64,000 nucleotides of DNA, taken from the NCBI GenBank assembly GCA_963693055.1, contig OY843751.1, forward strand, positions 5,920,001-5,984,000. The letters run 5' to 3'. Positions 1 to 64,000 of the stretch are shown here, piece after piece. Made by a program: the position numbers and the translations under genes. Source of the stretch: a bacterium. GTDB taxonomy: Bacteria; Zhuqueibacterota; Zhuqueibacteria; Residuimicrobiales; Krinioviventaceae. Below the pieces are notes generated by a model. That model saw only the letters and a list, made by a program, of their open reading frames with translations, did not search any database and was not told the DNA's origin. Every line of letters begins with the position of its first letter. Position 1 is the first letter of the stretch.

Positions 1-270
1 GTACGAGTTTTCCAACTTGTACGCATTTGCAACTTCCTGGAACACCTGCTTATACCAACCTTCAATATGCTGCGGATTGTCTGAAAAAGAGATATGAAGT
101 ACTTTTTTATCGTTCAACAGCTTGTCAGTTGCAACGTGAACCAGGCATGCAGTCTTGCCCACTCCTTTTCTGGCGGTAAACACCCCCAGATTTCCTTTCC
201 CCAATCCACCATGGATTGTTTTCTCCATGACCCGGATTGGGCTGCGTTTAATCAATTCGGTTTTTAGCAT
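1..270 (-). CDS. RecA/KaiC/DnaB-like P-loop ATPase, N-terminal part (runs off the window start; not in the ORF track)
   Basis: Manual translation from ATG at 270: MLKTELIKRSPIRVMEKTIHGGLGKGNLGVFTARKGVGKTACLVHVATDKLLNDKKVLHISF..., with no stop down to position 1. Has a GGL..G + ARKGVGKT Walker A and a KVLHIS strand. Confidence 0.75.
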   Translation of the reverse strand, partial: MLKTELIKRSPIRVMEKTIHGGLGKGNLGVFTARKGVGKTACLVHVATDKLLNDKKVLHISFSDNPQHIEGWYKQVFQEVANAYKLENSY

Positions 271-341
271 GAATCGGCCTCTGTATATTTTAAATTCTTT
301 TCTTCTTATTATAATAAACACATTTAAACATTATCACGCTA

Positions 342-2420
342 CTACTTTTTATCTTTTTCTGCCAATTGTTTTTTCAAATTTTCGGCAATAGATTCAGGTA
401 CTTTGTGATAACGTGAGAACTCCATGGTAAATTCAGCTTTACCCTGGGTTGATGAACGCAATACTGTTGAATATCCAAACATTTCGCTCAAGGGTACTTC
501 GGCATCCACAACGGTAAAGGCATTATCTTCAGTTGCACTGTGAATAATACCACGACGCTGGTTAATAGTAGCCAAAATGGCGCCCTGAAACTCTGTAGGA
601 CTTTCAACGCTTACGCGCATAATAGGTTCAAGAATTACCGGTTTACAACGGTTATACACTTCACGGAACGCAGACAGAGACGCTGTCTGAAAGGCCTGAT
701 CAGAAGAGTCAACCGGGTGATAAGCACCATCATTAATGGTGATTTTGACACCCACAATGGGGAATCCGGTTACCGGACCTTTGTCCATAGCCATTTCGAA
801 ACCTTTACGACAGGAAGGAATATATTCATTGGGAATAACGCCACCCTTTATCTCGTCAACAAATTCAAAATCGCTTTCATGGTTGGGTTCCATTGAACCG
901 GCAACACGACCGAATTGTCCCGCACCACCGGTCTGCTTTTTATGTGTGTAATTAAAAGTGGCCGATTGAGAGATACTTTCACGGTAAGCAACCTGTGGCG
1001 CTCCGGTCTCGATCTCTGCATTATATTCACGTTTCATTCTTTCAAGATATACTTCCAAATGAAGCTCACCCATACCTCTAATAATAGTCTCATCAGTTTC
1101 GGGGTCAACATAAGACTGAAAAGTAGGATCTTCTTTTGAAAAACGGTTTATTGCTTTTGCCATATTGGCAGCAGCCTTATTATCTTTAGGAATAATAGAC
1201 AAAGAAATTACCGGTGTGGGAACAAACATGGAGGTCATTGAAAAATTCAAACCACCGCCGGTAAAAGTATCGCCAGACGCACAATCTACACCAAACATGG
1301 CAACAATATCACCAGAGGGTGCGCTTGTAATATCTTCCATTTCATCAGAGTGCATTCTAATCAAACGCCCCACTCTGATCTTGCGACCTGAGCGAACATT
1401 GATAATCTCGTCACCTTTATTCATAGTACCCTGGTAAATACGAACATAAGTCAGTTGTCCAAAACGGGTATCATCCAGTTTAAAGGCCAGCATAACAAGC
1501 GGTTTCTCATTACTGGATTCCAACACAACTTCTTTTTCTTCATTATCCAAATCAAGTGCAATATTTTCAATTTGAGTGGGATTAGGAAGATATTTTAAAA
1601 CAGCATCCAAAAGGGGCTGCACACCTTTATTCTTGAAGGCTGACCCCATAAATACTGGTGTCAATTCAAGAGACAAAGTGCCTTTACGAACGGCATCGTA
1701 AATCATCTCTTCGGTTACAGTATCTTCAAGATATGCTTCCATCAATTCATCACTAAACATGGATACTGTGTCCAACAAAATATCGCGCTTTTCCAGAGCA
1801 GTGTCCATCAACTCTGCAGGAATTTCTTCCTCACGAATTACCATGCCATTGGGTTCATCAAAATAAAGAGCTTTCATGGTTACAAGGTCAACAACACCAA
1901 CATGACCTTCTTCAAGCCCAATAGGAATTTGCATCATCACGGCATTGTGATTCAGCTTGTCGCGCAACTGCTGAGTAACACGTTCAGGATCAGCACCCAT
2001 ACGGTCGCATTTATTAACAAATGCAATACGAGGCACCTTGTAACGCGTCATCTGGCGGTCAACAGTAATAGACTGTGACTGCACACCACCCACAGAACAC
2101 AATACCAGAATAGCACCATCAAGAACACGCAAAGAACGTTCAACCTCAACGGTAAAGTCAACGTGTCCCGGAGTATCAATAATATTAATCGAGTGGTTTT
2201 TCCACTCCACATGAGTAGAAGCTGAAGAAATGGTAATACCACGTTCTTTTTCCAGCTCCATAGAGTCCATTTTTGCGCCCACACCGTCTTTTCCGCGTAC
2301 TTCGTGAATCGCATGAATGCGATTGGTGTAAAATAATATTCGTTCGGTCAATGTTGTCTTTCCCGAATCGATGTGCGCGCTGATTCCAATATTTCTCATC
2401 AGTGTAATATCTTTAGCCAT
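342..2420 (-). CDS. fusA: Elongation factor G, spirochete/planctomycete/deltaproteobacteria (mtEFG1-like) type
   Basis: [41 protein letters not shown] motifs. The [20 protein letters not shown] segment is typical of the spdEFG1/mtEFG1 subfamily. Confidence 0.97.
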
Positions 2421-2983
2421 CTCTAACTCTTTGTAAAATTTAGGGTTATAATTATTTATAGTTTATACACAAAGTTTTAAATATACAAATTATTACAAAA
2501 ACATGCAACACTTTATTAATTATAGCTTTTTTCAGTGAGCAGTTTTGTATTTACAAAACAAATGTTAACACAAAAGAATTCTCTTGTTAATAAAATTTTA
2601 AGAAATTTACGAATTTTTCATTTTAAAACTTGAAATTACTTTTCCTTTTGTGTAAGTTAATAATAGAGGACCCCCAATAATAACTTGTGGATAACCCAAA
2701 TTACCCATTTTTGTTCGGGTTACATGTCCTTGATTTGAAAAATGACCAATGTGGATAAGTTGAAAACCTTATACACTAACTTGCTGAATTAATGCAAGTT
2801 AAGTGAATCACAATTCTTCTACAGCTAATGTGGATAATTTGAAATTTTTGTGGATAACTCATTTTTCCTTATATAATTGTGTGTTGTCGTCTTGATCAGC
2901 CTATATGTTGATATCCTAAATCAAAATAAATCCAGACAACACAATATACTGTATTTGCTAAACATAAAACAACGGAAAGCCGT
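2421..2983. promoter_or_regulatory. Probable oriC / dnaA promoter region with DnaA-box cluster
   Basis: Perfect TGTGGATAA at 2686-2694, 2750-2758, 2829-2837 and 2849-2857; TTATACACA at 2463-2471; near-match TTATACACT at 2769-2777. Very AT-rich stretch at about 2430-2660, immediately upstream of dnaA. Confidence 0.85.
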
Positions 2984-4333
2984 ATGCAGGGAGATTTACA
3001 AGTCACCTGGGACAAGATCCTGGGCATCATTAAAGAAAACGTCAACTCTAACAGCTATGCAACCTGGTTCAAACCCATTCGCCCCTTTAAGATTGAGGAG
3101 CACGCCCTAACCATCCAGGTACCCAGCCAGTTCTTTTATGAATGGCTGGAACAGCATTACAGCAAAGTAATCAATCGGGCCATGACACAGGTACTGGGAG
3201 CAGATTACAAGCTACTTTATTCCGTGATTATGGATTCAGCAACTCAGGCTGTTCAACTGCCATCCATGAAAAAAGCCGCTCCACAAAAATCACACAACGG
3301 CAAAGACAACCTGAGTGAGCGCTTTACATTTGACAGCTTTGTGGAAGGAGATTGCAACAAATTCGCCAAGGCTGCTTCATTTGCGGTAAGCAAATCTCCG
3401 GGCAAAACCACCTTTAATCCCCTTGTGGTTTATGGCGGTGTTGGCTTGGGAAAAACGCACCTCATTCAGGCCATTGGAAACTATTGTAAATACAATACAA
3501 ACGCCACACGCGTACTATATGTAGACAGTGAACGCTTTACCATGGATTTCATCAACTCGATTCAGAAAAACAAAACAACCGAATTCAGCAGCCTGTACCG
3601 CAACGTAGACCTTTTGATTGTTGACGACATTCAGTTTTTTGGCAACAAGGAACGAACCCAGGAAGAGTTTTTTCACACTTTTAATACCTTACACCAAAAA
3701 GGGAAACAGATTGTACTCTCTTCTGACAGATCCCCAAAAGAATTAAAAGGTATTGAAGAACGTTTAATCTCCCGCTTTCAATGGGGCTTGGTTGTAGATA
3801 TACAACTTCCTGAAATGGAAACCCGCCAGGCCATTCTTCAAAAAAAAGCAGAAGAAAACGGACTAGACATTCCACCTGAAATCTATCACTTTATAGCCAC
3901 ACATATAACAACCAATGTCAGAGAGCTTGAAGGCGCCCTTATTCGCCTGCTGGCGTATTCTTCCCTGAATGGGCAGGATATCACTCTTGATCTTGCCAAA
4001 AGCCTGCTAAAGGATGTTTGTATTCCCAAGATCAAAGCTATCAGCATCGAGTTTATTCAAAAGACCACATCCGAATATTTTGGCATTCCGGATGATATGC
4101 TGCGCGCAAAGACGCGCAAAAAAGAAGTGGTACAAGCACGCCAAATAGCTATGTATTTATGCAAAAACATGACAGACAGCTCACTAAAGACCATTGGCCT
4201 GCACTTTGGCGGCAGAGACCATAGCACGGTAATCCATGCCATTACCAGCACAGAAGAAATGATAAAAAATGACAACAAGATCAGAGAATCTCTGGAAACG
4301 ATAAAAAATAAAATTGAAATTGCTCAATTATAA
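2984..4333 (+). CDS. dnaA: Chromosomal replication initiator DnaA
   Basis: YGGVGLGKTHL, LIVDDIQF, QEEFFHTFN, RELEGA, FGGRDHSTVIHA. Confidence 0.99.
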   Translation: MQGDLQVTWDKILGIIKENVNSNSYATWFKPIRPFKIEEHALTIQVPSQFFYEWLEQHYSKVINRAMTQVLGADYKLLYSVIMDSATQAVQLPSMKKAAPQKSHNGKDNLSERFTFDSFVEGDCNKFAKAASFAVSKSPGKTTFNPLVVYGGVGLGKTHLIQAIGNYCKYNTNATRVLYVDSERFTMDFINSIQKNKTTEFSSLYRNVDLLIVDDIQFFGNKERTQEEFFHTFNTLHQKGKQIVLSSDRSPKELKGIEERLISRFQWGLVVDIQLPEMETRQAILQKKAEENGLDIPPEIYHFIATHITTNVRELEGALIRLLAYSSLNGQDITLDLAKSLLKDVCIPKIKAISIEFIQKTTSEYFGIPDDMLRAKTRKKEVVQARQIAMYLCKNMTDSSLKTIGLHFGGRDHSTVIHAITSTEEMIKNDNKIRESLETIKNKIEIAQL

Positions 4334-4427
4334 CACGCTTATAAACTGCTCTATAATATTATTTTCTTGTTATTTACAAAGAAAAGTATTATTTTTTTAC
4401 AGTTTTTCATTTTGTTAAGGAGGCACC

Positions 4428-5588
4428 ATGAACTTTACCATCGCCAAGTCTGACTTTTACGACGCATTACATAAAATGGTAGGAGTTGTACCGCAAAAAA
4501 CAACCATCTCTGTTTTGACTTGTGTTCTGATGGAACTGGAAGGCAACCGTTTACGCCTGACCGGTACCGACCTGGAAGTTTCTGTAACTATATCTCTGGA
4601 TGTTAATGGCGAAGAGGATGGTACAGTAGCCATCCCGGCAAAACTGTTGATTGAAATTGTTCGCGAACTGCCCGATGTTCCATTGAATCTTTTTTCAGGC
4701 ATCGGTGACAAAATCGTTATCAAAACGGAACAAGGTGAATATAAAATATCTTCGCAGCCAAAAGAAGACTATCCCCGTATCAATGTAGAAGAGGGTGATG
4801 TTTCTTTTGAAATTGACAGCGAGCTGTTAACACGCATGACAGACAAAACATTGTTTGCTGTTTCAAACGATGAATTACGACCCGCGTTAACTGGTATTAA
4901 TATGGAAATGCTGGCAACCGGTATGACGTTGGTAGGTACCGACGGTCACCGTTTATCACGGGTTATCAACAAAAACCCCGGTGTTTCAGGTGACACCCAA
5001 TTAAACATCATCATTCCAACCAAAGCACTGAATGTCATGTCACGCAACCTGAACAGCGAACAACCGGTAAAAATACAGGTTGGCGAAGACCACATTCAAT
5101 TTGAATTCAACAATACCATTATTTATTCTAAATTAATTACCGGAACATATCCCAATTATGAACGGGTAATTCCAACAGACAATGATAAAGAGCTCAAGGT
5201 AGATCGTGATCTTTTGATCTCTACCCTACGCCGCGTATCCATTTTTTCAAGCTCACTGACCAACCAGGTTAGATTTGTGCTAACCCCAACAGAGATCACC
5301 ATTCATTCAGAAGATATAGAATTTGGCGCAGAGGCAAAAGAATCGATTCCAGCCTCTTTTAGCGATGAATGGATGCAAGTAGGCTATAATTCAGCATATG
5401 TGCTGGATGTTTTACGTCATATTGATGATAAAGAAGTTCTTTTAAAACTCAAAGACAGCTCAAGTGCAGCTGTAGTTTCCCCAGCAAATCAGAAAGAAGA
5501 TGAAGATGTTCTTATGCTGATCATGCCCATTCGGATTAATGAAGAAACACCCGAAGAAGAAGGGGAAACTGAGGAAAATGAAGAATAA
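4428..5588 (+). CDS. dnaN: DNA polymerase III beta sliding clamp
   Basis: GTDLE, GTDGHRL, YPNYERVIP, LIMPIR; lies after dnaA; RBS AGGAGG. Confidence 0.98.
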   Translation: MNFTIAKSDFYDALHKMVGVVPQKTTISVLTCVLMELEGNRLRLTGTDLEVSVTISLDVNGEEDGTVAIPAKLLIEIVRELPDVPLNLFSGIGDKIVIKTEQGEYKISSQPKEDYPRINVEEGDVSFEIDSELLTRMTDKTLFAVSNDELRPALTGINMEMLATGMTLVGTDGHRLSRVINKNPGVSGDTQLNIIIPTKALNVMSRNLNSEQPVKIQVGEDHIQFEFNNTIIYSKLITGTYPNYERVIPTDNDKELKVDRDLLISTLRRVSIFSSSLTNQVRFVLTPTEITIHSEDIEFGAEAKESIPASFSDEWMQVGYNSAYVLDVLRHIDDKEVLLKLKDSSSAAVVSPANQKEDEDVLMLIMPIRINEETPEEEGETEENEE

Positions 5589-5597
5589 GAGTTGTGA

Positions 5598-6725
5598 ATG
5601 CTGATTCAGCACCTCAACATCCACAGTTTTCGTAATTTGCACCAGGTAGATTTGAGTTTTTCAGATAACACCAATTTTATATTTGGTGACAACGCGCAAG
5701 GCAAAACCAATATAGCAGAAGCCATATATATACTTTGCCTTGCAAAAAGTTTTCGTGCACGTGAAGAGACGGAAATGGTGCCATTCGAAGAAGATCATTA
5801 CAACTTTGACGGTACCTTTACTGATGAAAACGCCATATCCAGCAAAATCCAGGTATGGTATTCTAAAGATCTGGGAAAAAAGATCAAAGTAGATGGAAAA
5901 CCGGTAACCCGGTATTCGCTACTCATCGGCAAGTTCCCTATAGTGGCGCTTACATCTGATGACCACGTGGTAACCACCGGTGCACCCGCTCAACGTAGAA
6001 AATTTTTCAACATTCTGTTGTCTCAATGCTCTCCACGCTACCTGGATGATTTAAAAAAGTACGAACGGATCGTAAAACAACGGAACCAGGTCCTTACCCT
6101 GTTTCAGACCGGTAAAAGTGTCAGCAAGTCACAGTTGGAGATCTGGAACGACCAACTGGTCCAAACAGGTTTGAAAGTAATGGAAGCGCGAAAAAAAATG
6201 ACCCGGGATATGAACTCAAACCTTTTTCAATTTTATCAGGACCTTACCCGTTCCAATCATGATCTTAAAGTTATATACCAGCCCTGTGTTCCATTAACTG
6301 AAAACAGTGACAATTCCTCTGCTTTTTACAATATGCTGTTGAAATCTTTTGATAGGGAAAGGCGCAGAGGCACTACATTGGCAGGACCACATCGTGATGA
6401 ATTTGTTATATCTGTAAATGAAAATGAACTGAGAAGATATGGCTCTCGTGGCGAACACAAAAGCGCACTGGTGAGCCTGAAAGCGGCAGAATCGGTTTTA
6501 TTAAAAGAAAAAACCGGTACGTTGCCCATTTTGTTATTAGACGATCTTTATTCTGAACTGGACATAAATCGCGGTAAAAGCGTGTTATCGTTATTTTCTG
6601 GCAAAAGCCAAACTTTTGTAACCGGTACCAGCATGGATTATGAAGCTATAAAATCCCTGGGTGCCATACAAAAAGATCAATCCGTTTTCATGGTAAGTAA
6701 CGGAAGCGTAACCCGGACACAATAA
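5598..6725 (+). CDS. recF: DNA replication/repair protein RecF
   Basis: FRN, GDNAQGKTN, GPHRD, YGSRGE, ILLLDD..SELD. Confidence 0.97.
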   Translation: MLIQHLNIHSFRNLHQVDLSFSDNTNFIFGDNAQGKTNIAEAIYILCLAKSFRAREETEMVPFEEDHYNFDGTFTDENAISSKIQVWYSKDLGKKIKVDGKPVTRYSLLIGKFPIVALTSDDHVVTTGAPAQRRKFFNILLSQCSPRYLDDLKKYERIVKQRNQVLTLFQTGKSVSKSQLEIWNDQLVQTGLKVMEARKKMTRDMNSNLFQFYQDLTRSNHDLKVIYQPCVPLTENSDNSSAFYNMLLKSFDRERRRGTTLAGPHRDEFVISVNENELRRYGSRGEHKSALVSLKAAESVLLKEKTGTLPILLLDDLYSELDINRGKSVLSLFSGKSQTFVTGTSMDYEAIKSLGAIQKDQSVFMVSNGSVTRTQ

Positions 6726-6726
6726 T

Positions 6727-8939
<2,213 letters not shown>

Positions 8940-8965
8940 AATGATGTGAAAGGAAATATCCATCT

Positions 8966-11401
8966 ATGCCAGAAACGAATGAATCCATTCAACGGGTCTA
9001 TATAGAAGAAGAAATGCGTAGTTCCTACATCGACTATTCCATGTCGGTGATTATTTCCCGTGCGTTGCCGGATGTTCGCGACGGATTGAAACCCGTGCAT
9101 CGCAGGGTATTATATGGTATGCTTGAACTGGGGCTTAGACCCGGTTCTTCTTATAAAAAAAGCGCCAGAATTGTGGGTGAAGTTTTGGGTAAATATCACC
9201 CTCATGGTGACAGAGCAGTATATGACACCATGGCACGCATGGTACAAGATTTTTCTTTACGCTACCCCCTTGTAGATGGACAAGGTAACTTTGGATCCAT
9301 AGACGGCGATCCTCCCGCGGCCATGCGTTATACTGAAGCCAAATTAGCAAAAATTGCTGATGAAGTTTTAAGAGATATTGAAAAAGATACTGTTAACTTT
9401 ACACCCAACTTTGATGAAACCCTCAAAGAACCTTCCCTTTTACCATCTCTGTTGCCCACATTGCTGGTGAATGGAGCTGCCGGTATTGCTGTGGGAATGG
9501 CCACCAACATGGCCCCACATAACCTGTGTGAAGTCATTGATGCCATAGCCGCATTGATCTCCAGACCCACCATAAAACCCAAAAAACTCAAAGAGTATAT
9601 CAAAGGTCCGGACTTTCCCACAGGCGCCGTTATTGTAGGTGATGAAGAAATTGATTCTTATTTCAAAACCGGACGTGGAAAGCTGACAGTCCGCGCCAGA
9701 GTCCATATTGAAGATATGGGTTCTTCTCAACGCAAGCGGATTGTAGTAACCGAGATCCCTTACCAGGTAAACAAAAGCACCTTGCTTGAAAAAACCGCAA
9801 GTCTGATTAGAGAGAAAAAGATTGAAGGCATTCAGGAAATTCGTGATGAATCAGATCGCGAAGGAATGCGTATTGTTTTTGAACTTCGTAAAGAAGCAAA
9901 TCCTGACAAGATTCTAAAAGATTTATTCAAACACACACAAATGCAGACTACTTTTGGCGTCATTCAGTTAGCGTTGGTTGACGGTCAACCCAAAGTCTTG
10001 AACATGAAAGAATTGTTGCAGGAATTTATTGACTTTCGTCATGAGGTGGTTTTACGTCGTATCAAATTCGATCTCGACAAGGCAGAAAAACGCGCCCACA
10101 TTCTGGAAGGCTTGAAAATTGCACTCGACAATATTGATGAAATAATAGAACTCATCAAAAAATCCAGAAATGTTGAAACCGCTCGTAAAAACCTGATTAA
10201 ACGCTTCAAGCTTTCTGAAGTTCAGGCACAGGCCATTCTGGATATGCGTTTGCAGCGGTTAACCGGTCTTGAGCGCAAAAAGATTGAAGATGAATACCTG
10301 GCACTTATTAAACTGATTGAAAAATTAAAATCATTATTGGCCAGCAAACCTCGTAGAATGCAATTGATTAAATCAGAACTGCTTGAACTCAAAGCAACCT
10401 ATGGTGATGCCCGTCGCACCCAAATACTTGCAAAACCCACCAAAAAGAGCCTGACAGAGCTGATTAAAGAAGATGAAACCCTGGTCACTATAACCAATAC
10501 CGGCTATATAAGCAAACATTCTTTGGTTGATCCGGAAGCTGTTAAGGAACAAATCAAACCGGAAACCGCATCAGAGTTCATTGAATACAATTTTAAAACC
10601 ACAAACAGCCACAGTCTGCTCATGTTTACCAATACCGGTAAAGTTTTTGGTGTTAGAAGCAGCTTTATACCGCTAAATAACGGATCTGATAACAAAACCA
10701 TGTTAAAGAATCTGTTACGTTTAGGCAAAAACGAACAGGTACTCAATGTTTTTGAGGTCAGCAAATTTGAAGAAGACGACGCAAGATTCATCTATTTGGT
10801 AACCAAAGATGGACTTGTTAAAAAATCATCTCTAGCTACTTTTTCAAAGCTCAAAGAAGGCGCTAACAATGCCTTGTCACTAAAAGAGAAAGATGAACTT
10901 GTTTCTGTTATTATGGCGCCCAAAGATGCAGAAATTCTCATTGCATCGTCACTGGGACAAGCAATACGCTTTTCAGGTAAAGACCTGCGAGATGATATGG
11001 GAATTACTGCCGGTGGTGTAAGGGGAATAACATTAGATGAAAACGATGTTGTTATAGACATGATAACCGTTTCAGATCCAAAAGGATATTTGTTATCTAT
11101 AACAAACCTGGGCCTCGGCAAGAAAAGCGCATTACGCGAATACAGTACCATAGGACGAGGGGGCAAGGGTATTAAAAACTTTATTCTCAGTGATAAAACC
11201 GGCACTGTTGTTAGCATTGCTCAAGTAACAGACAAGCAAACAGCAATCATGATGACCAAAAAAGGTAAAATTAAACGTCAGAAAATCAAATTGATTAAGC
11301 CTATGGGTCGCGCCACCAAGGGCATTCCCATAGCAAACCTTGCACAAAAAGATGAAATTCAAAGAGTAGTAATTATTTCTCCTAACAAAAAGGTGATCTA
11401 A
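8966..11401 (+). CDS. gyrA: Type IIA topoisomerase A subunit (GyrA-like; blade-1 GyrA-box absent)
   Basis: [29 protein letters not shown] catalytic Tyr, beta-pinwheel repeats in the CTD. Confidence 0.9.
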
Positions 11402-11422
11402 GTCATTGTAAGGAGTCTTGGT

Positions 11423-12196
11423 ATGAAAAAAGTAAAAACCGAACCCAAACATTTCATTACAGTCGCTCTTGTTTTAGCACTGGTACTCTGCGGTATAGGT
11501 ATTGGTCTTTCTGTAACAACAGAACAGCAAAGAGGCCTTGTTACCCATGTTGAGGGTTCAGCAAAAAAACAAAGACTTTCAGAAGTACAATGGACAAATG
11601 TACAGCAAAACACTGAAGTTAATGGCGGTGAACGAGTACGTACTTTTTCTCAATCTCGAGCAGAGCTTGATCTTGCCAGTCTAGACAAAATCCGTATGGC
11701 ACCCAAAACCACTATTGACATTCTTAAACTGTATGAAGAGACCAAAGAACAGATAAGAGAAACCAAAATCACGCTACAGGAAGGGGATCTTTGGGCAAAC
11801 GTCAAGAAAAAACCCAAAAACATGTCCTTTTCAATTGGCACTCCTATCACGGCTGCTGCCATTACAGGCACAACCTTGCGAATGAACGTTAATCAGGATT
11901 CTTCATCAGAACTCAAAGTTTATCATGGCGAGGTAATCATTACCAACGCACCCGATTCAAAAACCGTGCAGCCCAAAGCAATAGAACCCTATGAGGTTGA
12001 AGGCCCGCACGAAATTCCAGGTCCACATGAAGTAAGTATGGAAGAATGGGCAATTATCGTCAGAAATATGCAAAAGGTACAGATCGACAAAAACGGTCAA
12101 GTTACGTATTCAGGTGATTTTTCGGCATCAGATCCGGATGAAAACAGCGATTGGGTACAGTGGAACCTGCAACGGGACAGGTCGGCTAACAGATAG
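11423..12196 (+). CDS. Exported FecR-domain protein
   Basis: N-terminal hydrophobic segment; FecR-like G..VRT...SRAEL, L..G.LW and TP...AAITGT motifs. Confidence 0.7.
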   Translation: MKKVKTEPKHFITVALVLALVLCGIGIGLSVTTEQQRGLVTHVEGSAKKQRLSEVQWTNVQQNTEVNGGERVRTFSQSRAELDLASLDKIRMAPKTTIDILKLYEETKEQIRETKITLQEGDLWANVKKKPKNMSFSIGTPITAAAITGTTLRMNVNQDSSSELKVYHGEVIITNAPDSKTVQPKAIEPYEVEGPHEIPGPHEVSMEEWAIIVRNMQKVQIDKNGQVTYSGDFSASDPDENSDWVQWNLQRDRSANR

Positions 12197-12197
12197 C

Positions 12198-14882
12198 CTA
12201 AAATTCATATCCCGCTGAAATGTACACTCTTTCGTCACGGGTGTTTGCCTGACCATATGCAATGGACAAGGGGCCAATAGGTGTTTGAAATGATAATGCC
12301 AGGCCCCTGCCATTGACAAAATCTGAACCGTTAATAATCAAGTCCTTTTCCCAAACAGCCCCAAAATCAAACCGCAACGTTAAAAACGTATCAAACATCC
12401 AATAGGTATTTATAAACAGCCGGTATTCCATACTGGTTAATATAACATGCCGCCCATGCATTGAATTTTCACGTAATCCATAAAAAGATCCAAATCCACC
12501 CAACTGGAACTGTTCAGAATATGGTGTAGAAACATCAGAGGTTCCCCAAAACAACAAGGGTGAAAATGTATGCCTATCAGCCAAAGTAAAATAATTTGAC
12601 AACCGGTTATACACTTTGTAATACGAAATATCAGAGCCTAAAAAATCACCTGTAGATACTTCATATTGAAATTCATGAAATTTCCCCGAACGGGGAAAAG
12701 GAATCCGGTCTCGTGTATCAATAATGGAATTGATACCGATAGTGTTTATAGTCAGAGCACCTGTGTCTATAGTATAATCACTACCGGAAACCGCGTCAAT
12801 ATCTATTTCTTCAACGCGAAAAAATCCGGAAAGGGTACCAAATCGTTCTATATGCTGACCTACATTAATATTTGCACCTGTGGAATGCCGCCAGTACTCA
12901 CTAATACTTTCACTTTTATCATAAGTAAAAAACTTTTGATTGGTATTATACAAATTGAACCTGGCAGTAAAATAGGTATTAAAAATACGATCTATGCGGT
13001 ACTCGGCTGCAAACTTTTTATCCCGTTCACCATATTGCATATGCAAAGTCAAATCATTACCAACACCCAACATGTTTTCTTCAGCAAATTCTAAAAACGA
13101 ACGTCCCCATCGCTCATCGTCATAACGGAATCCATATCGAATTACATTGGTTGCTTTTTCCTGTAAACGAATATTTAAATGATACCCTGATGTTCCGGGC
13201 GCAATTTTCAGAGAAACCGAATTAAACAAACCGGTCCCATATATGTTCTCAATGCCGGCTTTGGCAAGATTATTTTGAAAGACATCCTGCGGATGCAATG
13301 TAAATTCGTTATACAGTAAAAAATCTCTTACATGTTCGTTGCCCTCAAAATTTAAAGAACTGATTTTGCCCTCTGATATTGTTATAATTGCATGACCCGA
13401 TTCTTTTGAAAAGGAAATATTGGAAATTTCTGCAAGTGAATAATCTTTTTCCCGATACATTTCAATAATTTGTTCAAGCGCACGGGTACATTCAAAATGA
13501 TTCATGGGTTTGAAAAGCAACGGACTAAAAATTGATTGCAGTTCTGAACCATGAAAAATGGTTTGCCCCAGCAGAGAAACTCGCTCAAGAACAGGGAATG
13601 GTTCAAATGTATAAACCAGTATGGTTTTATCATCCTGTTTTTTTATTTCCGCATAAACATCTCTGAATGATCCACTATTATGGGCATTTTCCAACACATC
13701 AATTATCTCCTGTTCGGAAACATGTCGGTTTGCCAATGTATTCAGATTAAATGGTAGTAAAGAATCATCGTTTGCTTTGATTTCATGCACATATATCAAA
13801 CGTTCTCTGTTTTTCTGATTATCCAGTTCGTTATATTTTGCCCTTATATCTGCAAGTAATGCTGTACCCCTGCGAATTCCTTCCTGATACAACGAGTCTA
13901 CATTGTTTTGGTTAGCAGATGTACTATATATATCCGCAAGAGAGACTACAAAATCCGCATGATTTAATTGCTGTTCGTTATGAGGAATTTGCATAATGGT
14001 TGTAACCTGGTCAGCCATTTCCCAGGGAACCAGCAAATCACTTTGTTTTCTCAAAGGAGATGTGGTATTTACAGCAAGAACAATATCGGCACCGGTATTG
14101 CGCGTTACATCTACAGGTATATTATCCAACACACCGCCATCGACAAGCAGCAAACTGTCACTTTTTACAGGATTAAACAACAGCGGAATAGATATGGATG
14201 CGCGAATCATTGCCGCAAGATCTCCCCGATCAACAACGACCTTGGTTCCTGTAAGGATATCTGTAGTTATGATTCGCAATGGAATTTTTAAATGATCAAA
14301 CTGATAACTATGATAAGGAGCATTAAGAATCAAATTGGTTATAAAATCGCCTAAATTCTGTCCCGGAGATAACGCCTCGGGCAATACCAGCTTCATATTT
14401 TCCAGTCGAAATTGGATGATGGCCCGGCTGCGTTTTTGTTTTTCTCCCAACAACTGGCTAGAGCGTTCAGGATTATCGTTAAGCGCCTGACCCCAATCAA
14501 AAGAACGGGTAATCTCCCAAATTTCATCAGGAGTATAACCGGAAGCATATAATCCGCCAATCACTGCGCCAATGCTGGTACCTACAATATAATCTATGGG
14601 GATGTCATTTTCTTCAAGGACTTTTAATACACCAATTTGAGCTACCCCCCGCATTCCCCCTCCACTCAATGCAAGGCCAATCCTTGGTCTTTTAACTTCT
14701 CTATAAGGCATCATTGCTCTGGGTGGAGCAATCACTTTACCATTATAATCCAGCCGGATTGTTTCAACAACTTTTTCTTGTGGGTACACATTGAATGCGG
14801 AAATCAATACAAACAACAAAATTACAGAAAAATTATTATAGTAATTAATAAAGAATGTTCTATATTTCATAAATAAATTCAT
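12198..14882 (-). CDS. Patatin-like phospholipase + POTRA + Omp85/BamA beta-barrel (PlpD / type Vd-like)
   Basis: LALSGGGMRG, GTSIG, DGG catalytic motifs; POTRA-like segments; C-terminal TPIGPL...YISAGYEF barrel signature. Start codon uncertain. Confidence 0.88.
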   Translation of the reverse strand: MNLFMKYRTFFINYYNNFSVILLFVLISAFNVYPQEKVVETIRLDYNGKVIAPPRAMMPYREVKRPRIGLALSGGGMRGVAQIGVLKVLEENDIPIDYIVGTSIGAVIGGLYASGYTPDEIWEITRSFDWGQALNDNPERSSQLLGEKQKRSRAIIQFRLENMKLVLPEALSPGQNLGDFITNLILNAPYHSYQFDHLKIPLRIITTDILTGTKVVVDRGDLAAMIRASISIPLLFNPVKSDSLLLVDGGVLDNIPVDVTRNTGADIVLAVNTTSPLRKQSDLLVPWEMADQVTTIMQIPHNEQQLNHADFVVSLADIYSTSANQNNVDSLYQEGIRRGTALLADIRAKYNELDNQKNRERLIYVHEIKANDDSLLPFNLNTLANRHVSEQEIIDVLENAHNSGSFRDVYAEIKKQDDKTILVYTFEPFPVLERVSLLGQTIFHGSELQSIFSPLLFKPMNHFECTRALEQIIEMYREKDYSLAEISNISFSKESGHAIITISEGKISSLNFEGNEHVRDFLLYNEFTLHPQDVFQNNLAKAGIENIYGTGLFNSVSLKIAPGTSGYHLNIRLQEKATNVIRYGFRYDDERWGRSFLEFAEENMLGVGNDLTLHMQYGERDKKFAAEYRIDRIFNTYFTARFNLYNTNQKFFTYDKSESISEYWRHSTGANINVGQHIERFGTLSGFFRVEEIDIDAVSGSDYTIDTGALTINTIGINSIIDTRDRIPFPRSGKFHEFQYEVSTGDFLGSDISYYKVYNRLSNYFTLADRHTFSPLLFWGTSDVSTPYSEQFQLGGFGSFYGLRENSMHGRHVILTSMEYRLFINTYWMFDTFLTLRFDFGAVWEKDLIINGSDFVNGRGLALSFQTPIGPLSIAYGQANTRDERVYISAGYEF

Positions 14883-14970
14883 TTTCTTCCAGATTTTGCG
14901 TATACGCTAACGTGCGAATTTATACAGGTCTTGTTGAAAAAGCAAGTAGAAAATAAAAACAGGTTTTTTC

Positions 14971-15525
14971 TTGATTATCTCCAATATATCCCGTCAGTTA
15001 TTATTTGCTTCACTGTTAACCGCACTTACGGCTGCCGGCTCGTTTATTCGGATACCGTTCCCGCTGACACCTGTCACACTGCAAACCCTGTTCACGCTTT
15101 TAGCCGGGTGCATGCTGTTACCCAGATACGCTTTTCTCAGTCAGATGGTTTACCTGATACTGGGACTGGCCGGATTGCCGGTTTTTGCCAATGGGGGTGG
15201 ATTGGGATATATTCTGCAACCCACTTTTGGATATTTATTGAGCCTGCCCATTGCCGCGTGGTTGATCTCTTTTTTGAACACACGTACGGGTAAACAGAAT
15301 TCCCTGTCTTTTATGATAATGATTAATAGTGTTGCCGGTATATTAATTTTAGCTCTAGGGTCCGGCTGGCTCTATTTAGCGGTGAATGTCTGGCTGATGA
15401 AAGCCATCTCTTTTCGTACAGTATGGATCAGTGGATTCCTTATCTTTATTCCGGGTGAAATTTTAAAAGCCGGCATTGCGGCATTCCTTGCCAGACAGAT
15501 AAAAACTCGCCTCAATTTTAAATAA
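14971..15525 (+). CDS. bioY: Biotin ECF transporter S component BioY
   Basis: PVTLQT, GLPVFA.GGG, PTFGYL, FIPGE. Confidence 0.93.
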   Translation: MIISNISRQLLFASLLTALTAAGSFIRIPFPLTPVTLQTLFTLLAGCMLLPRYAFLSQMVYLILGLAGLPVFANGGGLGYILQPTFGYLLSLPIAAWLISFLNTRTGKQNSLSFMIMINSVAGILILALGSGWLYLAVNVWLMKAISFRTVWISGFLIFIPGEILKAGIAAFLARQIKTRLNFK

Positions 15526-15528
15526 ACA

Positions 15529-15552
15529 CAGACCGGCAAAAAAACCGGTCTG
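15529..15552. terminator. Hairpin between convergent genes (probable bidirectional terminator)
   Basis: CAGACCGG...CCGGTCTG stem between the bioY and permease stop codons. Confidence 0.55.
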
Positions 15553-15562
15553 CTTAATAAGC

Positions 15563-16846
15563 TTAATATTTAATCCATTTCATCAATTCAGGTAGTGTTG
15601 GGCGTTTTCCATACATTAAAATACCTACCCGAAAAATCTTGCCAGAAATTAAAAGCAAACCGGCAATAGTAGCCAGGCTTATTACAACATTCAACATAAC
15701 TTCAAATATCGGCGCCGCATTCAAAGTAATTCGCAGAAACATTAACAGCGGGGAGAATAATGGAATGTGTGATAGAATGATTGCCAGGGTGCTATCCGGA
15801 CTTTTAATAATGGTAAACATGGCCATAAAGGCTACAATAATAAGCATCATAATGGGCCATTGCAGGTTTTGTGCTTCACTCTCTGTATTGACCATACTTC
15901 CCAGGGCAGCAAAAAGAGTGGCATATAAAAAATAGCCCAGCATAAAATAAAGTACAAACGCAATATAAACCGGCCAGGGTAATGCGGGAATGGCAATAGA
16001 AGAAACACCGGGATTAAAAATCTGCACCATCATTAATCCATAGGTAGAAATCAATCCAAATGAAACCGACCAGATTAGGAACTGGGTTAATCCTCCGGCA
16101 CCCAAACCAACAACCTTACCCGTTAACAACTGCCAGGGCTTGACAGAGGAAATAACCACTTCCATTACTCTTGAATTCTTGTCTTCAATAATACCCCGCA
16201 TGATATACTGTCCATACATTAATAATGCAATGTACAAGATAAAGACCATCACATAACTGACCATAAACGTATCAAATCCGCTCGACTCTTCCGAACCGGT
16301 TTTATCAACCTTGAAGGTTTGAGCATTTACCCGATGTGTCAATGTCTCAACCAGATCCGGATCCAGGCCGCTTTGATTCAACCTCAAATCAGAAATGACA
16401 GACGAAAGAGAACGCTCAACCCGTGATATAAAATCAAAATTGGTAATATTTTTTGAGTAGAATTCTACACTGTTTGATGTAAAAACAGAATCCGGTATTA
16501 CGATGTATACATCCAGATCACCAGATAAAATCTTTTTATCCAGTTCCGTTTTTTGGGCTGACAATTGATCTACCGGAACATTCAGTTTTTTCAAAGCATA
16601 CATGGATTGATTGTCTTGAATCATTTTGGTTTCCATTAACGCCGGTGCAAACACCTCGTAAACAGAATCCGTATAATCGATTATTGATATTTCTACCTGT
16701 TTTTCAACTTCCATTTTGGAAAAAAACATGGGCATAAATACCAGCAAAACCAACAATACCGGCATTAAAAACGTACCAATTAAAAAGCCTTTGGTTTTAA
16801 CATTTTGCAGATATTCTCGTTTGATTAACGCAAAGGTTTTCATCAT
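15563..16846 (-). CDS. ABC-2 type permease (NatB/YhaP-like)
   Basis: KREY N-terminus, EDKNSRVMEVVISSV, GKVVG, multiple TM helices. Confidence 0.9.
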   Translation of the reverse strand: MMKTFALIKREYLQNVKTKGFLIGTFLMPVLLVLLVFMPMFFSKMEVEKQVEISIIDYTDSVYEVFAPALMETKMIQDNQSMYALKKLNVPVDQLSAQKTELDKKILSGDLDVYIVIPDSVFTSNSVEFYSKNITNFDFISRVERSLSSVISDLRLNQSGLDPDLVETLTHRVNAQTFKVDKTGSEESSGFDTFMVSYVMVFILYIALLMYGQYIMRGIIEDKNSRVMEVVISSVKPWQLLTGKVVGLGAGGLTQFLIWSVSFGLISTYGLMMVQIFNPGVSSIAIPALPWPVYIAFVLYFMLGYFLYATLFAALGSMVNTESEAQNLQWPIMMLIIVAFMAMFTIIKSPDSTLAIILSHIPLFSPLLMFLRITLNAAPIFEVMLNVVISLATIAGLLLISGKIFRVGILMYGKRPTLPELMKWIKY

Positions 16847-17748
16847 GATGCCACCTCCCCTTTGACCGTCTTTATAAATATTTCATTCAGCGAGGGTTCT
16901 GCAATCTTGAATTCTGAAACCGTTACCTGTTCCGCTGCAATTTTGAGAATTTCTTGGCTGTTTTTTCCATTGGCCGGAGTCAATTCAACATATTGACCAT
17001 AGTTGTCGTATTTTTCTACAATCGAGGTATCCTTTAAAAAGGCGGCCTCTCCATCAAAACTGAGGCGGATGCGGTTTTGCCCGAATTTTTGTTTAACCTG
17101 TAAAAGATTACCATACAACACATTTTGTCCCTTGTTGATCATGCAAATAGATTCACACAATTTCTCAACCTGTTCCATCAGATGTGTTGAAAAAATTATC
17201 GTCGTTCCCTGTTGCTTTAATTCCAACATTACATCTTTTAATAAACCGGTATTTACAGGATCCAAGCCGGTAAAAGGCTCGTCCAGAATAATGAGTTTAG
17301 GTTGATGAATGATTGTACATATAAACTGTAACTTTTGCTGCATACCGCGCGAGAGGTCTACTACTTTTTTATCCTGCCATTCTTCAAGTTCCAGTTTTTC
17401 AAGCCACATCCTTGCAAGATTGCTGGATTTTGAAGGCGGTATGCCTTTAATCTCGGCAAAAAACAAAATGGTATCAAACACTTTCATCTTTTTGTACAAT
17501 CCCCGCTCTTCGGGAAGATAGCCAATACTGTCACGGACTTTAAAGTTGTTTGATTTGCCAAAAACGGTTATATCTCCCTTGTCCGGACGAATGATATCCA
17601 TAATCATACGGATAGTTGTGGTTTTCCCCGCACCATTGGGACCAAGTAAACCAAAGACCTGACCCTCCTGAACTGAAAACGACAGGTCTTTAACCGCCCG
17701 TACATTTTCGAACGATTTTTCAACATGTTGAACATCTAGTACCGACAT
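16843..17748 (-). CDS. ABC transporter ATP-binding protein (YhaQ-like, DUF4162 C-terminus)
   Basis: GPNGAGKTT, LSRGMQQK, ILDEPFTGLD, EPSLNEIF; 4-bp overlap with the permease. Confidence 0.93.
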   Translation of the reverse strand: MSVLDVQHVEKSFENVRAVKDLSFSVQEGQVFGLLGPNGAGKTTTIRMIMDIIRPDKGDITVFGKSNNFKVRDSIGYLPEERGLYKKMKVFDTILFFAEIKGIPPSKSSNLARMWLEKLELEEWQDKKVVDLSRGMQQKLQFICTIIHQPKLIILDEPFTGLDPVNTGLLKDVMLELKQQGTTIIFSTHLMEQVEKLCESICMINKGQNVLYGNLLQVKQKFGQNRIRLSFDGEAAFLKDTSIVEKYDNYGQYVELTPANGKNSQEILKIAAEQVTVSEFKIAEPSLNEIFIKTVKGEVAS

Positions 17749-17812
17749 GCTAGCTCTCCTGATTTAACATAATAATATCCAGAGTACACTTTAAACCTCA
17801 ACATATTCAGCA

Positions 17813-18778
17813 TTAGCGACAATAAATTTCATCTTCAATTTCTGTTACGCGCTTGCCTGCAAAACCATCTACAATTACAGGATCATCATTCTGAATAGCT
17901 TTAACAAATGCATCGATATGGGGTTGGTGCACGTTGGTGTGCGGAGGATGATTTTCCGCCCGAACACCTTTTTCCGTTTTAACTGTTAGATCACCATTGT
18001 TTAATACTGATACGTAAATTGTGCCTTTTGTTCCAAAAATTTTAAACGTATCTTGAGGTTCTATAGCCGCATGGCAAACGGTCAACACCCCAACAATACC
18101 AGACTCAAACTCGAATTGTACAACGCCGGTATCTTCTACATCCCGATCCAGAATAACATTATTTGCAAAACCTGTTGCTTTTTTAATTTCTCCAAACACG
18201 TTTAACAACAATTCAATACGATGAGATCCTACATCCATAATTGGGCCGCCACCCGCCATATCTTTTTGCGTTAACCAGTATCTAGCTTCTCCCGGTTGGC
18301 GATCAAACACTTCAAACACATTTATCTGAGATACTACAGGATCACCTATTTCTCCGCTGTTAACAATTTCTTTTATACGATCAACAACCGGATAAAAATG
18401 CCGGTAATAGGCAACACCCAACTTTACTCCGTTAGCCTCACATGCGTCAATCATGGCCTTGCATTCCGCAGTATTCATAGCCATGGGCTTTTCACAGAGC
18501 ACATGCTTGCCGGCATTCGCAGCAGCAATTGTCTGTTCTGCATGTAAATATACGGGTGTTGCAATATATATAGCCTCAATTTCATCATCTTTTAACAACG
18601 CTTGCCAGTCTTTATACCACTTTGGGGCACCAAATTCTTTGGCAAAGGCTTCTGCCAGATCATAATTCTGACGGTTTACAGCAACCAAATCACAATTTTC
18701 AAGGTCTCGCAAAGCCGGCGCTATTCTTTTTTTTGATATATCACCACAACCAATCAAGCCCCATCTTGTAATGCTCAT
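17813..18778 (-). CDS. Gfo/Idh/MocA family oxidoreductase
   Basis: WGLIGCG, GKHVLCEKPMA, GGG..MDVGSH. Confidence 0.92.
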   Translation of the reverse strand: MSITRWGLIGCGDISKKRIAPALRDLENCDLVAVNRQNYDLAEAFAKEFGAPKWYKDWQALLKDDEIEAIYIATPVYLHAEQTIAAANAGKHVLCEKPMAMNTAECKAMIDACEANGVKLGVAYYRHFYPVVDRIKEIVNSGEIGDPVVSQINVFEVFDRQPGEARYWLTQKDMAGGGPIMDVGSHRIELLLNVFGEIKKATGFANNVILDRDVEDTGVVQFEFESGIVGVLTVCHAAIEPQDTFKIFGTKGTIYVSVLNNGDLTVKTEKGVRAENHPPHTNVHQPHIDAFVKAIQNDDPVIVDGFAGKRVTEIEDEIYCR

Positions 18779-18894
18779 AATAATTTTCCTTTGCTGTTAA
18801 CATGTAAAAATGTCTGGTTTATAAGTAAATGACTTGCTCATTGCTTAAATTTTTGTTATTTTTAAGAATATATGAATCAGAAAAAGCAGGTATC

Positions 18895-19479
18895 ATGATA
18901 ACACCAAACGCACTTACAATAATCCGAATAGCGCTGACCCCGTTATTCATGCTTTTCTTTATGATCGATTCGGTCTGGTCTTTATGGGTATTTATGATCT
19001 TATTTGGAATATCTGAACTGACAGACCTGTTGGACGGTAAACTGGCAAGACAGATGGACATGGTTAGTGATTTCGGTAAACTGATGGATCCTTTTGCTGA
19101 CAGCATTTCAAGGTTTACCATCTTTTTATGCTTTCTAAGCGCCGGATACGCACCCGTATGGGTCATTGCCATTTTCTTTTACCGCGATGTTCTTGTATCC
19201 ATTATCCGGGTTTTTGCAATTAAATCGGGTATTGTGGTTGCTGCCAGAACCAGTGGCAAAATCAAAGCCTGGATCCAGTTTCTCGCAATATTGGGTGTAA
19301 TGCTGATTGTTATTGGTCAAAAAATGTTGTTATTACCGGCTACCATTAACGGTCCCTTTGATATCCCGGCAGTTACCATTATCATTTTTCTGGCATCTAT
19401 GGGCACTCTGTGGTCAGGTGTCGATTACTGGCTTGGCAATAAAACCAGCGTACTCAGTGCAATGAGCACAGATTCTTGA
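18895..19479 (+). CDS. pgsA: CDP-diacylglycerol--glycerol-3-phosphate 3-phosphatidyltransferase
   Basis: PNALT..RI and TD.LDG.LAR....S.FGK.MDP.AD CDP-alcohol motif; start placed at ATG 18895. Confidence 0.88.
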   Translation: MITPNALTIIRIALTPLFMLFFMIDSVWSLWVFMILFGISELTDLLDGKLARQMDMVSDFGKLMDPFADSISRFTIFLCFLSAGYAPVWVIAIFFYRDVLVSIIRVFAIKSGIVVAARTSGKIKAWIQFLAILGVMLIVIGQKMLLLPATINGPFDIPAVTIIIFLASMGTLWSGVDYWLGNKTSVLSAMSTDS

Positions 19480-20298
19480 TTATAAAACGTCGATCAATTC
19501 CAAAACACTGGAAACAGTGATTTTGGGTTGATCGGATGATTTTTCAAGCATTTCAGGAGTTGTTTCTCCGCTCATTACCAGCACACCCACCATATCAAAC
19601 TGTTGGGCCATACGTATATCTGTATATAAACGGTCACCAATAAATGCTATTTCCTGTGCATCCATTTCAGCGCGTTCACTTATTGCCTCTACAGCCTCTT
19701 TATGGGGCTTACCTACAACACGTGGCAGTCTGCCGCCGGTAGCGGTTTCAAACAAAGAGATAAATGAGCCCACATCCGGTTTAAAAGTCGATTTGGTAAC
19801 AGGGCACAGAATATCTGCATGCGTTGCAATATAGGGTATATCTGTCAGCATCAGGTCATAACCTGTACACAATTTTTGATAATTCAATTCCGTATCAAAT
19901 CCCATTACCACTGCTTTGGGCAGTGTTTCTTTAACGTCAGCATCTGTCATACATTGGTATCCCCTTTGGGTAAAGTCAGATACCAGATCACGGTTACCAA
20001 TGAGATAAATTTCAGGAAACAGTTTGTTGCGTTTTAAATAACTATCCGCACAATCAGCCGAAGTAATCAAATATTCGTCCTCACAGGGAAAACCGATCTT
20101 GGCAAGTTTTTTAAGATAAGTGTCTCTAGAACTTGAGCTGTTGTTGGTAAAATAATAAAGTTTTCTTCCGGATTCGAGCACCCGGTTCAAAAAATCGATG
20201 GCTCCGGGAACCGGCTTTCCTTCAAGGTAGAGCGTTCCATCCAGATCACAAACAATCGCCTTGCAAGACGAAAACATTTTTTTCTCTTCCGCGTTCAT
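19480..20298 (-). CDS. HAD-IIA (NagD-like) hydrolase
   Basis: DLDGT, TNNS, GKP, IGDRLYTDI motifs. Confidence 0.92.
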   Translation of the reverse strand: MNAEEKKMFSSCKAIVCDLDGTLYLEGKPVPGAIDFLNRVLESGRKLYYFTNNSSSSRDTYLKKLAKIGFPCEDEYLITSADCADSYLKRNKLFPEIYLIGNRDLVSDFTQRGYQCMTDADVKETLPKAVVMGFDTELNYQKLCTGYDLMLTDIPYIATHADILCPVTKSTFKPDVGSFISLFETATGGRLPRVVGKPHKEAVEAISERAEMDAQEIAFIGDRLYTDIRMAQQFDMVGVLVMSGETTPEMLEKSSDQPKITVSSVLELIDVL

Positions 20299-20350
20299 AA
20301 CATCCTTTTCTGTATGTTAAAAAACAAGGCCAATTGGCCCTGACATTCCA

Positions 20351-21019
20351 TCAATCTCCAAACTCTCCGCCAACAATATGTTGAACGCCTGCCGCCGGAT
20401 AGCCTTTGGCTGCCCACCAGCCTCGTGAACCCTCGTAATTAAACTTGTCTGAACCATTGCTCAACCAGACATGAATACGGGTTTCATTGTTTCCATAATC
20501 ATAAAAGCCTGCGATATCATCGTAACCATCGCCATTAAAATCACCTGCTGTTGCACCCACAATATTCTTTGCATCATAACCACGGCTGCTTTCCCACCAA
20601 CCTGCGGAATGCTGATAATTGAAACGGTTTCCTCCGGTATTCAACCAGACATGAATGCGGGTAACTCCCTGACCGTAATCGTAAAAGCCTGCCATGTCGG
20701 TAAATCCATCCGCATTCCAGTCACCTGAAACACAATGCAGCAGTTTATTGCCTTCATAACCGCCTTTTTTTGTACTGAACCAGCCATTTGATCCTGAATA
20801 TTTAAAAGATTCACCTTCGCTAACCCAGGTATGAATACGGGTATCTCCATTGCCGTAATAAAACAGAGCGGCAACATCTTCCATAACATATTCATCCTCT
20901 ACAATTACTTCTTCAGTATCAATATCCTGTGATTGAATTGCACGAGGTGTAATAAAAACAATTGCAAAAAAAATGAAACAAATTGCACTGGTAAACAATA
21001 TAATCTTTTGATGCTTCAT
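20351..21019 (-). CDS. Secreted protein with three FG-GAP/VCBS-like repeats
   Basis: Signal-like N-terminus from ATG 21019 (RBS AGGAG); repeats GD(W/F)N.DG..D.AGFYDYG...TRIHVWL...G..F.Y....GWW. Confidence 0.75.
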   Translation of the reverse strand: MKHQKIILFTSAICFIFFAIVFITPRAIQSQDIDTEEVIVEDEYVMEDVAALFYYGNGDTRIHTWVSEGESFKYSGSNGWFSTKKGGYEGNKLLHCVSGDWNADGFTDMAGFYDYGQGVTRIHVWLNTGGNRFNYQHSAGWWESSRGYDAKNIVGATAGDFNGDGYDDIAGFYDYGNNETRIHVWLSNGSDKFNYEGSRGWWAAKGYPAAGVQHIVGGEFGD

Positions 21020-21166
21020 GCTAAACTCCTTAAATATACCAAGGTAAAGTATTGAAAACATTATAAAAGTTCAAGCGTTTTGTAGGATTACCAGAGTACT
21101 TTTCTCTTGTTTAAGAGAAAAAAGAATAATATATTTATAGATTGTACAAAAAATGATCAGGATCAT

Positions 21167-23170
21167 ATGAACAATTATTATAAAATAACAATATCTATTG
21201 TAATAGCGCTATTGTTTATGGGGTGCAGCAGTCAACAAGCTTTAACCAAAAAGAAAAAAGAACCAAAACAGGAATATAACAAAGACGCCATGAACCTGGT
21301 GATTGACGGGGCACTGGCTAATGTTGTGGGACGTCCCAAAGACGCCTTGCTGAAATTTCATCAGGCAGCCGAATTTGATTCTTCTTCTACCGGTATTTAT
21401 TATGCAATGGCACAAAATTACTATTTGTTGAACGAATATAAGACCAGTACTAAAATTATCAACAAGATTCTTCAACTTGATCCCGAAAATCTCGATGCAT
21501 TGATATTGCTCGCTGCATGCTATGAACAAGAGAGCAAATATTATCAGGCAATGCAGGTTTACGAAAAAATTGTCAACATAACTCCATTCAATATAGAAAA
21601 CCTCTATTACCTGGCATCTCTGCAAATTGCATTACAAAAGAACAAAGAGGCGCTGGTATATTACCAGAGAATGGTAGACCTGGGAGTTGATGATCCTGAA
21701 TTTCGCATGAAAATAGGATACATGTTTCTTCAAAACCGCGCCTATACTGAAGCGGAAGCCATTTACACAGGCGTTTGGGAAGACAGTCCCGAAGAAGAAG
21801 AGGTATATCTTGCGCTTGCGGCTACCCGCAAAGTCCAGGAAGATACTCTGGGTGCAATTGAATGGTACAAAAAGGCTTTGGATAAAAATCCCAGATTCAA
21901 CGATGCAAAAGCAGAACTTCGTGCACTTTATGAAAAAAATGGGGACTGGCAGGAAGCCATAACCCTCTACAAAGGTTTAATTGAAAAAGACTCTACAAAT
22001 TTGGGCAATAAACTGGTATTGGGTCACCTGTATTATAAAAACAATCAAACTGATGATGCAATTAATATTTATAACCAGACAATCAAAGAACATCCCAACC
22101 GGGAGCGTTCACACCTTGCCCTGGCTTCCTTGTGGAAAATGCAGGGAGATACCACAAAAGCCATACAGGTATACAAAGAAGCTTTGGATGTTAACGATTC
22201 TTTTTACTATATCCGTCAACAGCTTAAAAACTATTACCTGGATCAGCAGGAATGGGAAAACGCTATATCATTATACGAACCGCTAAAAGACAATGATACG
22301 ACCTATGTAGGCGCTCAGATTGAAATTTCGAACATTATGATGGAAAAGGGTGACACCCTTCAAGCCATTCAGCAATGTGAAGCCCTGCTGGACTCACATC
22401 AGGACGACTGGCGAATACCCGCAACACTGGGTCGTCTTTATTTTTATATACAAAACTTTGAAACCGCAAGTCCTTTCCTGGACAAGGCTGTAGTAATGCG
22501 CGAAGATATGCCGCATCTATGGTTGTTGCGTGGATTAAACTATATGCAATTAGACAGCATGCATGTAGCGTTGGAAAACTTTAAAGATGCGTTGAACTTA
22601 TTCCCGGACCACCCCGCTATCAATTTCTATGTTGGAAGCATTTACAGCCAGTTTAGAGAATTTGATACTGCTTTGCCCTATTATCAAAAATCTCTCAAAG
22701 AAGAACCGGATAATATGCAAACCCTGCTTGCACTGGCAGGTACACTTGATGAACTGGGTCAATTTCAGCATTCCTCACAACTGTATGAGCAGATGTTAAC
22801 CGCTCAGCCAGATAGTCCCATAATCAATAACAATTTTGCGTATCATCTGTCTCTACAATCTAAAGATCTTGAAAAGGCATTGGGCTATTCTAAAAAAGCC
22901 CTTGAGGCTGATCCTGAAAACGGCCCTTTTCTTGACACCCTGGGTTGGATCTATTTTCATCTGGGTGAGTATGAAAAAGCGATAAGCTTTATTGAAAAAT
23001 CCCTCATGTTTGAGCCAAATTCACCCGAAGTTATGGAACACCTGGGTAATGTTTATGAAAAAATGGGGAGAATGGATAAAGCACACGAATATTGGCAAAA
23101 AGCCCTTGATTTAGATGGCGATCGTAAATACTTGAAAGAAAAACTTGGACAACCCACATATGACGAATAA
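21167..23170 (+). CDS. Tetratricopeptide-repeat lipoprotein
   Basis: Lipobox LFMGC; many TPR units; C-terminal NNFAY / FLDTLGWIY / EHLG motifs. Confidence 0.88.
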   Translation: MNNYYKITISIVIALLFMGCSSQQALTKKKKEPKQEYNKDAMNLVIDGALANVVGRPKDALLKFHQAAEFDSSSTGIYYAMAQNYYLLNEYKTSTKIINKILQLDPENLDALILLAACYEQESKYYQAMQVYEKIVNITPFNIENLYYLASLQIALQKNKEALVYYQRMVDLGVDDPEFRMKIGYMFLQNRAYTEAEAIYTGVWEDSPEEEEVYLALAATRKVQEDTLGAIEWYKKALDKNPRFNDAKAELRALYEKNGDWQEAITLYKGLIEKDSTNLGNKLVLGHLYYKNNQTDDAINIYNQTIKEHPNRERSHLALASLWKMQGDTTKAIQVYKEALDVNDSFYYIRQQLKNYYLDQQEWENAISLYEPLKDNDTTYVGAQIEISNIMMEKGDTLQAIQQCEALLDSHQDDWRIPATLGRLYFYIQNFETASPFLDKAVVMREDMPHLWLLRGLNYMQLDSMHVALENFKDALNLFPDHPAINFYVGSIYSQFREFDTALPYYQKSLKEEPDNMQTLLALAGTLDELGQFQHSSQLYEQMLTAQPDSPIINNNFAYHLSLQSKDLEKALGYSKKALEADPENGPFLDTLGWIYFHLGEYEKAISFIEKSLMFEPNSPEVMEHLGNVYEKMGRMDKAHEYWQKALDLDGDRKYLKEKLGQPTYDE

Positions 23171-23957
23171 TACGTCGTTCATGAAAGCGTCAATCAAAAC
23201 AGGTGTGGTAATTCTCTTGTTTTTCCTGATCGGCTGTACAGGGTTTAAGCAACAATCTGTATTCAAAGATCAAACCATAAATCTCGCCACATTACAAAAG
23301 ATAACCCAAAACCAATACAATCGCATTCAATCTCTTGATGGCTGGGCAACCATGACGGTGCAATCACCTATGCAGGGTTATAATGCCAGTGCGCACATTC
23401 TCATGAAAAAGCCTGACTCTTTGTATCTTAAAATTGAAGCCACCTTTGGTATTGATGTGGGTATGCTCTTTGCAGACCGCAACCAGTATATGATCTATTC
23501 TCCCATGCAAAACCTCAGCTACAGCGGTCATATTGATTCTTTACACAAGGCCCCATTCCTGGATATGGACATAACCTTTGACCAGTTACTACAAACGGTT
23601 ACCGGCAGTGAACTTTTGACATCCCTAGATGAATGGAAGGTGTCCCAATCCGAAGACGATATCCGCCTAAGCGGCAAATACCGGGATGATGTCTACCTTT
23701 ACCATTTCCATCCGGTTTATGGCAATATTACCCAATTGGAAATTGTGAACAAGGACAGACAAACAGTAGCCTTGCACAAATTCAGTAATTTTAAATCAGT
23801 AAACGGAACCCGTATCCCCTTTCATATATCTATCAACCGGCCATTAGAGAAACAGGGCCTGTCGCTCTTTTATGAACGCATGAAAATCAATAAATCTATT
23901 GATAAAAACGAATTTCATATTAAATTACCAGATAATGTATTAAAGGTGAATTTGTAA
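23160..23957 (+). CDS. DUF4292-family (LolA/LolB-like fold) lipoprotein
   Basis: Lipobox LIGC, DSL...I...FGI.V pattern, position after the TPR gene. Confidence 0.65.
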   Translation: MTNNTSFMKASIKTGVVILLFFLIGCTGFKQQSVFKDQTINLATLQKITQNQYNRIQSLDGWATMTVQSPMQGYNASAHILMKKPDSLYLKIEATFGIDVGMLFADRNQYMIYSPMQNLSYSGHIDSLHKAPFLDMDITFDQLLQTVTGSELLTSLDEWKVSQSEDDIRLSGKYRDDVYLYHFHPVYGNITQLEIVNKDRQTVALHKFSNFKSVNGTRIPFHISINRPLEKQGLSLFYERMKINKSIDKNEFHIKLPDNVLKVNL

Positions 23958-23974
23958 TAAACCCGGAAGTGTTT

Positions 23975-24946
23975 ATGAATAAAGAAAACCACCCCAAAAC
24001 AGACATATCCATCGTTATACCGCTTTACAATGAACAAGACTCGTTAGCTGAACTGCACCAACGCATTGTTAAAGTAATCACTTCTATGGGCCGCAGTTAC
24101 GAGATTGTGTTTGTTGATGATGGTTCAACTGACAATTCTGCGTCAGTAATAGAGAATTTAATATCTCAAGATTCTTACACCAAGCTGCTTCAATTCAGAA
24201 AAAATTATGGCAAAGCTGCCGGCTTGGCAGCCGGTTTTGAATATGCTTCCGGCACGTATGTAATTACCATGGACGCGGATTTGCAGGATGACCCCAACGA
24301 GATCCCCAATCTGATTGCCAAGCTTGAAGAGGGTTATGATCTGGTATCGGGTTGGAAAAAAATCCGTCACGATCCTTTTATCAAAAAGCATACATCTAAA
24401 ATATACAATTACTTTACATCCGTTTTTAGCGGTCTCAAACTGCACGATTTCAATTGCGGCCTCAAAGCCTATAAACTGGATGTTGTCAAAAGCCTACATG
24501 TTTATGGAGAAATGCACCGCTATCTGCCCGTTATGGCGCACCATAACGGCTTTCGGGTTACTGAAATACCGGTCAAACATTTTGAGCGAAAACATGGTAA
24601 ATCAAAATTCGGTTCTGCCCGCTTTGTAAGAGGCGCCTTTGATTTATTGACCATTACCTTTTTAACAAAATATAAAAAACGTCCGTTGCACCTGTTTGGT
24701 ATGCTGGGTCTACTCAGCTCTTTTCTGGGAACCCTGGTTCTAGCTTATTTGACTTATCAGCGTATTTTTATGAACATTTATCTCAGCAACAGGCCCATTC
24801 TGCTGCTGGGAATTTTATTGATCATTGTGGGACTGCAATTTTTCTCCATCGGCCTGATTGGTGAAATGATCATCTCTGTTCGTCATGATAATGAAACCTA
24901 TGTACTAAAACAGGCCCGGGGCTGGAAAGAGAATGACGAATCTTAA
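23975..24946 (+). CDS. GT2 polyprenol-phosphate glycosyltransferase (ArnC/CsbB/GtrB-like)
   Basis: SIVIPLYNE, VDDGSTD, MDADLQDDP, HDFNCGLKAY; two C-terminal TM helices. Confidence 0.92.
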   Translation: MNKENHPKTDISIVIPLYNEQDSLAELHQRIVKVITSMGRSYEIVFVDDGSTDNSASVIENLISQDSYTKLLQFRKNYGKAAGLAAGFEYASGTYVITMDADLQDDPNEIPNLIAKLEEGYDLVSGWKKIRHDPFIKKHTSKIYNYFTSVFSGLKLHDFNCGLKAYKLDVVKSLHVYGEMHRYLPVMAHHNGFRVTEIPVKHFERKHGKSKFGSARFVRGAFDLLTITFLTKYKKRPLHLFGMLGLLSSFLGTLVLAYLTYQRIFMNIYLSNRPILLLGILLIIVGLQFFSIGLIGEMIISVRHDNETYVLKQARGWKENDES

Positions 24947-26267
24947 TTCCCCTGATCGAAAAAAAGTACTGATCATCAGCTATTACTTTCCCCCATCCGG
25001 TGGCGCCGGTGTACAGCGTACTTTGAAATTTGTCAAATATCTGCGCGACTTTGGCTGGGAACCCGTGGTTCTCACTGCCAATAATGCCGACTATCCCGCA
25101 TACGATGACACCCTGGCCAAAGAAATACCCGACGGGGTCAAGGTGTATCAATCTACTATTATTGAACCCTATCGTTTTTACCGTAAACTTACCGGCCGTG
25201 CCGAGGGGGAAGCTACAGACATTGCAACCCTCACCCTGGATTCGGAGCAGAAACAAAAATGGACCGAACGGCTTGCCGAATGGGTACGTTCCGCGTTTTT
25301 CGTTCCCGATGCCCGTATCGGTTGGCTGCCCTTTGCATATAATCTGGGTAAAAAAATTATTGAACGTGAAAATATTGATATAATCTATTCTACTGCCCCG
25401 CCATACACAACACATTTGATTGGCCTGGCACTGCACAAAAAATCAAATTTACCCTGGGTAGTTGATTTTCGGGATTCATGGATTGGCTGGCTGTCTACAC
25501 CGCAATGGCGCCCCAAATTGTCACGTGCTTTGGAAAAATGGATGGAACGGTCTGTACTGCGAGATGCCAGCACTTTGATTTCTGTTACTCCCGGGGTAAA
25601 AGAAGATCTACTCAGCAGGAACCCGCAATACAGAGACGAACGCTGGAAGCTGCTGTATAACGGGTTTGATCCGGAAGACTTTGAAAACGTTGAAACAAAA
25701 CCCAAATCAGAAAAGACTACTATTATCTATACCGGTTCACTTTATGGGAACCGAAATCCGGAATACCTGGTGCAAGCACTGGAATCACTCCAAAAAGAAA
25801 ATCCAGACTTTACGGAAAAGCTGAGACTGCTCTTTGTAGGACGTGTGGGTGAACCAATAATAAACCGATTGGAATCGAGCAGCATTTCTCATCTGGTTGA
25901 ACGGATTCCCTATGTGACCCATAGCGAAAGCATAGCCTGGTTAAAATCCGCAGATATTTCTCTATTGATCATTGATGACTCGCCCGAAAACTATGGCATT
26001 CTTACCGGTAAATTATTCGAATATATCGGCGCCGGGAATCCGGTACTTGCATTGGCACCAGATGGTGATGCGGCACAATTGATTAAAAAATATGATCTGG
26101 GCTTTACCTCGCATCCCAAAAACCCGGATGATATAAAAAAAGCTTTATTCGCCAGCGTTGAACAGGCAGATAAAAAGAAGATATCGGCAAAAGAATTCAC
26201 CGCCTTTAGTCGCTATAAGTTGACCGGGGAACTGGCAAAACATTTTGACCAGTTGATAAAAAAATGA
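24933..26267 (+). CDS. GT4 family glycosyltransferase
   Basis: YYFPP.GG.GVQR, DFRD.W, NGFD, GKLFEY. Confidence 0.88.
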   Translation: MTNLNSPDRKKVLIISYYFPPSGGAGVQRTLKFVKYLRDFGWEPVVLTANNADYPAYDDTLAKEIPDGVKVYQSTIIEPYRFYRKLTGRAEGEATDIATLTLDSEQKQKWTERLAEWVRSAFFVPDARIGWLPFAYNLGKKIIERENIDIIYSTAPPYTTHLIGLALHKKSNLPWVVDFRDSWIGWLSTPQWRPKLSRALEKWMERSVLRDASTLISVTPGVKEDLLSRNPQYRDERWKLLYNGFDPEDFENVETKPKSEKTTIIYTGSLYGNRNPEYLVQALESLQKENPDFTEKLRLLFVGRVGEPIINRLESSSISHLVERIPYVTHSESIAWLKSADISLLIIDDSPENYGILTGKLFEYIGAGNPVLALAPDGDAAQLIKKYDLGFTSHPKNPDDIKKALFASVEQADKKKISAKEFTAFSRYKLTGELAKHFDQLIKK

Positions 26268-26347
26268 ATATCCTGAAAAACTGTTGAGTTGTAACAATAT
26301 TATCTGTATAATTAGTAAATCTTGTTTACAAAAATACGAGGACTATT

Positions 26348-28897
26348 GTGGGTACAAAACAATCATCCAAAAAACCGTCACAGTTGAATATAAAACCAAA
26401 AAGCTCATTCATTCAAGACCATCCGGTTTGGACCTTTGTCATAGCGGCCCTGATCTTGCTGACAGTATTCTATTTTCAAGTCCTTTTTGGAGGCAAATCC
26501 CTGGTTTCTCCAGATAAAATGACCTCAAAGGCCACCATACAATTTGTTAAACACAATCCATACGATATCGATTTCCCCTTGTGGTGTCCGTTCATATTCA
26601 GCGGCATGCCCTCATATTCCAGTATGCTATCCATACCCAAGATTGTGAACCCTGTTGATGGTCCCATTCGCGGGATTATTGAAACCCTCAAGCTCCATCA
26701 CGATCCCAATTTCTTTTTTGTTTTCATCAATTACCTGTTGTTTGGATTATTAACCTTTATATTTTTGAGGGACCAAAAAATAGGGCTTTTACCCGCAGCC
26801 TTTGCCGGCATTGTATTAATGTTTCTACCTCAATTTATAGCATTTACGTCATATGGGCATAATACAAAGTTCCTCTCCCTCATGCTGATCCCGTTAATTT
26901 TACTACTGGCAAACAAGCTTTTTGAAAAACGCAACCTGCTCTATTTTGTATTACTTGCCCTTACCCTTGGGCTGCAGCTCATTCGAGCGCATGTGCAGGT
27001 CTGCTATTACACCTATCTGATGTTGGGCATCTATTATCTGGTTACCGTAATCAATACCTACAGAACCAGCAAAAAAGTATCAGACATTTTGGTCCCCGCC
27101 GGTTTACTGGCTGGAGTAATACTGGTTGCTGTTTTACTTTCCTCTATTGTATACATTTCGGTTTATGATTATCAGCATTATTCCATCCGCGGATCGAGTG
27201 AAGGCAGCGGTCTCGATTTTGATTATGCCTCCGGCTGGTCTTTCCATCCGCTCGAGATGGTTACGTTCATCATCCCTTCTTTTATGGGATTTGGCGGAGC
27301 AACCTATTGGGGTAAAATGCCCTTTACCGATTACCCGCTCTATTTCAGTGTGCTGGTTTTATTTTTTGCCGGTGCCGCACTGGTATTGCGTAGAGATAAA
27401 AACACCACGTTTTTTGGCATTCTTGCACTGTTCTCCTTGCTGGTTTCTTTTGGTAAACATTTTGGGGTTTTGTATACCCCCATGTTTAAATTTCTCCCCT
27501 TTTTCAACAAATTCCGTATACCCAGCATGATCCATATAGTGCTGGATATCGCTATGGTGATTCTTGCAGCTTATGGTATTCAGGCACTGATTGATCTGTA
27601 CAATAAAGAAAGCAATCCCAAAAAGCCGGATCCCGCCATTGGCAGAATCAAAAAATATTTCTGGGCGTATTTGGGAGTTATTGGATTGTTTACCCTGTAT
27701 ATGCTATTTGCGCATACCTCCTTTACTACAATGGTAGCAAACAGCCGCAGTCACCTTTCTGCCGCAATGCGCGAACAGGCGTACCACATTGCTTTGATGG
27801 ACAGCTTTAAATCTCTGGTTCTGACAGCCATAGCTATAGGATTATCTGTTCAGTTGGTTAATAAAAAACTATCCGTATCCTTTTTCGGGTTATTTATGAT
27901 TGTACTGGTTGTTGCTGACTTGTGGATGATCGATTACAAAATCATGAAACCCCAGGATGTTGTAAGCGAAGAATCTTACTTTAATGAAACACCTGCAGTA
28001 CAATATATGAAAAAGGACACGGATCTTTTCCGTATTTATCCCGCTCGCGATGATAAAGCCGCAAACTGGTACATGTACCACAATATCGCAAGTATTAATG
28101 GTTACAGTGCTGCCAAGATCAGAATCTATCAGGACTTTTTGGAAGAAAGCGGTTATGGCTCTGGCAACAGCCCCTTTATCATGAAATACTGGCGTAATGT
28201 TATGCGAAACAACAGACCCAGCATGGAACCCGTTCCTCCTGAACAAATTGATCCCGGGCGCCTCAATTTTGATTATGCCATGATGGACATGCTTAACATT
28301 AAGTATATACTGTCCATGGGGCTTCCCATAACCGATCCCCGGTTCAAGGTTGCAACACAATATCCCATCATGTATCAGGGACAACGATGGAATTATTTTG
28401 TCTATGAAAACACTAAAGTCTTGCCTCGTGCGTTTTTTGCAGATACGGTAACTGTATTGAATGGTAAAAAAGCAATTTTTGACTATATGAAGAGCGGTCA
28501 GTTCAATCCACGGGAAACTGCCATACTTGAAGAAGCACCCCCCATGACCGTTTTCCACTCTACAGAGAATACTGCCGAGGTTACCCATTTTGATCTGCAC
28601 AATATTAAGATTAAAGCACAAGCAGCCAAAGCCGGTGTTTTGGTCTTGAGTGAAGTGTATTACCCAGCCGGTTGGAAAGCCTATGTAGATGGTGTTGAAA
28701 CCAAAATCTACAAGACCAATTACCTGCTGCGTTCCATCTTTTTGGAACCGGGTGAGCACGAGATAGAATTCAGGTTCCATCCCGAATCTTTTTTCCTGGG
28801 AATGTGGATCAGCGTCATTACCTTTGTTGTACTGCTGCTCATACTGGTAGGTTTGGGAGCAAACTATTTAAAGAACAGGTCAAAAGTGCAGGCTTAG
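26348..28897 (+). CDS. YfhO-family multi-pass membrane glycosyltransferase (GT-C)
   Basis: PLW.P..FSGMP, many TM helices, KFR.P, C-terminal SEVYYP.GWKAYVDG...G.H.I.F.F.P. Confidence 0.88.
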   Translation: MGTKQSSKKPSQLNIKPKSSFIQDHPVWTFVIAALILLTVFYFQVLFGGKSLVSPDKMTSKATIQFVKHNPYDIDFPLWCPFIFSGMPSYSSMLSIPKIVNPVDGPIRGIIETLKLHHDPNFFFVFINYLLFGLLTFIFLRDQKIGLLPAAFAGIVLMFLPQFIAFTSYGHNTKFLSLMLIPLILLLANKLFEKRNLLYFVLLALTLGLQLIRAHVQVCYYTYLMLGIYYLVTVINTYRTSKKVSDILVPAGLLAGVILVAVLLSSIVYISVYDYQHYSIRGSSEGSGLDFDYASGWSFHPLEMVTFIIPSFMGFGGATYWGKMPFTDYPLYFSVLVLFFAGAALVLRRDKNTTFFGILALFSLLVSFGKHFGVLYTPMFKFLPFFNKFRIPSMIHIVLDIAMVILAAYGIQALIDLYNKESNPKKPDPAIGRIKKYFWAYLGVIGLFTLYMLFAHTSFTTMVANSRSHLSAAMREQAYHIALMDSFKSLVLTAIAIGLSVQLVNKKLSVSFFGLFMIVLVVADLWMIDYKIMKPQDVVSEESYFNETPAVQYMKKDTDLFRIYPARDDKAANWYMYHNIASINGYSAAKIRIYQDFLEESGYGSGNSPFIMKYWRNVMRNNRPSMEPVPPEQIDPGRLNFDYAMMDMLNIKYILSMGLPITDPRFKVATQYPIMYQGQRWNYFVYENTKVLPRAFFADTVTVLNGKKAIFDYMKSGQFNPRETAILEEAPPMTVFHSTENTAEVTHFDLHNIKIKAQAAKAGVLVLSEVYYPAGWKAYVDGVETKIYKTNYLLRSIFLEPGEHEIEFRFHPESFFLGMWISVITFVVLLLILVGLGANYLKNRSKVQA

Positions 28898-28899
28898 CC

Positions 28900-30099
28900 A
28901 TGTTTTCCATACGTAAAACTTTATACATGATGTCGGGCACTTTGCGCGGCATCTTTTTTATTCTTATACTTGCTGTAATATTGGGCATGGTGCTATATAC
29001 ACAGCAGATGGTAAACGGGCTTCGCCGTGAAGCGCGTGAAATTGTGGGCATTTATGTCACCACCATTAAACGGATCGCATCTGACCCCCTGGCGCCCGAA
29101 GCTTTGGGCTGGTCGTTTGAAAATATTACACAGCGCACCAACTTTCCTCTCATTCTGACCGATTCTGATAAAAACCCAACAACCTGGAAAAGTATTGGCA
29201 TCCCTGAAACCAATCCCTCCAAAGAAACACTGGCTAAAATTCGCAATATGATGGCAAAAATGGAAAAGGAAAACGAGCCCATTGCCATAACCTATGACGA
29301 TACGGTTCTAAACTATCTCTATTATGGAGATTCAAAACTGATCACACAACTGATTTTCCTGCCCTATATATCCATTGTTGGACTGGGCTTGTTACTCTTG
29401 CTGGCTTTTTTAGGATTCAGCAGTATTAAACAAAGTGAACAACGGTTCATCTGGGTGGGTATGGCCAAAGAAACGGCACATCAACTTGGTACTCCCATCT
29501 CTTCCCTGATGGGATGGCAGGAGGTGTTGAAATCCGATTCCGGTAATGCTGAAAATGTTAGCTTTGTATCCACTGAAATGGAAAACGACATTAAACGTTT
29601 AGAAAAAGTGGCCGCGCGTTTTTCTCAAATCGGTTCCAAAACACAGCTAAAACCGCAAGATATTCATCCCATTCTTTCAGATATTATGGTTTATTTCAAG
29701 AGACGTTTACCCCAAACCGGCAAAGAGATTAAGTTGATTGAAAATTTTGGAGAGATCCCTGTGGTTTCACTTAACCGGGACCTTTTTGAATGGACAGTTG
29801 AAAATCTGATTAAAAATGCCATTGACGCAGTCAAGGGTAAACAGGGTGTTATTGAATTGATTACCGGTGTATTGCCCGATGGAAACATCTACCTGGACGT
29901 TAAAGACAATGGCATCGGAATCTCTACAAAAGGAAAGCGTGATATTTTCAAAGCCGGATACAGCACCAAAAAACGGGGTTGGGGGTTGGGACTCAACCTG
30001 GCCAAACGGATTGTTGAAGAATACCATAATGGTAAACTGTTCATCAAAGAGTCTCATGTGGGCAAAGGTACAACCATGAGGGTTATCCTTAAACCATGA
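28900..30099 (+). CDS. Membrane sensor histidine kinase (no adjacent response regulator)
   Basis: WVGMAKETAHQLGTP H-box, ENLIKNAIDA, DNG.G, GWGLGL. Confidence 0.93.
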   Translation: MFSIRKTLYMMSGTLRGIFFILILAVILGMVLYTQQMVNGLRREAREIVGIYVTTIKRIASDPLAPEALGWSFENITQRTNFPLILTDSDKNPTTWKSIGIPETNPSKETLAKIRNMMAKMEKENEPIAITYDDTVLNYLYYGDSKLITQLIFLPYISIVGLGLLLLLAFLGFSSIKQSEQRFIWVGMAKETAHQLGTPISSLMGWQEVLKSDSGNAENVSFVSTEMENDIKRLEKVAARFSQIGSKTQLKPQDIHPILSDIMVYFKRRLPQTGKEIKLIENFGEIPVVSLNRDLFEWTVENLIKNAIDAVKGKQGVIELITGVLPDGNIYLDVKDNGIGISTKGKRDIFKAGYSTKKRGWGLGLNLAKRIVEEYHNGKLFIKESHVGKGTTMRVILKP

Positions 30100-30839
30100 A
30101 TAAATCCTCACACAAAACCATCCTGATCACCGGTTCATCAAAAGGCCTGGGACAAAAAACCGCCCTGAGACTGGCATCCGAGGATACAACGATTATTATC
30201 AATTATCATACAGATCATATCGCCGCAAAAGAAACAGCAGATCAGATAAATTCCTCCGGAGGACATGCAATAGCCATTCAGGCAGACGTCCGCCAGGAAC
30301 CGGATGTTAACAATATGTTTCGACAAATAAAGAAAAAGACCGGCAGTGTTGATATATTGATAAACAACGTTGGTGATTTTGTTTTCAAAGCCTTTGATGA
30401 AACAAGCTTTAAAGAATGGCAGGATATGCTCAGCAGCAATCTCAACAGCTGCTTTCTCTGCTGTAAAGCCGCCTTGCCAGACATGCGTTTAAATAAATGG
30501 GGACGAATCATCAACATAGGTCTTGCCAATGCCGGTGTGAAAGCGTATCAAAATGTGGTTCCCTACTCTATTGCTAAAACCGGGGTACATATATTAACCA
30601 AATCCCTGGCAAAGCAGGAAGCACCCAATGGCATAACCGTTAATATTATTGCTCCCGGATTAATGGACAATGGCAGGTTATCGGAAGAACAGTTAAAGAT
30701 GCAAGCCAGTACCGTTCCCATGGGAAGGAGCGGAACCGCAGAGGATGTTTTAGGCGCCGTTCAATATCTGATCAGTGAACAAGCTCAATATGTAACGGGC
30801 ACCGAGCTTGTTGTCAGCGGTGGATGGGGTCTTTCCTGA
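30096..30839 (+). CDS. Short-chain dehydrogenase/reductase (FabG-like)
   Basis: TGSSKGLG, NNVG, YSIAK, PG. Confidence 0.9.
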   Translation: MNKSSHKTILITGSSKGLGQKTALRLASEDTTIIINYHTDHIAAKETADQINSSGGHAIAIQADVRQEPDVNNMFRQIKKKTGSVDILINNVGDFVFKAFDETSFKEWQDMLSSNLNSCFLCCKAALPDMRLNKWGRIINIGLANAGVKAYQNVVPYSIAKTGVHILTKSLAKQEAPNGITVNIIAPGLMDNGRLSEEQLKMQASTVPMGRSGTAEDVLGAVQYLISEQAQYVTGTELVVSGGWGLS

Positions 30840-31389
30840 TCATATAAAAGCTCAAATCCATCAATACAAAATCACTGATTTTGGTAAACATCATTTTGGG
30901 GATCTTTATATTATGTCTTTGCAATCCAAGCTCAAAACCACTCTGTACCTGCATCTTGTTATCAATAAGCGAAATTCTTCCATCAATGACATAAGGCTGC
31001 TCAACTCCATGCAAATTTAATGTTCCCTCAACCGTGACATCAAAATCATTACCCGTCTCTAATGTATCAATTGCAGTCAATATACCGGTATAAACGGCAT
31101 AAGGATACTTATCGGTTTGGAGGTATTTCTCCTGCATTTGCTGGTTTCTCTTGGCAATCCCGGTATCCATATCTCTCAAATCAACCTGAAAGTAAAATTC
31201 ACTTTCTGTCAGAGGGTTCTCCCCTTCCCATTTGACAAATCCATCTATCATTGCTGTTGATCCGTCAAACTGCTCCATAGGTGCATGAACCATAAACAGC
31301 ACCATATTATCCGCTTCAGTATCAACTTGATATTCAGCTGAAAATCCTGCAGCGGCAAAAAGCAAAATTATATAAATCCATTTTTTCAT
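30814..31389 (-). CDS. YceI-family lipid/polyisoprenoid-binding protein
   Basis: Signal peptide, DTGIAKRN, L.TDKYP, GTLNLHGV; 3' end overlaps the SDR by 26 bp. Confidence 0.85.
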   Translation of the reverse strand: MKKWIYIILLFAAAGFSAEYQVDTEADNMVLFMVHAPMEQFDGSTAMIDGFVKWEGENPLTESEFYFQVDLRDMDTGIAKRNQQMQEKYLQTDKYPYAVYTGILTAIDTLETGNDFDVTVEGTLNLHGVEQPYVIDGRISLIDNKMQVQSGFELGLQRHNIKIPKMMFTKISDFVLMDLSFYMIRKDPIHR

Positions 31390-31520
31390 AGAGATCCGCT
31401 ATTAATGATAGATTGAATATAATAAATTTGTCTTGTATTAAGCAACCTTTCATATAGAATTATGCTTTGATATGTATACGGGAATTTGTAAGTTTGTTTC
31501 TAAAAATCAATGAGGTTTTT

Positions 31521-31910
31521 ATGTTAAAATGGTCAACCGCTATTCTTTTGGCTCTCGCTTTATTTTCTTCATGCAAAGAAAAAGTTCAAGATAAAGCCCA
31601 TGTAAGCCATATACTGGTCATGTACAAAGGCGCTTCAATGACTCCTGCTACATTAACACGCACAAAACAGGAAGCCTATGCAATTGCCACTGAATTATTA
31701 TACCAGGTCAAAAACGGCGGTGATTTTGCAGAAATTGCCAAACAATATTCCGATTGTGTCAGTAGTAGTCTGGGCGGCAAGCTGGATCCCTTTAAACGCG
31801 GTGTAATGGCAATCCCTTTTGAAAATGCGGCATTCAAGTTGAAAAGCGGTGAAATCAGCAATATTGTGGAAACTGAATTTGGTTTTCATATCATCAAAGC
31901 AGATCCATAA
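31521..31910 (+). CDS. Parvulin-type peptidyl-prolyl isomerase (lipoprotein)
   Basis: Lipobox FSSC, SHILV, FAEIAKQYSD, GG.L, FE.AAF, ETEFGFHII. Confidence 0.92.
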   Translation: MLKWSTAILLALALFSSCKEKVQDKAHVSHILVMYKGASMTPATLTRTKQEAYAIATELLYQVKNGGDFAEIAKQYSDCVSSSLGGKLDPFKRGVMAIPFENAAFKLKSGEISNIVETEFGFHIIKADP

Positions 31911-32033
31911 TCCCCGCACTTACATTCTTAAACCTTAAAAAAGTCTTTATTTTACTTGATATTTATTCCATTGTTATGTAACATTGTGTGTTCCTGAATT
32001 AAATTAGATTTTTGAAAACCCAGGGAGTACCCT

Positions 32034-34697
32034 ATGAACAGTAAATCATTATTACTGCTTATATCTTTATTCATATCGACATTTCTTTTTGTAAACTGTG
32101 GTGAAAAAGTAGATTACAGTCAACTGCCGGCTTATAAAAACCCTACTCTTTTAATAGAAGAACGTGTTGATGATCTTGTCAGCAGAATGACCCTAGAGCA
32201 AAAAGCTTCGCAAATGGTTAACGATGCTCCGGCAATCCCTGAACTGGATATTCCTGCGTATAACTGGTGGAACGAATGTTTGCATGGTGTTGCACGTGCG
32301 GGTAGAGCGACCGTGTTTCCACAGGCCATAGGTATTGCAGCCACCTGGGATACCAAGCACATGTATCAGGTTGCCACAGCCATATCCGATGAAGCAAGAG
32401 CAAAACACCACAACTTTGTCAGGAACGGAAAACACGGAATCTATCAGGGTCTTACGTTTTGGTCACCCAACATTAATATTTTTCGTGATCCTCGTTGGGG
32501 TCGGGGTATGGAAACCTATGGGGAAGATCCCTATCTTACCTCCCGCCTGGGTGTCAATTTCGTAAAAGGCTTACAGGGCAATCACCCAAAATATCTCAAA
32601 GTTGTTGCTACCGTAAAACATTATGCTGTACATAGCGGTCCCGAACCCGATCGTCATACTTTTGATGCCAAAACCAGTGAACGGGATTTGAGAGATTTTT
32701 ACCTTCCCCACTTTAGAACCACCATCATGGAGTCCAAGGCCTATTCTGTCATGTGTGCCTATAACCGTTACATGGGCGAAACCTGTTGCGGCAGTGATCG
32801 ATTGGGCAACAAAATCCTTCGTGATGAATGGGGCTTTGATGGCTATGTGGTTTCCGATTGCGGTGCAATACGTGATTTCTGGAAATATCACAAAGTAGTA
32901 GAAACCCGGCCCGAAGCCGCGGCACTGGCCGTAAAATCCGGTACCGATCTCAACTGCGGCAGCGAGTATCAACAACTGGTTGAGGCTGTTGAAAAAGGAT
33001 TAATTACTGAAGAAGAAATTGATGTCTCTCTGAAACGATTGTTTACAGCAAGATTCAAGCTGGGTATGTTTGATCCCGAAGACATGGTACCATATAGCAA
33101 GATACCATATGATATTGTAGATTGTAAAGCACATCGTGATCTTGCATTAGAGACTGCCAGAAAATCCATGGTACTGTTAAAAAATGACAACAATACCCTC
33201 CCTCTTTCAAAAAATCTAAAAACCATAGCGGTTATTGGTCCCAACACCAACGACCAGGAAGTTTTGCTTGGTAACTATAACGGTTATCCCACAAATCCTA
33301 TTACCCCGTTGCAGGGTATAATCGATAAAGTGGGTGATAACACTCAAGTCAATTACGCACTGGGATGTGAATGGGCAGCAGGTCTACCGGTTTTTGAAAT
33401 CATGCCGGACAGTGTGCTGTTTACCTTAGGCAAGGACGGCAAACGCGTTAACGGATTAAAAGCGGAATATTTTAAAAACAATGAGCTGGAAGGTGAACCG
33501 GTATTCACTCGCATCGATAAAAATGTAGACTTTAACTGGTGGGACAAATCACCGTCTGAAGAACTGGATGATGACAATTTCAGTATCCGTTGGAGCGGTG
33601 AATTTACAGCACCGGTAACCGGCAGCTATTCCATTGGTGGCGAAGCATTTAATGCTTTTAATCTCTATATCAATGGCGAAGAATTTGTTACCTTTAGCGA
33701 TACCCATCATGCAAACAAACGTTACGAAACCATAGACCTGATCAAGGGTGAAACATACCCCATTACTTTTGAATTTATGGAAAGACAGGGAGACGCCTTT
33801 GCGCATCTGATCTGGGCGCCACCGGGACGCGATTACGAATACGAAGCCATAGAAGCTGCCAAAGACGCAGATGTAATCGTACTGGTAATGGGTCTGTCCC
33901 CCCGCCTTGAAGGCGAAGAGATGCGGGTCAAAGTAGAGGGATTTGCCGGTGGTGACCGGCTTACACTCGACCTGCCCGCCATTCAGGAAAATCTGATGAA
34001 AACCCTGAACCGACTGGGTAAGCCCATGGTACTGGTGAACATGAGCGGTAGCGCGGTATCCATTAATTGGGCCGATGAAAACATACCCGCTATCTTACAA
34101 GCCTGGTATCCCGGTCAAGCAGCGGGACAAGCTATTGCCGATGTACTGTTTGGCGATTATAATCCGGGTGGGCGTTTGCCGGTTACCTTTTACAAGTCTG
34201 TTGATCAGCTTCCACCGTTCAAAGAGTACAACCTGGTGAACCAAACCTATCGTTATTTTGATGGTATGCCGTTATATGCCTTTGGTCATGGTATGTCATA
34301 TACCACGTTCCGCTATCATAACCTTGAATTACCGGAACAAATTGAATCGGGTGAAACGGTTAACATCTCAATTGAGGTAGAAAATACCGGTCAAATGGCT
34401 GGTGAAGAAGTTGTTCAACTCTATATATCGGATATAAAAGCGTCTGTTCCTACGCCTATTCGTACTTTGCAGGGATTCAAACGGATTTATCTGGAACCCG
34501 GTAAAACAAAAACCGTAAAATTCACCCTGGATCCGCGACAACTTTCATTTACCAATAAAGAAGATCTGCGTATTGTTGAACCGGGGTTGTTCAAAGTTTC
34601 AGTAGGTGGTAAACAACCGGACGTGCCTGGTCCCTCTACCACAGACGTAATAACCAGCCAGTTCGAGGTCACCGGCAAAACGTTTTATGTAGAATAA
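32034..34697 (+). CDS. GH3 beta-glucosidase/xylosidase with PA14 insertion and Fn3-like C-terminus (lipoprotein)
   Basis: WWNECLHGV, RDPRWGRG.ETYGEDP, KHY, VSDCGAI nucleophile motif, PA14 segment DFNW...FSIRWSG. Confidence 0.95.
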   Translation: MNSKSLLLLISLFISTFLFVNCGEKVDYSQLPAYKNPTLLIEERVDDLVSRMTLEQKASQMVNDAPAIPELDIPAYNWWNECLHGVARAGRATVFPQAIGIAATWDTKHMYQVATAISDEARAKHHNFVRNGKHGIYQGLTFWSPNINIFRDPRWGRGMETYGEDPYLTSRLGVNFVKGLQGNHPKYLKVVATVKHYAVHSGPEPDRHTFDAKTSERDLRDFYLPHFRTTIMESKAYSVMCAYNRYMGETCCGSDRLGNKILRDEWGFDGYVVSDCGAIRDFWKYHKVVETRPEAAALAVKSGTDLNCGSEYQQLVEAVEKGLITEEEIDVSLKRLFTARFKLGMFDPEDMVPYSKIPYDIVDCKAHRDLALETARKSMVLLKNDNNTLPLSKNLKTIAVIGPNTNDQEVLLGNYNGYPTNPITPLQGIIDKVGDNTQVNYALGCEWAAGLPVFEIMPDSVLFTLGKDGKRVNGLKAEYFKNNELEGEPVFTRIDKNVDFNWWDKSPSEELDDDNFSIRWSGEFTAPVTGSYSIGGEAFNAFNLYINGEEFVTFSDTHHANKRYETIDLIKGETYPITFEFMERQGDAFAHLIWAPPGRDYEYEAIEAAKDADVIVLVMGLSPRLEGEEMRVKVEGFAGGDRLTLDLPAIQENLMKTLNRLGKPMVLVNMSGSAVSINWADENIPAILQAWYPGQAAGQAIADVLFGDYNPGGRLPVTFYKSVDQLPPFKEYNLVNQTYRYFDGMPLYAFGHGMSYTTFRYHNLELPEQIESGETVNISIEVENTGQMAGEEVVQLYISDIKASVPTPIRTLQGFKRIYLEPGKTKTVKFTLDPRQLSFTNKEDLRIVEPGLFKVSVGGKQPDVPGPSTTDVITSQFEVTGKTFYVE

Positions 34698-34719
34698 ATA
34701 CCTGAACAAACTCAAATTT

Positions 34720-34752
34720 AAACGTGGCAGAAGAACCTCTGTCACGTTTTTT
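34720..34752 (+). terminator. Rho-independent terminator after GH3
   Basis: AAACGTGGCAGA / TCTGTCACGTTT stem followed by a T run. Confidence 0.7.
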
Positions 34753-34779
34753 ATTAGACATAATAAAAAAAAGCTTTCA

Positions 34780-34808
34780 GCCCACGGATAACACAGATAA
34801 TCACAGAT
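34780..34808 (+). repeat. Left 29-bp inverted repeat of the GxxExxY unit (3 x CACRRAT)
   Basis: GCCCACGGATAACACAGATAATCACAGAT; 21/29 identical to the reverse complement of 35205-35233. Confidence 0.8.
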
Positions 34809-34821
34809 TTTATAAAAGTAT

Positions 34822-35190
34822 TTACCGTTTATACTCTACTTTAGGATATTGTCCAAAATTTACAAGCAATCCTAATTTAAAATTTGTTGCATTCAGATAA
34901 TTTAATACCTGTGATTGATGTTCTTTCAATAATTGAGATACAGACTTGATCTCTACTATTATTTTACCATAACAAATAAAATCTGGTTTGAATGTTTTAT
35001 TTAATATCATGTTTCGATATGTTAACTGAATTTCTTTTTGCGAACAAAAAGGAATTTGTTGATATTGAAATTCAATTTCCAGACACTCTTGATATACTGC
35101 TTCAAGAAAACCAGATCCCATTTGATTATAAACCTGAAAACAGGCACCTAATATTTTATAACTTTCCTTGTTATAAATCAAATCATTCAT
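34822..35190 (-). CDS. GxxExxY protein (PD-(D/E)xK nuclease-like)
   Basis: GSGFLEAVY, FKPDF...IIVEIK, Q..NYL, GLLVNFG; ATG at 35190 with a G-rich RBS. Confidence 0.93.
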   Translation of the reverse strand: MNDLIYNKESYKILGACFQVYNQMGSGFLEAVYQECLEIEFQYQQIPFCSQKEIQLTYRNMILNKTFKPDFICYGKIIVEIKSVSQLLKEHQSQVLNYLNATNFKLGLLVNFGQYPKVEYKR

Positions 35191-35204
35191 AATTCCCCCT
35201 TTTA

Positions 35205-35233
35205 ATTCGTGCATATTCGTGATATTCGTGGGC
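35205..35233 (-). repeat. Right 29-bp inverted repeat of the GxxExxY unit (3 x CACGAAT)
   Basis: Minus strand reads GCCCACGAATATCACGAATATGCACGAAT, directly upstream of the RBS. Confidence 0.8.
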
Positions 35234-35408
35234 ATCTTTTACATTTATGTATCCTTCATGATATTTAAATTATGTAGATAAATCTCTGTGATATTATATT
35301 ACAAAATTTAATTTATTGCAATCCCTTTTAAATCAAAAACAGAAATCCCCTCTTGCAGAATTTCATAATTATTTGTAATATGGGGTTCACAAATTTATAA
35401 AAACAAAT

Positions 35409-35825
35409 ATGATCGAAATCAATCCTACAACCTTTATAGACGAGTCAGAACTCTCGTTTTCAACTTCCCGCAGTGGTGGTCCAGGCGGTCAGCATGTGAA
35501 CAAGGTCAATACCAAGGTGTTGCTGGAATTTGACGTATTGAATTCGCAGTACTTGTCGGATGATCAAAAAGCTCGTATTCAGGAAAAGCTCAGCAACCGC
35601 ATGACCAAAGAGGGAATCCTGCAAATCACCTCGCAGGATTCGCGTAGTCAGTACGCCAACAAGGAAGACGCGATCGAAAAATTTACCGACCTTTTACGAG
35701 AGTCACTCAAAACCCGTCCCAAAAGGCGCAGAACCCGCATCTCAAAGGCCGCAAAACAAAGACGCTTGGATTCAAAAAAACACCGCAGCTCTATCAAACA
35801 AAATCGGGGACGCATACGCTTTTAA
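35409..35825 (+). CDS. arfB: Alternative ribosome rescue peptidyl-tRNA hydrolase ArfB
   Basis: SRSGGPGGQHVNKV, RSQ..N, basic C-terminal tail. Confidence 0.95.
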   Translation: MIEINPTTFIDESELSFSTSRSGGPGGQHVNKVNTKVLLEFDVLNSQYLSDDQKARIQEKLSNRMTKEGILQITSQDSRSQYANKEDAIEKFTDLLRESLKTRPKRRRTRISKAAKQRRLDSKKHRSSIKQNRGRIRF

Positions 35826-35919
35826 CCGCAATAGCCGCCAGATTTAAAATAAATATTGCATATCAGTTCAAAAACTTATACACTGTAATGATGTTTGTTT
35901 AATCATGGAGGTTATTCGT

Positions 35920-37422
35920 ATGTCAAATTTATATAAATTTTCCCGCCGTAATTTTATCCAAACCACAACTACTGCTGCATTTTCCGCTCCCTTTTTCAAT
36001 TGCGGAAAAACCGGTGTAAGCAAACCCATAACCCGTCCCTTTGGCAAACTCGATTTAGAGGTCACCACATTGGGCCTGGGCGGTCAGGCGTCCATCCAGT
36101 GGACACCGGAAGGAATAGATCCCACTGCTATTATCCATAAAGCATTTGAGAAAAAAATAAACTATTATGATACATCCAACCTATACGGTCCCAGTCAACT
36201 CAATTACGGAAAAGCGTTTCGGGAACTGGATCTCATACCCGGAAAATCGGGATACAATGAAGCGTTGCGCAAATCCATCTTTTTAACCAGCAAAACCCGA
36301 ATCCGCTGGGGCAAAGGCGGTTATGAATACAAGGGTGTTAGAAACGGTACCAACGGTCCTGAAGGATCCTTGGCAATCGACGATGTAAAACGCTCACTCA
36401 GCCAGATCTATGGAGACGGTAAAGGCAATTACCCCAAAGGTGCCTATCTGGATATGGTGCTCATTCACAGCATCCGCCGCCTGGAAGAACTGGATGTTCT
36501 CTTTATGGGACTGGATAATACCTCACCAACAGAAGAGCATATCGGTGCACTAGCGGCTCTTCGCGATGTTCGTGACGGCACCAACCTGACCGGCATGAAT
36601 CCCAAAGAGGAAAAGCTGATTCGCCATATCGGTTTCTCCGGCCATTACTCTGCACCGGTGATGATGGAATTTATCCGTCGTGATAAAGATAATATCCTTG
36701 ACGGTATGCTGGTTGCCATTAACAGCAATGACCGGTTGTACATGAACATGCGGCACAATGTAATTCCCGTTGCGGAAGCCAAAAACATGGGCGTGATCGC
36801 TATGAAAGTCTTTGCAGATGGAGCCATGTACAGCAAGGGTGCGCATTTTTCCAATAAACCGGAACATGTCATCCGCAGTGTGGGCACACAAGATCTACCC
36901 AGTCGCCCGCTGATCGAGTACAGTCTTTCCACTCCAGGAGTGCATACCGGTATTATTGGTATTGGTCAGATCGACAATGTTGATCCGAAAAAATGCCAGC
37001 TTGAGCAAAACCTGTCCGCAGCCCAGATTGCAGTGAATGGATTGAGTGCGACCGAGCGCGAACAGATCGAAACCCTGACAAGCCCCATCAAAGACGGCAA
37101 GACCAACTATTTTCAAATTGAGGAAGGCGGTCTCAGCGCAGTGAACGATCCCAATATTGAGCAAAAAGTTGTCGAGGGAAAACGTAACATATTGCTTAGC
37201 TGGAATACAGCATATGCAGGTAACGATCCGGTTAAGGCCTATGAAATCTGGCGAGACAATCAGAAAATCGCCGAGGTTGCACACAAACCCCAAACAACCC
37301 AAACGCCATTTCAATACAAAGATGAACTAAACAATACAGCCGAAATCAAGTATCAGATCAAAACGATTGATACTGCTGGGAATGCGGCATCAACAGAAAT
37401 ACTGAATTTAAAATCCGTATAA
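35920..37422 (+). CDS. Tat-exported aldo/keto reductase with C-terminal Fn3-like domain
   Basis: SRRNF Tat motif; LGLGG, YYDTS..YG, TSK, IGFSGH, IAMKVF; C-terminal W..A..G...YEIWRD...Y.D. Confidence 0.8.
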   Translation: MSNLYKFSRRNFIQTTTTAAFSAPFFNCGKTGVSKPITRPFGKLDLEVTTLGLGGQASIQWTPEGIDPTAIIHKAFEKKINYYDTSNLYGPSQLNYGKAFRELDLIPGKSGYNEALRKSIFLTSKTRIRWGKGGYEYKGVRNGTNGPEGSLAIDDVKRSLSQIYGDGKGNYPKGAYLDMVLIHSIRRLEELDVLFMGLDNTSPTEEHIGALAALRDVRDGTNLTGMNPKEEKLIRHIGFSGHYSAPVMMEFIRRDKDNILDGMLVAINSNDRLYMNMRHNVIPVAEAKNMGVIAMKVFADGAMYSKGAHFSNKPEHVIRSVGTQDLPSRPLIEYSLSTPGVHTGIIGIGQIDNVDPKKCQLEQNLSAAQIAVNGLSATEREQIETLTSPIKDGKTNYFQIEEGGLSAVNDPNIEQKVVEGKRNILLSWNTAYAGNDPVKAYEIWRDNQKIAEVAHKPQTTQTPFQYKDELNNTAEIKYQIKTIDTAGNAASTEILNLKSV

Positions 37423-37438
37423 ATCCTTCGGAGATTGA

Positions 37439-38818
37439 ATGCAATCTACACGACGTTCTTTTATGAAACGCATGGGCCTCTCCCTTTTGGGAGCGGCCAC
37501 CATGCCATTGGCCTGTGCAGCACCTAAAAAGCAGCCCAACTTTATTATCTTTATCTCGGACGATGTAAGCTGGAACGATATCGGTGCCTATGGACATCCC
37601 CATATAAAGACACCCAACATTGATAGAATGGCTAAAGAAGGTGTAAAATTCACCAATGCGTTTCTAACTATCAGCTCTTGCAGCCCCAGCCGCTGCAGTA
37701 TCATGACCGGCAGGTATCCACATTCAACCAGTGCCGGTGAACTGCATATGCCGCTGCCATCGGACCAGGTTGTATTTGCGGGATTGTTAAAAAACGCCGG
37801 GTATTATACAGCCAGTTCCGGGAAATGGCATATGGGTGAAGCGGCCAAAGTTAATTTTGATCGTATTGAAGATGGGCATCCCAGCGGATGTGAATACTGG
37901 GAACAGGTAGTACAGGAACGTCCCAAAGACCAACCCTTTTTTATGTGGTTTGCCTCTTTTGACGCACACCGGGGTTATGAGGAGAATTGCATCCCAAATC
38001 CGCACAAGCCGGAGGATGTGATCGTCCCGCCCTTTCTACCAGACAATGCCGAAACCCGCAAAGACCTAGCGCTTTATTACGATGAAATCTCAAGGCTGGA
38101 CAGTTATATGGGCAAAGTGTTCAAATTGCTAAAAGACCAGGGAGAACTGGACAATACCTTTATGCTGTTCCTGGGTGACAATGGCAGGCCTTTCCCCCGC
38201 TGTAAAACCCGCTTGTACGACAGTGGAATTCAAACTCCTTTTATCATCCGTTACCCCGCACTTGTTCAAGCTAATAGCGTTCGAGACAACCTTGTCAGCT
38301 CCGTGGATATTGCTCCTACCATCTTGGAACTGGCCGGACTGGATGCATCCCCCTCTTTTCAAGGTAAATCTTTTGTCGCCATGCTAAAAAAGGATTCCAC
38401 ATCTATACGGGATTATGTTTTTGCCGAACACAACTGGCACGACTATCAGGCACATGAACGATCCGCAAGAAATAAAAAATATCTCTATATACGCAACAGC
38501 TTTCCGCAATTTAATGGTAATCCACCGGCAGATGCGGTCCGAAGCATTACATATCGTAAAATGCTGGAATTACAAGATCAGGGAAATCTGTCTCCCGGTC
38601 AACAGGATTGTTTTATTTCTCCTCGTCCAAAAGAAGAATTATATGATATAATACAGGATCCCAATTCATTTAAAAACCTGGTTGGCAATCAAAAATATGC
38701 AAACGTACTGGCTAAAATGCGGTCTGCTCTGGATGATTGGATCAAACAAACGGATGACAAGATACCAGACAAGCCAACCCCGGACAAATTCCACCGCCAA
38801 ACAGGTAAAAAATTGTAA
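37439..38818 (+). CDS. Tat-exported Cys-type sulfatase (sulfamidase-like)
   Basis: TRRSF, SDD, CSPSR, TGRY, GKWH, GDNG. Confidence 0.93.
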   Translation: MQSTRRSFMKRMGLSLLGAATMPLACAAPKKQPNFIIFISDDVSWNDIGAYGHPHIKTPNIDRMAKEGVKFTNAFLTISSCSPSRCSIMTGRYPHSTSAGELHMPLPSDQVVFAGLLKNAGYYTASSGKWHMGEAAKVNFDRIEDGHPSGCEYWEQVVQERPKDQPFFMWFASFDAHRGYEENCIPNPHKPEDVIVPPFLPDNAETRKDLALYYDEISRLDSYMGKVFKLLKDQGELDNTFMLFLGDNGRPFPRCKTRLYDSGIQTPFIIRYPALVQANSVRDNLVSSVDIAPTILELAGLDASPSFQGKSFVAMLKKDSTSIRDYVFAEHNWHDYQAHERSARNKKYLYIRNSFPQFNGNPPADAVRSITYRKMLELQDQGNLSPGQQDCFISPRPKEELYDIIQDPNSFKNLVGNQKYANVLAKMRSALDDWIKQTDDKIPDKPTPDKFHRQTGKKL

Positions 38819-39035
38819 GAAAATTGACGAATTTCATAAAATCGTTTGTAAATTTCTTCTAAATTATTAATTTCCCTAGGGATGTATTTTCATTTCATCC
38901 CAACTTTCCCTGTTTTATAAATCGGTTCATTTCAATCTATATTACATTGCTATCAAGAGATTCACGTGATTCATATTACAGTTTATAATAAATGCTTTCA
39001 CATAAATCATCACCCGAACCCTTTAAGGAGTTGCA

Positions 39036-41399
39036 ATGAAAATTAAATTTTCAATCCGTTTCATTATAGCAGTATGTTTGATGGGTTCTTTTCTTTTTGC
39101 ACAGGATGCGGGAAAATCCGTCGAGCAAAAGGCAAAAGATCTCGTTTCAAAATTAACTTTGGAAGAAAAAGTTGCCCTGACCGTTGGCGATGGACGGTTC
39201 CTGCCAAATGCCGAAAAGCTTGAAGAAAATACAACAGAACAGTACATTGCAAATCGAAAATCCAAAATGCTTATTCCCCGTTTGGGAATCAAAAATACCG
39301 CATTAACCGATGGCCCTTGTGGTATCAATAAAGGTAATGAAAACAAAGGCGAACCGGGATACCTGTATACTACTTCTTTTCCCACACCCACCTGCATGGC
39401 TGCTACCTGGAACGTTGATCTGGTAAAAAAAGCAGGTATGGCCTTTGGTAATGAATTGATTGAATACGATTATGATCTGGTATTAATGCCTGCATTAAAC
39501 CTTCATCGTAATCCCAATTGCGGAAGAAATTTTGAATATTATTCCGAAGATCCTCTTCTTTCTGGTAAAATGGCTGCATCAATGGTACTCGGCTTGCAAG
39601 ACAATGGTGTAGGCGCTACCCTCAAACATTTTGTAGCAAACAACCAGGAATCGAATCGTAGAAAATACAATGCGGTTATCAGTCAACGCGCTTTACGGGA
39701 AATCTATTTACGCGGTTTTGAGATTGCTGTAAAAGAAGCAAGACCCAAAGCCATGATGACGGCATACAACAAACTCAACGGTTTTTATACCGCAGAGATC
39801 TCCGGAATGCTACATGACATTGTACGCAAAGAATGGGGTTTTGAAGGTCTGTTCATGACTGACTTTGACGGCCATTTTGGCGATGCCGTAGCCAAAGTAA
39901 GAGCAGGTAACAATCTGCTTATGAGCGGCAGCGAACGCGAGCTGAACGAACTCACCAACGCTTTGAAAAACAAAGAGCTTGATGAAAGTATGCTTGATAA
40001 TAATTTGTACTATAACATGAAATTAAAGCTTTCTTCTCCAAGCATGAATGGCAACAAACCCTCCTTTAAACCAGACCTGGAAGCACATGCGCAGGTAGCA
40101 CGTGAAGCCGCCAGCGAAGGTATGGTTCTGTTGAAAAATGACAACAAAACTCTGCCTCTCAAAAAGAAACAAAAAGTTGCTCTGTTTGGCAAGATTGGTT
40201 ACCACCTGATTCCCTTTGGAACAGGCAGCGGGAGTGTTCGCAGTTACAAACACGCGACATCGATTAACGAAGGTTTAAAAGCCGCGGGATTCAAGGTACT
40301 CAAAGAGATGGAAGAAAATTACGTAAATTACATTGAAAAAATCAAACGCGAAAACCTGGTACCCCCCTATTTTGATAACCCCAAAATGCGTAAAGACAAT
40401 GGCATAACCGGCAATCAATCTCCTCAGCATTTCAAAGAAAGACTGGTTGCTTTTAGTGTTGAACAACGTGTTCCCAGAGCAGATATTGAAAAATACGAAT
40501 CAAAATCTGACCTCGCTGTAATAACCCTGGGTAGAAGTGCCGGTGAAAACTATGAAAACGGTTATCTGCCCATCACCGAGATCGAAATGGACCTGGTAAA
40601 AAATGTAAGCGATATTTTCCACGCTGCGGGCAAAAAAGTAATTGTAGTGCTCAATGTTGGCGGTGTTTGGGAAACTGCAAGCTGGAGAGACTATGTGGAT
40701 GCGATCTTGTTAGCATGGCAGCCGGGACAAGAAGGCGGAAATGCTGTTGCCGATATTTTCGCGGGTAAAGTCAATCCTTCCGGCAAACTGCCTGACTCTT
40801 TTCCACTAAAATATGAGGATGTACCTTCAGCCGATACATTTCCCGGTGAACCTGCAGATGAACCTGTCGTTTCCCTGTACAATGACGGTATCTTTGTCGG
40901 TTATCGCTATTATGATACATTCGATGTACCCACTGCTTACGAGTTTGGATTTGGATTGTCTTATACCACCTTTGAATTTTCTGACCTGAAATTAAGCAGC
41001 AATAAATTTAATAATAAATTGCAAGTTTCGGTAACAGTTAAAAACACCGGCAAAGTAGCAGGAAAAGAAGTTGCGCAACTCTATCTCTCTGCTCCTACGC
41101 AAGAAATTTACAAACCTGTTCATGAACTTAAAGGTTTTGCTAAAACCAAATTACTGAAACCCGGCCAAAGCCAGACTCTTTCTTTTGAACTGGATGAGCG
41201 CGCCCTCGCTTCTTTCTGGAGCGGAATTGATGCCTGGGTAGCAGACAAGGGCGAGTACAAGGTACAGATTGGTGCTTCCTCAAAAGATATACGTCTTGAA
41301 GATTCATTTACTTTAGCAAATCAGATCATCGTTGAAAAAGTCCATGATGTTCTTTATCCAAACTTTATCTTGCACGAAATTACACCATCTAGTAAATAA
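39036..41399 (+). CDS. GH3 beta-glucosidase
   Basis: TDGP.GI, GRNFEYYSEDP, KHFVANNQE, MTDF nucleophile motif, WQPGQEGG, C-terminal Fn3-like domain. Confidence 0.94.
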   Translation: MKIKFSIRFIIAVCLMGSFLFAQDAGKSVEQKAKDLVSKLTLEEKVALTVGDGRFLPNAEKLEENTTEQYIANRKSKMLIPRLGIKNTALTDGPCGINKGNENKGEPGYLYTTSFPTPTCMAATWNVDLVKKAGMAFGNELIEYDYDLVLMPALNLHRNPNCGRNFEYYSEDPLLSGKMAASMVLGLQDNGVGATLKHFVANNQESNRRKYNAVISQRALREIYLRGFEIAVKEARPKAMMTAYNKLNGFYTAEISGMLHDIVRKEWGFEGLFMTDFDGHFGDAVAKVRAGNNLLMSGSERELNELTNALKNKELDESMLDNNLYYNMKLKLSSPSMNGNKPSFKPDLEAHAQVAREAASEGMVLLKNDNKTLPLKKKQKVALFGKIGYHLIPFGTGSGSVRSYKHATSINEGLKAAGFKVLKEMEENYVNYIEKIKRENLVPPYFDNPKMRKDNGITGNQSPQHFKERLVAFSVEQRVPRADIEKYESKSDLAVITLGRSAGENYENGYLPITEIEMDLVKNVSDIFHAAGKKVIVVLNVGGVWETASWRDYVDAILLAWQPGQEGGNAVADIFAGKVNPSGKLPDSFPLKYEDVPSADTFPGEPADEPVVSLYNDGIFVGYRYYDTFDVPTAYEFGFGLSYTTFEFSDLKLSSNKFNNKLQVSVTVKNTGKVAGKEVAQLYLSAPTQEIYKPVHELKGFAKTKLLKPGQSQTLSFELDERALASFWSGIDAWVADKGEYKVQIGASSKDIRLEDSFTLANQIIVEKVHDVLYPNFILHEITPSSK

Positions 41400-41417
41400 C
41401 AATTAACACCTCTATTC

Positions 41418-41464
41418 TGAACACAACGGAGATAATGATGGTCTCCGTTGTGTTCATTTTTTTT
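41418..41464 (+). terminator. Strong rho-independent terminator
   Basis: 15-bp perfect stem TGAACACAACGGAGA / TCTCCGTTGTGTTCA followed by T8. Confidence 0.85.
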
Positions 41465-41571
41465 ATCTAAACTGTTATTATGCAATACAGGAAAAGTCTC
41501 TTTTGTACATTATCCCTCCCAAAACGGTAACCCTGTTAAAAGTGTCTCTTTTGTAAAAGGAATAAAAGGCA

Positions 41572-44500
41572 ATGAACAATATACTCCAAAAGCAATCTGC
41601 AAAAAAATATTACATTTTTTTATTAATACTTTTTTCAGTAATATTTTCATGTAAAGAAAAAGAATTAAAAGACTATGCCGCATTGGTTGATCCCATGATC
41701 GGGACTAACTGGAATGGTCACACATTTCCGGGAGCTACACTCCCTTTTGGCATGGTACAACTTTCACCTGATACAAAAGTGGGATTCTGGGACAAAGAAT
41801 CCGGCAATGATTATTCTGTAGGAATCTGGGACAATTGCTCAGGCTATCATTATTCTGACAGTACAATTATGGGATTTACACATACCCATTTCAGCGGTAC
41901 AGGCGGAGAAGGCGGTTCCGACATCATGTTCATGCCCACTGTTGGCGAACTGATGTTTACTCCCGGAGATACCCTGAATACAAAAACCGGTTACCGCTCA
42001 AGGTTTTCTCATGATAACGAATATGCATCACCCGGATATTATTCCGTACTATTGGATGACTATAACGTTCGGGTTGAGCTCACAGCAACCCAACGTGTTG
42101 GCTTGCATAAATATACGTTTCCACAGAGTAATGAATCCAATGTGATTTTAGATTTGGTTCATGGCAACAAAGATACTCCCGATAGTCTCTTTATCGAAAT
42201 TAAAGACAATAGATTACTGGGCTACCGGGCCGCCTCAGGCGGACTTGACGGTCCAAAGGCGATCTATTTCGTCGCAGAGTTTTCAAAACCTTTTGACTCA
42301 TTCGGCGTGGCAGTCAATGATATTATAAAGAACAACCTTACAACTGCCAAAGGTAAAAATATTAAAAGCTTTTTCAGATTTTCCACAGATAAAGACGAAC
42401 CTGTTCTACTCAAAGTTGCAATTTCCACAGTCAGCATTGATGGTGCAATTAAAAACATGAAAGCCGAGCTGCCTTATTGGGATTTTGAAAAAACCAAAAC
42501 ACTGGCCAGAAAAGCATGGAACAAAGAGTTAAACAAAATCGATATTAAAGTTGGTACACGGGAACAACAAAAAACATTCTATACCGCGCTTTATCATGCT
42601 TCTATTCATCCCAATATTTATATGGATGTTGACCGAAAATACCGTAGTACAGATAATAAAGTTTACACTGCGGACAAGAATTTTGACAACTATACCAACT
42701 TTTCTCTATGGGATACATTCCGGGGACTTCATCCGTTACAGACGATTATTAATACCGAAAAAACATCTCAATATATTAAAACATACATTGAACGATATGA
42801 ACACTCGCTCAATATGCCTATTATGGAATTTTCCGGTAACGAAAGATATTCAATGATTGGCTATCACTCACTACCTGTGGTGGCAGATGCTTATGCAAAA
42901 GGTATTCGTGATTACGATGTGGAAAAAGCTTATAAAGCCATGAAACAACTGTCCAATGCAAGTATACCTGGAAAAAAATACTATTTGCAGTATGGGTTTA
43001 TTCCTTATGAATTCGAAATAGCATCGGTTTCTTCCACTCTTGAATACAGTTTTGATGATTGGTGTGTATCGGTATTGGCCAAAGATTTCAATAAAGCAGA
43101 TTATGACCTATATAACCAACGCGGTCACTTTTATAAAAACCTGTTTAACCCTAAATACAACTTTATGGTCCCCAAAAGCAATAAATATGCATGGTACAAA
43201 AATTTCGATCCCATGCAAAGTTCACATCATTATACCGAAGCCAACGCGTATCAATATTCAACTTTTGCGATTCAGGATATTGAAAGCTTGATAGAGATGA
43301 TGGGTGGAGATAAAGCTTTTGAAAAATGGCTTGATGTTGCGTTTTCCACAAAAACCGATTTTGCAAAAATGACAATTGCAGATGTTACCGGATTAATCGG
43401 CCAGTATGCCCATGGTAACGAACCCAGCCATCACGTCTCATATCTGTACAACTATGTTGGTTCCGCATATAAAACACAAAAACTGGTCCGCCAAATTTTA
43501 ACAACATTGTATTCTGACAAGACAGATGGTATCAGCGGCAATGAAGATGCCGGACAAATGTCTGCATGGTATATTTTGAGCGCAATGGGATTTTACTCTG
43601 TCACTCCGGGTATGGATTACTTTGTTATTGGTAGTCCGTTGTTTGACAAGGTAACCATCAATTTAGAAAACGGTAAAAAGTTTACAGTTGTTGCAAATAA
43701 CAATTCAATCGACAATCCATATATTCAATCCGTTTCCTTGAATGGAAAGCCCTATCAAAAATCCTATTTAAAATATGAGGATATCATGCAGGGTTCTGAA
43801 ATTGTTTTTGAAATGGGTAACAAACCGAATTTCGACTGGGGCAAGGCTAAAGAAAACCGTCCCTATTCATTGAAATACAATGCCGTGGTTATGCCGCAAG
43901 TTACTTTTTCAAACAAAGTATTTCTTGATTACAGTTTAATTAAAATGACAACAGAAAATACAACTGCTGATATCAGATATACACTTGACGGAACAGAACC
44001 TGACCCATCTTCTACAAAATATACAGGGCCATTCAAAGTAAACGAATCTTCTGTAATCAAGGCCAAAACCTTTGTTCCGGGACAGGTACCAAGTTATACA
44101 ACTACTGTTTCCGTAAGAAAAACCGGACTTGAAGAACCACAAAATGTTTCCGGATTAAAGCCCGGAATCAAGTATTTATACCGTGAAGGATTATGCGCAG
44201 AAACGGCTGACCTGTTAAAATATCCGGTCAAAGATACAGGCGTTCTCCGTACGTTTAATGTCGATGCAATCAAAGACTCGAGGGTTTTTGGTTATAACCT
44301 GACCGGATATATAAATGTGCCTGAAAACGGTATTTATACATTTTATCTCGTATCCAATGATGGCGCAACGCTGTATGTAAACGATGAACTGATTGTTGAT
44401 AATGACGGCGCGCACGCTTCTTATGTTTTGTATGGACAAAAAGGCCTAAAGAAAGGTTTCCACAAAATTAAAGTCGATTATTTCCAGATGGGACGAGCCA

Positions 44501-44574
44501 AAGACCTTGTTGTCAGTTGGCAAAAAGATGATGGGAAAATTACAGAAATACCCGCAAAAGTTTTATTTCATTGA
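41572..44574 (+). CDS. GH92 alpha-mannosidase with Fn3-associated and PA14 domains (lipoprotein)
   Basis: GHTFPGA..PFGMVQLSPDT, FSLWDTFR, YAHGNEPSHH, GNEDAGQMSAWY; IRYTLDGTEP; SNDG...DNDG.H. Confidence 0.95.
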   Translation: MNNILQKQSAKKYYIFLLILFSVIFSCKEKELKDYAALVDPMIGTNWNGHTFPGATLPFGMVQLSPDTKVGFWDKESGNDYSVGIWDNCSGYHYSDSTIMGFTHTHFSGTGGEGGSDIMFMPTVGELMFTPGDTLNTKTGYRSRFSHDNEYASPGYYSVLLDDYNVRVELTATQRVGLHKYTFPQSNESNVILDLVHGNKDTPDSLFIEIKDNRLLGYRAASGGLDGPKAIYFVAEFSKPFDSFGVAVNDIIKNNLTTAKGKNIKSFFRFSTDKDEPVLLKVAISTVSIDGAIKNMKAELPYWDFEKTKTLARKAWNKELNKIDIKVGTREQQKTFYTALYHASIHPNIYMDVDRKYRSTDNKVYTADKNFDNYTNFSLWDTFRGLHPLQTIINTEKTSQYIKTYIERYEHSLNMPIMEFSGNERYSMIGYHSLPVVADAYAKGIRDYDVEKAYKAMKQLSNASIPGKKYYLQYGFIPYEFEIASVSSTLEYSFDDWCVSVLAKDFNKADYDLYNQRGHFYKNLFNPKYNFMVPKSNKYAWYKNFDPMQSSHHYTEANAYQYSTFAIQDIESLIEMMGGDKAFEKWLDVAFSTKTDFAKMTIADVTGLIGQYAHGNEPSHHVSYLYNYVGSAYKTQKLVRQILTTLYSDKTDGISGNEDAGQMSAWYILSAMGFYSVTPGMDYFVIGSPLFDKVTINLENGKKFTVVANNNSIDNPYIQSVSLNGKPYQKSYLKYEDIMQGSEIVFEMGNKPNFDWGKAKENRPYSLKYNAVVMPQVTFSNKVFLDYSLIKMTTENTTADIRYTLDGTEPDPSSTKYTGPFKVNESSVIKAKTFVPGQVPSYTTTVSVRKTGLEEPQNVSGLKPGIKYLYREGLCAETADLLKYPVKDTGVLRTFNVDAIKDSRVFGYNLTGYINVPENGIYTFYLVSNDGATLYVNDELIVDNDGAHASYVLYGQKGLKKGFHKIKVDYFQMGRAKDLVVSWQKDDGKITEIPAKVLFH

Positions 44575-44605
44575 AACGAATCATACTAACTAGAATGAGG
44601 ACCGA

Positions 44606-46753
44606 ATGAAATCTTTTAACATCATGATTTTTCGGAATAACCTGATCTACAGATTTATTGCAGTATTTTTGTTTTTATTCACAATCCAGTCTCCAGCTAA
44701 TGTTGTTGTGGATTTTGAGCATAATAGCTCTCCTGAAACGGTTTATACGGTTCATCTGCTAAAATATCATTTGACCAAACTCACGGGACATGCAAACCCG
44801 AATGATATTTCTGTTCATCTGGTGTTGGATCCATCATTGGCGGAATCTTGTGGAGATGAAGGGTACCAGTTGCATATATCTCCCGCTGATATAAACATCA
44901 AGGCCAGCACAGAAGCCGGACTGCTCTATGGCTCCGTAGCTCTTGTAGAGTGGGCCATTGCAAACAGCTCGGACTTTGATGATTATCAGCACGCCGATAT
45001 CGATTTTCCTGTCGTTGCCGGTCAGGCCGCTGAATTGTTTGAAAACCTCCCGGAAATTCAATTAAAAAGTAAACCCTTTTATCCATTGCGCTTTTTTGAA
45101 TTATCTAATTTCTCCATGGGTGTAGCGGATTTGATTGATACGGAAGTACTTGCCGAAAAAAACAATTATTACAGCGGCCATGAAGGAGGATTCAAGGATG
45201 CCGCCCATACCTGGAAAACCTGGTGCGACTGGTGCTCACGTCACAGGATCAACCGCCTGTCTAACTGGCCATACAGTACCGGCACAAACTGGTGGGACCT
45301 TGCCGTTGATCCTGCCACAAAGGGCATGAGTCAATTCTCAAATAACGAGATCATCAAAGCCGCAAAAGTACGTGAAGACCTGTTCAAATATGCTTCAAGC
45401 CGGGGCGTAAAACCCTATTTAATGAACTATTTAACCGGTTCCGCAACAACCACTATAGCCCAAAACCGTCCCGATCTTGTGGGTGTGCTCAGTAATGATG
45501 AACACCACAATGGCGCCATGTCTTTTTGCCATGCGGATGGAAGACTGACTAAAGTGTTTACCGCACAAATCCGGGCCATTTTGCGTACCTATCCTTCGCT
45601 TGCGGGAATTCACATCCGCTGGTGGGGAGAGTCTTTTCCCTGCCAATGTGATAATTGTCGTGGCAGACAGGGAGAACTGCAAAAAAAGCTGACGCTTGAA
45701 ATTATAGAGGCCGCTATTGATGAAAGACCAGACATAGAGATCCTGTTAAGCGGTCGGTTGTTTTTACATGGTTCGCAGGAATTTTGGGACAAGCTGCCCG
45801 ACAATGTGATTTTGCAAACCAAATGGGGACGCGACTGGGAACCCACTGCTGAACCGAATCTGGATTTTGAGGAAATCCGAAAAACAGGTCAACGCTTTCT
45901 GATCAGCCAGGCCCTGCCCAGTGAAGAAGTCTCTCCTTTTGGAAATGTACAATATCTGCCCTATCAGGACGGTGTTAAAAAATATGCCGCTTCTGACAAG
46001 GCACCCAATATCAACGGATTCAGTATTGTATCGGCTGAGAAGGATTTTGGCTGGATCACAGAAACCAACTTTCTTGCTATGGCCAAACTAAACTGGGCCC
46101 CCTTACAAACCCATGTTGAAGATCTGATTGGTAACTATCTCGAATCCACCTATGGTGATGCCAGTGAAGCGATATATAAATCCCTCGAATTGAACCAAAA
46201 TGCCTGGAAAGAATTCTGTGTTGATTTTGACGGAATTACACTGTATAAAGATTATTATCGTTTGGCCTGGATGTTTGGGTTGGACAGTCTGAAAACAGCA
46301 AAACCGGAGGAACTGGCCAGGAACATTAAACGCATTGAAAAGCATTCCCAAATGATGGCACAAGCACTCTTTTTACTGGAGAGCAATCGGAACCATGTAA
46401 CGCCTACAGCACTGCCGGCCTTTAACGATATGGTTCACGGCACACAACTCTTTACCGAGTTTTTCACCTCCAGATTATTACTAGCTGAAGCTTTTTCTCA
46501 TAAACATCGTCAGGAAACTGAAAAGATGAGAAAAAAACTCGGGCTGGTCCTGGAATCTGACAAACGCCTGGTAAAGCTGGCATTATCCAAACCCAATATT
46601 GCGGATGATTTTGAAATGGAGGGCATGGTCAGCGCCACAAATTTTTTTCGCGATACTATTTATATGAAAACCGGTGCATGGGATTTTCTCCATAACCGGG
46701 TTTTTAATGAAATGGACGAAATTGAAAAAATGATTCAACAGCTTGAGAATTGA
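44606..46753 (+). CDS. Secreted glycoside-hydrolase-like protein of unassigned family
   Basis: Signal peptide; EGYQL...I.A....GLLYG (GH20/GH67 N-terminal domain motif); putative TIM barrel with CQCDNC. Confidence 0.55.
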   Translation: MKSFNIMIFRNNLIYRFIAVFLFLFTIQSPANVVVDFEHNSSPETVYTVHLLKYHLTKLTGHANPNDISVHLVLDPSLAESCGDEGYQLHISPADINIKASTEAGLLYGSVALVEWAIANSSDFDDYQHADIDFPVVAGQAAELFENLPEIQLKSKPFYPLRFFELSNFSMGVADLIDTEVLAEKNNYYSGHEGGFKDAAHTWKTWCDWCSRHRINRLSNWPYSTGTNWWDLAVDPATKGMSQFSNNEIIKAAKVREDLFKYASSRGVKPYLMNYLTGSATTTIAQNRPDLVGVLSNDEHHNGAMSFCHADGRLTKVFTAQIRAILRTYPSLAGIHIRWWGESFPCQCDNCRGRQGELQKKLTLEIIEAAIDERPDIEILLSGRLFLHGSQEFWDKLPDNVILQTKWGRDWEPTAEPNLDFEEIRKTGQRFLISQALPSEEVSPFGNVQYLPYQDGVKKYAASDKAPNINGFSIVSAEKDFGWITETNFLAMAKLNWAPLQTHVEDLIGNYLESTYGDASEAIYKSLELNQNAWKEFCVDFDGITLYKDYYRLAWMFGLDSLKTAKPEELARNIKRIEKHSQMMAQALFLLESNRNHVTPTALPAFNDMVHGTQLFTEFFTSRLLLAEAFSHKHRQETEKMRKKLGLVLESDKRLVKLALSKPNIADDFEMEGMVSATNFFRDTIYMKTGAWDFLHNRVFNEMDEIEKMIQQLEN

Positions 46754-46770
46754 TTCATTTTAACCTTTTT

Positions 46771-46807
46771 ATAATATCCCCCAGTATACTGCTACGGGGG
46801 ATATTAT
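46771..46807. terminator. Hairpin (probable terminator)
   Basis: 12-bp perfect stem ATAATATCCCCC / GGGGGATATTAT after the stop at 46753. Confidence 0.65.
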
Positions 46808-46872
46808 CCTATTGACTTTTTAATCCGGGTTTAATATTTTCCAATATCCCAATCACAAAATCCGGATAAATC

Positions 46873-47652
46873 ATGATACTCCTTGAAGCAAATAAAACAA
46901 AAAAATTTGTTGCGATCCTTTCTGAAAACAAACTACCTCTCCCCCGACATCAGATATCTCAGTCATTCATTGATGGCATTTATGGGAAAGCATACATTGG
47001 CGATTCCGGTTCTGCAGTAATTGTGGGGGACTTTGTTGAACTTGCAGGGGCATTCGATCAAAAGATTTATAATAAAATAGCCGAAATCCAGGAAGCACAC
47101 CTTTATGATCCTCCTAAATCATGGTTGACAGAGATTCAAAAGCGCTATAACGGAAAGCTGGAAGCATATACAAGAATGGCTTTCCATCCCATGACTGCTG
47201 AAAACGCGGCAAAAGCCGGATCGAGCATACAAGAAGAAACTTCGTTGGTCCTGGAAGGCCAGCCGGTTGCAATCAAACCCATCGATGATTCATTGGTATC
47301 AGCTCTATACTCGGAAGAATGGTCCATGGATCTGGTAGCCAATACAATGCTCCATAACGAAAACGATTTACAGGGCTTTGGATTTGCAGCAACCATCGGC
47401 AATAAAATCATAGGCGGCATTGGCTGCTATACGTTTTACCGCAAAGGTATCGAGATCCAGGTGGATACCCGCGAAGGGTATCGTCGTCAAGGAATCGCCA
47501 CACGGGTGGCCCGCCGCATGCTGACCGAATGCGGCCGCCGTAACCTGGAATGCCACTGGGACGCCATGAACGCAGAGTCCACACGACTCGCTGAAAAACT
47601 GGGATTTGTAAAAATGAAAGAATACCCTTGTATTATGATGTCCCATGAATAA
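46873..47652 (+). CDS. GNAT family N-acetyltransferase
   Basis: EIQVDT...YRRQGIA, WDAMN..S..LAEKLGF. Confidence 0.88.
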   Translation: MILLEANKTKKFVAILSENKLPLPRHQISQSFIDGIYGKAYIGDSGSAVIVGDFVELAGAFDQKIYNKIAEIQEAHLYDPPKSWLTEIQKRYNGKLEAYTRMAFHPMTAENAAKAGSSIQEETSLVLEGQPVAIKPIDDSLVSALYSEEWSMDLVANTMLHNENDLQGFGFAATIGNKIIGGIGCYTFYRKGIEIQVDTREGYRRQGIATRVARRMLTECGRRNLECHWDAMNAESTRLAEKLGFVKMKEYPCIMMSHE

Positions 47653-47676
47653 ATAAAAATCACTGGAGAACCACAG

Positions 47677-48165
47677 TTGATAATTATTGAAGCTGTGTTA
47701 ATGGGGATATTTGCAACATTCGTTATGGATTTTTTGGCTGGAATGCTTGCCAAAAGAAAACTCGTCTATCCATTTATTTCTCAGGAAGCTATGGGCAGAT
47801 GGTTCCTTTATATATTTAAAGGCAAATTAGTTCATAAAGATATTAACAACAGCCCGAAATTTAAGAATGAAAAACTTTGGTGCTTGATATCTCATTACCT
47901 AATTGGAATTGCACTTGCCGGAGTATATTTGATACTTGAATACAAAGTGGCACTTTTTCAAGAATTTGTTTGGATGTCATTGGTTTTTGGAATTGCTACA
48001 ATTTGCTTTCCCTGGTTTTGGTTGCTTCCTTCTATCGGTATGGGTTTTATGGCTTCAAAATCACCACATCGATCAAAAATTTTGAGAACCAATCTTATAA
48101 ATCACACAAACTTTGGTCTTGGACTTTTTATATGGATTGTCTTACCTCTCCGTTTCTTCATCTAG
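47677..48165 (+). CDS. DUF2938-family membrane protein
   Basis: GI.AT..MD, GRW, HY.IG, PW....P..G.G, H..FG.GL. Confidence 0.75.
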   Translation: MIIIEAVLMGIFATFVMDFLAGMLAKRKLVYPFISQEAMGRWFLYIFKGKLVHKDINNSPKFKNEKLWCLISHYLIGIALAGVYLILEYKVALFQEFVWMSLVFGIATICFPWFWLLPSIGMGFMASKSPHRSKILRTNLINHTNFGLGLFIWIVLPLRFFI

Positions 48166-48469
48166 AGAATAGCTTTAATCAAACCATATAAAAATTCGTC
48201 GAATAAAATTAATATAAATACCAGATCAAATTGGAACAGATCCTGAACAATCTAAAAGGTGAGGTCATATCAATTATCCCCAATATTACAAAAACCAGCA
48301 TGTTTCAGATATTCAGAGTAACCCGGAAAAATTTCTCTGCCAGATGTGGAAAAAAAAGCACAATTGCAATTCAATATTCGTATATTCTAAATATAAAAAT
48401 TTAATTATACAAAACAACTGCGTTAATCGGTTCTCAAAAGTAAATTAGAAAAGATATTGGAGTACAAAC

Positions 48470-49309
48470 ATGGAGCGTCGTAAATTATTTAAAATATTTG
48501 GCGGAGCAATCGTAGGGGGTGGAGCTGTGGGTGTTGTCACTCTCACTACTGCTTTTAAGCCAAATGTTTCACCTGCAGAATCTGCCAAAAAACTGACCCG
48601 TAATGAGGGAGAACAATCCTGGCCCTATAGTCAATTAGATCCTTTAGCTGCAGCCGAGTTGGCATATAATAGCTATGACGAGGGAAGTTGTATGTACGCC
48701 ACCTTTAAAAGCGTCGTATCTAAACTGGCTGATCAAGTGGGTGAGCCATTTAGTAATTTCCCCTGCGAGATGATGAAATACGGACACGGAGGTATTGGTG
48801 GATATGGTACGGTGTGTGGTGCACTAAATGGAGCGGCCGCCCTTATTGGCTTGTTAGTAAAAGACAAGAAAAATCAAGACTATCTGATAGAAAATTTGTA
48901 TCAATGGTACGAAAAAACCCCACTTCCTCAATTTAGTCCAAAAAATCCTTTACTTGAATTCACTCCACCTACGTCAATCTCTAATTCTGTGCTATGCCAT
49001 GCTTCCACCACAAACTGGAGTAATACAAGTGGATATGCAATTAAATCTATAGAACAAAAGGAACGCTGCCGCAGGTTGACCGCAGATGTGGTCTACCATA
49101 CAGTTACCATGCTTAATCAATTTTTTAACAATGACTTTATGACATCCGGCAATGCGAACGAACCCGTTACAACATGTATAACCTGTCATGGAAAAGAAGG
49201 TAAAGTGGCAAATATAAGCAGCAAGATGAATTGCACACCATGCCATTCGGAATCTGTGGGACATAAACTCTTTGCTGATATTCATTACAAGCTTATGAAA
49301 AAGAAATAA
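48470..49309 (+). CDS. Split-Soret cytochrome c-like protein (C-GCAxxG-C-C domain plus two haem motifs), Tat-exported
   Basis: ERRKLF Tat-like signal; YGHGG..G.GTVCGALNGA, SVLCH, ERCRRL; CITCH and CTPCH. Confidence 0.8.
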   Translation: MERRKLFKIFGGAIVGGGAVGVVTLTTAFKPNVSPAESAKKLTRNEGEQSWPYSQLDPLAAAELAYNSYDEGSCMYATFKSVVSKLADQVGEPFSNFPCEMMKYGHGGIGGYGTVCGALNGAAALIGLLVKDKKNQDYLIENLYQWYEKTPLPQFSPKNPLLEFTPPTSISNSVLCHASTTNWSNTSGYAIKSIEQKERCRRLTADVVYHTVTMLNQFFNNDFMTSGNANEPVTTCITCHGKEGKVANISSKMNCTPCHSESVGHKLFADIHYKLMKKK

Positions 49310-49319
49310 AAATCCCTGG

Positions 49320-49338
49320 CCCGGCCCTCGTGGCCGGG
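49320..49338. repeat. 18-bp GC-rich palindrome, copy 1
   Basis: CCGGCCCTCGTGGCCGGG (49321-49338), identical at 63390-63407. Confidence 0.75.
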
Positions 49339-49547
49339 GCTGATGCCTCTAAATTATAAAAAAGAACCCTATTAACACTTTTCATCAAGTCAAAAACCGT
49401 TTGCTTTCATTTTCTTAAATTTGTATACTATTCTGTCAGATAATTTGTCAATAGCCGGGCCAAGCCCTTTCTTTAATATCTCCATGGGTAAAAACTCTTT
49501 TCCAATCAACATCTATCACTTTTAGATTATAATTCAAGTAGGATAAT

Positions 49548-50693
49548 TTGAAAAAATTGTTACTGACCATTTTATTGGCAGGTTTATGTAATATGGTGTT
49601 GGCACAGACCAATATCATGGATAACACAAATAATCTTGCTAAAGACCCCACCAACATGGATCAACTCCATGAGGGTGATATTGCTATCGTCTTTACCACA
49701 AATGCCACGCCATACGATTTATACAGTGCAACTCTGGTGCTATATAATTTTTCGCCAACGATTTCGGATGTCACATTTAGTATAAAGCTGGCAGATGGTA
49801 GTAATGTGCCAACAGGCTCTGTTTTAGCCTCTGAAACCTTTAATAATCAAGCAATTCCATCTACTGCGGCTTATAAAACTTTTACTTTTTCCACTTTAAA
49901 CAGCTACGCCTTTGATGCAAATACAAAGTACGCGCTAGTGGTAAGTACAACCGGGACTGCGTATAAGATTGATTGTGACGGTGTATTGCTGCCAACATCA
50001 AGTTATTATTCGGTTAACCGTACCTTACTTTATGATACGAGTTGGAACGATTTTAATTATTTTGCAATCCGGGTTATGGGCACTGAAGGCTCTCTTCCAG
50101 TAGAGCTTTCTACCTTTACAGCGAGCAGCAATGGCTCATCTGTGAATTTAGCGTGGGCAACCGAATCCGAAACAGACAACCTCGGATTCATTCTTGAACG
50201 CTCGAATGATAATAATTCGTGGCAAACCATTGCCTCATACCAGACCCATCCTGCCCTTAAAGGACAAGGTAACACATCGGATCGAACAAATTACTCTTTT
50301 ACAGACAAGATGGTAGAACCCGGTAATACTTATTTTTATCGTCTCTCGGATATCAGCACAAAAGGTGAAACCTCGGATTACACTTCTTTATCCGTTAAAG
50401 TGGACAAACTTCCGGAAACTACCGAAATGGAAAATGCGTATCCCAACCCATTCAATCCACAGACAAAGATTGCTTACAATCTGGCAATTGACACAAATGT
50501 AAACATAACCGTGTTCGACCTGTTGGGACGACAGGTGAAATCCCTTTTTAATGGAAACCAGACTGCCGGCAGTCATCATGTCTACTGGAATGCGATGAAT
50601 GAAACCGGCAGCACTGTCCCCAGCGGTTGTTACTTTATCCGGATGCAAACAGAAAACTCTACACAGATGCAAAAAGTCCTGTTGATGAAATAA
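49548..50693 (+). CDS. Secreted beta-sandwich protein with LPVEL linker and FlgD-Ig/T9SS-type C-terminal domain, paralog A
   Basis: Signal peptide, LPVELS.F, W.TESE.DNLGF, AYPNPFNP...DLLGR.V...W...SG.Y; gapless paralog of 54508-55653. Confidence 0.85.
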   Translation: MKKLLLTILLAGLCNMVLAQTNIMDNTNNLAKDPTNMDQLHEGDIAIVFTTNATPYDLYSATLVLYNFSPTISDVTFSIKLADGSNVPTGSVLASETFNNQAIPSTAAYKTFTFSTLNSYAFDANTKYALVVSTTGTAYKIDCDGVLLPTSSYYSVNRTLLYDTSWNDFNYFAIRVMGTEGSLPVELSTFTASSNGSSVNLAWATESETDNLGFILERSNDNNSWQTIASYQTHPALKGQGNTSDRTNYSFTDKMVEPGNTYFYRLSDISTKGETSDYTSLSVKVDKLPETTEMENAYPNPFNPQTKIAYNLAIDTNVNITVFDLLGRQVKSLFNGNQTAGSHHVYWNAMNETGSTVPSGCYFIRMQTENSTQMQKVLLMK

Positions 50694-50729
50694 GGGATTA
50701 TTACAAAACGGTCGCCAATTTAATTTACA

Positions 50730-50760
50730 GATCGTGACGGAGATGATCTTCGTCACGATC
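50730..50760 (+). repeat. 31-bp REP-like palindrome, copy 1
   Basis: GATCGTGACGGAGATGATCTTCGTCACGATC. Confidence 0.9.
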
Positions 50761-50845
50761 TTAATAAAAAGAAATTTCTCATAGATTTTCCCCTGATAAC
50801 CAAAATGTTTATACGATGCATTTTAAATGATCAAAATAATTCCCG

Positions 50846-51202
50846 TCACATTCTTAAATCCAAATCCAGTACAATTTTAATATTTTCTATCACTTTTGAG
50901 ATTTTTTATGCTGGTAACATCCCAACTCTTTTTATCAATCTTTTATTATCAATAGCTCTTATCTGATCAATCATTAAATCGCAATTCTCGTTTACATTTG
51001 CTGTGCCTCTTTCAATATGTACCCGCAAAACATCTGATTTTATTGTAACCTTTGTAGTTATTGGGCAAATAATTGTAGAGAGATGATCAACTTTATTCAA
51101 CAGGTCTGTCAGTAATATAGCTACCGGTCTTGTTTTACCGGGTTCTGTACTTATCTGAGGATTTAGATCAGCTATCCAAATTTCGTATTGCTTAACCGTC
51201 AT
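50846..51202 (-). pseudogene. MazF/PemK toxin with premature stop
   Basis: EIWIADLNP...EPGKTRP, ICPITT, DQIRAID. TAA at 50906-50908 is followed in frame by KISKVIENIKIVLDL, the expected final helix. Confidence 0.8.
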
Positions 51203-51421
51203 AATCTATATCCTCAAACTCTTTTAATACTGTCACAGATTCGTCCCTGACAAATAAAGATTCCTTTGCAAGATTTTCCTCTATAATTTTTCGCTTTTGC
51301 AGCTTGTTGTAAAGTTCAATAGCCTCATTAATATATCGATTTCCGGGCTTTTTATGTCTGTTACTATTTGTTCAACATCTACAAAAATATCATCATCAAG
51401 CTTTAACGATATAGTTTTCAT
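51192..51421 (-). pseudogene. Cognate RHH-type antitoxin, frameshifted
   Basis: MKTISLKLDDDIF... shifts frame near the T5 run at 51349-51353. The other frame gives NRYINEAIELYNKLQKRKIIEENLAKES...EFEDIDYDG*, overlapping the toxin start. Confidence 0.75.
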
Positions 51422-51687
51422 AGTATATCCTTTCAGTATATACATAACTGACAAAAATTAAGGCATACGAATTATAATAAAAAGTCAATATTAATTTTAC
51501 AAAAACCTGATTAGCAAAAGTATTCACTTCGACATCCGAAACTGTACGAAAAAATGTTTATTTTATTGCGATGAGACGAGATATTGTATATATTAAAGAG
51601 TATATGTATTTTAAAAATTTAACAGTTCATCAATGCAAACATAATTAATCTCAACATAATTTTCAATCCAAATTTAAAGGATCGAAT

Positions 51688-52749
51688 ATGAAAAAAATCA
51701 AGGGAAAAGGTAATGTAACCAGACGTCAATTTATTGGAACTGGTACCGCAGCAACTGTCTTGACTGCGGGTGTATTGACTTCAAGTTGTTCTTCCAAACC
51801 AACACCAATGGCTACCGGTGTCGGAAAACCCAACTCTAAATTTGGCGGTGTTCAGATAGGTGCCTCAACTTATAGTATTCGTGGAATCAATCCATCAAAT
51901 GTGGACGAACTGTTAAAAGCCTGTATTGAGGCAGGCCTGAGTTCTATAGAATTCAGACAAACAAACCTTGCTGAAGAATGGTGTGGCGCACCCAAGGCTT
52001 TAAGACCCCCCATTAGACCCGGGCAAAGAGGATATGAACGGTTCAGAGCTCAACAAGAACGTGATTTAACAGAAGAAGAATATGCCGATCTTGAAAAAAA
52101 GGCCGCAGATTCAAGAGAAGCCTTAAAACAGTGGCGTTTATCCGCTCCCATGGATAAATTTGCAGAACTTGCCCAAATGTACAGGGCTGCCGGGGTAGAC
52201 ATCCACCTTATGAAATGGACCCCGGGCAGCTGGTCACTGGAAGAAATTGACTATGCATTCAAAGCTAACAAAGCCATGAATGTAAAGGGAATTACAGAAG
52301 AAATGAGACTGGAAACAGCCAAAAAAATGGGCCCGATTGCCGAAAAATACGGTTTGTATGCCGTCATGCATAACCATTATCAATACGCAGAAGAAGGATT
52401 CAACGTAGAAGATATTCTTGCCGTTTCACCAAGTATCATGTTGAATTTTGATGTTGGCCACTATTGGGGTTCAACCGGCATTAACCCCTGTGATTTCATT
52501 GAAAAATATCATGATCGGATTTACAGTTTGCACATCAAAGATAAAACCGGTCTCAATACAGAGCCACCCAATGCAAACCAGGTTTGGGGACAAGGTGATA
52601 CACCGTTAGAAGAAATATTGTTACTGATTAAAAACAAATATCCTCAAATCTATTGCGACATCGAACTGGAATACAGGATCGCTGCCTGGTCAAATTCTGT
52701 CAAGGAAACCAGAACCTGTGTTAACTATGCGCGCAATATTTTAATCTAA
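51688..52749 (+). CDS. Tat-exported sugar phosphate isomerase/epimerase (xylose isomerase-like TIM barrel)
   Basis: TRRQF, GVQIG..TYS, HNH, FDVGH, HIKD, IELEY. Confidence 0.85.
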   Translation: MKKIKGKGNVTRRQFIGTGTAATVLTAGVLTSSCSSKPTPMATGVGKPNSKFGGVQIGASTYSIRGINPSNVDELLKACIEAGLSSIEFRQTNLAEEWCGAPKALRPPIRPGQRGYERFRAQQERDLTEEEYADLEKKAADSREALKQWRLSAPMDKFAELAQMYRAAGVDIHLMKWTPGSWSLEEIDYAFKANKAMNVKGITEEMRLETAKKMGPIAEKYGLYAVMHNHYQYAEEGFNVEDILAVSPSIMLNFDVGHYWGSTGINPCDFIEKYHDRIYSLHIKDKTGLNTEPPNANQVWGQGDTPLEEILLLIKNKYPQIYCDIELEYRIAAWSNSVKETRTCVNYARNILI

Positions 52750-52772
52750 TACTGTACATTTACCTCTAGTAT

Positions 52773-52803
52773 GATCGTGACGGAGATTATCTCCGTCACG
52801 ATC
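52773..52803 (+). repeat. 31-bp REP-like palindrome, copy 2 (perfect)
   Basis: GATCGTGACGGAGAT-T-ATCTCCGTCACGATC. Confidence 0.9.
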
Positions 52804-53110
52804 TTTCAAATTAACTTTTTTACAAAAGGCTGGCTGATACGGCCTACCCTCCCAACAACAATCTCTACAACTCGATTTACCGGTATAGCTTTTCATTCAC
52901 AAGACTGTTAAATACTAAAGCCGCTCTGTTTACCCTTTGACACATCAGACCGAGTAATTATTAAAATTTTCAATTCTCCTGTTGTTTTTTTATCATACAT
53001 TATATATTTTAAATGCCAGTGTGTTATTTTCAGAAATACTGGTATTCAAGAAAATCTTAGAAAACCATCTATTATATTGTTTTCCGTTCTTTAATTAAAC
53101 AGGAGTAAAC

Positions 53111-54190
53111 ATGGAATCTATCCGGAACGTTATTGACTATACGGTATTCAATAATTCAGTCGGTCAATATCTACTGCTCAGCGGCGCCATTGTATTGGCA
53201 ATTATAGTAGGCAGGATTGTCTATTTTTTCTTTAAAACTTCTCTGCGCAGAATCGCACAAAAATCAAAAACCAAATTCGACGACTATCTCATTGATATTA
53301 TAGAGGAACCCATCGTTCTGCTGATCGTCAGTGGAGGCGTTTGGGTTGGGGCCCGGTTTCTGACACTGAACGAAGGCGGAATCAAATTCTTTCATAATGT
53401 AGTGATTACCCTGCTTGCCATTACCGCTACCTGGTTTCTGGTACGGTTCTTTGATATGCTGATCACCGCCTATATTGAACCGATAACCGAAAAATCAAAA
53501 AGCAAACTTGACGACCAGATCCTGCCCATCGTCCGTAAATCCGTAAAAACGGTTATTCTGGTCCTGGGAGGTATCATCATCCTGTCAAATCTGGGATATG
53601 ATATCTTGTCCATTCTGGCTGGCATTGGTATTGGTGGTTTGGCCATTGCCCTGGCAGCCCAGGATGCAGTCAAGAATATTATCGGTGGTATTACCATCTT
53701 TTGGGACAAGCCGTTCCAGATTGACGACTGGATTGAGATCAGCGGTAAATCCGGTTCCGTGCTTGAAGTAGGTATGCGAAGCACCCGTATCAAAACCGTA
53801 GGCGGCACGCATGTGGTCATCCCCAACAGCGCGATTGTGGATACCGTTGTGGAAAACTATTCCAAGCGCGAGCGACGCCGGATGGTGGTGAACATTGGTT
53901 TGGTCTATGAAACAACCGCAGATGATATGGATAAAGCCATGGATATTGTGAGAAAAACCATCGCTGATATTGAAGGTATTGACAGCGACGATACCGAAGT
54001 CAGATTTACCAACTTTGGTGCTTTTTCCCTTGATCTGGAAATTGTCTACTGGATCACGGACAGCAGTAACTGGAAGATCATTGTTCACAAGGTCAATATG
54101 GGTATCAAACGCAATCTGGATGAAGCCGGTATTGAAATGGCGTTCCCAACGGAAACCCATTATGTTATTAATCAGAACAGCGTGAAATGA
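53111..54190 (+). CDS. Small-conductance mechanosensitive channel (MscS family)
   Basis: GIGGLAIALAAQD..KN, KPF...DWI, G.RST, IPNS, GIEMAFPT. Confidence 0.93.
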   Translation: MESIRNVIDYTVFNNSVGQYLLLSGAIVLAIIVGRIVYFFFKTSLRRIAQKSKTKFDDYLIDIIEEPIVLLIVSGGVWVGARFLTLNEGGIKFFHNVVITLLAITATWFLVRFFDMLITAYIEPITEKSKSKLDDQILPIVRKSVKTVILVLGGIIILSNLGYDILSILAGIGIGGLAIALAAQDAVKNIIGGITIFWDKPFQIDDWIEISGKSGSVLEVGMRSTRIKTVGGTHVVIPNSAIVDTVVENYSKRERRRMVVNIGLVYETTADDMDKAMDIVRKTIADIEGIDSDDTEVRFTNFGAFSLDLEIVYWITDSSNWKIIVHKVNMGIKRNLDEAGIEMAFPTETHYVINQNSVK

Positions 54191-54507
54191 TCAATACCAT
54201 GCTTGACATATAAATATTTTATCGTATTTTCAGATATAGGATAAACCCGTCACTTATAAGCCCTTTTTTGCAGAGGCTGTTTATATTCATTGACCTGGTT
54301 AATAACCACTTGATTTCAGGTATCCGATACACCTCGGGGTATGCCTTGGTATATTTAATACTGGATTTTTTCCAGTGTGAGCTTGAAATATTTTAACCAT
54401 ACATAAAGAATTCCTGGTATAGGAGGGCCAGGCCATTTCGTAAAACAGGCAAAGGGTGGGAGCCCTTTACGATTAAAGTTATAAATACAACTTGAGGGAA
54501 AAATAAA

Positions 54508-55653
54508 ATGAAAAAAATTTTACTGACCATTTTATTGGCAGGGTTGTGTAGTATGGTGTTTGCACAGATTGAAATCATGGATAACACAGATAACCTTACC
54601 AAAGAGATCTGGGAGCTTGGTACTCACACTAATGGTGAAATTGCTATCATCTTTACGACTAACGCAACTCCATACAATTTACACAGTGTAACTCTGGTAC
54701 TCTATTCTTGGGCACCAGCTACTTCGGACGTTACATTTAGTATACAGCAGGCTTATGGCGATAATATACCAACAGGCCCTGTTTTGGCCTCTGAAACTTT
54801 TTCTAATCAAACTATTCCAGTTGTAGAAACCTATACAACCTTTACTTTTTCCAGTTTAAACAGCTACGCTTTTAGTGCAAATACAAAATATGCGCTTGTG
54901 ATAAGCACGTCTGAGAAGATTTCAATGTACCAGATTGACGGTATCGTGCTGCCAACATCAAGCTATTATACTGTGCACCATACCATACAATATGCTAGTG
55001 GTTGGTTCCCTTTTAATTCTTTTGCAATCAGAATAATGGGCACAGAGGGTGCTCTCCCCGTAGAGCTTTCTTCCTTTTCGGCAAAAAGTGAAAGCCGTTC
55101 CGTAGTTCTGGACTGGTTGACGGAATCCGAATCAGACAACCTGGGTTTTATCCTCGAACGATCAGATGATAACAATTCGTGGCAAACCATTGCCTCACAC
55201 CAGACCCATCCTGCCCTGCAGGGACAAGGCAATACATCGGACCGAACGGATTATTCTTTTACAGACAAGATGGTAGAACCCGATAAAACGTATTATTACC
55301 GTCTCTCGGATATCAGTACAAAAGGCGAAACCTCGGCTCTCTCTTCTGTATCCGTAAAAACAGACAAACTTCCTGAAACAACCGAAATGAAAAATGCGTA
55401 TCCCAACCCATTCAATCCACAGACAAAGATTGCTTACAATCTGGCAATTGACACAAATGTAAACATTTCCGTGTTCGACCTGTTGGGACGACAGGTGAAA
55501 TCCCTTTTTAATGGAAACCAGACTGCCGGAAGTCATCATGTCTACTGGAATGCGACGAATGAAACCGGCAGCAATGTCCCCAGCGGTTGTTATCTCATCC
55601 GCATGCAAGCGGGAAATACGACACAGATGCAAAAGGTTATATTGATGAAATAA
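54508..55653 (+). CDS. Secreted beta-sandwich protein with FlgD-Ig/T9SS-type C-terminal domain, paralog B
   Basis: Same length (381 aa) and architecture as 49548-50693, offset 4960 bp. Confidence 0.85.
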   Translation: MKKILLTILLAGLCSMVFAQIEIMDNTDNLTKEIWELGTHTNGEIAIIFTTNATPYNLHSVTLVLYSWAPATSDVTFSIQQAYGDNIPTGPVLASETFSNQTIPVVETYTTFTFSSLNSYAFSANTKYALVISTSEKISMYQIDGIVLPTSSYYTVHHTIQYASGWFPFNSFAIRIMGTEGALPVELSSFSAKSESRSVVLDWLTESESDNLGFILERSDDNNSWQTIASHQTHPALQGQGNTSDRTDYSFTDKMVEPDKTYYYRLSDISTKGETSALSSVSVKTDKLPETTEMKNAYPNPFNPQTKIAYNLAIDTNVNISVFDLLGRQVKSLFNGNQTAGSHHVYWNATNETGSNVPSGCYLIRMQAGNTTQMQKVILMK

Positions 55654-55692
55654 GGAAATTTTTCCAGTAGGTTTTGAAAAAACAGCTATTCA

Positions 55693-55723
55693 GATCGTGA
55701 CGGGGATAATCTCCGTCACAGTC
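55693..55723 (+). repeat. 31-bp REP-like palindrome, copy 3
   Basis: GATCGTGACGGGGATAATCTCCGTCACAGTC. Confidence 0.85.
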
Positions 55724-56058
55724 CTTTGTATTACGTACGCTATCATCCGGGGGACGGTTGTAAAAGATCACGGCTTTAAAATATCAACAATTCTCCTACC
55801 CAAATAACACTTTTGCGGGAGATTTTCTGTTTCTTTCAACAGACACCGGGAGGTGAAATCTTTGCTACCTCTAAAACAGAAAAAGACCGGATAAACCGAA
55901 CTGAAAGTACTGTCCAAGGGTGCAAGGCTTCGAATCCACCGATAGAGAAACAACATTCCCCGGTTTCCTCATAATACTTTTTCATTGATTCTTTAAAGAA
56001 ATATGATTAATTACTATTACTTTTTAACAAAATACCGATATATGTAAGGGATACCAGA

Positions 56059-57567
56059 ATGGATCTTCGATTGTATATACTCTGCCTTACCCTGTGTCTT
56101 GGGATGATTGCCACGGCTTGCTACGCTGAATCGACCCCGGATACAGCAACCCATATTGTTACTCTCAAACAGGCACATGTAGGCAGCCTGGAAATAGACT
56201 CGCTTCTTCTGGACAGTTTTGAACGTCTGCCGGAAGCACAACGCTCTTTTTACCTAAAGGCCCGTGAAATCCTTGCAAGCTGTCCTGACGCCACACTTAG
56301 CGATCCCAAAATCATCAAAGCCGCCAAAAAGGCCGGTCTTGCCCTCATCAGCGGACCGATGTTGGGTGATGTTTCAGAGAGCGATATTACCATCTGGTTT
56401 CGTCCGGTCCTTGCTGAAGCTTTGAAAGTAAATGTCACAGATAAAGAAGGAAATCAAAAGTCTTTCCCTGTCGAGGTTACCCAGCCCGGAGCGGCCACCC
56501 GGGTCAGGATTACCGGATTGTCGGCAAACACCCCATACCTCTACCAGATCGTTAACAGTGCAGGTGCTGTTTTAGGCAATGGCTCTTTTCACACTGCTCC
56601 TGAACCGAATACCACAGACACCATGCGCATTGCTTTTGGTTCGTGCTATCACAAGATCGGTGTTCACAATCCCAATTTGATGCGATTGATTGTAGAGCGC
56701 GGCAATCTTGCCATGCTGCTTTTGGGTGATATAGCAGTGGATGACCGGGAAACCAACACCCATATGCACTATGCCGATTATCTTTTACGAGACGTTTCAA
56801 AACCGTGGCGAACATTTTCTGCCAATATTCCGGTCTATGCCAGTTGGGATGATCACGATTATCTGAACAATGACAAATCCGGTCTTCAAAAAGGTCAGAT
56901 AACAAACATGCAGCGTAACGCGCTGCGGAAACTCTGGCAGGAAAACTGGGTCAATCCCCAGACGTCTGTCACAGATCGCGGCATCTATTTCAACACCGTC
57001 ATTGGCGATGTGGAAATCATCATGCTCGATACCCGCTCTTGCCGAAACTGGCAGAAACGGGAACAGCGCGGTTCCTACCTTGGTGATACACAAATGCAAT
57101 GGCTTTTTAAAACCCTCAAGGCATCCAAAGCCCGGTTTATCATTCTGACCAGCGGCACCATGTGGAGCGACTATATGTCCAAAGCAAAGGACTCGTGGGG
57201 CAGTTGGGACATTCCGGGACGAGAAGAGATCTATAACTTTATAGAAGAGAACCAGATAGGCGGTGTATTGCTTCTAAGTGGCGACCGTCACGGCGCACGC
57301 AGTTTCAAGATTAAACGGCCATCGGGTTTTGCGCTGCATGAATTTGAAGCTGCAACCCTGGGCGGTGTTCCCGGTCCGGACGCGTTTGCCCCGGACAAAT
57401 CGGCACAGCTCTTTGGATACAAAGGCGGATTGATCGCGTTTGGTGAATTCACTTTTGACATGAACAAAGCGGATCCCACAGTGACATTTCGCCTGATCAA
57501 TGAAGCTGGGACGGAGCTTGAAAAGCATACCTTTCGCTGTTCCCAGCTTACTCCTCAGAAACAGTAA
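56059..57567 (+). CDS. PhoD-like alkaline phosphatase / metallophosphoesterase
   Basis: FGSC, LGD, WDDHD, LDTR, LG..Q..WL, DSW, SGDRH; N-terminal Fn3/purple acid phosphatase-like domain. Confidence 0.9.
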   Translation: MDLRLYILCLTLCLGMIATACYAESTPDTATHIVTLKQAHVGSLEIDSLLLDSFERLPEAQRSFYLKAREILASCPDATLSDPKIIKAAKKAGLALISGPMLGDVSESDITIWFRPVLAEALKVNVTDKEGNQKSFPVEVTQPGAATRVRITGLSANTPYLYQIVNSAGAVLGNGSFHTAPEPNTTDTMRIAFGSCYHKIGVHNPNLMRLIVERGNLAMLLLGDIAVDDRETNTHMHYADYLLRDVSKPWRTFSANIPVYASWDDHDYLNNDKSGLQKGQITNMQRNALRKLWQENWVNPQTSVTDRGIYFNTVIGDVEIIMLDTRSCRNWQKREQRGSYLGDTQMQWLFKTLKASKARFIILTSGTMWSDYMSKAKDSWGSWDIPGREEIYNFIEENQIGGVLLLSGDRHGARSFKIKRPSGFALHEFEAATLGGVPGPDAFAPDKSAQLFGYKGGLIAFGEFTFDMNKADPTVTFRLINEAGTELEKHTFRCSQLTPQKQ

Positions 57568-57579
57568 CTGCTTTTTACT

Positions 57580-57610
57580 GATCGTGACGGAGAGTATCTC
57601 TGTCACGATC
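57580..57610 (+). repeat. 31-bp REP-like palindrome, copy 4
   Basis: GATCGTGACGGAGAGTATCTCTGTCACGATC. Confidence 0.88.
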
Positions 57611-57664
57611 TTTGATATTCCTATAATCGTTGAGAACAAATGATCAAAAAAGAAAAAACCATAA

Positions 57665-58258
57665 ATGAAAATGAATTTTAAAAAATATCTTGGTGAAGGG
57701 TTTCTAATTGTATTTAGTGTTCTTTTTGCCCTTTATATTAACAAAACATATGAAAAGGCAAAAACAACCAGCGCTAAAAACAATGCCATCAAACAAATCA
57801 AAGCAGAGTTGTTAGAAAATCAAAATACATTAGATGACTGGATAGCAGACCATAAAACTATACTCGAAAATCTAAACCATTTGATCGAAAGTAAAAATGA
57901 CAGTATTCAAATAATTGTCAAAAATAATAGTTATATACCTACACAAACCCTTTTAGCCAATAAAAATCTAATGAGCAAACCCTTGTCAAATTCAGCATGG
58001 AGTTCTGCCCAATCTATTGGAATCATATCAGAATTTGATTTTCAGACATTAAAAAACATTAACGAAACCTATGCATTGCAGCAGTTAATACTGGAAACCT
58101 CTATTGAAAAAATTGCGGAAAGATTTCTTTTAAAATCAAATGATGTTGAAAATACAAAAGCTCTGCTGATTGAATTCAGATTACGGTTCCAGAATTTACA
58201 AGGTCAGGAAACTAGATTACAACAGTTGTATAATGAAACAATCGAAATACTGGAATAA
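57665..58258 (+). CDS. Hypothetical protein, single N-terminal TM plus helical domain
   Basis: E..LIVFSVLFAL.IN, I..EL..N, AW motif; AT-rich coding sequence. Confidence 0.7.
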   Translation: MKMNFKKYLGEGFLIVFSVLFALYINKTYEKAKTTSAKNNAIKQIKAELLENQNTLDDWIADHKTILENLNHLIESKNDSIQIIVKNNSYIPTQTLLANKNLMSKPLSNSAWSSAQSIGIISEFDFQTLKNINETYALQQLILETSIEKIAERFLLKSNDVENTKALLIEFRLRFQNLQGQETRLQQLYNETIEILE

Positions 58259-58312
58259 ATTATTACATCAATATGGATCTTTCCAACTGCTCATGACGAT
58301 GAGCTCATTCAA

Positions 58313-58333
58313 GATCTTTGATATTCCTATAAT
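58313..58333 (+). repeat. 21-bp direct repeat (second copy; first at 57607-57627)
   Basis: GATCTTTGATATTCCTATAAT is identical at both sites. Confidence 0.85.
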
Positions 58334-58389
58334 ACACCTCCGTGTGGTAATAAAACACGTTATTAAAATTAGGTTAATGATTTATTATT

Positions 58390-59118
58390 TTGTTCAAGGA
58401 TTTTATTTTGAAAAGGTTTGATTTCAAAGTCGGTACTATTCCCTCGATTTTATGGGGAGAAAAATCAGAAAATATCTTTATAGCCATTCACGGGAATATG
58501 TCAAATAAAGCGGATGATGTAATTGCTATTTTTGCGCAAGAAGCGGTTAATTCGGGTTACCAGGTTCTAAGTTTTGATTTGCCAAAACATGGAGATCGTA
58601 AAAATGAAGCAACTCTCTGCAAAGTTCAAAACTGTGTCAAAGAGCTTGATGTCATATTGGAATACGCAAAATCAATTTCAAATAACGTGAGTGTCTTTGG
58701 TTGCAGTATTGGAGCGTATTTGAGTCTTTTAGCATATAAACATGAAGCGCTGCGACAAGCAATGTTACTGTCTCCAATTGTTAATATGGAATCCATTATT
58801 GTCAATATGATGAACATGTTTAATATAACAGAAAAAAGACTTTATGATGAAAAAGAAATTGCAACGCCCATCGGTGAGGTCCTCTATTGGGATTATTATT
58901 CCTTTGTTAAGGAACATCCAGTTGTTGAATGGAAAATACCAACCTCGATTTTATACGGATCAAAAGATAATTTGACAGCTCATGATACTGTTTCTTCATT
59001 TTCCCGCCGCTTCAATTCTGATCTGACAGTATTAGAAAATGGAGAACATTTCTTTCATACAGATGAACAATTATCTTTTTTTAGACAATGGCTCCAAAAC
59101 ATCTTACAGATCACATAA
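58390..59118 (+). CDS. Alpha/beta hydrolase
   Basis: IHG, FDLPKHG, GCSIG nucleophile elbow, YGSKD, GEHFFH; start uncertain. Confidence 0.88.
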   Translation: MFKDFILKRFDFKVGTIPSILWGEKSENIFIAIHGNMSNKADDVIAIFAQEAVNSGYQVLSFDLPKHGDRKNEATLCKVQNCVKELDVILEYAKSISNNVSVFGCSIGAYLSLLAYKHEALRQAMLLSPIVNMESIIVNMMNMFNITEKRLYDEKEIATPIGEVLYWDYYSFVKEHPVVEWKIPTSILYGSKDNLTAHDTVSSFSRRFNSDLTVLENGEHFFHTDEQLSFFRQWLQNILQIT

Positions 59119-59122
59119 TCTA

Positions 59123-59200
59123 AAATAACAAATGCATTCACCCAACCTCCCCGCCGCTCATGCAACTCAATAGGGTTGGCTGGTGATGCTGGTGTTAAAA
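59123..59200 (+). other. Integron attC-like recombination site
   Basis: AAATAAC...GTTAAAA ends; L boxes GCA-T-TCACC / GGTGA-TGC with one extrahelical base; inner CAACC/GGTTG; starts just after the stop codon at 59118. Confidence 0.7.
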
Positions 59201-59345
59201 ACAATCATACTCTCATCAACAGGATTTATATGAAAATCAACTTGCAACAATGGCTCCTGGTTCTTTTATGTGTTTTTTCAAATACAGCAATTCAAGCACA
59301 AGAGCGAACCCTTTCTGGAAAGTACATGACTGTAGAGGATACAAT

Positions 59346-60383
59346 ATGAAGAAAATCATCCCTTTATTACTCTTGATGTTAATCCCATATTTTGGTGTTT
59401 TGGCACAAACGGATTTGAAACCGATTACAGAACCCATCAAAATCATTTTTGACACGGATATGGGATCTGACTGTGATGATGTAGGAGCGCTGGCCCTGTT
59501 ACATACCTATGCGGATATGGGCAAGGTTGAAATTCTTGGATGTATCTATAGCTCGGGCAAAGTACCCTATGGTGCGGGAATTGTTCAGGCAATTAACATA
59601 TATTGTGGCCGGCCCCATATACCCGTGGGTGCGAACCATAAAGACGATGTTGGTGATACTGTGGATAAAATGAGTGCGGAAAAGCTGGCAAAAGACACCG
59701 CTGCTTTCGGGAACACGATTATATCCAACACCGATGCTGTTGAACAAACACAGCTGAACAGGAAATTACTTTTAGAACAGCCGGACCATAGCGTGACCTA
59801 TATTACCGTAGGCCATACAAAAGGATTGTATGATCTGTTGGTTTCGGAAGGAGATGCCATAACGCCTTTGAACGGATTGGAACTGGTCCGAACCAAAGTC
59901 CGTCGCTGGGTGGCTTTGGGTGCGCTTGGCGCAAACAATAAAAAAAGAGAATACACGCAAGACTGGAATTTCTTTAAAAACGGCACCGCACCATATACAA
60001 AATATCTAATCGATAATGTACCGGTGCCTATGGTTTTTGTGGATGCCGGTGCTGATGTGATGACCGGTAAATCCTTAAAGCAGACACCTGCTGGCAATAT
60101 CATCCGTACAGCCTATCGGGACTGGCTTTGGTGGTATGGCAAAAAAACACTTGATGACCAAAGGCCAAGCTGGGACCTGGCCACGGTCTATTATGCGGTT
60201 GAAGGCGTTGGCGGTTTTTTGATAAACAGCGGAACCGGCTATTTAGACTTTGATCCGGATAAAGGATGTAAATGGATTCCCGACAAGAACAAACACATGC
60301 AAACCTACATCAATCAAAAGGATGGTGTTGCAAAAGACTTTGCAGATTATCTGAACATGATGATTGCCAAACCCCGGGAGTGA
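59346..60383 (+). CDS. Secreted nucleoside hydrolase family protein
   Basis: Signal peptide from ATG 59346, IIFDTDMGSDCDD..AL, WN, SWD. Confidence 0.87.
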   Translation: MKKIIPLLLLMLIPYFGVLAQTDLKPITEPIKIIFDTDMGSDCDDVGALALLHTYADMGKVEILGCIYSSGKVPYGAGIVQAINIYCGRPHIPVGANHKDDVGDTVDKMSAEKLAKDTAAFGNTIISNTDAVEQTQLNRKLLLEQPDHSVTYITVGHTKGLYDLLVSEGDAITPLNGLELVRTKVRRWVALGALGANNKKREYTQDWNFFKNGTAPYTKYLIDNVPVPMVFVDAGADVMTGKSLKQTPAGNIIRTAYRDWLWWYGKKTLDDQRPSWDLATVYYAVEGVGGFLINSGTGYLDFDPDKGCKWIPDKNKHMQTYINQKDGVAKDFADYLNMMIAKPRE

Positions 60384-60485
60384 TGGATTGCGTTTTAGGG
60401 GATGATTCCTTTGAGTAATCCTCCGGGTACACCTCTCAGAGAAGATTTGATACGAGTCTCGAAACATGAACAGATAAAAAATCCC

Positions 60486-60516
60486 GATCGTGACGGAGAT
60501 AATCTCCGTCACGATC
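60486..60516 (+). repeat. 31-bp REP-like palindrome, copy 5 (perfect)
   Basis: GATCGTGACGGAGAT-A-ATCTCCGTCACGATC. Confidence 0.9.
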
Positions 60517-60866
60517 TTTTGGATTGAATACGGACGCTAAAGCTCAAAAAAGATATAGATAAAAACTTTAAACCACAGATACACTCAAGATAGTACAGTC
60601 CTTGACCCTCTACACAGTTTTTTAGTAAAAATGTATATTTTCCTATTGACTCTTTCCAAAAATATGATTAACTAAAATTATACCCGAAGTAAAATTTCAA
60701 TGTGCAATACAAGTTTTATAGCATAACATGTCATAATTCATTGTCAATAGGTTTAAGCAAAAAACTATTTTTACTTAATAGAATAATATGTGTATTCTAT
60801 TTCTGGCTAAAACTTGTTAAATACTATATTGGGCTTATCTCTGTTCAATAAAAATGAGGAACTATT

Positions 60867-63374
60867 GTGGTAGACTTTGACAAATTAAGAACCAAAAAGA
60901 AAAAAACCAAGGCGATAGAACCATCTGAAATTTTCCGTCGCTTACCGAAACCACCTGGAATCAATGATCTCTACACCAGTCAAGCTGAGGTACTTCATGC
61001 TTGGTTTAAAAATAGGCAAGAACGCGATACTGTCGTAAAGCTGCATACTGGTGGTGGTAAAACTCTGGTTGGCCTTCTTATGGCTCAATCAACGCTGAAT
61101 GAAACTTCAGAGCCTGTTCTCTATCTTGCTTCAACTGTCCAACTTGTTAATCAGACTATAGAAAAAGCAATCAGTATTGGCATAAACGCCGTCGCATACG
61201 AACGAAGACAGCCATTGAACGAAGACTTTATAAACTCAAATGCCGTCATGGTTGGCACATATAAGGCTCTATTCAATGGGCGGAGCAAATTTGGTCTTCG
61301 TGGAGATCCATTACCACAAAAAGTCTCAGCAGTCATCCTTGATGATGCCCATGCTGCCTTTTCCGTTGTACGCGAATCCTTTACGCTTGATGTCAAAGCC
61401 GAAGTGGATAGAGAAAGATATGAAAGTTTAGCTGATTTATTTCGAAAGGCATTTAAGGAAACAGATAAGATTGGGACATTTGATGATATCATTGCGGGAT
61501 CTGAATATTCTGTTTTGGAAGTTCCGTATTGGGCGTGGCATGAGCAACTAGATACTGTCCGTGAACAAATAAAATCAGATGCAGATAAATATGCTCTAGT
61601 TTGGCCACTTTTACGAGATCAATTGCATTTTTGTCACGCGCTAATAAGCCGTAATGCTTTCACAATTACACCGATTCTCCCGCTTGTAAATGCCTTCCCA
61701 ACTTTCTTTGATGCATCACGACGCATTTATATGTCTGCAACAATAGCTGATGATAGTGATATCGTTCGTACATTTGATGCGAATCCTGAAGCAGTGCAGA
61801 AGCCACTGACTTCTCGATCGTTAGCAGGCGTAAGTGAACGTATGATTTTGATTCCTGATCTGATGCCATTCAAATTCGATGTAACGAATGCAATCAAAAA
61901 AATTGTTGAATGGACTTCAAAGAATAAACTAGGAGCAATAATTCTTGTCCCGTCCGATAAAGCTGCAGAAAAATGGATAGATTCTGTAACTGTAGCAAAG
62001 GGGTCTGCCGAAGTTGAAAAACTTGTAGCCGACTTGCAGGAAAGGGCAACATCGGGACCAGTTGTATTTGCAAACCGATACGATGGCATCGATTTACCAG
62101 GCGATTCATGCCGATTGCTTGTTATGAGCGGTCTGCCTGCTGGTACATCAAATTACGAGTTATTTCGAGCAGCCGCTCTTTTTGGTGCTACAACAATCAA
62201 TAGGATGCTCGCCCAACGAATTGAGCAAGGCATTGGAAGGGGGGCCAGAGGCTCTGGGGATCATTGTGTAGTCCTTCTTGCTGGGGCAGACATTGCGGGC
62301 TGGGTGGCTAAAGACGCTAATTTTAAGCTTCTAACCAATGCCACAAGAGCACAAATTGAAATGGGTGCAGAGATCAGCAAAGAAGTAAGTGATCTTAAGG
62401 AGCTTGCACAAACAATTCAACGGAGTTTCGATCGCGATAAAGGATGGATTGAATATCACGCAGAAACTCTTGCTGAATTGGTGGATGAAGAGGCTCCAGA
62501 AGAATTACGATTTATACAAGCCGCTGGAGAAAGAAAAGCTTTTAATTTGTGGGTCGACGGCTATCATGAGCAGGCAATTTCGAAAATTGAGAAAAACCTA
62601 ATTAAAATAAATTCATTGGATTTACAAATTTGTGGATGGATGGAGCAATTAGCTGGTCGCATTGCCGATCGTTGGGGACATCCTGATCGTGCGGATTATT
62701 TCCAACGCCAGGCATATGCACATAACCGTTGCCTAACCCGTCCAAAAGTTCTACCCCCTTATCGTCGGTTATCAGCTCCTAGCGTACAAGCGATGGCTAT
62801 TGTAAATCAACTAATCGATTACCGGTTAAGACGAGGTTTTTTGCAGTCTTTTGAGGAAGTTGTTTCACATCTGCATCATAACTCCTCTGCTAGTCAATTT
62901 GAACAGGCTTTGGCCGATCTTGCCATCATGATCGGGCTTTCCTCTGAGAGACACGATATAAATGGCCAAGGTCCTGATGTATTATGGCTTTTGCCAGAAA
63001 AAATTGGATTTGTCATTGAAGCAAAAAGCCGTAAAAAGGAAAAAAATGCGCTTACAAAAGAAGAACATGGGCAACTCTTAGTCGCCGCCGAATGGTTTAG
63101 TACCAATTATAAAGGATACGAATGTGTTCGTGTGAGCGTTCATCCAAAAAATCAAGCGACAAAAGCCGCTGTTGCAGGTGCTTCACACGCTTTAACCTAT
63201 GAAAAATTAGCGCTTCTAGTCTCTGATTCCCGCGCTCTTCTTTCTACTCTTTCCGAATCACAACTATCCGCAGAAGACCTTGTGATAGAGTGCCAAAGGC
63301 TTTTATCGAATACATCATTAAGAGCTGAGCAAATTTCAAAGAATTATTTGCTTCCATTTAAAGAGATAGAATGA
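60867..63374 (+). CDS. SF2 (DinG-like) helicase with C-terminal PD-(D/E)xK nuclease; Hna-like anti-phage protein
   Basis: Q motif LYTSQ, HTGGGKT, LDDAH, SAT, YDGIDLP, QGIGRGAR; C-terminal GPDVLW...VIEAK. Confidence 0.75.
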   Translation: MVDFDKLRTKKKKTKAIEPSEIFRRLPKPPGINDLYTSQAEVLHAWFKNRQERDTVVKLHTGGGKTLVGLLMAQSTLNETSEPVLYLASTVQLVNQTIEKAISIGINAVAYERRQPLNEDFINSNAVMVGTYKALFNGRSKFGLRGDPLPQKVSAVILDDAHAAFSVVRESFTLDVKAEVDRERYESLADLFRKAFKETDKIGTFDDIIAGSEYSVLEVPYWAWHEQLDTVREQIKSDADKYALVWPLLRDQLHFCHALISRNAFTITPILPLVNAFPTFFDASRRIYMSATIADDSDIVRTFDANPEAVQKPLTSRSLAGVSERMILIPDLMPFKFDVTNAIKKIVEWTSKNKLGAIILVPSDKAAEKWIDSVTVAKGSAEVEKLVADLQERATSGPVVFANRYDGIDLPGDSCRLLVMSGLPAGTSNYELFRAAALFGATTINRMLAQRIEQGIGRGARGSGDHCVVLLAGADIAGWVAKDANFKLLTNATRAQIEMGAEISKEVSDLKELAQTIQRSFDRDKGWIEYHAETLAELVDEEAPEELRFIQAAGERKAFNLWVDGYHEQAISKIEKNLIKINSLDLQICGWMEQLAGRIADRWGHPDRADYFQRQAYAHNRCLTRPKVLPPYRRLSAPSVQAMAIVNQLIDYRLRRGFLQSFEEVVSHLHHNSSASQFEQALADLAIMIGLSSERHDINGQGPDVLWLLPEKIGFVIEAKSRKKEKNALTKEEHGQLLVAAEWFSTNYKGYECVRVSVHPKNQATKAAVAGASHALTYEKLALLVSDSRALLSTLSESQLSAEDLVIECQRLLSNTSLRAEQISKNYLLPFKEIE

Positions 63375-63389
63375 ATGGGCGAACATAGT

Positions 63390-63407
63390 CCGGCCCTCGT
63401 GGCCGGG
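63390..63407. repeat. 18-bp GC-rich palindrome, copy 2
   Basis: CCGGCCCTCGTGGCCGGG, 16 bp after the helicase stop. Confidence 0.75.
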
Positions 63408-63467
63408 AATTATTTTAAAAATCCCGGAGGTAAGCTCCGGGTTACTTAGCACTGGAAGGAAACATGT

Positions 63468-64000
63468 TTGACTAATATCACGAATAAAAACTCAGCTCCT
63501 CTGACTGACACTATCATAGTAGCACTATCGAAATTAGTGGACGATGCGCAGGAACAGACATATCGCGAGCCTAGCCACTCCGAAATTCAGACACAGATTG
63601 ATAGAGCCCAATTATCATCGTGCGACCCTAATCAACAGGGTCAAACGCTTGGAAAGGCAAAACGTGTTCGTGCTGTCCTAAACTGGGCTATTGAGAACAA
63701 TGCGGATGCAGGAGGTAGGTTTGTCTATGGACTACTCAGCCACATTAGGGGATGTGGAGGTTTTCGTGTAGAGTCTCCAAACTACGCTGGAGCAGATGCC
63801 ATTCGTGGTGCAGTTGAGGCCTTTAATACAGAGGGTTTCTTGTTGGGGTTTGACGGGGTTCTAAGTCGAAAGGTTCTTGATGGATTGTCTGGAAACGAAC
63901 TCACAGAGGCACTTGAGGGTTACGTACACCGCGCGAAAAAGGGGGTTGCGGATGCTGCCTTGCTCACCGGAACAAGTAAAGATCTATTGGAAGCCACTGC
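63468..64000 (+). CDS. Abortive-infection family protein (Abi_C/AbiJ-like), partial; runs off the window end and is not in the ORF track
   Basis: Manual translation from TTG 63468 (RBS GGAAGGA): MTNITNKNSAPLTDTIIVALSKLVDDAQ...GKAKRVRAVL...DAALLTGTSKDLLEAT, with no stop. The SK.LLE motif resembles the start of Abi_C. Confidence 0.65.
   Translation, partial: MTNITNKNSAPLTDTIIVALSKLVDDAQEQTYREPSHSEIQTQIDRAQLSSCDPNQQGQTLGKAKRVRAVLNWAIENNADAGGRFVYGLLSHIRGCGGFRVESPNYAGADAIRGAVEAFNTEGFLLGFDGVLSRKVLDGLSGNELTEALEGYVHRAKKGVADAALLTGTSKDLLEAT

What the first reader, a model, noticed from the sequence alone, without database searches (positions are those of the whole stretch)
34780..35233. GxxExxY nuclease gene packaged between inverted triple-heptamer repeats: candidate minimal mobile or self-targeting element
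Seen: a 454-bp unit holds only an RBS and a GxxExxY gene, bounded by 29-bp inverted repeats. Both ends share one grammar, GCC-CACRRAT-N2-CACRRAT-N3-CACRRAT (left GCCCACGGATAACACAGATAATCACAGAT; right, reverse-complemented, GCCCACGAATATCACGAATATGCACGAAT). All 8 mismatches fall in the RR or spacer positions. The right repeat abuts the RBS. The left repeat abuts a second in-frame stop at 34810-34812 (the ORF ends KR*ILL*). The unit sits just after a terminator, between unrelated genes. Known: GxxExxY proteins are PD-(D/E)xK-fold proteins with no established function that I know of. Inference: the heptamers are iterated binding sites and the nuclease mobilises or processes its own ends, forming an element without a DDE or HUH transposase. 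I saw no target-site duplication.
Basis: partly seen in the sequence, partly recalled or inferred. Interest (0 to 1): 0.78.

Follow-up and report, generated by a model that had tools for sequence, protein, structure and literature searches.

The report
Nuclease cassette that reads its flanks
A small nuclease-family gene sits between mirror-image arrays of a 7-base word, and across many relatives amino acids in its first helix change together with bases of that word, so the protein likely recognises its own flanks and likely spreads as a selfish cassette, although this copy is truncated and likely decaying.

Summary
The arms are not unique: the genome holds 37 such triplets (control 0), mostly gene-less. 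Across 210 homologue loci, three protein clades each carry their own heptamer. Residues 10 and 22 predict heptamer positions 5 and 7, and a rule fixed beforehand held on new loci (31/33, 28/30). Arrays track gene presence across genomes, cargo differs between fixed arms in the sister genome, and one homologous cassette has empty sites in a relative. No target-site duplication, exact ends or G·U bias appeared, so I favour cutting plus host recombination (homing-like) over transposition or an RNA stem; no activity is shown. This copy is atypical: premature stop (the 'second stop' is the ancestral one), a non-cognate downstream arm, reverse orientation, and no empty site found. Closest known: REPIN–RAYT, with a different enzyme. 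I found no paper on it in ten searches. This scan reported the same cassette type, and the residue–base link, before on other DNA.

The parts
34822..35190 (-). GxxExxY gene (TIGR04256 / PF13366), 122 aa, PD-(D/E)xK fold; G27 E30 Y33 D70 E80 K82 Q94 present; last strand cut short
35204..35233 (-). Upstream arm, GCC + CACGAAT x3; the class predicted by the protein's Y6/S10/N22
34780..34809 (+). Downstream arm, GCC + CACGGAT/CACAGAT/CACAGAT; class typical of T10/N22 proteins and common among gene-less arrays of this genome; non-cognate at position 5
35191..35203 (-). Ribosome-binding site region between upstream arm and ATG
34822..34824 (-). Premature TAA; the sister genome G001 reads KRLIL* here; two short-read contigs of one sample match the window letter for letter
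34810..34812 (-). Second in-frame TAA, the ancestral stop abutting the downstream arm
35125..35127 (-). Codon for N22, the residue that tracks heptamer position 7 (N with T; K or R with A or G)
35161..35163 (-). Codon for S10, the residue that tracks heptamer position 5 (T with G; S or C with A)
34720..34749 (+). Terminator-like hairpin outside the cassette; member of a separate dispersed palindrome family (16 and 13 matches to two overlapping patterns)
32034..34697 (+). GH3 glycosidase, left neighbour, convergent with the cassette gene
35409..35825 (+). arfB, right neighbour, divergent from the cassette gene

Best explanation
This is a truncated, likely decaying copy of a widespread gene-plus-arms cassette whose GxxExxY protein likely binds the heptamer arrays in DNA through its first helix and likely cuts at or beside them, so that host recombination would copy or swap the gene into other arm-bearing sites. 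Shown: arms flank most homologues; heptamer class follows protein clade and single residues; arrays occur genome-wide without the gene and track its presence; cargo between orthologous arms differs between sister genomes; one homologous cassette fills a stop/start junction that is empty in a relative. Inferred: direct binding (about 0.85), selfish mobility of the family (about 0.75), cutting followed by recombination as the route (about 0.45). The cassette usually has no promoter of its own that I could identify and sits in sense inside operons, which would supply expression. The window copy would be a recombinant: a CACGAAT arm with its gene joined to a resident CACRGAT arm.
For: Inverted flanks at 66 of 80 loci, against 0 of 60 far flanks and 3 of 400 shuffles. 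Arms on at least one side at 184 of 210 loci; both arms of one class at 127 of 133. 12 class changes on the tree against 64 or more in 300 shuffles. Residue 22 agrees with position 7 in 70 of 72 clade-III loci; next best of 58 columns 0.75; at most 59 of 72 in 17,666 simulations on the tree. Rule noted beforehand held on new loci: 28 of 30, 31 of 33, 33 of 44; cross-controls p 1.0 and 0.45. No G.U excess on the coding strand: 31 against 32 A.C. Catalytic residues invariant in 48 aligned sequences. Arrays per genome: 32 and 8 with the gene against median 0.5 in 34 without; 47 (n=23) against 9 (n=13) in a second class. Cargo swaps at fixed arms. Arms at 3 of 34 changed junctions and 0 of 179 stable ones. 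Empty junctions in G255, filled in G159. Direct duplications around 38 of 210 genes. Synonymous divergence from G001 of 0.157 and 0.086 for the two shared genes against about 0.5 for the window's neighbours and a median of 0.325.
Against: No binding, cutting or movement was measured. On well-supported branches only 4 to 6 independent pairs exist, so the sign test gives p 0.06 to 0.125. The test loci come from two classes and a few other genomes and are kin; 17 of 47 fell outside the residue-22 rule (other residues or mixed bases). Partner arms share spacer length (0.93 against 0.74) and spacer bases (0.56 against 0.43) more than non-partners, which pairing or common origin could also give. 119 of 152 cassettes are co-oriented with both neighbours, which an RNA-level role also predicts. 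In arm-selected windows, arm-free junctions also changed often: 24 of 61 against 23 of 39 with arms. Genomes scored without the gene still held up to 71 arrays. The window's downstream arm breaks the residue-10 rule yet is 29 of 30 identical in G001. No empty site for this locus; no skipped-joint contig. Low synonymous divergence rests on two genes.
Confidence: 0.5

Rival explanations
1. The protein is a true minimal transposase: it pairs the two arms, cuts at their outer ends and joins the unit to new DNA.
For: Inverted arms with a conserved outer T-rich-(G/A)(C/A)C edge; cognate code; insertion just after stop codons, median 15.5 bp, n=94; empty junctions in G255.
Against: No target-site duplication; indel ends did not match arm ends in the 12 junctions printed; one arm is kept while the other half changes; outward arms and hairpin-gene-hairpin arrays. 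PD-(D/E)xK enzymes are hydrolases, not strand-transfer enzymes (recalled).
Confidence: 0.15
2. It works at the RNA level like a 23S rRNA intervening sequence: the arms pair in mRNA and the protein or RNase III cuts the cassette out, sparing the operon.
For: 119 of 152 cassettes are in sense inside operons; the window arms can pair at about -26 kcal/mol; partner spacer concordance; RNase III excision of the Coxiella IVS (PMC4990558, abstract).
Against: No G.U excess (31 against 32 in units; 75 against 101 overall); in-register units match no better than out-of-register ones (3.57 against 3.50 of 4); G/T transversions at position 4 are common; no Rfam match; the window copy is antisense to both neighbours.
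Confidence: 0.15
3. The protein binds the arrays as a domesticated or self-regulating factor, and the repeats spread by another enzyme or by host recombination alone.
For: Upstream arm within 30 bp of the start codon in 63 of 108 loci; pN well below pS in the window gene, 0.024 against 0.157; arrays lie among other palindrome families in variable intergenic regions.
Against: It does not explain the downstream arm; 1 to 13 matches per genome with many fragments; catalytic residues conserved; the genome's two Y1 matches are one with an inner stop and one partial, and no integron integrase passes the cut-off.
Confidence: 0.15
4. The arms are ordinary host repeats and the gene merely landed between two of them.
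For: Most arrays in the genome hold no GxxExxY; this copy's two arms are of different classes.
Against: Clade- and residue-specific arm classes, with different classes beside different paralogues in one genome.
Confidence: 0.05

Closest known systems
REPIN-RAYT systems (Bertels and Rainey 2011, PMC3116915: abstract, outline and 12 passages seen; Di Nocera 2013, PMC3733652: 12 passages seen)
   Same: Single small enzyme gene flanked by repeats; repeat flavours matched to separate enzyme genes; gene-less inverted doublets dispersed between genes; tandem and nested clusters.
   Different: The enzyme is PD-(D/E)xK, not a Y1/HUH tyrosine transposase. Each arm is a tandem heptamer array of period 9-10, not a palindrome. 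Gene copies turn over, and arms also enclose unrelated cargo.
ORF-bearing 23S rRNA intervening sequences (Coxiella S23p; PMC4990558: abstract and outline seen)
   Same: Small ORF in the loop of a possible long hairpin, inserted in sense in a transcript, often decaying.
   Different: Not in rRNA; the ORF is a nuclease, not a four-helix bundle; no G.U signature; arm sequence follows protein residues.
Homing endonucleases of PD-(D/E)xK type (recalled; I-Bth0305I appears only as a weak fold hit)
   Same: Proposed route: cut, then copy by host repair; low divergence of the unit relative to flanks.
   Different: No intron or intein; short repeated sites lie in the element's own ends; many loci per genome.
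IS / MITE pairs
   Same: Inverted ends, with gene-bearing and gene-less forms.
   Different: No DDE enzyme, no target-site duplication, no exact ends seen.
GxxExxY family (TIGR04256, PF13366 PDDEXK_3)
   Same: The protein is a member.
   Different: Function listed as 'Unknown', with multiple transfers (PMC3424549, one table row seen); flanking arrays are not mentioned in the passages seen.

Membership tests
GxxExxY / PDDEXK_3 | Score above the curated cut-offs | tested here: met
   139 bits against 35; 142 against 22
GxxExxY / PDDEXK_3 | GxxExxY motif and D...ExK catalytic residues | tested here: met
   G27 E30 Y33 D70 E80 K82; E80 is V in the G001 orthologue
GxxExxY / PDDEXK_3 | Hydrophobic strand after the C-terminal K/E-R | tested here: not met
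   The only one of the 110 printed proteins that stops at the conserved KR
GxxExxY / PDDEXK_3 | Nuclease activity | not testable with these tools
   Fold only: best Z 7.7 to Cas4 SSO0001, no Z of 8 or more
REPIN-RAYT | Y1/HUH tyrosine transposase as the cognate enzyme | tested here: not met
   Gene is PF13366; genome has one Y1 match with an inner stop and one partial
REPIN-RAYT | Each repeat is itself a short palindrome | tested here: not met
   Arms are head-to-tail heptamers, period 9 in 228 of 296 steps
REPIN-RAYT | Dispersed extragenic inverted doublets without the gene | tested here: met
   6 short inward and 5 short outward pairs among 99 arms outside long ORFs; 50 singletons
REPIN-RAYT | Repeat flavour matched to enzyme gene | tested here: met
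REPIN-RAYT | Excision intermediates in population reads | tested here: inconclusive
   Only contigs were available; no joint seen
IS / MITE | Terminal inverted repeats | tested here: met
   22 of 30 bases
IS / MITE | Target-site duplication | tested here: not met
   None in the window flanks; the empty sites found are too diverged to judge
IS / MITE | DDE, HUH or serine transposase | tested here: not met
23S rRNA intervening sequence | Lies inside an rRNA gene and carries an S23p ORF | tested here: not met
   Between GH3 and arfB; no Rfam match
23S rRNA intervening sequence | Conserved RNA stem cut by RNase III | tested here: inconclusive
   Arms can pair but show no G.U excess or in-register covariation; no RNA run listed
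Homing endonuclease | Cuts the element-free allele and is copied in by repair | not testable with these tools
   Indirect only: low synonymous divergence and half-swaps
Integron cassette | Integron integrase in the genome | tested here: not met
   9 matches to TIGR02249, none above the cut-off

The most novel reading that the evidence does not exclude
GxxExxY proteins are the driving enzymes of an undescribed, cross-phylum class of mobile DNA: a 125-aa sequence-specific PD-(D/E)xK nuclease with a simple helix-to-base code that multiplies its heptamer hairpins and turns them into exchange sites through which unrelated genes (restriction, toxin-antitoxin, lipoprotein) enter operon junctions, a transposase-free and integrase-free gene-capture system.
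Probability: 0.35. Interest if true: 0.9.

Novelty: new variant of a known kind. Interest (0 to 1): 0.7.

Why it matters
A large family of unknown function gains a predicted substrate and a two-to-three-residue specificity rule that one binding assay can test. It would explain an abundant repeat class in many uncultured phyla, extend the REP-plus-cognate-enzyme design beyond tyrosine transposases, and point to a very small nuclease with adjustable specificity. The window copy itself is a poor test object; intact concordant homologues should be used.

Tried and rejected
Empty GH3-arfB site: not found; 18 other arfB loci show neither GH3 nor GxxExxY within 1.5 kb. Excised or skipped form: no joint in contigs of 4 runs from 2 samples; contigs drop rare variants. 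No RNA holder listed. Assembly error for the early stop: rejected. RNA-stem signature: not found. Homodimer prediction: no verdict. Sequence search of solved structures: only T7 endonuclease I at E 0.6-0.9. Fold searches cannot separate Cas4, BglII-like and resolvase relatives. Defence library: only E above 0.001. Viral contigs: none for a clade-II query, 11 loci for the alignment, 7 with arms. The residue-22 R versus K split does not track G within clade I. The Desulfo-type class gave only 2 new loci. Rows dropped: L097 from the folding alignment (inner stop); 15 of 225 loci and 10 of 75 (no full ORF or duplicates); 53 of 127 handles in the array census (size limit). Literature: ten searches found no paper linking this family to repeats; the library lacks most subscription papers, and no supplements were read. 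PMC12085832 and PMC9756366 were seen as listings only; 10.1101/2021.01.26.428298 as one passage.

Full report
OBSERVATION. The unit is as described: arms at 34780-34809 and 35204-35233 match at 22 of 30 bases, with all mismatches in RR or spacer positions, around an RBS and a 122-aa ORF on the minus strand. The protein passes TIGR04256 and PF13366. It folds with pLDDT 94 into a PD-(D/E)xK shape; the best match is Cas4 SSO0001 at Z 7.7, rmsd 3.1, 95 residues, tied with several restriction enzymes. E30, D70, E80, K82 and Q94 are invariant in 48 aligned sequences.

THE ARMS ARE A REPEAT FAMILY. The genome holds 54 CACRRAT-type arrays against 8 and 6 in two shuffles, and 37 triplets of the broader pattern against 0 for the reversed control. 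It has five GxxExxY genes, each with arm-like words but of different kinds. Among 99 arms outside long ORFs there are inward pairs, outward pairs, direct neighbours and 50 singletons; a few pairs enclose other genes. The adjacent 'terminator' belongs to a different dispersed palindrome family.

HOMOLOGUES. Of the 80 closest loci (the best of 544 confirmed), 66 have inverted flanks, against 0 of 60 far flanks, 3 of 400 shuffles and 158 of 400 non-partner pairs; 50 face inward, 11 outward, 5 are unclear. In a wider set (210 usable of 225), 184 have arms and 127 of 133 have one class on both sides. Three clades carry CRCRRAG, CRCDGAT and CRCDAAW; the label needs 12 changes against 64 or more in 300 shuffles. 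The sample was drawn around three queries, so clades are unevenly covered. 119 of 152 cassettes are in sense with both neighbours and 6 are antisense to both, as in the window; the first unit lies a median 15.5 bp after the upstream stop.

A RESIDUE-BASE RULE. An earlier scan note gave the lead that one residue tracks one base. Residue 22 tracks position 7 (N with T, K with A) in 70 of 72 clade-III loci, the next best of 58 columns reaching 0.75; residue 10 tracks position 5 in 146 of 153; residue 6 tracks position 4 more loosely. Both traits change 10-12 times on the tree. Independent evolution simulated on the tree reached at most 59 of 72 in 17,666 runs, but the strict test on well-supported branches has only 4-6 pairs and p 0.06-0.125. 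I wrote the rule down and applied it to 65 new loci, 47 with arms: 28 of 30, 31 of 33 and 33 of 44 agreed, and cross-controls were null. These loci are kin, and other residues occur at position 22. The three residues lie in or just before helix 7-24 of the model; contact with DNA is inferred.

DNA OR RNA. Mismatches between partner arms give 31 G.U-type and 32 A.C-type pairs on the coding strand, and in-register units match no better than out-of-register ones (3.57 against 3.50 of 4). That fits two independent binding arrays better than a selected RNA stem. Against this, partner spacers agree more than non-partner spacers, and the sense bias is strong.

MOBILITY. All 19 family genomes have matches, 1-13 each, many partial. 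The sister genome G001 has 8 genes; only two lie as orthologues at the same site. At other sites the arms stay and the content differs: a lipoprotein-like ORF in place of GxxExxY, a different paralogue behind the same arm and RBS, nested cassettes in place of gene-less arms, and a gene-less hairpin of another class behind the same left arm. In 40 evenly spaced windows arms marked 3 of 34 changed junctions and 0 of 179 stable ones; in arm-selected windows 23 of 39 arm junctions and 24 of 61 others changed. Indel ends were not at arm ends. In G159 a hairpin-gene-hairpin-gene-hairpin array fills a junction where two loci of G255 have overlapping stop and start codons. Direct duplications flank 38 of 210 genes. 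Array counts follow gene presence in two classes, with exceptions and incomplete genomes. The two shared genes have synonymous divergence of 0.157 and 0.086, against 0.51 and 0.50 for arfB and GH3, a median of 0.325 in 720 pairs (some spurious ORFs included) and 0.38 in 41 GC3-matched genes, 5 of which fall at or below 0.16. This suggests exchange after the species split but rests on two genes.

THIS COPY. Y6/S10/N22 predict CACGAAT, which is the upstream arm. The downstream arm is CACRGAT, the class of T10/N22 proteins, of which G001 has three and G000 none among its five. The copy is one of 6 discordant loci of 133. It stops at KR where G001 reads KRLIL, so the 'second stop' is ancestral; G001's copy has V at E80. 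Short-read contigs confirm the window letters. Arms and ORF are 95-97% identical to G001, flanks 76-89%. No empty site was found.

MECHANISM. Most likely the protein binds the arrays in DNA and cuts at or near them, and host recombination then copies or swaps the gene between arm-bearing sites. This accounts for half-swaps, chimeric arms, variable duplications and the lack of exact ends. Binding, cutting and the recombination route are inferred. Rivals are true transposition, an RNA-level intervening sequence, and a binding-only role.

COMPARISON AND NOVELTY. It works most like REPIN-RAYT (PMC3116915, PMC3733652; abstract or passages seen) but fails membership on the enzyme and the repeat form; it fails IS, IVS and integron tests too. 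PF13366 is listed as of unknown function (PMC3424549, one row seen). Ten searches found no description of the arms; subscription papers and supplements were not seen. The scan has noted this cassette type in many other genomes, and the residue-base link at least twice. I score it a new variant of a known kind, interest 0.7, for the family rather than for this copy.

Noticed in passing
window 34720-34749; G000 genome-wide: Dispersed palindrome family CGTGACRGAG-N5-CTCYGTCACG, often beside heptamer arms; further copies fall inside the window near 52776, 57583 and 60489.
   Followed up: partly
window 35263-35289: 70% direct match over 27 nt to the hairpin at 34716-34742; may be a decayed second copy bracketing the cassette, or chance.
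   Followed up: no
window 35190-35235 (-): An in-frame ATG upstream lets the upstream arm be read as a 15-aa N-terminal extension.
   Followed up: no
L114, L115 (G000:4596721; G001:C3:33515): Four-helix-bundle (TIGR02436) genes carry different arms, head-to-tail CTGACAA / CTGATAG-type heptamers; the gene differs between the two genomes at one site.
   Followed up: partly
L116 / L117 (G000:5878432): Shared four-helix-bundle gene also has low synonymous divergence, 0.078 against about 0.39-0.40 for neighbours.
   Followed up: partly
L110 (G000:6492171-6492527): Second G000 GxxExxY has a stop at the catalytic lysine codon; the G001 orthologue is intact there.
   Followed up: yes
L172:3988-5061 and L127:10450-13300 (G001): Arm-adjacent variable cargo includes what look like a BrnT/BrnA-type toxin-antitoxin pair and an Mrr-type nuclease (labels recalled from sequence, not scanned).
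   Followed up: no
L164:4943-5598; L160:16418-16850 (G001): Tandem gene-less units of 335 and 354 bp built of back-to-back arms, like REPIN clusters.
   Followed up: partly
L007:1205-1480 (G016): Nested hairpins near arfB: a CACGAAT pair inside a CGCAAAG pair, no gene.
   Followed up: no
L435-L443 (viral contigs): 7 of 11 viral loci with a GxxExxY match carry arms, so phages or prophages may carry the cassette between hosts.
   Followed up: partly
L448 (G257 junction): The junction filled by GxxExxY cassettes in G159 holds a different short-repeat spacer in G257.
   Followed up: no
window 35905-37422: 505-aa aldo/keto reductase-like protein with Tat-like signal and an unassigned C-terminal domain.
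   Followed up: no

Follow-up and report, generated by a model that had tools for sequence, protein, structure and literature searches.

Integrons and integrase-less attC clusters consist of runs of co-oriented accessory genes. The 64,000-nucleotide stretch of bacterial DNA analysed here (the window) likewise holds a run of co-oriented accessory genes, punctuated by five copies of a 31-bp palindrome and with one attC-like site within the block; unlike in integrons, the palindrome is without attC boxes, as the initial annotation had it, and the run has no integrase, no one-gene cassettes and no reordering of genes.

A closer parallel is found among REPs, and we consider it likely that the palindrome is one form of a genome-wide, GATC-footed REP family, spread by a HUH tyrosine transposase (RAYT, REP-associated tyrosine transposase). 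Double-foot REPs have already been published, central deletion of an inverted dimer being given as the way they arose (PMC6006769). Those of RAYT subclass 2.4 have, like the palindrome, a foot and a stem on both sides, but are described there as carrying GT[AG]G...C[TC]AC, whereas here a GATC foot goes with a 2.6-like enzyme. According to the same source, subclass 2.6 (group 5 of Bertels) has non-GTAG REPs, that of protein ADY50670.1 having a similar long loop. As in that subclass, the enzyme described below is a HUH-Y1 protein with NHxH, WQ, YIHxNP and YSS motifs (177 aa, about 179 being expected), with non-GTAG hairpins on its flanks that are also found in other parts of the genome. It differs in reading NHFH and YIHYNP for NH[LIV]H and YIH[QN]NP, one position off each, in its loss from the window's genome, and in the foot, GATC, which is itself palindromic. 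GATC occurs 12 times in Table S1 of PMC6006769, never in the foot column, and a GATC foot was not found in the searched parts of REP catalogues. The family would thus add GATC as a type of REP foot, with a matching RAYT clade in a little-studied phylum.

The REP/BIME elements of E. coli (PMC3333891, PMC8266576) share with this family tandem mosaic arrays at the transposase gene, sites behind or between genes, and loss of the REPtron, in E. coli through replacement by other genes (PMC3333891). They are described as numbering hundreds, compared with about 56 copies here, where the stem is without a bulge and the form that predominates among dispersed copies is a perfect 31-bp palindrome. The REPINs of Pseudomonas fluorescens (PMC3116915) are similar in being dispersed inverted REP doublets, vertically inherited at most sites; here, however, the doublet has collapsed to a 1-nt centre, and neither excision nor a clean empty site was seen.

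The palindromes and the island at tRNA-Gln

All five palindromes that had been claimed are present (1, 0, 3, 2 and 0 mismatches, in order), while none of 100 shuffled sequences had any match, and the reported absence from the first 50 kb of the window holds. Each copy follows a plus-strand stop codon, the spacing first given as 13-103 bp being distances of 36, 23, 39, 12 and 102 nt counted inclusively. A T tract does follow each palindrome, but it comprises 2-4 T only. Four of the five stem substitutions described give G-T pairs on the plus strand, as claimed, and the pair that closes the loop in copy 4 carries a sixth, giving G-A. The copies lie 1887-2920 bp apart, as opposed to the 20-70-nt spacers of CRISPR, so that this is not a CRISPR array, and profile searches gave no Y1/RAYT or tyrosine recombinase match inside the window, both in agreement with the initial annotation. 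Its description of the separated genes as unrelated is accurate for most neighbours, but not for those of copies 1 and 3, which both lie behind paralogues of one secreted protein (Table 1).

Table 1. Features of the variable island in the window's genome (G000), compared with the sister species (G001)
Feature	Coordinates	Strand	Remarks
Variable island	49364..64000, on past the window end to the sixth copy and tRNA-Gln		Between blocks conserved with G001
Secreted protein paralogue 1	49548..50693	+	Por/FlgD-type C-terminal sorting domain; missing from G001 block
Double-foot REP copy 1 (probable)	50730..50760		36 nt 3' of secreted-protein paralogue 1; G001 interval also has a copy, both flanks unrelated
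PemK/MazF-like toxin-antitoxin toxin gene	50906..51202	-	Missing from G001 block
Xylose-isomerase-like TIM barrel	51688..52749	+	Common to G001
Double-foot REP copy 2 (probable)	52773..52803		23 nt 3' of TIM-barrel gene; common to G001, both flanks align
MscS mechanosensitive channel	53111..54190	+	Common to G001
Secreted protein paralogue 2	54508..55653	+	74% identical to paralogue 1; missing from G001 block
Double-foot REP copy 3 (probable)	55693..55723		39 nt 3' of secreted-protein paralogue 2; G001 interval also has a copy, flanks unrelated
PhoD-like phosphatase	56059..57567	+	Common to G001
Double-foot REP copy 4 (probable)	57580..57610		12 nt 3' of phoD; left edge of 1742-bp segment missing in G001
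197-aa unknown gene	57665..58258	+	30% GC
Alpha/beta hydrolase	58390..59118	+	34% GC; attC-like site next; missing from G001 block
Nucleoside-hydrolase-like gene	59250..60383	+	Common to G001 from 59324
Double-foot REP copy 5 (probable)	60486..60516		102 nt 3' of nucleoside hydrolase gene; common to G001
DEAD/ResIII helicase	60867..63374	+	PADLOC candidate defence system PDC-S28, 936 bits; missing from G001 block
Degenerate sixth copy	G000 C1:5984477		477 bp beyond window
tRNA-Gln(CTG)	C1:5984597-5984668	-	Island end

Beyond the window end, 120 bp separate the sixth, degenerate copy from the tRNA-Gln(CTG) 3' end. In G001, a 1.8-kb insert is flanked by two copies of a segment comprising this tRNA 3' end and the roughly 145 bp between it and the palindrome. 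Upstream of the PemK/MazF-like gene, an antitoxin-like frame (about 51170-51420) is apparently frameshifted, and the true start of the nucleoside-hydrolase-like gene is probably downstream of the longest-ORF start.

A GATC-footed hairpin family and the RAYT of the sister species

The window's genome and G001, a sister species of the same genus, were used to map the family as a whole. In G000 there are 38 symmetric copies at no more than 6 mismatches, including the five in the window; about 18 others share their 15-nt arm but are single-footed. The single-foot form is composed of the foot, a 10-bp stem and a 12-13-nt loop, with GATC on one side only, and the commonest left arm is identical in the two forms. 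The family therefore has the make-up of REPs, namely a short hairpin repeat (20-40 nt) in many extragenic copies with a conserved tetranucleotide foot 5' of the stem, although the foot is GATC or GATT and not the GT[AG]G of canonical GTAG-type REPs. An exact sequence pattern of the family occurs in two of 41 related genomes searched, both of this genus. Many symmetric copies are solitary, while 18 of the 38 have a neighbour within 5 kb (4.8 expected), and the clustering in variable DNA that mapping of all copies had been predicted to reveal is real. For symmetric copies in regions that align with G001, 27 of 35 are kept at the same site in both species. Among the 84 copies compared, none had a clean empty site lacking just the 31-mer, so that any mobility of the 31-mer itself is putative.

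In G001, an intact RAYT gene is flanked by 22 related single-foot hairpins (15 + 7) within 1.5 kb, arrayed on both sides. A RAYT flanked by copies, which the initial annotation had proposed to look for, is thus found in the case of the single-foot form; no symmetric copy was seen inside this REPtron, and in G000 the locus is gone, with Thoeris-like defence genes in its place and no intact cognate RAYT found in that genome. The G001 protein scores 116.4 bits on NF047646 (cut-off 80), its best profile match is the E. coli TnpA-REP 4ER8, and its HuH and Tyr motifs (H60, H62, Y137) are invariant across 13 homologues, several of which have YIH[QN]NP. Its closest homologue in the phylum (G053, 59% identity) is accompanied by a homologous hairpin whose foot is GATT and whose loop is the same. 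In a tree of the homologues from this analysis, drawn without published subclass reference members, one RAYT clade (support 98/99) has at least one GAT[CT]G-footed hairpin in 17 of 22 rows, as judged from hits read by eye; the close homologues L137 and L138 are without the GATC foot.

Since hairpins that share its arm flank an intact RAYT in G001, the 31-mer is probably a double-foot REP, and the REP-like family that the initial annotation had offered as one of two readings is thereby supported and tied to the RAYT of the sister species. Because no symmetric copy was seen in the G001 REPtron, it is the shared arm that ties the double-foot form to the enzyme. We infer that a head-to-head REP pair could have undergone a central deletion, giving a double-foot form readable on either strand. 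The RAYT may have seeded copies by nicking DNA in single-stranded form close to a folded hairpin, for the most part on the lagging-strand template, and these copies would be retained where they are harmless or useful, directly 3' of stop codons and between convergent genes, as RNA 3' hairpins. The cluster in the window would lie in a variable island adjoining the tRNA-Gln 3' end, in which genes turn over by several routes, among them perhaps tRNA-targeted integration, IS insertion, a former integron cassette and short-homology events, with the hairpins as presumed long-lived landmarks near such events and not a dedicated cassette site. The single-foot and double-foot forms make up a natural substrate pair, and the two species, one with the enzyme kept and one with it lost, a natural species pair, for testing how a subclass-2.6-like enzyme reads guide sequences. 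In G000, a separate GTAG double-foot family surrounds another RAYT-like gene.

Gene turnover beside the hairpins and competing explanations

What function RAYTs have in their hosts is treated as an open question in PMC5581495. If the copies actively direct gene exchange, they would supply one, and accessory-gene arrays could form by a new route. The comparison of gene gain and loss is that of two genomes, G000 and G001. Of 35 copies, 8, 12 and 20 have an edge of an alignment gap of at least 300 bp no farther than 10, 30 and 200 bp away, respectively, as against 5.7, 10.3 and 24.9% of 437 matched intergenic positions. The suggestion that breakpoints would fall at the palindrome thus holds in so far as edges are enriched near copies, but the edges are scattered, with offsets of -60 to +87 and no fixed point. 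Single-copy hairpins are farther from breaks than symmetric copies are, with 25/83 as against 20/35 within 200 bp (p=0.007). A copy is present in the unaligned DNA of both species in 7 of 157 gaps (odds ratio 28, p=5e-6), a pairing that is family-specific, without cross-family association, and equally compatible with an active role and with passive retention; both flanks of window copies 1 and 3 score at random level against G001.

These data can be read as REP-directed gene exchange, in which RAYT cleavage and strand transfer at variable distances would actively import or swap accessory genes, every copy being a loose landing site open on two sides and local clusters expanding into gene arrays; capture of flanking genes by TnpA-REP has been proposed in PMC3333891. 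On such a reading it is possible that the RAYT swaps whole accessory and defence genes, the site surviving while both flanks are replaced. Further features fit it: a palindrome end lies within 4 nt of an edge in 9 of 23 near gaps on our count; the alignment with G001 stops 2 nt inside the 5' foot of copy 4, where the missing segment begins, and the 197-aa gene is bracketed by a 21-bp direct repeat (57607-57627, 58313-58333) that occurs nowhere else in the genome and starts at the 3' foot of that copy; copies stand at both ends of a 42-kb inversion in G001; and the copies cluster, as noted above. However, wherever a conserved GC-rich island sits in a diverged AT-rich spacer, alignments end at its border, and this looks like an edge at the foot; the offsets, too, are spread. 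Five of the 23 near gaps are multi-copy IS-like inserts and one is a tRNA att-type duplication, and in G000 the same inversion is flanked by inverted copies of an IS-like end. Other repeated hairpins, from other REP families, are equally near breaks (6/10 within 200 bp, in a control of 10 members), relocated species-specific gap segments beside copies numbered 0 of 10 and 0 of 15 (the G000 side against 2.0 Mb of G001), and the enzyme is missing from one of the two genomes. The data on copies and gene exchange are an association only. We regard REP-directed exchange as unlikely, and it is similarly doubtful that the GATC-footed RAYT/REP system is a loose, HUH-driven analogue of integrons in which the double-foot REP serves as a two-sided landing site and arrays beside tRNA-Gln were built in this way.

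An ordinary family of intrinsic-terminator or RNA-stabilising hairpins, spread by gene duplication or conversion without a RAYT, would account for the position of every window copy 3' of a stop codon, for the enrichment between convergent genes (12/38 symmetric copies versus 248/2537 spacers), for the strong folding of the hairpin (z=-7.5), for the copy 3' of the tRNA, and for the matching distances between copies 1 and 3 (4963 bp) and between their upstream paralogues (4960 bp). Such an origin is disfavoured, and we hold it to be very unlikely, as the identical arm is arrayed around a RAYT and co-varies with RAYT homologues, and the single-foot form is oriented by replichore, 20 of 24 matches lying foot-first on the lagging-strand template (p=0.0015). 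Nor is there U-tract polarity or a G-U bias: in 48 tandem-context copies of both genomes, T content in the 8 nt beside the hairpin is 3.52 versus 3.35, without asymmetry, and 23 G-T stand against 30 A-C on the transcribed strand (p=0.41), so that the strand-specific G-U conservation suggested at first was not borne out genome-wide. Only three of the five window copies are called terminator-like, and a terminator role of the hairpins is tentative. Were the palindrome bound by a chromosome-organising protein (as a parS-, Noc- or SlmA-like site), this would explain the concentration of symmetric copies near the skew-defined origin: 36 of 38 are no more than 1.2 Mb from it, in a zone of 37% of the chromosome whose threshold was picked after the data had been inspected. 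Sites of this kind often fall inside genes, whereas none of the 38 copies lies in an ORF of at least 120 aa; a second REP family is origin-proximal too (12/13) and three others are not; and of the 41 genomes searched, those with the family are all of one genus. We also count against this explanation what we take to be separate parS-like sites at the origin, and consider it extremely unlikely.

The integron question

The other reading in the initial annotation was that of an integron-like array with an undescribed site. A site-specific recombinase dedicated to the 31-bp site would here assemble one gene at each copy. One repeat does punctuate co-oriented unrelated genes, and species-specific genes adjoin copies, but we assign this reading scarcely any probability. 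No integron integrase over the TIGR02249 cut-off was found in either genome (best 81 bits versus 265), and no tyrosine recombinase match lies nearer than 1.6 Mb. An integron would have a single promoterless ORF at every site, but here each of the four intervals contains 1-3 genes, one gene being on the opposite strand, and leaders reach about 560 bp. There is neither a fixed crossover, as evidenced by the spread of offsets, nor cassette reordering: none of 25 segments has relocated in the comparison given above, and the four shared genes of the window block are in the same order in G001. Many copies are also solitary.

A solitary site at 59126..59197 (+), with AAC...GTT ends and an L-box-like inverted repeat with one unpaired base, is presumably attC-like, its folding z-score being -1.4, and the alpha/beta hydrolase gene that it follows is likely a former integron cassette.

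A REP family with a GATC foot

The five copies of the 31-bp palindrome lie exactly where the initial annotation placed them, and are not a product of chance, with five matches in the window and a maximum of zero in 100 shuffles. Their distances from the upstream stop codons, the four G-T substitutions, and the lack of a match to a Y1 transposase or tyrosine recombinase in the window were likewise confirmed, and T tracts do follow the copies, but are merely 2-4 bases long. The window is part of a complete 6.535-Mb chromosome (genome G000) that carries 38 symmetric copies (at most 6 mismatches to a degenerate consensus), none of which falls within an ORF of at least 120 aa. The symmetric copies are clustered: for 18 of the 38, another copy is found no more than 5 kb away (4.8 expected). 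Thirty-six are at most 1.2 Mb from the origin, and two tRNA genes have ten symmetric copies within 14 kb. Among 41 related genomes, the exact pattern is present in two, G000 and the sister species of the same genus, G001. Of the REP families of G000, two are concentrated around the origin, to a distance of about 1.2 Mb, and three others are not.

A second form of the element shares the identical 15-nt left arm, followed by a loop of 12-13 nt and the right stem, with the second GATC missing. A tetranucleotide foot ahead of a hairpin is the usual REP layout, and the single-foot form conforms to it. A loose pattern yielded 24 hits in G000, six of which were judged spurious and dropped, leaving 18 judged genuine. 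With origin and terminus taken from GC skew, 20 of the 24 hits are oriented foot-first on the lagging-strand template (p=0.0015), as are 15 of the 18 genuine hits when counted by hand. A preference for the lagging-strand template is stated for the Y1 transposases of IS200/IS605 (PMC6006769).

In G001, an intact RAYT (REP-associated tyrosine transposase) of 177 aa is encoded, scoring 116.4 bits against NF047646 (cut-off 80), with residues H60, H62 and Y137 unchanged in 13 homologues. A PDB search with the single sequence returned no matches, and it was with a profile that the best solved relative, E. coli TnpA-REP, emerged; a scan of genome contigs with the single sequence found G001 and one distant match, and no others. 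The gene has 15 hairpins of the palindrome family within 1.5 kb, along with 7 from a related partner, arranged on both sides as tandem and inverted mosaics, although no symmetric copy was seen within this array. A RAYT flanked by copies was found in G001 for the single-foot form, but not for the symmetric form there, nor in G000. The REP-like reading of the initial annotation is supported by the standard layout of the single-foot form and by the hairpins around the G001 RAYT: the palindromes are best read as REPs that carry an unusual foot and whose identifiable RAYT has been lost locally.

At the orthologous position of G000, TIR, SLOG-patatin and ThsB-like genes stand in place of the RAYT locus, and a small REP remnant nearby is all that is left of the REPtron. 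The replacing segment (L253), which supplants the whole G001 REPtron, encodes a ThsB-like TIR protein, a SLOG-patatin fusion and a TIR-TPR protein, which together would make up a Thoeris-like defence cassette whose effector is a phospholipase. Replacement of a REPtron by hicAB has been reported (PMC3333891). No intact cognate RAYT was found in G000; the best tblastn match reached 41% over 49 aa, and the seven NF047646 matches (five loci) were rejected as candidates, as the palindrome family lies beside none. A second RAYT-like gene (L002) has a GTAG double-foot palindrome of its own on its flanks, present in 13 copies in G000, and this genome also holds several more REP-like families and further broken RAYT-like loci.

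Relatives of the RAYT and of its foot

Homologues of the G001 RAYT (E<=1e-40) occur in 48 of 167 genomes of the phylum. The closest, at 59% identity, is in G053, where the homologous hairpin has a GATT foot and an unchanged loop; a degenerate inner-loop pattern run on five genomes matched G001 alone, though the G053 hairpin is visible on inspection. In a tree of 34 proteins (30 phylum loci and 4 others, drawn from about 85 phylum matches listed and 80 metagenome loci), the G001 RAYT falls within a 22-row clade with support of 98/99. Of the 22 rows, 17 have one or more GAT[CT]G-footed hairpins, counted by eye because an automatic GATY label was wrong for some rows (two spurious positives and several single-copy negatives); that label required 7 changes on the tree, compared with 11.5 for shuffles. 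At loci L219-L242, many RAYTs of one phylum-wide clade are flanked by GAT[CT]G-footed hairpins of varied stems. Since a metagenome homologue (L138, 51%) retains the inner stem-loop and not the foot, and the hairpin of another (L137) is unrelated, the GATC foot is not universal.

Double-foot REPs are already described and can originate when an inverted dimer loses its centre; RAYT subclass 2.6 has been defined by proteins of about 179 aa with non-GTAG hairpins (PMC6006769). One subclass 2.6 entry has a long loop that resembles the loop of the palindrome family. GATC, which a search of Table S1 of that paper located 12 times, is never a foot there (0/12). Double-foot REPs and the non-GTAG subclass 2.6 are known, and the GATC foot is new in so far as none was found in the literature searched; the sequence figures of PMC3733652, most of Table S1 and the bioRxiv supplements could hold one. 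The GAT[CT]G foot class is also absent from the REP catalogues searched.

Possible terminator role and gene turnover

The copies favour the 3' ends of genes, with 12 of 38 symmetric copies in convergent spacers (248 of 2537 spacers are convergent) and 3 in divergent ones (454 of 2537). Terminator-like calls were obtained for three of the five window copies, and a terminator role is plausible. The proposed strand-specific conservation of G-U pairs did not hold up, as there is no bias genome-wide (23 vs 30), nor is there genome-wide T-tract polarity, in tests that used crude ORF calls and non-independent orthologous copies of two genomes.

The initial annotation had alternatively proposed an integron-like array assembled at a dedicated recombination site. 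Synteny with G001 (about 2.0 of its 6.5 Mb used) comprised eight collinear chains covering 1.93 Mb of G000, with 157 gaps of at least 300 bp; three of the 38 symmetric copies fell outside the aligned ranges, leaving 35. Of these, 8 have a gap edge no more than 10 bp away, 12 within 30 bp and 20 within 200 bp; for a matched set of 437 intergenic positions the proportions are 5.7, 10.3 and 24.9%. Single-copy hairpins (10, 14 and 25 of 83) differ from the palindrome at 200 bp alone (p=0.007), and other repeated hairpins (2, 4 and 6 of 10) are indistinguishable from it. Breakpoints are enriched near copies relative to matched positions, but not beyond other repeated hairpins. Moreover, edge offsets are spread from -60 to +87, and edges snapping to the end of the palindrome are equally what an alignment would produce at a conserved island. 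Multi-copy inserts account for 5 of 23 near gaps, relocated gap segments for 0/10 and 0/15, gene order is shared, and an integron integrase was found in neither G000 nor G001. A dedicated, integron-like site is therefore not supported.

For E. coli REPs, cleavage some way off the REP itself has been reported and capture of flanking genes proposed (PMC3333891). RAYT-driven gene diversification has also been proposed, its authors later noting no strong evidence either way (bioRxiv 10.1101/2020.03.09.984088). That the RAYT is actively exchanging genes at palindrome sites seems quite unlikely here.

The orthologous site is shared for 27 of the 35 copies. A comparison of G000 and G001 revealed no clean empty site; four apparent cases with both flanks and no copy turned out to be copies that had decayed or matches to paralogous repeats. 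In assembled contigs of three same-sample runs, joints with sides of 21-23 letters were repeat matches, and contigs of another run (X4) repeated the G001 junction.

In seven gaps, a copy sits inside unaligned DNA in both species (138/7/5/7, p=5e-6). Both flanks of window copies 1 and 3 are at the score of random sequence, and weak homology is kept in some of the other five gaps. Such pairing is family-specific, and the single-foot form behaves likewise (3/4). Ancestral copies are therefore likely to outlast their neighbours.

A 42-kb inversion relative to G001 has a palindrome copy at both G001 junctions and is flanked in G000 by inverted IS-like ends.

The variable island beside tRNA-Gln

A comparison with G001 (about 89% identity) shows a variable island running from 49.4 kb to just beyond the window end, with conserved blocks on either side. 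It holds six palindrome copies in G000 and seven in G001. Both species have, in unchanged order, the genes for the TIM barrel, MscS, PhoD and the nucleoside hydrolase; two paralogous secreted proteins, a MazF-like module, the 197-aa gene, a hydrolase and the PDC-S28 helicase are specific to G000, and five different genes occupy the island in G001.

On its right, the island is bordered by a tRNA-Gln(CTG) gene some 600 bp past the window end. The 3' end of this tRNA, together with about 145 bp that extend as far as the palindrome, is duplicated in G001, with a 1.8-kb insert between the two copies, as is usual for tRNA-targeted integration. Behind the hydrolase gene is a stretch that we take to be attC-like, and therefore at least one island gene probably came from a true integron elsewhere. 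Other attC-like stretches occur in G000, a genome with no integron integrase match. The 21-bp direct repeat begins at the 3' foot of copy 4, and the signal-peptide-like frame looks like a deletion scar. A diverged copy of the PDC-S28 helicase is on a different contig in run X4. At the second four-copy cluster, the tRNA-Lys(CTT) gene is inverted between species, and G001 holds repeated tRNA 3'-end fragments.

Positions of palindrome copies and associated features in the window, in G000 and in G001
Feature	Position	Remarks
Palindrome copies 1-5	window 50730, 52773, 55693, 57580, 60486	
Antitoxin-like frame	window 51170-51420 (-)	upstream of MazF-like gene; apparently frameshift-split
21-bp direct repeat	window 57607-57627 and 58313-58333	unique in genome; brackets 30%-GC 197-aa gene
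Solitary site, presumably attC-like	window 59126-59197	3' of hydrolase gene
Short signal-peptide-like frame	window 59231-59350	about 39 codons; ends at right edge of G000-specific segment (by eye)
Helicase	window 60867-63374	PADLOC PDC-S28, 936 bits
Other attC-like stretches	G000 C1:2573316 and C1:981668	
Second RAYT-like gene (L002)	G000 C1:373200-373700	
Segment replacing REPtron (L253)	G000 C1:4902500-4906050	
Second four-copy cluster	G000 C1:5598663-5612702; G001 C3:1940028-1950421	adjoins tRNA-Lys(CTT)
42-kb inversion	G000 C1:6076778-6118638
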